This document shows positions 1 through 24,140 of a stretch of 24,140 bases of DNA, piece after piece. The stretch comes from a virus: positions 1 to 24,140 of the IMG/VR virus record IMGVR_UViG_3300035454_001408. One strand, given 5' to 3'. The notes below the pieces were generated by a model, which was given only the letters and a program-made list of their open reading frames with translations, had not been told where the DNA came from and did no database searches. Numbering within the stretch: the stretch's first letter is position 1; every line of letters begins with the position of its first letter. The translations under genes and the position numbers were made by a program.

Positions 1-15
1 TATTGTTGTTTTCAT
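1..15 (-). CDS. Possible 5' start of a gene running off the left edge (MKTTI...)
   Basis: ATG at 15, 32 nt downstream of the first base of a TATA box, the same geometry as the lipoprotein gene. Only 5 codons are visible. Confidence 0.3.
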
Positions 16-39
16 ATTATTATATATTGTTATATGTAA

Positions 40-54
40 TATATAAGTTTTATG
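40..54 (-). promoter_or_regulatory. Archaeal BRE+TATA promoter (CATAAAA-CTTATATA), probably leaderless
   Basis: Purine-rich BRE-like CATAAAA followed by a TTATATA box in an AT-rich region downstream of the late-operon terminator. It matches the 10154-10168 promoter in BRE and spacing. Confidence 0.55.
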
Positions 55-136
55 TTTGATTATATCCTTCCAACATGTGACAATTTGTAACGGTTTCAAG
101 TGTACGGAAAAATCGTAAGGTTCAAAAATTAACGCT

Positions 137-183
137 AAAAAAAGTGGGAGAGAAATAGCCCTATGAAGGCACATTCTCTCCCA
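137..183 (-). terminator. Hairpin + T7 terminator closing the late operon
   Basis: Perfect 10-bp inverted repeat 145-154/174-183 with an inner GCC/GGC stem, followed on the - strand by TTTTTTT (137-143), 34 nt after the lysin stop. Confidence 0.8.
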
Positions 184-216
184 AAATAAATACTTTGCTT
201 ATTGTTTTTAATTTAT

Positions 217-1089
217 TCACGTACGTCCATCATTACTGTTTATCCAATCCTCGTCGATAACAACCGGTTTAGCATAACTACTGCACCAGTAACTCCCTAT
301 ATTATAATCACTACTGGCTGCTGCTGCTAAATCCACATTAACCCAGTTACTCCCCAATTCTTTACCACGGACTTTTAAAATGATGTGTCCTCCAGATTTG
401 CAGGTTACACGGCAATAAAGAGCTTCATAATCCATGTCTTCGGCTACTGCTTTCCCTAACTGGCTGTGGTCGGTGCAGTTGAGGGATTGGTTGTTTGCTA
501 AGCGTTGAATCTCTTGTTGTTGATTATATATATCGTTATAGTATCCCTGCCATGTTTTTGCTTTGATTCGGTTATAATACTCGGTGAAGGTGTTATAGGT
601 GCCTACGGCTTTTTCCACGGCTTGGTGAAATTGCGTTTTATTGGTTTGGAATAGGTTGTAGAGTGTCACATAATTCGGTAGTGCTTTGTTTTCATGGTAC
701 CATGCTAATACCCTGCTAAAAGTGTATATAACATCATAGAATGATAGTTGTCCATATTTAGTGGTGTAAAGTGTTGGAGCATAACCATTACCCTTTATGA
801 AGTTGTTAATCTCCTTGGCTAATTGGACGTAGTCCTGTTTTTGTAGTTGTGCCCCATCCTGGATGTTACCGTTTATTTGTAGGGGGTTAGGGTAACTATC
901 AGTGAGTATATCAAGTGGTTTGGGCTTAGTTAATTCAACAACACTAGCACATACCATTCGTAAGTAGGTGGCCTGGTTTACTTGTAAGCCATTGATTGTG
1001 ATTAATTCTGGTAGGTACTTGTTTCCTCGTATGAAGTTCCTTACATCCACAGATGCCTTTCCGACTTCGGTTATTGTTTTAGTTGCCAT
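217..1089 (-). CDS. pei: Pseudomurein endoisopeptidase (PeiW/PeiP-like endolysin), 290 aa
   Basis: N-terminal pseudomurein-binding-type repeats (e.g. DYVQLAKEINNFIKGNGYAP, VLAWYHENKALPNYVTL). C-terminal transglutaminase-like domain with LNCTD (Cys), GGH (His), WVNVD (Asp) and GKEL, as in PeiW/PeiP. Start moved from the ORF-track 1254 to ATG 1089, which has a GGTGGT RBS. Confidence 0.88.
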   Translation of the reverse strand: MATKTITEVGKASVDVRNFIRGNKYLPELITINGLQVNQATYLRMVCASVVELTKPKPLDILTDSYPNPLQINGNIQDGAQLQKQDYVQLAKEINNFIKGNGYAPTLYTTKYGQLSFYDVIYTFSRVLAWYHENKALPNYVTLYNLFQTNKTQFHQAVEKAVGTYNTFTEYYNRIKAKTWQGYYNDIYNQQQEIQRLANNQSLNCTDHSQLGKAVAEDMDYEALYCRVTCKSGGHIILKVRGKELGSNWVNVDLAAAASSDYNIGSYWCSSYAKPVVIDEDWINSNDGRT

Positions 1090-1201
1090 GATTACCACCA
1101 ACACGGCCAAACGGGGGGAACACCCCATCCTTCTGTTTATCCTCAAGTAGTCTTTGGCAGTAATCCGTAAAAGTAGGCCATTCTGCGTTAAATTCTGGCA
1201 T
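1079..1201 (-). CDS. 40-aa ORF MPEFNAEWPTFTDYCQRLLEDKQKDGVFPPFGRVGGNHGN, resembling one PeiW/PeiP-type binding repeat; possible frameshift leader of the lysin
   Basis: Not in the ORF track. ATG 3 nt after the upstream stop, with a GGGGTG RBS. It fills the 115-nt gap exactly and overlaps the lysin start. Confidence 0.55.
   Translation of the reverse strand: MPEFNAEWPTFTDYCQRLLEDKQKDGVFPPFGRVGGNHGN
1112..1126 (-). other. Candidate +1 frameshift site GGG GTG TTC CCC CCG (SD-like hexamer, 3-nt spacer, CCC-C)
   Basis: C6 run (G6 at 1113-1118 on +). A +1 shift joins the 40-aa ORF to the lysin frame with no intervening stop. Confidence 0.35.
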
Positions 1202-1204
1202 AAT

Positions 1205-2626
1205 TTACACCCCATACTTCCCACGGGTGCGATTATACACTTCAACAACCTCATCCGTGGATAATGCTTTGTTCAAAATAGCAACTTCACCAATATCTCC
1301 TTTGAATTTCTCATTAACATCTCCACTTCGCCCTCCCAGTAACATATCCCAAACTACAACCTGGGAACCAACATCAAAAAATGGAACTGAACCGGGTTGA
1401 GAATTACAGTATAATTTCACATATTGCCCATCGTACGTTGCAGTAATCATCATGAAACTATTTTTGATTAATAACCCATCACTTTCTTTAATCTGCGTCC
1501 GTGTGTTGATTGTCCCATTCCCATTCGTTCCAGCCATCAGCACATATAAAGAAGGGTTGCCTGATTTTTGATAAAAAATTAAGAACATTTGGCTGTATGA
1601 AGTGGTCGATATAACTTGGGAATATGATCGATCCATTTCGGAGGGAAGGTATGTCGTTCTAATCCACAAATTGATTGTAAACTCCTCATCCCGCACAAAA
1701 CGGTATAACTTATTTGACGCCGGACTGGTTACAGCAAATATGGAATATATTGTGTTTTCATCAATTACACATATTCCTTCACACTCGTTACAAAATGAAG
1801 GATATTTGCAAAGTATTTCTTTGATCGCCCCCGTTTTAGCAAGACGGTATAATGTGTTGGCTGAGGAAATATAAATGTCCCCATCATAATAATCAATTCC
1901 TTGATTTCCATAAAGGGATGGGATTGTTATGTCCCCTTGAAAGCTAAAATCCGATAGACTATATGATTGTATAGTTGTGGTGGTGCAGTATGGTAAAATG
2001 TAGATTAACCCATCATCTGGGTTCACTGCAACCCCCGTCACGTCTTTTCCTTGTGCTGATACGTCATGACTTTCAATATAAGATAAATCTGATGCGTTGA
2101 ATGTTGATATTTTCTGATCGCTGAATGTTGTGCAGTTTGTGTATGTTTCTGTGACAACATAAATTAAACCGTTATAATAATCAATATCCCCCACATGGTT
2201 CCCCCCAGTGTGGTCATTGATTGTTGCATGTTCTGCTACGATATTGAAATTTGCATCATATTTTCGGAGGAACATGTCATGTGAGGCATACCAATATGTG
2301 CTATCGAAAGTAATGCCCTGGTGCATTCCAATGTCTTTGATAAGCCCATCGTATTTGAAAGGATAAAGGTAATTTACATTCTGCCCACTCGGCATTATAA
2401 CATTCCCTGCTCCTGCGAATGTTTTAACATTCTTCCCAAGGTATGTGGTATCTGTTACTGTCCCGTTTTTGGTTGCGTTGTTGTTGTATCCTGACTTGTC
2501 TTGTAATATTGTTGGTTGTCCTGTGGGTTCCATGTCGTAGTAGACTTGTAAATGTTTTCTGAGTGATTCGGGGAAATCAGTCCCTTTTTTGTGCCGTGTT
2601 AGGGCTTTAGTTTTTGCCCCTAACAT
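1205..2626 (-). CDS. Receptor-binding/tail-appendage protein: LamG/ConA-like domain split by an inserted beta-propeller, 473 aa
   Basis: LamG-type N-part (YYDME...QDKSGYNNNAT) and C-part (FTINLWI, ITATYDGQYVKLY, FKGDIGEVAILNKALSTDEV) flank repeated blade motifs (QGITFD, GDIDYYNGLIY, QGIDYYDGDIY, ECEGI). Confidence 0.7.
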   Translation of the reverse strand: MLGAKTKALTRHKKGTDFPESLRKHLQVYYDMEPTGQPTILQDKSGYNNNATKNGTVTDTTYLGKNVKTFAGAGNVIMPSGQNVNYLYPFKYDGLIKDIGMHQGITFDSTYWYASHDMFLRKYDANFNIVAEHATINDHTGGNHVGDIDYYNGLIYVVTETYTNCTTFSDQKISTFNASDLSYIESHDVSAQGKDVTGVAVNPDDGLIYILPYCTTTTIQSYSLSDFSFQGDITIPSLYGNQGIDYYDGDIYISSANTLYRLAKTGAIKEILCKYPSFCNECEGICVIDENTIYSIFAVTSPASNKLYRFVRDEEFTINLWIRTTYLPSEMDRSYSQVISTTSYSQMFLIFYQKSGNPSLYVLMAGTNGNGTINTRTQIKESDGLLIKNSFMMITATYDGQYVKLYCNSQPGSVPFFDVGSQVVVWDMLLGGRSGDVNEKFKGDIGEVAILNKALSTDEVVEVYNRTRGKYGV

Positions 2627-2628
2627 TT

Positions 2629-3258
2629 TTATTCCCTCATGAATTTGAAATCAATATTAAGGTCGGTTGCAGCTACAAAATCAGGAGTACCTGGACAGAC
2701 TATTGCAGCATACAAGTTTTTACTGGCTGCTCCGGATTGTACTATCTGATCCAGTCCATCAACACGTGCCACGTACACCCCCCCGATTAGGGTGTAATTT
2801 GAGGCATAGACGGGTATGTGTCCAATTACCTTTGGCACGTCATCAGCATGTAACACGGCCGTATCACCATCAGTAAAAGTCGAGGCGGCTGGTGTAGCGT
2901 TGAATACGAGTATTTCAAGGGCAGGTTTTTGTGTTCCACTTCCATCCTTGATTAGTAATTCTTTCAGGTAGCCGGTTCCTCCATTCTCCCTCATCGCATC
3001 AGTAAGGGTAAGAACTCCACCAACACAATCATTGGCTGTGTAAGCGGCGGTTGCTACGGTTATTGTGGGACTTACTATTTTGCTTTGTGGTGTTAGTACG
3101 TGCACAGGGTCTGTCGCCGTCCCCGCCGACTGTGCCACACCAGACTCATTCACAGGATAACTTATCAATCCATTTAAACCGGGTGTAACGGGGGTTACGT
3201 GTACCATGTCGAAAAATTCTGTCCCTGTTAGTCTTCCTCTAATTTCTACTACGTTCAT
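2629..3258 (-). CDS. Virion structural beta-sandwich protein (tail tip/appendage), 209 aa
   Basis: Beta-rich sequence in the tail module. Start moved to ATG 3258 with an AGGAG RBS; the ORF-track extension MDYFFRRHKK spans a T-tract. Confidence 0.6.
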   Translation of the reverse strand: MNVVEIRGRLTGTEFFDMVHVTPVTPGLNGLISYPVNESGVAQSAGTATDPVHVLTPQSKIVSPTITVATAAYTANDCVGGVLTLTDAMRENGGTGYLKELLIKDGSGTQKPALEILVFNATPAASTFTDGDTAVLHADDVPKVIGHIPVYASNYTLIGGVYVARVDGLDQIVQSGAASKNLYAAIVCPGTPDFVAATDLNIDFKFMRE

Positions 3259-3301
3259 TTTTTTGTGTCTCCTAAAAAAATAGTCCATACCAACTCAACC
3301 G

Positions 3302-3360
3302 TCCCCAGTAACATTGGGGATTTAAGAACAATAAAACAAAAAGAGATAATTTAAAAAAAA
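3302..3360 (-). terminator. T-tracts plus 6-bp hairpin after the 262-aa gene
   Basis: T8 on - (3353-3360), further T-runs, and TCCCCA-N7-TGGGGA at 3302-3320. Confidence 0.45.
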
Positions 3361-3371
3361 GGTGAAAGTAA

Positions 3372-4160
3372 TTAAATAAGTTGATAAGTCACACTCTTAA
3401 ATGGAACCTCAACTGGCCCCACGGCAACCCAATCAATATTAACCGTTCCAGTGTAAAGGGAACCAGCACCATCCATATGCCTACTATATACACTACAACC
3501 CGTCACAGTCTTATTAATAGGAGTAGCCACATGATCCTGGTGCAAACTCTGAGTATAAACCTTTGGAGTAGCAGCAAAGGTCACATTAAATGTAACACTG
3601 CCTGTGGAGGCGGCCGTGTTACTGTACGTGTTGGTGATGGTTCCACAATCCTCAACCATCATAAGCGGGGTTCCAACAACATCCACATAGTCCAAAGCCC
3701 CTAACACCGTGTTCCGGGGTATTGACTCCAATTGGAGGTAGTCTAGTTTAACCGTACTTGCTCCTGCGTGTTGTCCTGTTTGAACTATTATCTGATATTC
3801 ACTGGTTGGGTAGAAAAGCACAGTGTATAATGAGCCGGTGTTTAAAAAGTCCCCTCCGTAAAAGTATGTTAATGTGTCTTCTAATATTCCATCACGGTAA
3901 ATTAGGATTTCAATGTCTAAGTTTCCAAGGTTATTTGTGGTCCAGTATAGTTTGAGTGCATAAAAACCGGCTAATTCTCCTTTACTTATGATTCCGGTGT
4001 CCATCATGGGTGTTTTGGCTTGGCGGTAAACAACTATGCAGTTGTCATCTGTGAAGTCGGAGTCCCACTCCTCAGTGGCGTAGGCTGTCTTGTAGGTCAA
4101 TGCGTCGAACTTTTTAGCATGGTTTTGTGGTAGACCTGTGCTGTACTCTATAATACTCAT
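3372..4160 (-). CDS. Tail fibre-like protein: N-terminal CBM-like sandwich plus C-terminal gp53-like/H-type-lectin-like domain, 262 aa
   Basis: C-terminal pattern VTFNVTFAATPKVY...TVTGCSVY...IDWVAVG; AGAGGT RBS. Confidence 0.6.
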   Translation of the reverse strand: MSIIEYSTGLPQNHAKKFDALTYKTAYATEEWDSDFTDDNCIVVYRQAKTPMMDTGIISKGELAGFYALKLYWTTNNLGNLDIEILIYRDGILEDTLTYFYGGDFLNTGSLYTVLFYPTSEYQIIVQTGQHAGASTVKLDYLQLESIPRNTVLGALDYVDVVGTPLMMVEDCGTITNTYSNTAASTGSVTFNVTFAATPKVYTQSLHQDHVATPINKTVTGCSVYSRHMDGAGSLYTGTVNIDWVAVGPVEVPFKSVTYQLI

Positions 4161-4172
4161 AAAAATAAACCT

Positions 4173-5528
4173 CTATACTTCGTATTTTACTTCCGACCAG
4201 TTCCATTGAGTGATATAGTCGTCAGTAGATGTGGTGGTTATTACTTCCCGCAGTCCATCGAATTTGTCCAATCCACTGTATCCTAAACGGCTGATTCCCT
4301 TAGCATTCAATGGCACTGCGTTGGTTGTTGTGGGGTAGTCGCCGTAACGGTTGTGGGTTAAATCTGTGTAGGTCATGTCTCGCCAATTTGTGGGGGTGGT
4401 GTATTGGATGTAAAGGTCATCATCTGCGGGTGTGGCTGAGGGGATGGTTGTCACGTTATAACTGCTACTGCCTGCCTGTGTGCTGATAGCGAAGTTGTCA
4501 AATGTTGGTTCAACTGCATTGTAACTTCCCCAATTACTTGCAAACATCCCCACATGAGTTGGGACGAACCCAAGACTATTGGTACTATACAAATATGACC
4601 ATCCAGTACCAGTGGTACTGTAATAAAAATAGTATGTTCCATTGATGTATGCGATTAAGAAGTGCATAGGTAGAGTGGTGCTGGTTACTGTTGCCACACC
4701 CCCTGTGTATACATTGTTAACTATTTTGTTAAGCTGGAACCGGTTTGTTGATGCCCCATCGTCCCTCCTTCGACCAATCATCCAAACGTTGTCACGGTTT
4801 TTATATAACATTGCCCCTGCTACTGTCTGGTTGTTTACGGTGTAACTGTTCATTGTTACACTGGCAACCCAATCCCCACTACTTGGGATAGGGGTGTAAG
4901 CTATTGGGGCGTTGTGTGTTGCTGCATCCCATAATCCATTAACTCCCCCACTTACAGATATATTAAGAGTTGTGGTTTCTCCAACACTTCCAGCGGGGGT
5001 TGATACTGTCCAGTTGGCACCGATACTGGCATCGTTGAAGTTATCTGTGAAATGGTAACGGTGGGTTAGTGTTAATGTTTCATAGTTGCTGTAACGGACT
5101 GGGAGGTTCACTCTTAACTTCCCCGCATTTCCAGTACCTGTTTCTACGGTTAGGGGGGCTGTGCATGCACTTTGTGTGAGGTCAAACCCCACCACCTCAG
5201 TGGTTCCAGGGCTGGTGGCTGTGGTGAATAATTGTTCCCCAACCAGTTCTTCCCCTCCATTGTTTAAACCGTAGAGTTGGAGTAGTGTTTCGTATTCAAC
5301 CGGACTGGCTTCGGTGTACCGGTATAATTCGTTTTTCCAGCTTGTCCATAGAACGTTGCGTGATTCTAGGGGGAAATGGGTTTTTATAGTAGTTCCTTCC
5401 ACGACGGTGGGGGAGGCCATCATTGGTGTAAAGAGTAGGTTATCTCCATCGCTTGCCACGTACCCTGTTGGGGTTGTGGAAGGGTCTGCCATGTCACTAC
5501 CAGTATACTTGTATGTTCGTGTAACCAT
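4173..5528 (-). CDS. Tail-tip protein with central ConA-like lectin/glycoside-hydrolase-associated beta-sandwich, 451 aa
   Basis: FTDNFNDASIGANW...QTVAGAML...YFYYSTTGTGW...HVGMFASNW...PTFDNF is a ConA-like pattern. It follows the hub gene; AGGAG RBS. Confidence 0.6.
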   Translation of the reverse strand: MVTRTYKYTGSDMADPSTTPTGYVASDGDNLLFTPMMASPTVVEGTTIKTHFPLESRNVLWTSWKNELYRYTEASPVEYETLLQLYGLNNGGEELVGEQLFTTATSPGTTEVVGFDLTQSACTAPLTVETGTGNAGKLRVNLPVRYSNYETLTLTHRYHFTDNFNDASIGANWTVSTPAGSVGETTTLNISVSGGVNGLWDAATHNAPIAYTPIPSSGDWVASVTMNSYTVNNQTVAGAMLYKNRDNVWMIGRRRDDGASTNRFQLNKIVNNVYTGGVATVTSTTLPMHFLIAYINGTYYFYYSTTGTGWSYLYSTNSLGFVPTHVGMFASNWGSYNAVEPTFDNFAISTQAGSSSYNVTTIPSATPADDDLYIQYTTPTNWRDMTYTDLTHNRYGDYPTTTNAVPLNAKGISRLGYSGLDKFDGLREVITTTSTDDYITQWNWSEVKYEV

Positions 5529-5542
5529 CCTTTTTCCACTCC

Positions 5543-7780
5543 TTATAATGGGCTGAATGCTCCGTATCCTGCTATTCCGAGTCGTTCACTGCTAACGTTA
5601 CGGTAGATTGTTTGTGCGTTACGTGTTCCAAGGTTTTTAAGGTCGCTGCGTGTGCTTCTTATCCAGTTACGGAACCGGCTGCTGCTTCGACCAAAATCAA
5701 CCTTTGTGGTGTATTTTGGGCTGCTGTCCTGATCATAATTGTGGGTGATTGTTTTAACTTGGTAATCTCCTACAATCCTCCGTCTTGGTAAGTTAACGTT
5801 ACAATATTGTAGTGGGAGTAATCCCCCATCTCCAAGAATGTTAAGGGTGAATCCGAGGCGGGGGTGTTTGTTGTTTTCCACCCAGTTCTTTGCTTCGAGT
5901 GTTGCATCATTATTGTTGTCTAAGTCATCCATGAACTCATGAACTTGTACGAGGCGGTAATGGTCTTGTATGTCGAAGTCTTGGTAAGTTACGTTGCGGT
6001 AATTGTTGTTTGCATCATTGTAGGTTATGTGGCGGTTGTTTCCAAAGTCCTCATTGGGTGGGTCGTATTCAAAGCCGTCGAAGGTTATGAGGTTGTTTCC
6101 TTCGTCAATTACGGTGGTGCTGGTTGTCCATAATTCTGGCATTACAACTAAGGAGTCTTCACTACGACTATCACCGTATTCCACGTAGGCTGCATGGTTT
6201 GTTCTTTCACACAATTGTTGTATTTCCTCAAATATTGTTTTAACATCTTGTGATGCGTATTTACTAGCGTGGTTGATTTCTTTGTAGGCTCCAATGTTGT
6301 CTATCCACACCCCACTGCTATACCTGCTACCTGTTTCTGTTTTGGTTACTGTGCCGGTTAGTTCTATTTTACTCACGTAATAGTTAGTTGTCCGTGAGGG
6401 GTTGAGATAATTGTTTAATAAGTTTTTGAGGTTTATCTGGAAGCGTTGGAACTCCCCATTTTTAACCACTCTCACATTTCCAATAGTTCGGCTGTCTGTG
6501 CCCCCGGTGAAATGGACATTGTATACTACTGCATTGTTTATTGTTTCTCCAGTCTTATGGACTGTGAAGTGCACGTTGAATTTGAGCGGGTTTCGTGCTG
6601 TGCTGCCCCCAAAATAGTAGTCCATAGTAAACCGGTCATAAGTCATGGCATCATAAGGATTACTGGGATCGTAGTAAAGTATAGCGGTTGCAGATCCGAT
6701 GTTTTTGTCTACGTAGAGTTTCATTGATGGTTTGGGGTTGCCATGTTGTGTGTCTAAATCTTTACCCCACGTTGTGACTGGTATAGCATTGTAAGTTCCA
6801 CTGTCCCCCATGTTTTTGTAGAATGCGTAGTCGTGGGGTACGTTGAATGCAGGAATGGGGTAGTCTGCTACTGTGGAGAGGTATCTGGTTAATTCATATA
6901 CACTGCTGAAAGGTGTGAATGGTTCGTTGTTGCTGTCGCTCCCTGTGCCTCCTGCTATGCTGAAATTTTGGAATATACATTGCCGTTCTAAGTCGTAAAG
7001 TGTGTCTAATCCTTCGATGGTCAATGTTTCATCGTCACCATTATATCCTGTTAAGTATCCTCCGTAGACTGCACGGGTGTTGTTTGCTTTATTCCCCAGC
7101 CAGATGGTGATTGGGTCGTCGAAGTGGAATTTTAGTATGCTGTTCCCATAATCATAATCAGCATAATACTTTTCACCCATCACCATGTCCATGCTGAGTT
7201 TGTTTAACTCCGTTACGCTGTTTTGGGTGAACTCTAAGTTGGTGAAATCCAGCCGTTGTCTGCTTTTATACTTGTTTGCCCGATTGTCCCCTTCAAAACG
7301 GGTTATTGGGGTTATCACAAATTTACCAACATATCCACTTTTAGTCATGCTGATTTTGAAGGTGTGAGAACCTTGAGTATAATATCGTGGTTTGTATTCC
7401 ACCCAACTAGTATGAGGCCAAGGACTGTTCAGTGTGTTATAGTCTTCTATGGCTGTTGTGCCATCGTATAATTGGAAGCCTCCGGTGTATCTTGGGTTTT
7501 GGTAGGTGGATATGTTGATAATATAGTACCCATCATAAGGGAGAGTTATTGTTTTGGTTAAATCCCCACTGGTATTAGTATTTTGAAGGTCAAGGCCAAC
7601 CCATCGTCGGCCATCTTTAAAGTGGTTGTAATTGTTGAATGTGACACTCCGTGTCCACGTGTCCAACCAGTAGCTTTTAATGTTTTCATGGTCTTTTACG
7701 TCCACCCTTACTTTGAGATAAGGATCATCAACTATCCGTAAAGAGGGATGGATTTTTGTGGGGATGTTGGTTTCTGCCAT
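5543..7780 (-). CDS. Baseplate hub (Tal/gp27-like) with two inserted CBM-like domains, 745 aa
   Basis: Hub-like segments (VYGGYLTGYNGDDETLTIEGLDTLYDL; GDYQVKTITHNY...TTKVDFG) are interrupted by beta-sandwiches ending GSHTFKISM and VWIDNIGAY. Second gene after the TMP. Confidence 0.6.
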   Translation of the reverse strand: MAETNIPTKIHPSLRIVDDPYLKVRVDVKDHENIKSYWLDTWTRSVTFNNYNHFKDGRRWVGLDLQNTNTSGDLTKTITLPYDGYYIINISTYQNPRYTGGFQLYDGTTAIEDYNTLNSPWPHTSWVEYKPRYYTQGSHTFKISMTKSGYVGKFVITPITRFEGDNRANKYKSRQRLDFTNLEFTQNSVTELNKLSMDMVMGEKYYADYDYGNSILKFHFDDPITIWLGNKANNTRAVYGGYLTGYNGDDETLTIEGLDTLYDLERQCIFQNFSIAGGTGSDSNNEPFTPFSSVYELTRYLSTVADYPIPAFNVPHDYAFYKNMGDSGTYNAIPVTTWGKDLDTQHGNPKPSMKLYVDKNIGSATAILYYDPSNPYDAMTYDRFTMDYYFGGSTARNPLKFNVHFTVHKTGETINNAVVYNVHFTGGTDSRTIGNVRVVKNGEFQRFQINLKNLLNNYLNPSRTTNYYVSKIELTGTVTKTETGSRYSSGVWIDNIGAYKEINHASKYASQDVKTIFEEIQQLCERTNHAAYVEYGDSRSEDSLVVMPELWTTSTTVIDEGNNLITFDGFEYDPPNEDFGNNRHITYNDANNNYRNVTYQDFDIQDHYRLVQVHEFMDDLDNNNDATLEAKNWVENNKHPRLGFTLNILGDGGLLPLQYCNVNLPRRRIVGDYQVKTITHNYDQDSSPKYTTKVDFGRSSSRFRNWIRSTRSDLKNLGTRNAQTIYRNVSSERLGIAGYGAFSPL

Positions 7781-7781
7781 C

Positions 7782-10142
7782 CTATATTCTCCTAATGTTT
7801 GTACGGAGGTCTGGTTGTGTTAGGAACTCATTACCAATAAATGAGTAATAATTATAGGATGTAGGGGGTTGCATTTGGTCATAAACCCCTATCCCGGTGA
7901 TTTCACTAGCAGGAATACTGTCTGATTTGATTGTTGTGGGGTCTTGTTTCATTATCATCATCCCATATTGTGCAGTAGAAGTAGGGGGCATACTCCACAA
8001 ATTGCTCCCAATTGATGGGATTGGGGCTATTTGGGTATTGTCCACATAAAAGGTGGTGCTTGTCTTTGTTTTTGTTAATATTTGAAGGTCTACTTTGGCG
8101 GTTTCATTTGATGATATTGTGAAATCTGCATCATACCAGGCCCATTCTCCTGTACCCCAAACGAGGGTAATATTAGGACTCCATGTGCTTTGTATTAATG
8201 AATTGTCAGCTCTCCTTTCTGATAAGTAGAGCCCAACGGTGGTGCTGCCTCTTAAAAATGACCCAACATTTAATATTAGTCCTGCGAGTCCTGTTGTGCC
8301 AAACTCGGAGCGTTGGGCTTGAACAACCCCCTCATAATTTATTAAATTACTTGTATCTACTTTTAAACAGTACCCAGTTCCACCATACCCCCCACCTGTT
8401 TGTGAGAGTACCGATGAAACCGGATTCCACCCTGATGTATCAGTTTCAATGTTATAAGCATTCAAAGTGAGTAGGTTGTGAGGGCGATACATGAGGGCAT
8501 AGGCTTGTGTGAGCATTGACACATCAGCCCCAGCGGCTAAACCATTCTGGTTCACACCATCATGGTAACAGCTAGTACCCTTGGTGTAACTTAAAACATC
8601 ATTTGGATGTTCAACGTAAACAAAGGGTTTACCTCGGTTAAGTTCCCATAACGTAGTATTTATTTGGTATATCTGTTTTTCTGGACCAAGACTAATTGGT
8701 TTTAAAAGATTAATCTTTTCACCATCTAAACCAAAACTATTAAGAACAGCCCATCCATTTGTTGGATCATAATAACTGAAAACAATAGGAGTGGTAGAGC
8801 TTGCATTGGTAGTTAGTTTAACTAATCCGTTGGTTACATAGAAATCTGCTGGGTCTAATGTTTCATCTGTCCATGTTATAAGTCGGGGAGTGGAATCTGT
8901 GTAACTACTGTTATATCCCTTAACTGCCCCCTTGTAAAGTTGTGATGCGTCTTCTTGGTAGAAATAGAGGTCTTCTGATGGGTTAACATAACATGGGATA
9001 GTGCCATCACTACTTGTCCGGGTGAAATCTGGGGTAACTAGTGGTGTGGTGGCAGGGAGGGCTACAATATTGTTAGATACTGCGTCTTCCATATTATAGA
9101 CTTTTAGGAACTCTGATTCTATAGTGGCACTTGTACTATCCCAATTTGCAAACTGGAAGGTGTATTTAACATTCCAGCTTTCACTAATCCATGTTACCCC
9201 ATGATATTTTTTAACATACCCACTGCCAGTGTCCACATAGATAGTGAGGTATCCTATTGGGTCAGTTACCATTTTCCAGTTAATGCTCTTGGCTGATGTA
9301 GCAGTAGGGGGAATTATAACTCCTATTGAACCAGAAGCGTTGAAAAGGTAAGCAGCATAGTTTGGTTGGCTATTGTCAACGTTTAAAACCACAAGTACGG
9401 TGTTATTATATGGGTTGGCCGATGATGCGGTCACCGTACGTGGTCCGAAGAAAAAGTTAAGAGCGTTCTTGTAGCCAGTGGGGGTGGAAGCATATTTCAT
9501 GTTTAATTCTAAAGTCCACGGCTTGTTAAAAGTACCAACACTTTGAGTTACTACTTGTCCTGCTGTACCATCCACTTTACCTTGGCATGTGAAGTTCAAA
9601 TCACCATCAGCAGTTATACTAGGCGAGGCGGTTGCACTGCTGTAACTCATTGCTGACCATATACTGCTACTGAAAGTAGAGAATGTGTCATTTAAGAGGT
9701 AGTCTTCGGTTTCAAGAAGGTAACTGTGTTCAATGCGTGTTCCGTCATTCACCCCCGGAGTGTAGGTTTGTTCGAGGTATTCGGTTTCGTTGGAACTGAT
9801 TTTCTGAGCGGTTACTTGCAAATGGACGTATTCTGCTCCGAGGTCTGTTGTGGGTTCTGCATCAATGATTATGTACCATCCTCGGTGTAATATGTCTTCA
9901 TTGTCCCGGAGGGTGTTGCTGGTGTCTATCCATACTACTCCCCAAGGGTTGTCGCCGGTGGTGATGTTTAATGGGCCACTATGTTCTGTGTTGGTGTTGT
10001 TGTGTCTTAGTCCAAGTATTTGTCGTGCTTCTATGTTTGGGACTATGATTGTGAAGCTTTCCTCGCCTTGGGTGGTGAGGGAGTTGTCGTCGTATAAGTG
10101 TGCACGTGGTATTTCGATTGGGCCTATTCTTCCTTCGCTCAT
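7782..10142 (-). CDS. Distal-tail/baseplate protein with lectin- and CBM-like domains (evolved Dit-like), 786 aa
   Basis: First tail gene after the TMP; GGTGA RBS; ConA-like segment and a CBM4/9-like segment (NIETDTSGWNP...YCLKVDT...FYVDNTQI). Confidence 0.55.
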   Translation of the reverse strand: MSEGRIGPIEIPRAHLYDDNSLTTQGEESFTIIVPNIEARQILGLRHNNTNTEHSGPLNITTGDNPWGVVWIDTSNTLRDNEDILHRGWYIIIDAEPTTDLGAEYVHLQVTAQKISSNETEYLEQTYTPGVNDGTRIEHSYLLETEDYLLNDTFSTFSSSIWSAMSYSSATASPSITADGDLNFTCQGKVDGTAGQVVTQSVGTFNKPWTLELNMKYASTPTGYKNALNFFFGPRTVTASSANPYNNTVLVVLNVDNSQPNYAAYLFNASGSIGVIIPPTATSAKSINWKMVTDPIGYLTIYVDTGSGYVKKYHGVTWISESWNVKYTFQFANWDSTSATIESEFLKVYNMEDAVSNNIVALPATTPLVTPDFTRTSSDGTIPCYVNPSEDLYFYQEDASQLYKGAVKGYNSSYTDSTPRLITWTDETLDPADFYVTNGLVKLTTNASSTTPIVFSYYDPTNGWAVLNSFGLDGEKINLLKPISLGPEKQIYQINTTLWELNRGKPFVYVEHPNDVLSYTKGTSCYHDGVNQNGLAAGADVSMLTQAYALMYRPHNLLTLNAYNIETDTSGWNPVSSVLSQTGGGYGGTGYCLKVDTSNLINYEGVVQAQRSEFGTTGLAGLILNVGSFLRGSTTVGLYLSERRADNSLIQSTWSPNITLVWGTGEWAWYDADFTISSNETAKVDLQILTKTKTSTTFYVDNTQIAPIPSIGSNLWSMPPTSTAQYGMMIMKQDPTTIKSDSIPASEITGIGVYDQMQPPTSYNYYSFIGNEFLTQPDLRTNIRRI

Positions 10143-10153
10143 GTTTTTATCAC

Positions 10154-10168
10154 CATAAAATTTAATAA
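10154..10168 (+). promoter_or_regulatory. BRE+TATA promoter of the lipoprotein gene (CATAAAA-TTTAATAA), leaderless geometry
   Basis: The TATA box starts 32 nt before ATG 10193, and there is no RBS before the ATG. Confidence 0.6.
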
Positions 10169-10192
10169 CAAGTTGTTAGTGTAATATTAATT

Positions 10193-10615
10193 ATGAAAAA
10201 AGAAATATTGATTATAGAGGTTATGTTACTGGGAATTGTGGCCATATCCGGATGCACGAGTAGTGGAGTGACAGATAAAGCATATAATGGGAGTTATATG
10301 TCTTTTCAGTATCCAGAAGAGTTTAAAGTGGCTGAAGCGAATGCGGGGCGTACTGTTGCAGTAGTAGGGAATGGGAATATCCTCATCAACCAATATAGTA
10401 ACATAGAGAATCAAAAAATGTTCGTTAACGATTTAGGAGTTAAGGAAAATATCACTAACCATTCTGATCCATTCAACTACACCACAGGGTTGACTAATAT
10501 GGAGGATGAAGCAATGTATTTCACCCGTGAGGGGAAATATTATGTTATCACTTATCCCCCTGCTTTAAGGGATAAAGTTGTTGGTTTGGCTAGGAGTATT
10601 CGGAACAATCAGTAA
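10193..10615 (+). CDS. Lipoprotein moron (ISGC lipobox, PsbP/DcrB-like fold suspected), 140 aa
   Basis: MKK + hydrophobic core + ISG-C21; the SFQYPEEF motif is typical of PsbP-related proteins. Only + strand gene; its stop overlaps the TMP stop by 7 nt. Confidence 0.8.
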   Translation: MKKEILIIEVMLLGIVAISGCTSSGVTDKAYNGSYMSFQYPEEFKVAEANAGRTVAVVGNGNILINQYSNIENQKMFVNDLGVKENITNHSDPFNYTTGLTNMEDEAMYFTREGKYYVITYPPALRDKVVGLARSIRNNQ

Positions 10616-13506
10616 TTCTTAACTATTTGGTCGTTTGCCTTAGCAACATCTTTTTTAAATTCTTTCCAATTGTATACTGGGGCATTGAATATGTATGTAT
10701 TTCCCCCATTGCCTCCACTGGGGCCTCTTGGGGGTGCCCTCCAACTTCCTGTTAGGGCATGGTTAGCTATGTCCCGGTCTTGTCCTCCTATACGTGCATA
10801 GACGTGGGGGTTTCCCATCCATGTGCTTTGTATTAGTTCTGCCGGTATTCCCCACGCATTGGCTAAGGCTATCTGGGCTAGGCTTCCATCTACACAGTTC
10901 CCTGCGAAATTAGATAAGGTTTGACTGATACTTTGTCCTATTCCTCCATAAGGGAGGTAGGTGAACCCACTTGCCATGTTTAAGAAGGATTTAGTGCCTT
11001 TTAATGGTGGGCCAAAGGCTAAACCTCCCCCACCGCCACTTCCTCTTCCTGGAACAGATGGCCCTCCACTTTGAATGAATTGTCCAACAATGGGGAGGCT
11101 GGCTACAAAGTTCACTACACTTCTCCATGCCCCTTTTATGCGTTCCATTGCCCCACTCGCCCAGTCTAATAATCTGGCAACCAATGGGTTTCCAGTAACA
11201 GCCCAGACTGCTGCGTTCCACCGAGTCATAACATAATTAACGGCATAATCCCACATAATCCGGAGGAAATTAACTGTGTTATTCCATGCCCCTTGTATCC
11301 ACGCTCCTGCTGCTGAGAACCCGCTGCTTATCCAATTCAACCCGTTTTGGAACCATAAAACAGTATTGTTCCATGCTCCTTGGAAAAAGGCAACGGTGTT
11401 CCCCCATGCTCCTTGAACGTAATCCCCAAAATCTTTAAATTTAGCTCTTGCACCAAATATGAACTCCCTGAATGCCAAATCAGCTTGTAAAAATCCACTT
11501 TCAACGGCAAAATATATCATATTCCCAATATTGCCTTCATCCATTGCCAATTGGAAGTTTTCGCTGCTCTTGGCAAAGGAATCATAGGTTTGTTTATATG
11601 ATTCAAAGTCCTTTCCAGCCTCTTTCCATGCTTTAGAATAATTGTCTGTTCCTTTAGTAATTTTATCCAGCGTTCCTGCCTGACGGTCATAAACACTACT
11701 AATTTTATTTCCCAACTCAGCGGTTTTCATTAATTCATCATTATACTCTGCCGTGGTGCCTTTTTGTTTCACATATTCTTCGGGTGTGATTCCTTCTTTT
11801 GCAGCGGCAGCCCTTGTTTTGGATGAGGATATTTTGCCTTGTTCAAGCCCTTCTAAATCCGCCCTCATTCTCTGGGCGTTAGTCCACGCATCTTCTGCAT
11901 TCTTAGCATTAATAGTGTTTGTCTCTACTCGTTTACGTGCATCTGCTATTTGTCTATCAATCTCAACGGTGCTTCTACCCGCAGCGACTTCCCTTGCCCG
12001 TGCATTGGTTAAACTTTGAATACTTTTGTTAAGACTTTCATTCTGACTTTTTAAACCACCAACAACCTCATTTTTCTCTTTCTCTGCGTTATTCCATGCA
12101 ATGGTGGCACTCTGGGTTTGGCTAATGTAATATGCTAAGCCTACGAGGGCAGCAACCATTATCCCTACCCCTGCGGCTGCGGCTATCATTCTTTTATTTA
12201 GTCCTCCGAGGGTGTCCCCCCATGATATTGATGATGTTTTAGCCCCGTTTGCTGCGGTTTTATATTTAAGTGTTCCTCCAGCGAGTTCTAAAATTTTACC
12301 CGCAGCATGACTGGCCCCACTACCAATAGTAACCAGTGTGGGCCAGAAGAACCCTAGAATAGTGGCTAGTCCAGTGAATGCAATAATGGCTCCACTAATT
12401 TGTGGGCCTAATCCTTCAAAGATAGCAGTTAAACCGTTCACTAAGGCTTCCATTCCAGGCATTAATGCTTCACCCGCAGCAATACCAGCGAGTTGTATTT
12501 TTTCTTTAAGGTTTTCAAACCGGTCAGCGAGACTGGTTACTTTACTACCGTACCCTGCAATCCCTTTATCTTCATATAACTTTTGAAGAGCAGCAAAGAA
12601 GGTTTCGGGTTTAGACTTATCAAAACCACGGTCATACAATTCCTGCATGTCGCTGATACCAATCTCTTTCATACGTTTGATACCATCACTACCTCCTGCC
12701 ATTGCATCTTCAATAGCACGACCAGCATCCTCCGCACTTCTTCCGTTGGCTTTGAATAATCCAATTGTATCCCCTAGTGTGCTGTTATATTGTATCATCT
12801 GGTCAGCAGACATTTTATGAGATAATCTGACTAATCTCCATGCACTTAGCATCTCTGGCTGTGATACTTTACTTGCACTCTCTGCATATTTAGCGGTAGC
12901 CACGTCTAAGCGTTCAACCTCAGCAACTCCCATACCTACAAATTTAAATAGGCTTTTGGCTTCTTCAACTGCCATTGCTGCCCCTACGGTAAACTGGTAG
13001 AATGCTGCCCCGACTAATGCACCCATCCATACATTAAAAGAAACCACACTGTTGGTTAATGAGGCGAGACTATTCCCGGCAGCCATTATCCCACTACCAA
13101 CCTTACCAAAAGCAGCACTACCAACACTACCCACGGAGGACAGTGCACTGCTTATCCTTGAAGTAGTGGTAGCCACAGGGGTGATAGCAGTCTTATAAGC
13201 ATTACCCATAGTAGTGAATGAAGAACTGGCAGTACTGATGGCCTTATTCATCCCAGATAACTGGTTTACTGTGCCTCCAATGGCCTTACCCATATAGGTG
13301 GCTTGGGTTGTTGCTCCTTTGACGCTGTTAGTGTAAGTTTGAACACTTTTAGCAGCATTGTTCATTCCCCGTGTGACGGCTTGGCTCCCTGTTGCCATTC
13401 CCTTAGTGGCACTCTGAGCGGATGCCATTGCCGCTTGCATCTGTTTCTGGAATTGAGATGCGTTAAGAATCAGTTGTGCTTCAATCGTGCCGGCGTTTGA
13501 TACCAT
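10609..13506 (-). CDS. Tape measure protein with C-terminal transglutaminase-like Cys-His-Asp domain, 965 aa
   Basis: TMP N-terminus (AGTIEAQLILNASQF), Ala/Gly-rich helical body, tape_meas-like core and 11-aa Trp repeats; GNCVD/PHVY/DRD motifs near the C-terminus. Start moved to ATG 13506 (GGAGA RBS). Confidence 0.92.
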   Translation of the reverse strand: MVSNAGTIEAQLILNASQFQKQMQAAMASAQSATKGMATGSQAVTRGMNNAAKSVQTYTNSVKGATTQATYMGKAIGGTVNQLSGMNKAISTASSSFTTMGNAYKTAITPVATTTSRISSALSSVGSVGSAAFGKVGSGIMAAGNSLASLTNSVVSFNVWMGALVGAAFYQFTVGAAMAVEEAKSLFKFVGMGVAEVERLDVATAKYAESASKVSQPEMLSAWRLVRLSHKMSADQMIQYNSTLGDTIGLFKANGRSAEDAGRAIEDAMAGGSDGIKRMKEIGISDMQELYDRGFDKSKPETFFAALQKLYEDKGIAGYGSKVTSLADRFENLKEKIQLAGIAAGEALMPGMEALVNGLTAIFEGLGPQISGAIIAFTGLATILGFFWPTLVTIGSGASHAAGKILELAGGTLKYKTAANGAKTSSISWGDTLGGLNKRMIAAAAGVGIMVAALVGLAYYISQTQSATIAWNNAEKEKNEVVGGLKSQNESLNKSIQSLTNARAREVAAGRSTVEIDRQIADARKRVETNTINAKNAEDAWTNAQRMRADLEGLEQGKISSSKTRAAAAKEGITPEEYVKQKGTTAEYNDELMKTAELGNKISSVYDRQAGTLDKITKGTDNYSKAWKEAGKDFESYKQTYDSFAKSSENFQLAMDEGNIGNMIYFAVESGFLQADLAFREFIFGARAKFKDFGDYVQGAWGNTVAFFQGAWNNTVLWFQNGLNWISSGFSAAGAWIQGAWNNTVNFLRIMWDYAVNYVMTRWNAAVWAVTGNPLVARLLDWASGAMERIKGAWRSVVNFVASLPIVGQFIQSGGPSVPGRGSGGGGGLAFGPPLKGTKSFLNMASGFTYLPYGGIGQSISQTLSNFAGNCVDGSLAQIALANAWGIPAELIQSTWMGNPHVYARIGGQDRDIANHALTGSWRAPPRGPSGGNGGNTYIFNAPVYNWKEFKKDVAKANDQIVKNY
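11200..11427 (-). repeat. 11-residue (33-nt) Trp-periodic TMP repeats
   Basis: QGAWGNTV, QGAWNNTV and QGAWNNTV with DNA CAAGGAGCATGG / CAAGGAGCATGG / CAAGGGGCATGG; aromatic residues recur about every 11 aa. Confidence 0.8.
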
Positions 13507-13552
13507 ACTTGTTATCTCCATTTAAAATAAGAATTAGAATTAAAAAAAATAG

Positions 13553-13939
13553 TTATAAGACTTGTCGGACTGTTCTGGTCATTGTTTCAATGATTAAACT
13601 GGCTTTGTTGTCCACGTTGTCACTGAGGTAATGGTCTTTCCCACCTTTAGGGTGATTTAATTGTTCGTCGTGCTGTTTACGTGCATAATTGAACATATTA
13701 TGAGCAGCGTATTGGTTAAACTGAACAGATGCTGAGGCATAGGACATATTAGTTTCTGTTAGGTGTGTTCCTCCTCCCCCCCGTAGGTCTCCTTTATCTA
13801 AGGGAACATCAGGTTTGGTGAAAGTTAATAATTTACTCCCTCCTTCCATCACGGCTTTGGGTAGTTGTCCTGCGACTTGTCCTTGGGTCCGTCGCATGTT
13901 ACTCTCAAAATTAGCCATGTTAAAAATCAATGCAGCCAT
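13553..13939 (-). CDS. HK97 gp10-like tail-completion/neck protein, 128 aa
   Basis: VPLDKGDLR...YARKQH...PKGGKDHYL fits the P-x-D-T/K-G-x-L-R / YA-x-x-x-H family pattern. ATG 13939 lies just after the frameshift-product stop. Confidence 0.7.
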   Translation of the reverse strand: MAALIFNMANFESNMRRTQGQVAGQLPKAVMEGGSKLLTFTKPDVPLDKGDLRGGGGTHLTETNMSYASASVQFNQYAAHNMFNYARKQHDEQLNHPKGGKDHYLSDNVDNKASLIIETMTRTVRQVL

Positions 13940-13943
13940 ATTC

Positions 13944-14542
13944 TCATCCAACTCCCATACTCTTTAACCGACTTTCCTGCCTAGCCTTCAACTTTGCTTT
14001 AACTTTAAGCTTCTCATCCTCATCCTTATCCATTTGTGCCATAATATCTAGGTTTCTCATGTGCATTGCCACATGGAGATATGGCATTTTCCATACAGTG
14101 TCTTCTTGCCAGTGGAAACGGTCACATAGACTGGTAACGGCGAATGATGGGCCTACCCCATACTTATCCGGCTTTACTTTCCCTTACCATCCTCACTTGT
14201 ACCATACTGGTCTTCCATTTGGTCTGCGAATCCTTCTGATACGAACTCTACTATGCTCATGAGTTGTGGGATTGTTAGGATGTTCTGGTTAAGGTCGGGT
14301 ATTATCCTTTTGATTATTTCACGCATCTGGGTGACTTGGCTCATCTTTTCTTCTTTAATGTCTTCCCCTGTGATGTCTTCAAAGTTTCCTAATGAGTCGA
14401 ATAGGATTGGCATTAATACGAAGTCTTCATAGGCTGGTTGGAATACTTTGTACTTGTTTCCACCTACTTTAACATCTCCGATACTGAGGTTTAGTGCGTC
14501 TAGGTCTAATAGTCGGTTTCTTTTCTTTTTAGCGTTTACCAT
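13944..14542 (-). CDS. Tail assembly chaperone, -1 frameshifted long form (gpGT-like), 199 aa
   Basis: After G GGA AAG the -1 frame stays open for 77 codons (VKPDKYGVGPSFAVTSLCDRFHWQEDTVWKMPYLHVAMHM...SMGVG) to TGA at 13944-13946. It has no independent RBS/start and is absent from the ORF track. Confidence 0.85.
14174..14542 (-). CDS. Tail assembly chaperone (gpG-like), 122 aa
   Basis: Follows the tail tube gene; GGAGG RBS; ends in the slippery heptamer. Confidence 0.85.
   Translation of the reverse strand: MVNAKKKRNRLLDLDALNLSIGDVKVGGNKYKVFQPAYEDFVLMPILFDSLGNFEDITGEDIKEEKMSQVTQMREIIKRIIPDLNQNILTIPQLMSIVEFVSEGFADQMEDQYGTSEDGKGK
14177..14183 (-). other. -1 programmed frameshift heptamer GGGAAAG
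   Basis: Correct X XXY YYZ phasing, identical to the lambda G-T heptamer, directly before the TAA stop. Confidence 0.88.
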
Positions 14543-14616
14543 AATTTACTCCCTCCGTGATAGAAAAATAAATAATTATGGGGTTTAAATAACAAAACAA
14601 CCCAATTTTAAGTTGA

Positions 14617-15603
14617 TTAGCTTATGTCGGCCAAGTTACTGGTTATAACTGCACTGGCAGTCTTAGAATCACTGGCACTGTAAACAGCAGTGAAGGCTAT
14701 ACTACTCTGCACGGCTTCGTCACCTTTAAATGGCAATGGAACATCATCCAAATACACTTTAGGCAACGTCAAAACCAGATTCTGATACTTGTCAGCAGTT
14801 CCAGGGAGTAATGCCCCCGTCCAAGTGAATACTAAGGCTTTTTCAACCGGACTGTCATCAAAGGTGTTAGTATCTCCCATGAAGTCTTCGTAGTAACTCC
14901 AGTCCTCAAAGAATACGTCCATTGAACCGGTGCATGCGAAGTATGGGGTGTGTTGTAGTCCGTAGTTTAATCCATGCCCTGCTGTGTAGAATGCTTCTGT
15001 GGCTCTGTCGATGTTTATACTGGCGTTTAAGATGTTGTTGGCAGTGGTTCCACCATAGGTGATTGAGAAGTTGGAGAAGTTGAATGCCTTATTTGTAGTG
15101 TAGGATGGGGTTAGTGCGGTTTGGGATTTATCCATCATGTAACTGAACCCGTCCACGCTGACTTCGAGTTTTTCCTTGTTTTTGGCTTCCAGTTTGAGTG
15201 ATTTGAAAACCACGTCACTGTATCGTTTGTAGTTAAGGTTTCGTATCCCGTTGGCTAGGGTGAATATTGGTAATGTGCTTGACTGTGAATAGGTGTAACC
15301 ATACGCAGGGGTGCTGCTGTATGTGGTTGCTGTGTATGAGCCGAACACTCCGTAGAATGCGTGTTCTAATCCTCCGGCAGGGTATGCAGGGAAGGTTATA
15401 CTACCTTCTGTGGTTACTGATGGTGTGATAGGGGCGTGGTTTTTATCGGTGTTGGCCCTGTGTTCTGTTTCATAACTCCGGTCTGGTTTACTGTTCCAGT
15501 CTAAGTCGGTGTATGGTATGTAAACGTCTGGGGCAACGGGGGTTCCTGGACTGGCTTGTACGCTGATTGCCGCATAAGATTCACGTCCACTGTATAATCC
15601 CAT
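14617..15603 (-). CDS. Major tail tube protein (siphovirus type), 328 aa
   Basis: Position after the terminator; pattern SGRESY...PGT...TEGSITF...FTL...FKSLKL...ASINIDR...TGSMDVFFE...LTLPKV. No sheath gene is present. Confidence 0.85.
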   Translation of the reverse strand: MGLYSGRESYAAISVQASPGTPVAPDVYIPYTDLDWNSKPDRSYETEHRANTDKNHAPITPSVTTEGSITFPAYPAGGLEHAFYGVFGSYTATTYSSTPAYGYTYSQSSTLPIFTLANGIRNLNYKRYSDVVFKSLKLEAKNKEKLEVSVDGFSYMMDKSQTALTPSYTTNKAFNFSNFSITYGGTTANNILNASINIDRATEAFYTAGHGLNYGLQHTPYFACTGSMDVFFEDWSYYEDFMGDTNTFDDSPVEKALVFTWTGALLPGTADKYQNLVLTLPKVYLDDVPLPFKGDEAVQSSIAFTAVYSASDSKTASAVITSNLADIS

Positions 15604-15606
15604 ACT

Positions 15607-15789
15607 TTAAACCCCCTTCTCTTTCTGTTTTTGTGTGATTGGTTTAGTTTGATTGGCTGGTTTTTTCCAGTTCCTCTGTTTTATTAGGCGTTCCCCTAAT
15701 TCGTCATTTACTTCTAGAATCTCGTTTACTTGGCATTCTCCGATTCCATCAGTTTTGGCAGGGTATTTGCCTATGTACTGTACTTTCAT
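15607..15789 (-). CDS. Small hypothetical protein upstream of tail tube, 60 aa
   Basis: GAGGT RBS; tight coupling to the tail tube start; EVNDELGERLIK motif resembles small virion proteins at this position. Confidence 0.7.
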   Translation of the reverse strand: MKVQYIGKYPAKTDGIGECQVNEILEVNDELGERLIKQRNWKKPANQTKPITQKQKEKGV

Positions 15790-15842
15790 GAAATTGTACC
15801 TCTCTCTGGTATGTTGTAAAATAAAGAATGAATGAACTCCTT

Positions 15843-16286
15843 TTATTCTTGTAGGTAAACGTTGGCGGTTATTTCACTGCTACGACTTATCTTGCTCTTG
15901 TTGCTGATTGCTGTTTCGTATTCAAAGTTCACGTCGGTGTCTATGCGGTAGCTGCCACTGGTGAAGTCCCAGTTACTGGTGTTGTCGAGTATTTCAATGA
16001 TACGTCCTGCTATGTTGTTGTTCTGTGTTCTGCTCGTGGTTTCGTCGGCGTATTCAGTGTAGGTGCGTATCCTATATTCTAGGATTTTCTCTGGGTTGCC
16101 GGTGCAGAACTCTCCACTTTTGATGGTGTGTAGTTCAATACTGATTTCCGGGTATTTCTTTTGTATACGTACTAGTTCGTCGGTTTCGGTGTATGGTGTT
16201 GCTGCGTATCCTGCTAGTTCGGTGTCGGTTTCTAGGAGTGTTTTTAGGTCTGTTCCACTGGTTGTTAGGTAGTCTACTGCTCCCAT
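15843..16286 (-). CDS. Tail terminator (lambda gpU/SPP1 gp17-like), 147 aa
   Basis: YPEISIE...YRIRTY...IAGRIIEIL pattern, size and position. Confidence 0.7.
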   Translation of the reverse strand: MGAVDYLTTSGTDLKTLLETDTELAGYAATPYTETDELVRIQKKYPEISIELHTIKSGEFCTGNPEKILEYRIRTYTEYADETTSRTQNNNIAGRIIEILDNTSNWDFTSGSYRIDTDVNFEYETAISNKSKISRSSEITANVYLQE

Positions 16287-16292
16287 GAGTTA

Positions 16293-16763
16293 TCAGTCCT
16301 CATCGTCATCATTAGTGCCTGGTTGGATTAGTGTAGTGTCGATACGGTTGTCTAGGATGTCTTTGTCCCATTTGTAGGCGAAGGAGAGTAGTTCGGTTTC
16401 CCGTTTTTTCATTGTGGGGTCATCGGCGTTGGTGTCGCCTTCTTTGAGTAGGTTCAGTGTTTCCTTGGCTTGTGTGATTAGTGTTTGACCGTATTCTTGT
16501 TCCACATTAACGAATTGGGTGTCTATTGTTTCTCGGCGGTTCCATAGTAGTCCGGCAGCCCAGTCCGCCACCGCATTATCGAAGTAAGTAACATCCGCCG
16601 GGGTGGAAAAAGTATAATTGCCGAGGTATGCGGATGCTTTGATTTCTGCATTGGTTATTGTGGAGATTATGGCGGCTCCGGTTACGTCGTAGCCGGTTGC
16701 TGTTGGGGGGGTGGTTTTCCATCCGTCTAATCGTTCTAATACTTCGGGGGTGGTGGCAGTCAT
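16293..16763 (-). CDS. Head-tail adaptor (Mu gp36/HK97 gp6-like), 156 aa
   Basis: Helical pattern ITNAEIKASAYLGNY...VADWAAGLLW...AKETLNLLKEG, and position after the capsid cluster. Confidence 0.75.
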   Translation of the reverse strand: MTATTPEVLERLDGWKTTPPTATGYDVTGAAIISTITNAEIKASAYLGNYTFSTPADVTYFDNAVADWAAGLLWNRRETIDTQFVNVEQEYGQTLITQAKETLNLLKEGDTNADDPTMKKRETELLSFAYKWDKDILDNRIDTTLIQPGTNDDDED

Positions 16764-16814
16764 GGTATTTTCCTCATAGTCTGTTTACAAAAAAGAATAA
16801 GATGTGGGGTGTGG

Positions 16815-17141
16815 TTATTCCGGTCCCACTGCCACCCAACTAATAACCGTATCTGCGGGGGTGGTGGAACAAACAAGTGTTCCATTTGCTCCAGGAGTGC
16901 AATTCACTACTAAATAATCGGGGGTTACTGGGGATACTACCCCATAACCAAAACCTACTACGCCGGATAGTCCAGTGGATATGGGTAGTGTTCCGGGACT
17001 GGCAGCGTATACTGTGCCACTACCTCCACGGATAGAATAGTTGGTGGACTGGGCTGTGGGGAAGTTATCTAGTTCGGCTTCTAGTTTTTTCCATTTGTCA
17101 CCGACTCCCATTCTGAGTTGTCTTATTGTTTTACGAGTCAT
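16815..17141 (-). CDS. Small fibre/decoration-like protein with C-terminal gp53/H-lectin-like domain, 108 aa
   Basis: GGAGG RBS; short helical N-terminus and beta C-terminus ending ISWVAVGPE; directly after the capsid gene. Confidence 0.6.
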   Translation of the reverse strand: MTRKTIRQLRMGVGDKWKKLEAELDNFPTAQSTNYSIRGGSGTVYAASPGTLPISTGLSGVVGFGYGVVSPVTPDYLVVNCTPGANGTLVCSTTPADTVISWVAVGPE

Positions 17142-17155
17142 GTGTTAATTCCTCC

Positions 17156-17191
17156 AAAAAAAGTGGGTTGTAAAGGACTATATGTGTCCTT
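17156..17191 (-). terminator. Hairpin + T7 terminator after the major capsid gene
   Basis: 6-bp stem AAGGAC-N7-GTCCTT (17173-17191) overlapping the stop, then CCCACTTTTTTT. Confidence 0.65.
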
Positions 17192-18104
17192 AGATGGCAC
17201 TGGCTTTGTAACAGAAACTGTTAGGCTTCTTAACAGCGTACAAGGTTTCGCCAATGAACTCCACGACCTCGTTGTGTGGATATTTCTGTTCCTTGTACCG
17301 GTAGACGTTAACCATCCGGAAGTTAGGTGACACACTGAATCCTTCGGGTCGGTAGGCGTAGATGTCCATTGGTTTGTAGGCAGGTCTACTATCAAAACCA
17401 AGGTAACTTCCTTCTGCAACTTCGGTACTGTTAGTTACTTCGTGGATTGAGACTCCACGGATTCTGGGTATGTCTTCTTCTCCACGTGGACTGATAGCCC
17501 AGTTACGGTCTATTCCAACCATGTACTGTTCCAGTTCAGAGTAGTTGTCTTCATGGACATAGAGGTCAGTTAATCGGGAACCATAACCTGATACTTTGAA
17601 GGCTTTTTTGAAGTTGATTATGTCCTTAATAGGGTCGGCAGTGTCTTCACTCCATGCTGGGGCTCCATCGACTTCATTTATCTCGTTGGTGGTGTTTTTG
17701 AAGGTGGTAACAATGTCGTTGTTGATTTTCTGTGCCATCACATAACCGATACGTTCGGTGGCTCTCATGAGGTCGTTCACGATTTCGGAACGTTTCATGT
17801 CTCTTTCGGATACTTTCATTTGTAAACCGAAGGGTCGTAGCATCCCTGCTTTCTGAGTTATGGGACTGATCTCGACGGTGGTTAGTTCGGATAATTCACC
17901 AAGGTCTAATGGTTCACCAGTCACTTCATTGGTCACATCTTCACCGGCGGTGGTGAGGTCTTCATGGTAGGTTACTGATACGTTGTCGGTGTAGGTGACG
18001 TTGAACATGTTAATGAAGTCCAAGTCTTCCTCCATCTGTTTGTTTACGATTCCTTCGATGAGGTTTTTTCTTAAAAACTGTTTTGGGGATAATGTTAGGG
18101 TCAT
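17190..18104 (-). CDS. Major capsid protein (HK97 fold), 304 aa
   Basis: E-loop (GELSELTTVEI), spine helix (DLMRATERIGYVMAQKINNDIV) and A-domain (WSEDTADPIKDI...LYVHEDNYSEL); AGGAG RBS. Confidence 0.9.
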   Translation of the reverse strand: MTLTLSPKQFLRKNLIEGIVNKQMEEDLDFINMFNVTYTDNVSVTYHEDLTTAGEDVTNEVTGEPLDLGELSELTTVEISPITQKAGMLRPFGLQMKVSERDMKRSEIVNDLMRATERIGYVMAQKINNDIVTTFKNTTNEINEVDGAPAWSEDTADPIKDIINFKKAFKVSGYGSRLTDLYVHEDNYSELEQYMVGIDRNWAISPRGEEDIPRIRGVSIHEVTNSTEVAEGSYLGFDSRPAYKPMDIYAYRPEGFSVSPNFRMVNVYRYKEQKYPHNEVVEFIGETLYAVKKPNSFCYKASAI

Positions 18105-18118
18105 AATTTATACGCTCC

Positions 18119-18135
18119 TTTTATATACTGTAAAA
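18119..18135 (-). promoter_or_regulatory. Conserved 17-mer TTTTACAGTATATAAAA upstream of the capsid gene
   Basis: 16/17 identical to 22162-22178; contains a TATA-like core. Confidence 0.5.
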
Positions 18136-18165
18136 AATAGATAAAGTCCAATTAGGGTTAGTGTT

Positions 18166-18729
18166 TTAGTCTGCTTGGAACACGAAGTTAGCACCAAATA
18201 GGACGGCAGTCTGTGAACCGGCAGCGGCGTAGGATAATGAAACTGCACTGCCATTGTAAGTGTTGCTCGGTGTTGCAGTGAGGTCTGCGTAGTCTTGGTC
18301 TACCTCAAACTCGTTGTTTTCGTCTTCATCCATTGCCACGGTGTCTCCAGGACTGATGGCTCCAGTGGCTGAGGCAGTGAATGGGTATACTCCCTGTCCG
18401 AAGAATGCAATAGTACCCATCCTCTGCTGTGCAGTGGCAGGGGTTCCCCCACTGGCAGTTACAGTATCGTTCCCTATTGGGGGGTCAATTAAGATTCCGT
18501 GGGCGATATCTTTGTCATTACCCGCAGCGGCTTTTTCCACGATGATTAATCCATTGGTGGTGTGGTCTTTGAGTTTTACGAGGTCGTCTTTTTTGAGTTC
18601 AGCACTGTATACTCCAAGGGTGGTTTCTCCACCGTCGTCGGCTTGGCCAGTGTATTCAGTTCTGGTTCCTTCGTAGAGGTTGCATGGGATTTTGGGTAAA
18701 CTGTCAATGTATTTGTATAGTTTTGCCAT
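18166..18729 (-). CDS. Capsid decoration/cement protein, 187 aa
   Basis: Located between scaffold and capsid genes; beta-rich with AISPGDTV and SLSYAAAG motifs resembling beta-tulip/DUF2190-like cement proteins; AGGAGG RBS. Confidence 0.65.
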   Translation of the reverse strand: MAKLYKYIDSLPKIPCNLYEGTRTEYTGQADDGGETTLGVYSAELKKDDLVKLKDHTTNGLIIVEKAAAGNDKDIAHGILIDPPIGNDTVTASGGTPATAQQRMGTIAFFGQGVYPFTASATGAISPGDTVAMDEDENNEFEVDQDYADLTATPSNTYNGSAVSLSYAAAGSQTAVLFGANFVFQAD

Positions 18730-18744
18730 TTTCTATTCCTCCTA

Positions 18745-19179
18745 TTATAATCGTCCAAAGGCTTTGAGTACTTCTTCAACGGTTGGTTCATTGTCGGTTC
18801 GGGTTTTCTTTGGAGGTTTACGGGTTGCTCCTTTACTGGTGGGTGCCATTGCGTTGAAGAGTACGGTTAGTTCTTCTTTGGACTGGTTTTCTAATGATTT
18901 GCGTAAGACTTTCTGTTTGTCTTCTTCTGCGTTTTCAACGATTTTGTTAAGCATTTCGATTCTTTCGGTTTCGTCCTGTTCCCAGATGGGTTTTAACTGG
19001 GATGTTAGGTCTTTTATTTCTTCTTGTGATTTTTGGTAGAGTTCTTTACCATCTTTGAACTCTTTGGCGAGTTTCTGGTAGGCTGCTCCACCAGTCTGGT
19101 AGTCTTGTTCCAGTTTCTGGAATCGTCCATTGAGGGTGTCGTAGTCTTCCTGTAATTTTTTCAATTTATCTTCGGTCAT
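18745..19179 (-). CDS. Nested in-frame scaffold protein, 144 aa (MTEDKLKKLQEDY...)
   Basis: Internal AAGGAG RBS 7 nt before ATG 19179, exactly at the protease/coiled-coil boundary. Confidence 0.7.
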   Translation of the reverse strand: MTEDKLKKLQEDYDTLNGRFQKLEQDYQTGGAAYQKLAKEFKDGKELYQKSQEEIKDLTSQLKPIWEQDETERIEMLNKIVENAEEDKQKVLRKSLENQSKEELTVLFNAMAPTSKGATRKPPKKTRTDNEPTVEEVLKAFGRL

Positions 19180-19713
19180 CTTATCGCTCCTTAAAAATGG
19201 TTGTATTGATTTTTTGTTCAGTTTAACACTGCAAATCCCAGTATCGGGGTCACGGGCTTCTTTTGTCCAGATTAACCCGTTGTATTTCATGTCGGTGATG
19301 TCGTAATGGTCACCTTCTGGGATGGCTTTTTTAACTAATACTTCGGTGCTAAACCCCTTCTTTGGTGCTATGCCTTTCTCCATGTTCTCGGCTATGTTTC
19401 GCATGAGGTCATGGTATTCTGGTTTGAACACTTCCATCTCAACGTAGCCCCCATTGTATTTGGGGCAGTATCCGGCGTTGGTTATGGTTGCGAAGGATTT
19501 GTCACCGGTTCCTTTGTGTTGTTCGTCTTCTACTTGGTATCCTATTAGGTCTGTGATGGCGTTCCGGATTGATTCTTCCTTGTACTTCCATTTCCCTTCT
19601 CCTACGTCTTTGTAGTCGATTATGCGGGGTGTTTGTACGAGTGCGGTTACTATGGGATTGCCATCTGGGTTTGCGTTGTATAAAAATAGGTCTTGTTTTG
19701 TTTGTGTGGTCAC
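18745..19713 (-). CDS. Prohead maturation protease fused to coiled-coil scaffold, 322 aa
   Basis: His (EDEQH), Ser (KGFSTE) and AR-D motifs of HK97/DUF2213-like proteases, then heptad repeats. GTG 19713 follows a GGAGGTG RBS; ATG 19731 is the alternative start. Confidence 0.75.
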   Translation of the reverse strand: MTTQTKQDLFLYNANPDGNPIVTALVQTPRIIDYKDVGEGKWKYKEESIRNAITDLIGYQVEDEQHKGTGDKSFATITNAGYCPKYNGGYVEMEVFKPEYHDLMRNIAENMEKGIAPKKGFSTEVLVKKAIPEGDHYDITDMKYNGLIWTKEARDPDTGICSVKLNKKSIQPFLRSDKMTEDKLKKLQEDYDTLNGRFQKLEQDYQTGGAAYQKLAKEFKDGKELYQKSQEEIKDLTSQLKPIWEQDETERIEMLNKIVENAEEDKQKVLRKSLENQSKEELTVLFNAMAPTSKGATRKPPKKTRTDNEPTVEEVLKAFGRL

Positions 19714-19764
19714 GTTGGTCACCACCTCCATCAGAAAAAAATAGTAAATCTAAAAAAAGTGAGT

Positions 19765-20601
19765 TTATTCAGCGGTTAATGCGTCTAGGATTGGTAATAA
19801 GAGTAAATCCTTATCATCCTGTCCTAAAATAGTGATTCTTGGGTAGCATCTGCAACCTGTGTGTGGAGGTACTGGGAACTGTGATGGTTTGTATGGGCTG
19901 TTGGCTTCGTACCATCTGCATGTTGGACATACTTTACTATCCCCACGGCTTACCCAGTCTAGTTCTATTTCGTCCTCAAACTCTCGGAAGACATTAAGTT
20001 TCCCTTCGGCGTAGACTACTGTGGCTCCGTAACTTGCCATACGGTCAAGTCGTGTTTTAGCATCCTTAAAGGCACCATTAACATTGACTTTGAATCGGAA
20101 GTCACGTGGAACTTTATACTGTTCGTGTAATGCTTGGAAGTTGATTTGTCCATTTACATTATCCCTTACAGCATTCGCCACACTAATTAGATTCTCACGC
20201 TGTTGCTGTAACGCATATTCAAGTATTCGTGCATCCATCCCTCGGCCAGGGTATAAGCCTATGCTTAGTATCTCTTGACTGGCTGCATTTTCACCAATTC
20301 GGTAAACGTTGTTGAGGATTTGGTTAATCCGTGCTTCACCTTCGGTCTTGAAACTATCAGTTAGGATGTTGATTCGTTGTTTGCGTTGTTCTGGTGTTAG
20401 GTTGGGGTCTTCGGCTACGTCACGGATTGCTAGGTATAGTGTTGATAGTAATAATAGTACTGTGCTTCTGTATTCGTCCTCGAAAAGGGGAGGGGTTCCC
20501 TCGCCGAAACCAGATTCGGGGGTAAAATCTGGAGGGTCATCGGGACTATCTCCAACTGCGTTCTCTAAAAATTTATATACCAAGCGTTCGTCGATCCACA
20601 T
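19765..20601 (-). CDS. Head morphogenesis protein (SPP1 gp7/Mu F-like), 278 aa
   Basis: Signature WVSRGDSKVCPTC...PPHTGCRC, directly after the portal. Confidence 0.9.
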   Translation of the reverse strand: MWIDERLVYKFLENAVGDSPDDPPDFTPESGFGEGTPPLFEDEYRSTVLLLLSTLYLAIRDVAEDPNLTPEQRKQRINILTDSFKTEGEARINQILNNVYRIGENAASQEILSIGLYPGRGMDARILEYALQQQRENLISVANAVRDNVNGQINFQALHEQYKVPRDFRFKVNVNGAFKDAKTRLDRMASYGATVVYAEGKLNVFREFEDEIELDWVSRGDSKVCPTCRWYEANSPYKPSQFPVPPHTGCRCYPRITILGQDDKDLLLLPILDALTAE

Positions 20602-20607
20602 AGTCTT

Positions 20608-22143
20608 TTAACCTCGCAATAACCCATAACCTCTTAGTTGGTTCATTAATTCGTCCACACGTTCATCCACTTGTCCTTGTCCTGCTGCTGCTTGTTTGGC
20701 TAGGTTTTGTATTGGTTGTACCTGTCCTCCTTGGATGGAGGGTGTGAATCGGACTATTTTGCCTTTCTTGTAGTTCTGCTCCTCTGTCATGTAGCGTTTG
20801 AAGTAGGTTTGCATGATTACTTCGGGGTCTGCTCCCATGACTATGAGTTTTTCGGCTATTTGGGCGAGTACGAGTTCGTCTTCGAGTTCTAGTTCCTTGT
20901 ATTTGATAAACACTTTACCTGCTTGGTCTTCATAGCCTGATAGGCGTAGTTCGTGGTCTATTAGGTATTTTTCGAGGTAGTATTTGTTGAACTCTCGGAG
21001 GTATTCTATGACGGTCACCTGTCCTAGGCTACCAGATAGTTGTTCTCTTGCTACTGCTCTGTTGGATGATTGTGATTCAAACCGGCTGTCCGGGGTTAGG
21101 AGGGCTGAGCGTATCTCTTGTTTGAGGTAACTGAGGTATTCTTTGAACTCTGCTACTTTGCCGTTCCCTATCATTTCGGGTTTGGTTCCGTATGGGTAGA
21201 CTATGAGGTCTTTTTTTTCTTTTTCGGCGAATGCATCGGCGATTCCTGCCATTGCCTCGGCTTGTTTGGCTTGTTTTTGTTCTCTGGTGTCGCCGGGGTC
21301 TGCTCCGAAGTTGAATTGTATGTCTTTGTTTCCAACTTCTACTCCGAGGGATACAGCGGCTCTTCTGGCGGCTATGGGCATGGCTCGTTCTATTTCTCTT
21401 TTAATGTAAACGTAATCTAAGACCTTATAGACGAGGGATTGGCCTTCTCCGTCTTGTTCAAAGATTTTAGGCATTATTATCTCGTCTGGTGTGAAGTTTT
21501 CTTCATCTGGAACACCCATAAGAGAGGTTAATGTTTCAAAAGTAGTGTTTTCCCAGTCATCTGGTACGTCGTAACGCATGAATTTCTGTTTATAACCCTT
21601 TATTTCCCCAGTCTGAGGGTCTGTTACTTCCACAAAGTCGTATTCGTCTTCGTCGTATAGGAGGAAGGTTACATTCTGGATGGTTTTGGGGGTTATTGTT
21701 TTGTGTATTAGACATGTGCCGTCCACGCAACATTTTAGATCCATTTCCCACATTATCTGGCCTAAATCCCATTCTCGGCATTTCTCTTTGATGTGTTTAA
21801 CAGCTTCTTTGAGTCGTTTATCCTCATTGGTGTCACTGTCGTCGGTGTGGCCCATTATATCCCACCCAGTGTTGGTGATAATACACTGGCTGATGATGGA
21901 ACTCCATGTAGTGGGGTCTATTTCCATAGCTCGCCTACTGTTTTCTAGTGTTCTTTCTACGAGGATTTGGTCGGTTAGTTGTTTGAGTTCTCTGGTGTCT
22001 GTGCTTCCTTGTTCTTGGCTGTATCCTTGGTAGTGGCCTGTGCGTTCTGTTAGTCCTACTGGTAATTCTTGTATGCTTCGCATACTGTTGTTTAGGATTC
22101 GTGTGGGGTTGAGTCGGTTGGTTAGGGTTTTTATGGGGTTCAT
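20608..22143 (-). CDS. Portal protein, 511 aa
   Basis: Between terL and the gp7-like gene; size and helical pattern fit. Start moved to ATG 22143 (GGTGA 7 nt upstream). Confidence 0.88.
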   Translation of the reverse strand: MNPIKTLTNRLNPTRILNNSMRSIQELPVGLTERTGHYQGYSQEQGSTDTRELKQLTDQILVERTLENSRRAMEIDPTTWSSIISQCIITNTGWDIMGHTDDSDTNEDKRLKEAVKHIKEKCREWDLGQIMWEMDLKCCVDGTCLIHKTITPKTIQNVTFLLYDEDEYDFVEVTDPQTGEIKGYKQKFMRYDVPDDWENTTFETLTSLMGVPDEENFTPDEIIMPKIFEQDGEGQSLVYKVLDYVYIKREIERAMPIAARRAAVSLGVEVGNKDIQFNFGADPGDTREQKQAKQAEAMAGIADAFAEKEKKDLIVYPYGTKPEMIGNGKVAEFKEYLSYLKQEIRSALLTPDSRFESQSSNRAVAREQLSGSLGQVTVIEYLREFNKYYLEKYLIDHELRLSGYEDQAGKVFIKYKELELEDELVLAQIAEKLIVMGADPEVIMQTYFKRYMTEEQNYKKGKIVRFTPSIQGGQVQPIQNLAKQAAAGQGQVDERVDELMNQLRGYGLLRG

Positions 22144-22161
22144 GGTCTTGTTCACCGGAAG

Positions 22162-22178
22162 TTTTATATACTTTAAAA
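22162..22178 (-). promoter_or_regulatory. Conserved 17-mer TTTTAAAGTATATAAAA upstream of the portal gene
   Basis: 16/17 identical to 18119-18135; lies just downstream of a T9 tract. Confidence 0.5.
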
Positions 22179-22222
22179 TTAGATAAATTGTTAGGTAGAT
22201 TTAACATTCATTACATATTCTC

Positions 22223-22234
22223 AAAAAAAAATAG
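22223..22234 (-). terminator. CTA(T)9 oligo-T terminator candidate after terL
   Basis: T9 begins 6 nt after the terL stop; oligo-T tracts are established archaeal terminators. Confidence 0.55.
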
Positions 22235-22236
22235 TA

Positions 22237-23544
22237 TTATCCAAACATGGGTTCTTCCCATTGGATCTTACTCTGAATCTCATCATTAACAGCATACCGC
22301 AAAGCATCAGGACTGTGATCATCACGTTTAACTGGTTTTTCAATACCAAGCTTCTGAGCCTTACTATCCCAACTATAAATCTGCATCTGCTTAATACAAT
22401 CACGTGCCTTACTTTCATGAATACGGATACGGTTATCACGCAACATGTTTTGAACAGTCTTAATGCCCTCTAGTACATCGGGGTTTACTGGTGCGATACT
22501 GAAACCATCCCTCATTAGTTGGTTGTTGAAACTGGTACTGTCGTGGGGTACTACTACCCGGTTACATTGTCTGTTCCCTACAAACCTACTTAACTGTTCG
22601 GATAGTTCACTGTCAGTGTACTGTATATCAGTGGCTCCTGCATCATGGTAAAACTCATCCAATAAATCATAGCAGAGTACCCGGTCACGAGTATCTCCGC
22701 ACCAACGCCGTGCCCAGTACTGGAAGACGGCAACCGTACTAGTACCATAATCAATACTAATAAACTTGTCAATGTAATTCTTTTTAGCCTTGTTGAACGT
22801 ATGATCTTCAATATTGAACATTGGGTAGACTGCTCCTTCGGCACTAACCCATTGTCCGAGGATGTATCGTTGGTAAAACACTCCAGTGTAGGCCCTTTTA
22901 CGGCTTTCCACGTAGTCTTTGGGGAGGTATGGGTTGTCGTCCATTAGGAAGTTCCAAACCTTAAGGTCGCCTTTACGTAATAACTCTTTATTCTTCAAAT
23001 AGTCGGTGTAGAACCAGTGGTAGGGACTGTCAGGGTTGCAGGTAACAAAAACATGACTGCCATCTACACTGCAACGGCTGTATGCCATGTCGAAACCACT
23101 CTTTGGAGCAGTGGTCACCTCATCACTATATAATCCAGCTACCGTCATTCCCTGTATATCATCTGCACTACTCTCATCCTTCAATGCCACGAGGTAGATT
23201 AGTTTATCAACGTCATTGTAGGTGAACTCTAACTCTCCACCCATCATACTGTACCGTATATCTTCATCACGGAAGCCCATACTCATGAGTAACCGTTTAA
23301 GCCCACGGACCACATTACGCTTAATGGTCTTCTGAGATTTACCAGTTACTAAGAACTCATCATAAGGATGCTCCAGGATGTGCTGAAGGAAACGGAAATT
23401 AGCAACAACAGTCTTACCACTCCGTACCGCTCCAACGAGGCAGTTAATATGAGCATCGCTGTTAAACATGAAGTCTGCTTGCTTTGGCGACAACGTTTGC
23501 AGTTCCATGCCTCCAGACTTGTTCTTGCTTCTATCTCTAGCCAT
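22237..23544 (-). CDS. terL: Terminase large subunit (PBSX-like), 435 aa
   Basis: Walker A GAVRSGKT, Walker B LYSDE, coupling motif TCNP, and nuclease motifs SIDYG and DDHSPDALRY. Confidence 0.95.
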   Translation of the reverse strand: MARDRSKNKSGGMELQTLSPKQADFMFNSDAHINCLVGAVRSGKTVVANFRFLQHILEHPYDEFLVTGKSQKTIKRNVVRGLKRLLMSMGFRDEDIRYSMMGGELEFTYNDVDKLIYLVALKDESSADDIQGMTVAGLYSDEVTTAPKSGFDMAYSRCSVDGSHVFVTCNPDSPYHWFYTDYLKNKELLRKGDLKVWNFLMDDNPYLPKDYVESRKRAYTGVFYQRYILGQWVSAEGAVYPMFNIEDHTFNKAKKNYIDKFISIDYGTSTVAVFQYWARRWCGDTRDRVLCYDLLDEFYHDAGATDIQYTDSELSEQLSRFVGNRQCNRVVVPHDSTSFNNQLMRDGFSIAPVNPDVLEGIKTVQNMLRDNRIRIHESKARDCIKQMQIYSWDSKAQKLGIEKPVKRDDHSPDALRYAVNDEIQSKIQWEEPMFG

Positions 23545-23550
23545 GATTAA

Positions 23551-23724
23551 TTACTCCAAATCCTCAGTCCAAGAAACAACATCCACACCACCAAAACACT
23601 CACCACAAAGATAAGCACAATGAATATTCCTAGTTTCCAACCGATAACACCCATAAACAATTTCCTCAACACCCCGCCTCATTTCCCTACCACAATGACC
23701 ACAAACAAAAACATCCTCATCCAT
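23551..23724 (-). CDS. Zn-finger microprotein, 57 aa (MDEDVFVCGHCGREM...HCAYLCGECFGGVDVVSWTEDLE)
   Basis: Not in the ORF track. AGGAGG RBS, two CxxC motifs (CGHC, CGEC), and a stop 6 nt before the terL ATG. Confidence 0.75.
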   Translation of the reverse strand: MDEDVFVCGHCGREMRRGVEEIVYGCYRLETRNIHCAYLCGECFGGVDVVSWTEDLE

Positions 23725-23835
23725 AAAACAAATCCCTCCTTTTTAATTCAGAAATAATAATTAGGGCATACCTAAACAGAAAAGTAAAAGTGAGGTATCA
23801 TCACGTATATCTGCATTTTCTTTTTAGAACAAAGT

Positions 23836-23868
23836 GGGTGGTGGGGGTGGGGTGGGTCCCCTGCCCCC
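23836..23868 (+). other. G-quadruplex motif with adjoining complementary C-tracts
   Basis: GGG-TGGT-GGGGG-T-GGGG-T-GGG followed by CCCC-TG-CCCCC in a non-coding AT-rich region. Confidence 0.7.
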
Positions 23869-24140
23869 TGGTTGTGATGTTATATTTTATTTAAATTGTT
23901 ATTACTCTTAATGTATAGATGTGTACATCCGAGTAATACTTTCTTTGATATAGCCTTGTATTTGTACAGTTTTAGAATGAGTAATAGTAGCAGATCATGC
24001 TTTGATTAAATGATAGTTTATGATTAAGATACTTGAAAGGTGGGGGTATAACTAATCAGAAATAGAAAGAAGGTAATAGGATATAAGGTATTCAACATTA
24101 TTCAAGTATTGAACAACCCTGGTTACATACACATGTACCA

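Follow-up and report, generated by a model that had tools for sequence, protein, structure and literature searches.

An antisense lipoprotein gene at the 3' end of the tape measure gene in a temperate-type Methanobacterium siphovirus: a moron-like cassette and candidate superinfection-exclusion factor

The viral DNA analysed here (IMG/VR virus record IMGVR_UViG_3300035454_001408, 24,140 bp, completeness estimate 48%; the whole stretch is called the window below) carries a single credible + strand gene against about 21 structural genes on the − strand. It encodes a small lipoprotein (P0001), lies antisense against the 3' end of the tape measure protein (TMP) gene and is, as the comparison of related loci indicates, a moron-like insertion. 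Superinfection exclusion is the best guess for its function, held tentatively and by analogy at a probability of about 0.4. The anatomy of the cassette is solid and extends beyond the window; its function is a guess that can be tested.

Every long ORF of the window lies on the − strand, in an operon that runs from head through tail to lysis genes (Table 1). The host was placed in the family Methanobacteriaceae, most likely in Methanobacterium, on account of the lysin and of related loci; a preliminary description of this DNA had named Methanothermobacter or Methanobacterium, and on the same basis a Methanobacterium-like host is retained and Methanothermobacter is dropped. Near-identical DNA was found in wastewater, digester, biogas, groundwater and biocathode runs (12 studies). 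Searches of GenBank phage records with the window yielded no match at the DNA or protein level, tblastn of the lipoprotein against 50,697 phage records was empty, and scans of IMG/VR with the lipoprotein alignment, the 786-aa protein and the tube protein returned no relatives. Relatives of the window are integrated in chromosomes or long contigs, three of them with a tyrosine recombinase (integrase) gene 20–30 kb from the tail module; the virus is a temperate-type Methanobacterium siphovirus.

Table 1: Features of the window (positions in nt; position 1 is the first letter of the window).
Feature	Position	Strand	Remarks
Terminase	22237–23544	−	
Major head protein	17190–18104	−	
Tail tube	14617–15603	−	PF18906
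Chaperone	14174–14542	−	
Tape measure protein (TMP), 970 aa	10609–13521	−	phrog_167 and others
TMP C-terminal domain, aa 836–970	10612–11016	−	Cys-His-Asp motif GNCVDG..PHVY..D.DIAN
T6 run	10651–10656	+	candidate archaeal oligo-T terminator, 36–41 nt past lipoprotein stop
Convergent 3' overlap lipoprotein/TMP, 7 nt	10609–10615	both	identical in L002
Lipoprotein gene (P0001), 140 aa	10193–10615	+	TAA stop 10613–10615
Mature domain, predicted PsbP/Mog1-like alpha/beta sandwich	10256–10612	+	well modelled over residues 30–140
Signal peptide with lipobox	10193–10255	+	n-region MKKE, hydrophobic core ILIIEVMLLGIVA, I-S-G-C
BRE-like CATAAAA (10154–10160) and TATA-like TTTAATAA (10161–10168)	10154–10168	+	at −39..−25 from the ATG
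Divergent control gap, 50 nt	10143–10192		between 786-aa gene (−) and lipoprotein gene (+)
Distal tail protein, 786 aa	7782–10142	−	
Large distal tail proteins	5543–7780 and 4173–5528	−	
Pseudomurein endoisopeptidase (lysin)	217–1254	−	

The predicted protein starts with MKKEILIIEVMLLGIVAISGC. Its lipobox, already noticed in the preliminary description, is confirmed: I-S-G-C with the Cys21 codon at 10253–10255 fits the bacterial consensus [LVI][ASTVI][GAS]C, residues S19, G20, C21 and T22 are invariant or nearly so in an alignment of 19 family members, and phrog_13294 ('lipoprotein') matches residues 1–33 (E 0.018). The gene had also been called the only one on the + strand, and this holds, the other + strand ORFs of at least 60 aa all being discounted; they overlap a longer − strand ORF or fall, with low-complexity sequence, in the frameshift gap of the chaperone. 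The start had been given as 10143, which is the first base of the 50-nt gap; the ORF begins at 10193. The proposed overlap with the TMP stop was correct for the genes, which share 7 nt, and incorrect for the stops, which are adjacent and have no base in common (TMP TGA, 10611..10609; lipoprotein TAA as in Table 1). Compared with the copy in a related metagenome contig, L002 (67% identical), the gene has a dN/dS of 0.195 (flanking structural genes: 0.155–0.23). Since this value is like that of the flanks and homologues exist, the ORF is judged, on its pattern of substitution, to be a real gene under purifying selection and no chance ORF; and since both dN/dS and divergence are like those of the flanks, it has travelled with the virus lineage. 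The GC content is 0.39 in the gene and 0.41–0.49 in the flanks, a small gap.

In the control gap the − strand carries the Shine-Dalgarno sequence (SD) of the 786-aa gene, GGTGAT (complement of 10149–10154), 6 nt ahead of its ATG; 13 of the 21 − strand genes have an SD core of 4 nt or more at 6–10 nt upstream. No SD is present on the + strand of the gap, and 24 nt separate TTTAATAA from the lipoprotein ATG; by analogy with archaeal promoter architecture, this geometry predicts a transcript start at or next to the ATG, i.e., a leaderless mRNA. The four cassettes at a 3' junction (window, L002, L037 and L039; Table 2) have an A-rich heptamer at −39..−33, a TATA-like octamer at −32..−25 and no SD; the TATA/BRE geometry thus stands also before the unrelated cassettes of L037 (TTTAATAC) and L039 (AATTAAAT), and no such arrangement was found before the 21 late − strand genes. 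L002 differs from the window at 12 of the 24 spacer bases, with the spacing unchanged. In a motif search the 15-mer occurred once in the window, and a single match was obtained in 33 of 100 shuffles as well, so that the support for the promoter is comparative, not statistical. With its position kept in four cassettes, the promoter of its own that the preliminary description had assigned to the gene is upheld as a predicted BRE/TATA element of leaderless geometry. A CATAAAA at the same 39-nt spacing was also seen before a gene at the left edge of the window (ATG 15..13, − strand) that runs off the record.

The T6 run downstream of the lipoprotein gene is a candidate terminator; it lies inside the TMP coding region, as the antisense of Lys-Lys codons, and L002 has a T6 run at a similar distance past its lipoprotein stop. 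On the − strand, two T6 runs fall within the antisense stretch (A6 at 10196–10201 and at 10413–10418); such runs are common between other late genes too and are not decisive for the view that the gene splits the operon. The 786-aa gene must either be reached by − strand transcription passing antisense through the lipoprotein gene or have a promoter of its own. Four metatranscriptome runs gave nine short contigs (depth 2–4) on the TMP and 786-aa genes, which carry no information on strand, level or absence; one of them spans 10060–10210 and covers the lipoprotein gene for 18 nt only.

Searches for homologues of P0001 gave six among 5.8 billion clustered proteins and, in a set of 1.84 billion, 16 representatives. 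Each is a small protein with a lipobox, directly followed by a strand Y-x-x-x-x-MSFQYP. The closest are P0002–P0004; P0002, at 95% identity, is encoded on a 17-kb contig. A Pfam scan of P0001 gave no model at E ≤ 0.1, the gathering score of PsbP_2 not being reached; a PHROG search gave no match beyond the signal peptide, and a sequence-profile search of the PDB returned noise only. Three distant members of the family (P0012, P0020, P0021) are above the Pfam cut-off for PsbP_2 (PF18933); P0012 also matches PsbP and DcrB, the E value for DcrB being 6.7e-4 in one distant relative, and the viral family member of locus L040 matches PsbP_2 (E 1.3e-4). Profile–profile alignment with the PsbP_2-positive relatives covers the first 49 columns only (signal peptide and first strand), and the sequence link to PsbP_2 is therefore partial.

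An AF2 model of P0001 (m5f8ffd5b9875, built with 13 sequences; pLDDT >94 over residues 30–140) was compared exhaustively (VIA) with 48,161 solved chains. The best match was Tsi3 (4luq_C; Z 10.9, rmsd 2.6 Å, 101/123 residues, 7% sequence identity), followed by BT_1490 (Z 10.2), Apa (8.4), Mog1 (8.3; 113–115 aa), the MucB C-terminal domain (8.2), TplEi (8.0), PsbP (7.2–7.3) and, weakly, DcrB (6e8a_A; 5.2 over 84 residues); the immunity proteins PA3488 and Smlt3025 were also among the structural matches. Foldseek gave PsbP at E 1.6e-4. The best viral fold matches among predicted structures (BFVD) were lipoproteins of phages, and one carries the name 'host cell surface-exposed lipoprotein'. At the level of the model the fold is settled as a PsbP/Mog1-like alpha/beta sandwich, an antiparallel sheet flanked by helices, and the guess of a PsbP/DcrB-type fold made from the sequence is borne out, with DcrB itself a weak match. 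The PsbP/Mog1 fold is generic, and Z values of 8–11 denote a fold in common, not a function in common.

Three Methanobacterium genomes contain 9–12 family matches each, mostly outside proviruses, the chromosomal members standing mostly in non-viral envelope-gene neighbourhoods; on the strength of these counts the viral gene is a captured member of a host envelope-lipoprotein family.

Homologues of the 786-aa protein were found in 6 of 301 Methanobacteriaceae genomes, and the TMP junctions were compared at the loci with such homologues, taken from genomes and one metagenome contig (L002). An antisense lipobox gene flanks the TMP gene in five of the eight related tail modules and belongs to one of three unrelated families; there is none in the remaining three (Table 2).

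Table 2: TMP junctions of the window and of the loci compared.
Locus	Antisense lipoprotein gene at the TMP gene	Pei-like domain at TMP C-terminus
Window	PsbP-like lipoprotein, 3' junction	yes
L002	PsbP-like lipoprotein, 3' junction	yes
L039	unrelated 141-aa lipoprotein (lipobox FSGC), 3' junction	yes
L037	unrelated 127-aa lipoprotein (lipobox VSGC), 3' junction	yes
L040	PsbP-family member (E 3e-23), 5' side of TMP gene	yes, in tandem
L035	none; next gene directly after TMP	yes
L036	none; 31-nt gap	weak
L038	none; 18-nt gap	yes
L006 (myovirus-type, unrelated tail)	30%-identical family member and TM/coiled-coil ORF, 3' junction	no

Judged by the 786-aa protein, L035 is one of the nearest relatives, and yet it has no lipoprotein gene. 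At the TMP/786-aa junction of L040 the two genes overlap. The lipoproteins of L037 and L039 gave all-beta leads, CARDB/DUF7490-like and GOLD/PPC-like, respectively. L039 has in addition an antisense Zn-ribbon membrane protein, a homologue of which adjoins a family lipoprotein in a host chromosome. In L006, a module with tail sheath and baseplate, the cassette stands between the presumed TMP gene and the next tail gene; its partner ORF, absent from the window, has an N-terminal TM segment, a coiled coil and a weak 'Rz-like spanin' match (E 0.0023). A lipobox scan of the nine loci, run on all ORFs from 50 aa upward, left only the TMP-flanking genes as credible, all reading ..SGCT... In L037, where the homologues of the 786-aa protein and of a 745-aa protein are broken into 4–5 pieces, the lipoprotein ORF has stayed whole; this hints, weakly, at retention of the lipoprotein in a provirus that is decaying, an assembly error of the MAG being possible. 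Ten more distant proviral tail modules of the Phage_tube_2 type (L042–L051) showed only junk antisense ORFs near TMP, and the TMP junction of MSTV1 (PP537965) is free of antisense genes, the lysogeny-expressed ORF35 of MSTV1 not being a lipoprotein.

Because the presence of the gene varies, unrelated families fill the site and the arrangement recurs in L006, the comparison identifies the TMP junction as a moron hot-spot and the lipoprotein as a moron-like insertion and not a part of the virion. The moron reading of the preliminary description has thereby gained from the distribution of the gene, and universal conservation as a virion protein is ruled out. A virion or tail-assembly component, or else a non-functional leftover ORF, is accordingly very improbable: a position inside the tail module would suit the former, but the opposite strand, the export signal, the lipobox and the absence from three of eight related modules, L035 included, speak against it, and a dead ORF is made improbable by the dN/dS of 0.195.

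The part of the TMP gene that the lipoprotein gene adjoins encodes the Cys-His-Asp (Pei-like) domain of Table 1. A match to Transglut_core was obtained for the TMP of the window (E 0.024) and for that of L039 (E 0.0014), and the motifs GNCVDG..PHVY..D.DIAN are conserved in the aligned TMP domains. Co-occurrence of domain and lipoprotein is not strict, the domain being without lipoprotein in L035 and L038 and the lipoprotein without domain in L006; an obligatory enzyme–inhibitor pairing was rejected for this reason.

Several known systems bear comparison with the cassette. Ltp, from Streptococcus thermophilus phage TP-J34, is a superinfection-exclusion lipoprotein expressed from the prophage; it binds or acts on the incoming TMP (PMC3952083). 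The window gene is like it in encoding a predicted lipoprotein, and a 'host cell surface-exposed lipoprotein' is among the viral fold matches of P0001; the differences are that Ltp has repeat domains after a Ser-rich spacer, whereas P0001 is PsbP-like and free of such helical repeats, that the Ltp gene stands in the lysogeny module, whereas the window gene is in the tail module antisense to TMP, and that the present host is an archaeon with ether lipids and other lipidation enzymes. Membership of P0001 in the Ltp family was ruled out, repeat domain and lysogeny-module position being absent. T5 Llp, encoded beside the receptor-binding gene, excludes phages of its own kind and prevents the loss of progeny on debris (PMC9586334). 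Llp and Cor (T1/phi80-like) are likewise small lipoproteins whose genes adjoin tail or host-recognition genes; they act from the periplasm on the outer-membrane receptor FhuA, an outer membrane being absent from the present host, and T5 is virulent. No homology of P0001 to Llp or Cor was detected (PHROG; tblastn, 50,697 phage records).

Tsi3, TplEi, PA3488 and Smlt3025 are small, exported and encoded beside the gene of the incoming wall- or membrane-degrading enzyme that they neutralise (type VI/IV secretion), and they match P0001 in fold; in contrast, the identity to Tsi3 is 7%, the window gene is antisense to its putative partner, and co-occurrence is not strict. With PsbP_2, PsbP (PF01789) and DcrB (PF08786) P0001 has in common the fold and an N-terminal lipobox followed by Y-x(4-5)-SF-x-YP, but it has no Pfam match, and the structural match to DcrB is weak. 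Classical morons (lambda bor, lom; HK97-type) are similar in having a promoter of their own, here a predicted one, and a terminator, here a candidate, a place between late genes, variable presence and a surface or lipoprotein product (lambda Bor is a lipoprotein); the window gene differs from them in being antisense, in overlapping the TMP 3' end, in its archaeal signals (BRE/TATA, leaderless, oligo-T) and in a type of site filled by three unrelated lipoprotein families.

For the proposed role in superinfection exclusion, we infer the timing of expression, the lipidation and the exclusion function itself, as follows. A host-derived gene for a PsbP-fold lipoprotein would have been inserted backwards between the TMP gene and the next tail gene. 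Its own BRE/TATA promoter would give a leaderless mRNA without dependence on the late operon; because convergent late transcription would oppose the gene and tend to silence it, the product should come mainly from the resting provirus. [quoted passage not shown]

Exclusion is favoured because the cargo, where there is one, is a small surface lipoprotein throughout, because the site goes with the TMP gene in two types of tail that are unrelated, because replacement by unrelated genes is the pattern of an arms-race cassette, and because the precedents Ltp and T5 Llp fit. The fold match to Tsi3, an immunity protein against a wall hydrolase, the temperate relatives and the retention of the gene in L037 were also counted in its favour. 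Counted against it were the mostly chromosomal family, the generic fold, the loose co-occurrence with the Pei-like domain, the need for three unrelated lipoproteins to converge on one task, the leaderless mRNA that is called for and the gaps in AliA/AliB. Leaderless mRNAs are not known to be common in Methanobacteriales. The archaeal lipoprotein biogenesis pathway is a recent finding, its lipidation enzymes, AliA/AliB (arCOG02177), are known from Haloferax alone, and 'several gaps' are reported for them in Methanobacteria (PMC12462473).

The main and serious rival is a lysogenic-conversion or host-fitness factor, an extra host envelope lipoprotein serving ligand binding, envelope maintenance or adhesion and unrelated to virus entry. 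This is possible, though rated below exclusion: the numerous chromosomal relatives in non-viral envelope-gene neighbourhoods agree with it, modules of the PsbP_2, LpqN, Apa and BT_1490 type are general extracytoplasmic binding modules, the cargo at the TMP site is diverse, and the Zn-ribbon membrane protein of L039 has its homologue next to a host family lipoprotein. There would, however, be no reason to find a general fitness gene right beside TMP in tails of two unrelated types, and divergence of the viral copy has kept pace with that of the structural genes. A narrower form of exclusion, in which P0001 would be a dedicated immunity protein against the Pei-like peptidase domain of TMP and protect lysogens or late-infected cells from wall damage by virions, is improbable. 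The top structural match, Tsi3, was solved in complex with the muramidase Tse3, and the lipoprotein gene overlaps the end of the TMP region encoding the Cys-His-Asp domain, a neighbouring position typical of effector–immunity genes; the loci with domain and no lipoprotein (L035, L038) and with lipoprotein and no domain (L006) do not fit such a pair, nor do L039 and L037, where homologous domains stand beside unrelated lipoproteins.

A late helper, acting in release and progeny protection in the manner of T5 Llp or as a lysis accessory, is still less probable. The double role of Llp (PMC9586334) would provide a model for it, and in L006 the lipoprotein gene is followed by the TM coiled-coil ORF with its weak 'Rz-like spanin' match; but the antisense orientation opposes co-expression with the late genes, the partner ORF is missing from the window, the lysin gene is 9 kb away, and spanins would have no outer membrane to act on. 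To our knowledge pseudomurein archaea have no such membrane, and the idea of a spanin, raised by the partner ORF of L006, was dropped on this ground. Superinfection exclusion thus remains the preferred reading at the probability given above.

Bacteriophages are well known to carry morons and lipoprotein exclusion factors; a full-text literature search found no report of a lipoprotein exclusion factor, or of a TMP-flanking antisense lipoprotein cassette, in an archaeal virus, and we know of no mechanism by which a methanogen virus excludes competitors at the cell surface. The most specific form of the proposal, a swappable cassette expressed in lysogeny whose Tsi3-like lipoprotein would neutralise a pseudomurein-cutting TMP tip, and hence a viral effector–immunity pair between membrane and wall and the first exclusion system of a methanogen virus, is unlikely to hold in full.

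The site itself brings together three unrelated small lipoproteins, predicted leaderless promoters and a neighbouring candidate target, the Pei-like TMP domain. If exclusion is false, it still records the capture of host envelope genes by archaeal viruses. If exclusion is true, lipoprotein entry blocks would extend from bacteria to pseudomurein-walled archaea, the cassette would help to show how tailed viruses of archaea get through wall and membrane, and it would be relevant to virus–host dynamics in anaerobic digesters.

Late transcription from the gene of the tape measure protein (TMP) to that of the 786-aa distal tail protein crosses a 466-nt stretch; this stretch contains a pair of A6 runs, read as T6 on the - strand, at window 10196-10201 and 10413-10418, and the T6-run density of the - strand is 4.3 per kb in this stretch versus 0.58 per kb overall. 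These T6 runs may attenuate expression of the distal tail genes. At the left edge of the window, the element listed in the table stands exactly 39 nt from an ATG (15..13, - strand) that is preceded by no Shine-Dalgarno sequence; the product begins MKTTI, the reading frame leaves the record at its left end, and a hairpin with a T7 terminator, downstream of the pseudomurein endoisopeptidase (Pei) lysin gene, precedes the gene. The left-edge gene and the lipoprotein gene may form one non-late, leaderless gene class.

Coordinates of features in the window and in related loci
Feature	Location	Strand	Description
Promoter-like element and gene start	window 13-54	-	CATAAAA and TATA, as before the lipoprotein gene
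TMP C-terminal domain	window 10612-11016	-	GNCVDG..PHVY..D.DIAN (Cys-His-Asp) motifs conserved
Two-gene antisense cassette	L006:7400-8381		TMP junction, myovirus-type Methanobacterium provirus
Second antisense gene of L039 tail module	L039:5264-5581	+	Zn-ribbon membrane protein

TMP C-terminal domain: matches to Transglut_core were weak; the domain is kept in 7 related TMPs, in one of which (L040, 8208-11324) it is present as a tandem duplicate; the myovirus-type TMP of L006 is without it. In the L037 provirus (genome G227; 2177-6983), the 786-aa and the 745-aa tail proteins each have a homologue that is broken into 4-5 ORFs, and the TMP and antisense lipoprotein ORFs are both intact; this is either a moron kept by a decaying provirus or an assembly error of the MAG. 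Near-identical DNA of window 8500-12500 (40-72% of sampled words) was found in runs from 12 studies (wastewater, anaerobic digester, biogas, groundwater, biofilm, biocathode); the virus lineage is widespread across engineered anaerobic systems.

Ten separate stretches of P0019 (2044 aa) match the N-terminal half of the lipoprotein P0001, and P0019 may be a large surface protein made of repeated P0001-like modules. Gene 1 of the L006 cassette encodes a lipoprotein of the same family, with a TTG start led by a Shine-Dalgarno sequence; gene 2, 17 nt after it, is a 174-aa ORF with an N-terminal transmembrane segment, a coiled coil and a weak 'Rz-like spanin' match (E 0.0023). In a chromosomal neighbourhood that is not viral (L005/L007), a homologue of the L039 Zn-ribbon protein (35% identical; L005:9476-9817) adjoins a lipoprotein of the family, and this suggests that these viruses sample pairs of envelope genes from the host.

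Follow-up and report, generated by a model that had tools for sequence, protein, structure and literature searches.

The window, by which we mean the whole stretch of 24,140 nucleotides that was analysed, encodes the structural and lysis module of a siphovirus that infects a methanogen with a pseudomurein wall (Methanobacteriales). The features relevant to the present analysis, from the tail tube gene to the lysin, are the following.

14617..15603, minus strand: tail tube protein (Pfam Phage_tube_2, 4e-21)
13553..14542, minus strand: two small ORFs between tube and tape measure genes, 13553-13951 and 14174-14542 (position only)
10609..13521, minus strand: tape measure protein (TMP) gene, P0001, one uninterrupted ORF of 970 aa plus stop
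12121..12402, minus strand: two hydrophobic, membrane-span-like TMP segments, residues 374-399 and 443-467 (Kyte-Doolittle)
11122..11424, minus strand: Trp-rich TMP repeats with GAWNNTV-type units, about residues 700-800 (read from the sequence)
10996..11070, minus strand: upstream Gly/Pro/Ser-rich TMP linker, residues 818-842 (composition)
10735..10995, minus strand: predicted transglutaminase-fold, Pei-like cysteine-peptidase core, residues 843-929 (model, structure search and profiles)
10888..10899, minus strand: NCxD nucleophile motif, Asn875-Cys876-Val877-Asp878, with the Cys codon at 10894-10896
10804..10806, minus strand: codon of His906, catalytic His candidate (invariance, model, hhalign)
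10771..10773, minus strand: codon of Asp917, candidate third member of the triad (invariance, model, hhalign)
10699..10734, minus strand: residues 930-941, a PPxGP motif and then a Gly-rich linker (conservation)
10612..10698, minus strand: conserved C-terminal TMP tail, residues 942-970, with a VYxxxxFxKxVxxAN helix (alignments and model)
7782..10142, minus strand: large tail protein of 786 aa, the first one downstream of the TMP gene (gene order only)
217..1254, minus strand: Pei-type endolysin with pseudomurein-binding repeats (PMBR) and Peptidase_C71 (Pfam, PHROG)

The long ORF matches the PHROG tape-measure families 167, 305, 1272 and 58, with E-values from 1e-8 to 3e-4, and it is placed with the tail tube gene and the putative chaperones upstream and large tail proteins downstream. 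The tube protein had no match among GenBank phages, and neither the two small ORFs nor the 786-aa protein matched any Pfam family; the small ORFs are regarded as putative tail assembly chaperones. Along the TMP itself, whose body is taken to be helical, the two hydrophobic segments reach mean Kyte-Doolittle values of 1.85-2.34 in a 19-residue window, segments of this kind being typical of TMPs which insert in the host membrane. They are followed by the repeat region, where Trp residues are found at positions 706, 717, 723, 730, 741, 746, 757, 768, 773, 787 and 799, and by the upstream linker, which has a combined Gly, Pro and Ser content of 61% across residues 815-845 and a pLDDT below 50 over residues 818-842 in the first AlphaFold model. 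Beyond this linker lies a globular domain of about 95 residues with Gly/Pro-rich stretches on either side (818-842 and 930-941). The second stretch is more than a mere spacer, given the strong conservation of its PPxGP motif, in which Pro930, Gly933 and Pro934 are kept in 96, 97 and 90 of 106 homologous domains, respectively. The C-terminal tail is likewise conserved (alignments A1, A2 and A5) and is modelled as a helix (model residues 115-131); by analogy with bacterial siphophages, it would serve to anchor the TMP at the tail tip.

The original prediction, made from the sequence of the window, was that the TMP carries a Pei-like Cys-His-Asp domain. The peptides on which it was based are indeed encoded, and Cys876, His906 and Asp917 fall at exactly the codons then proposed. 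Comparison of homologous domains, some of which are only about 30% identical, evidences an absolute conservation of Asn875, Cys876, Asp878, His906 and Asp917 (106/106), and the same set of five residues is invariant in a separate 60-sequence alignment, so that the conservation expected of a catalytic triad is found. The architecture is also repeated among the homologues: the domain lies within the TMP reading frame in tail modules and nearly all of the 102 cluster representatives (proteins of 400-2000 aa) have it at most 60 residues from the C-terminus, some of the homologous TMPs having a tandem pair of domains. As was also predicted, binding repeats are missing, no PMBR having been detected in the TMP by Pfam searches with E-values up to 1.

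We have analysed the fold of the domain using an AlphaFold model built on 60 homologues, which replaced an 18-sequence run with a mean pLDDT of 59. The mean pLDDT of the new model is 84.2, with values of 92-96 in the core blocks. In this model a helix (model residues 39-52) begins with Cys876, His906 is on the strand at 67-74, in the hairpin that comes next, and Asp917 stands right after the third strand, at 77-79; this predicted arrangement, with the cysteine at a helix N-terminus and the histidine and aspartate on or after the following strands, is the one that characterises the transglutaminase/papain-like superfamily and the one anticipated for the domain. In agreement, the top Foldseek matches are all transglutaminase-like cysteine peptidases, with E-values all above 1e-3, and it was the VIA-align search that was required to tell Pei apart from the rest of the superfamily. 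Among 48,161 PDB representative chains, the best match is PeiW (8jx4; Z 10.2, rmsd 2.8, 98 aligned residues) and the second is PeiP (8z4f; Z 8.8, rmsd 2.9, 95 aligned residues): these are the only two structures to reach a Z-score of 8, the third-ranked match having Z 7.4 and the classical transglutaminases falling far below, at Z 4.2-4.6. HMMER searches against PDB sequences, with either the single sequence or a profile, gave no meaningful match, and thus the tie to solved structures is one of fold comparison. Taken at the level of the model, the TMP domain has a transglutaminase/papain-like Cys-His-Asp fold and, among solved structures, is closest to PeiW and PeiP. We also note that this fold does not fix the substrate, as transglutaminase-fold enzymes include LapG, which acts on protein substrates, as well as cross-linking enzymes.

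A different relationship resulted from the analysis of the primary sequence. The domain of the window scores 18.4-19.7 bits (E 0.001-0.003) against Pfam Transglut_core (PF01841), below the 23-bit cut-off, which is exceeded by the homologues P0023, P0025 and P0028 at 29-39 bits; altogether, 6 of 22 family members match Transglut_core at E 0.1 or better. Neither the whole TMP nor its C-terminus matched Peptidase_C71 (PF12386, cut-off 22 bits) at E-values up to 1, nor did any of the 22 family members (0/22) at E-values up to 0.1, and a 5-sequence Pei profile scores only 24.9 bits on the TMP of Drs3 and 15.2 bits on that of MSTV1. A relationship to Pei is nevertheless apparent in profile-to-profile comparison: hhalign pairs the domain with Pei at a probability of 86% (E 5.4e-6) with Cys, His and Asp aligned, the NCxD motif being common to the TMP domain and to the five aligned Pei sequences. 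The corresponding comparison with the Transglut_core proteins of Methanobacteria-type genomes is stronger, with a probability of 96%, E 1.4e-9 and 36% identity across the core. In terms of sequence, then, we have a distinct family, outside Peptidase_C71 and nearer to Transglut_core, which qualifies the initial description of the domain as Pei-like.

The virus encodes a Pei enzyme of its own, as was recognised beforehand. The endolysin at 217..1254 matches Pfam Peptidase_C71 (3.3e-12) and PMBR (2.2e-11, with two PMBR matches), as well as PHROG 37889, the pseudomurein endoisopeptidase family (5e-16); translation might begin at Met56 (1087-1089), the start codon being uncertain. Its triad is formed by Cys260 (475-477), His290 (385-387) and Asp308 (331-333) in an NCTD...GGH...VD pattern. 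With this PMBR-bearing endolysin in the same genome, the TMP domain would be a second enzyme of the virus. The equal spacing that had drawn attention to the pair is real, 30 residues separating Cys260 from His290 in the endolysin and Cys876 from His906 in the TMP; however, this equality is partly luck, as the gap ranges from 25 to 32 residues among the homologous TMP domains and exceeds 30 in the four other Pei sequences aligned, and as the His-to-Asp spacing is 11 residues in the TMP domain versus 18 in the endolysin. When the end of the TMP was compared with the endolysin by pairwise BLASTP, the match was insignificant (E 1.3), though Cys, His and Asp were aligned. The resemblance of the TMP domain to Pei nonetheless exceeds chance, as judged from the profile comparison, from a triad that does not vary among 106 homologues and from the structure.

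We have further investigated the distribution of the domain. In 50,697 GenBank phage records, tblastn matches were restricted to the TMPs of PhiF3, Drs3, vir249, MSTV1 and vir075, all viruses of Methanobacteriales, and no bacterial phage with a matching domain was found in this set; with the 106-sequence domain profile, the TMPs of Drs3 and MSTV1 score 91 and 86 bits, respectively. All homologues with an inferable host are viruses of Methanobacteriales, most of the metagenomic host assignments being indirect, and within these terms the domain was found, as proposed, to be confined to viruses linked with pseudomurein-walled hosts. A scan of GTDB species genomes returned three Methanobacteria-type MAGs and one contig binned as Bacteroidaceae, which carries a Pei lysin of its own. 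The contigs of the most divergent members encode tail tube proteins whose sole GenBank phage relative is vir249. One complete related viral genome has a lysin composed of PG_binding_1 and Peptidase_C39, and Peptidase_C39-family endolysins of methanogen viruses are named PeiR-like in the MSTV1 paper. PF12386 and PMBR searches of the related IMG/VR records, which are mostly fragments, were mostly empty or sub-threshold. The domain is absent from the TMP of psiM2, itself a siphovirus of Methanobacteriales, from which it follows that pseudomurein can be crossed without it. Two further approaches were set aside. A phylum-wide profile search did not separate pseudomurein from S-layer hosts, as it was swamped by cellular paralogues: in the phylum of the Methanobacteriaceae MAG G009, 313 of 329 genomes contain transglutaminase-like paralogues that the domain profile detects. 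Likewise, the N-terminal TMP bodies linked only 33 of 93 metagenomic homologues to known methanogen viruses, a low figure which we attribute to the TMP bodies diverging too fast.

Taken together, the fold, the position and the distribution of the domain lead us to favour, as the probable reading, a TMP-borne peptidase that cuts pseudomurein at entry, with the Pei endolysin acting at exit. The C-terminus of the TMP would be at the tail tip and the first part to leave the virion, so that the tethered enzyme would reach the wall just where the virion touches it and would there cut peptide or isopeptide cross-links of the pseudomurein locally; such a cut would let the hydrophobic segments of the TMP reach the membrane and the DNA pass. 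Binding repeats would be unneeded in this domain because the tail would hold the enzyme in place, whereas the PMBR-bearing Pei endolysin would perform the global breakdown of the wall at exit. One consideration against this reading regards packing: three or more copies of a folded 95-residue domain may not fit the lumen of the tail tube, in which case the domain would be stored unfolded or in a cavity of the tip.

The same brackets that delimit the domain could be read otherwise. Bacterial siphophage TMPs are often processed near the C-terminus, as in lambda gpH and T5 pb2, and a peptidase set between Gly/Pro-rich stretches, next to a conserved PPxGP motif (Pro930 96/106, Gly933 97/106) that could serve as a cleavage or docking site, might be a maturation protease which cuts the TMP or neighbouring tail proteins at assembly or ejection rather than the host wall, all the more so as fold neighbours such as LapG cut protein substrates. 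However, a general role in assembly should not follow a single type of wall, and the assignable homologues are all from viruses of Methanobacteriales; structurally, the domain is nearest to PeiW and PeiP, which act on the wall, and not to protein-processing peptidases; and the tandem copies found in some TMPs better suit enzymes of differing bond specificities than a self-cleaving module. We thus consider maturation an unlikely function.

It is similarly improbable, in our estimate, that the domain acts at entry on another target, namely a protein layer at the surface or the adhesin-like proteins with which the cells of Methanobacteriales are coated. Such a target would agree with a sequence that is closer to the Transglut_core of cellular Methanobacteria-type proteins than to Pei (E 1e-9 versus 5e-6), with the lack of PMBR repeats on the TMP domain and with the many cellular transglutaminase-like paralogues (313/329 genomes of the phylum of G009). 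Against it, structure ranks PeiW and PeiP clearly first, the NCxD motif is common to the domain and Pei, and at least one relative of the cellular type is fused to four pseudomurein-binding repeats, and hence this group is wall-associated too.

The fold and triad fit transglutaminases as well as peptidases, and pseudomurein peptides contain Lys and Glu, which are possible partners for such an enzyme; a true transglutaminase could thus form an isopeptide bond by which the tail tip or TMP is fastened either to the peptides of the wall or to a further tail protein. We regard this as very unlikely, since the Z-scores of classical transglutaminases (4.2-4.6) are far under those of the hydrolases PeiW and PeiP and since we know of no precedent for a transglutaminase in a phage TMP. 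Least credible is a purely structural role, as a plug or spacer, in which a peptidase fold would be kept without catalysis, as could be suggested by the sub-threshold Pfam score of the domain in the window, given that Asn, Cys, Asp, His and Asp are absolutely kept in 106 sequences whose surroundings fall to about 30% identity.

Cleavage of pseudomurein at entry, our preferred reading, can be compared with several known systems. PeiW and PeiP, the enzymes of psiM100 and psiM2, respectively (MEROPS C71, PF12386; PDB 8jx4 and 8z4f), have in common with the TMP domain the fold, the catalytic order NCxD...H...D, the aligned triads and an origin in viruses of the same host group. They differ from it in that the TMP domain is outside PF12386, has no N-terminal PMBR and is embedded in a structural virion protein, whereas PeiW and PeiP are free, late-expressed endolysins. 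Wall hydrolases have been reported on the TMPs and tail-tip proteins of bacteriophages, for example T5 pb2 and the Tmp of mycobacteriophage TM4, and these use peptidoglycan-specific folds (metallopeptidase, transglycosylase and Rpf-like motifs) on bacterial murein. Lytic transglycosylase motifs are also reported on enterococcal phage TMPs (PMC10194240). The likeness lies in a lytic module near the C-terminus of the TMP, without a wall-binding domain and with a separate endolysin; the difference lies in the predicted transglutaminase-fold cysteine peptidase and in the archaeal viruses that carry it. The cellular Transglut_core proteins of Methanobacteria-type genomes are the closest relatives by profile, with a (G/A)NCVD motif in common, and are wall-associated via PMBR in at least one case; they reach 75-94 bits on Pfam Transglut_core compared with 18-20 for the TMP domain, are cellular or non-TMP proteins and are without the PPxGP motif and the TMP tail.

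Among the viruses, the TMPs of Drs3 (ORF31, annotated as 'prominin'), MSTV1 and PhiF3 have the same domain in the same place, as found by tblastn for all three, those of Drs3 and MSTV1 being longer, with 1403 and 1493 aa versus 970. The annotations of these three TMP genes in their records name no enzyme domain, and the word 'transglutaminase' is absent from the text of the MSTV1 paper. Full-text literature searches retrieved neither a report of a transglutaminase fold in a TMP nor a published description of a TMP-borne Pei-like domain, in keeping with the initial remark that no characterised example was known. We give roughly even chances to the broader proposition that this is the first recognised virion-borne wall enzyme of an archaeal virus and that it represents a distinct family of tethered TMP pseudomurein peptidases, including those of Drs3, PhiF3 and MSTV1, which is kin both of the Pei endolysins and of the wall-associated transglutaminase-like proteins of the hosts.

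To our knowledge, how tailed archaeal viruses enter through the pseudomurein wall is not known, and only the exit enzymes PeiW, PeiP and PeiR have been studied. A conserved and intact predicted peptidase at the tip end of the TMP is a concrete and testable candidate for wall crossing at entry, and cultured systems with the domain are available in Drs3 on Methanobacterium formicicum, PhiF3 on Methanothermobacter and MSTV1 on Methanobrevibacter smithii. Small, repeat-free domains that cut pseudomurein could extend the range of enzymes explored against rumen and gut methanogens, and the tie to the wall-associated cellular transglutaminase-like proteins bears on the origin of the Pei enzymes. If the broader proposition above is true, pseudomurein-walled archaea and their viruses would have independently reached the division between entry and exit wall enzymes that is seen in the phages of bacteria.

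The C-terminal domain of the tape measure protein (TMP) is an intact Cys-His-Asp peptidase under strong constraint, and its fold most resembles that of the pseudomurein endoisopeptidases (Pei) PeiW and PeiP. The peptides and codons quoted in the original prediction are exact, the candidate triad being Cys876 (10894-10896), His906 (10804-10806) and Asp917 (10771-10773). A Gly/Pro/Ser-rich stretch (residues 818-842) precedes the domain, and a PPRGP and Gly stretch (residues 930-941) follows it, leaving a 30-residue tail. The Cys-to-His spacing of 30 residues, noted to be identical in the TMP and in the lysin of the window, is also exact; as evidence, however, this equality has little weight, since the spacing ranges from 25 to 32 in homologues of the TMP domain and exceeds 30 in all four other aligned Pei sequences, while the His-to-Asp distance is 11 in the TMP and 18 in the window lysin. 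By BLASTP the match between the TMP end and this lysin is insignificant (E 1.3), the three residues being nevertheless aligned.

A word-indexed search recovered 18 homologues of the TMP domain, and 102 were obtained when 1.84 billion cluster representatives were searched exhaustively with HMMER, nearly all being proteins of 400-2000 aa in which the match ends at most about 60 residues from the C-terminus. Asn875, Cys876, Asp878, His906 and Asp917 are present in all 106 aligned domain segments, at identities down to about 30%, and none of the five varies in an alignment of 60 sequences; the expected conservation of the triad is thus observed throughout. The PPxGP motif downstream of the domain and a terminal VYxxxxFxKxVxxAN helix are both conserved, and a few homologous proteins have two TMP-type domains in tandem. 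Such tandem transglutaminase-like domains are seen in the tape measures P0025, P0028 and G052:C4:2044252-2044911, one domain belonging to the TMP-domain family and the other scoring 39 bits on Pfam Transglut_core.

The TMP domain of the window itself scores 18.4-19.7 bits on Transglut_core, below the cut-off of 23, and the homologues P0023, P0025 and P0028 are above this threshold (29-39 bits). In the AlphaFold model, obtained with 60 homologues (mean pLDDT 84; core 92-96), a helix opens with the Cys, the His lies on the next hairpin and the Asp directly follows the third strand; this predicted order of elements corresponds to the papain/transglutaminase arrangement, as had been proposed. The top ten Foldseek chains are all transglutaminase-like cysteine peptidases, with E-values above 1e-3. 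Using VIA-align against 48,161 PDB representatives without prefilter, only two chains reach Z≥8, the PeiW catalytic domain (8jx4; Z 10.2, rmsd 2.8 angstroms over 98 aligned residues) and PeiP (8z4f; Z 8.8), followed by LapG (Z 7.4) and TglA (Z 7.3), and a second comparison gave the same order. Indeed, the suggested Pei-like fold agrees with the model, for which PeiW and PeiP are the nearest solved structures.

Although Pei provides the nearest solved structure, the TMP domain lies outside Peptidase_C71 by sequence, as none of 22 TMP-domain sequences matches this family. Profile-profile comparison with five Pei catalytic domains placed Cys, His and Asp opposite their Pei counterparts, at a probability of 86% (E 5e-6), and comparison with cellular transglutaminase-like domains from Methanobacteria-type genomes resulted in one of 96% (E 1e-9, 36% identity); on Transglut_core the cellular domains reach 75-94 bits, on Peptidase_C71 20-35 bits. 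There are thus three related groups, formed by the TMP domain, Pei and the cellular domains, with a common NCxD nucleophile motif. In a further protein, encoded by a long open frame (L025:2008-3300, minus strand; genome G008, contig C43), a complete Transglut_core domain (94 bits; 20 bits, as a secondary match, on Peptidase_C71) comes after four pseudomurein-binding repeats; in a Pfam search of the genome this locus was part of a frame of 930 aa. It may or may not share a contig with the TMP homologue at locus L001, whose contig is numbered C213 in the phylum-wide search, and its product could be either a wall enzyme of the cell or a second one of the virus.

Every large gene of the window, an IMG/VR viral contig with a completeness estimate of 48%, is on the minus strand, forming a siphovirus structural module with the lysin at its end.

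Genes of the structural module of the window (minus strand)
22237-23544, minus strand: large terminase
20608-22155, minus strand: portal
17190-18104, minus strand: capsid protein
14617-15603, minus strand: tail tube
Two small ORFs in the position of chaperones
10609-13521, minus strand: TMP, 970 aa, matching six PHROG tape-measure families
Several large tail proteins
217-1254, minus strand: lysin, with Pfam Peptidase_C71 (3e-12) and pseudomurein-binding repeats (2e-11)

The combination of Peptidase_C71 and pseudomurein-binding repeats in the lysin identifies the host as a pseudomurein-walled methanogen. As listed, the lysin ORF starts 55 codons upstream of a likelier start, Met56 (1087-1089); residues 1-55 look non-genic, and their codons run into the end of the preceding gene (1205-2626). 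The tail proteins 1205-2626 and 4173-5528 (both minus strand) have concanavalin-like lectin/glucanase domains (Laminin_G_3 2.5e-13, GH43_C2 8e-7) and are candidate receptor-binding or glycan-binding modules. The sole sizeable plus-strand gene within the tail module, a 140-aa ORF (10193-10615), is convergent with the TMP gene, the stop codon of which it overlaps. This ORF has no Pfam match, and its signal-peptide-like N-terminus ends in a Cys (…AISGCTSS), giving it a lipoprotein-like look; a moron gene with a role such as superinfection exclusion is possible.

The proposed tie to viruses of pseudomurein hosts is supported by several lines of evidence. When 50,697 GenBank phage records were searched by tblastn with three different family members, all matches were to tape measure genes, and all in viruses of Methanobacteriales, namely vir249, PhiF3 (Methanothermobacter), Drs3 (Methanobacterium formicicum), MSTV1 (Methanobrevibacter smithii) and vir075. 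The Drs3 tape measure (L030:332-4543, ORF31, MH674343.1), with the same C-terminal peptidase domain, is labelled 'prominin' in GenBank. The TMP domain is not universal among Methanobacteriales viruses, since its profiles found nothing in the psiM2 TMP. A pattern scan of GTDB species genomes yielded four loci, three in Methanobacteria-type MAGs and one (L003, CAXXJL010000009.1) in a 'Bacteroidaceae bacterium' MAG. The latter contig encodes a PG_binding_1 plus Peptidase_C71 lysin and so is a methanogen virus, with capsid and tube genes of archaeal-virus type; its public record appears to be wrongly binned. Another virus with the TMP domain, L017, a complete IMG/VR genome of 49.8 kb, has instead a PG_binding_1 plus Peptidase_C39 lysin, whose N-terminal ~200 residues are 62% identical to the product encoded immediately ahead of the Pei gene on L003. 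These related viruses thus differ in lysin catalytic module (L003:19522-20172 versus L017:17848-19194), a clear case of domain shuffling; the MSTV1 paper terms Peptidase_C39-family endolysins of methanogen viruses PeiR-like. The contigs with the most divergent members are siphovirus tail modules; one has a C39-like lysin, and for two others the only match of the tail tube protein among GenBank phages is vir249. For most metagenomic sequences the host evidence is consistent but indirect, and the phylum-wide genome search gave no host contrast, as the TMP-domain profile also detects abundant cellular paralogues. On this evidence the lineage seems restricted to hosts with a pseudomurein wall.

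The TMP of bacterial siphophages has its C-terminus in the tail tip, and this end is the first to leave. The domain studied here lies at the C-terminal end of the TMP and has no binding repeats, and a separate Pei endolysin is present in the same virus, both as originally described. By analogy, we consider it probable that the domain is a local wall-cutting enzyme for entry: placed in the tail tip and first out, it would meet the wall where the tail makes contact and cut peptide cross-links locally, and two hydrophobic TMP segments (374-399, 443-467) would then reach the membrane. The same peptidase fold at this end of the protein might instead process the TMP itself, or serve entry by cutting a surface protein rather than wall peptide, and we regard each of these as unlikely. 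A cross-linking transglutaminase, whose fold family the domain shares, is very improbable, and a non-catalytic relic, set against five residues invariant in every segment, is scarcely credible.

Lytic domains on bacteriophage TMPs are well known, as are Pei enzymes as endolysins. Full-text literature searches, which did not include the 2023 compendium of methanogen viruses, returned no account of such a tape-measure domain, and in the text of the MSTV1 paper the word 'transglutaminase' is absent and the sole pseudomurein enzymes to figure are endolysins like PeiW and PeiR. The novelty lies in combining the two, a Pei-like enzyme domain on a TMP, and in a separate sequence family.
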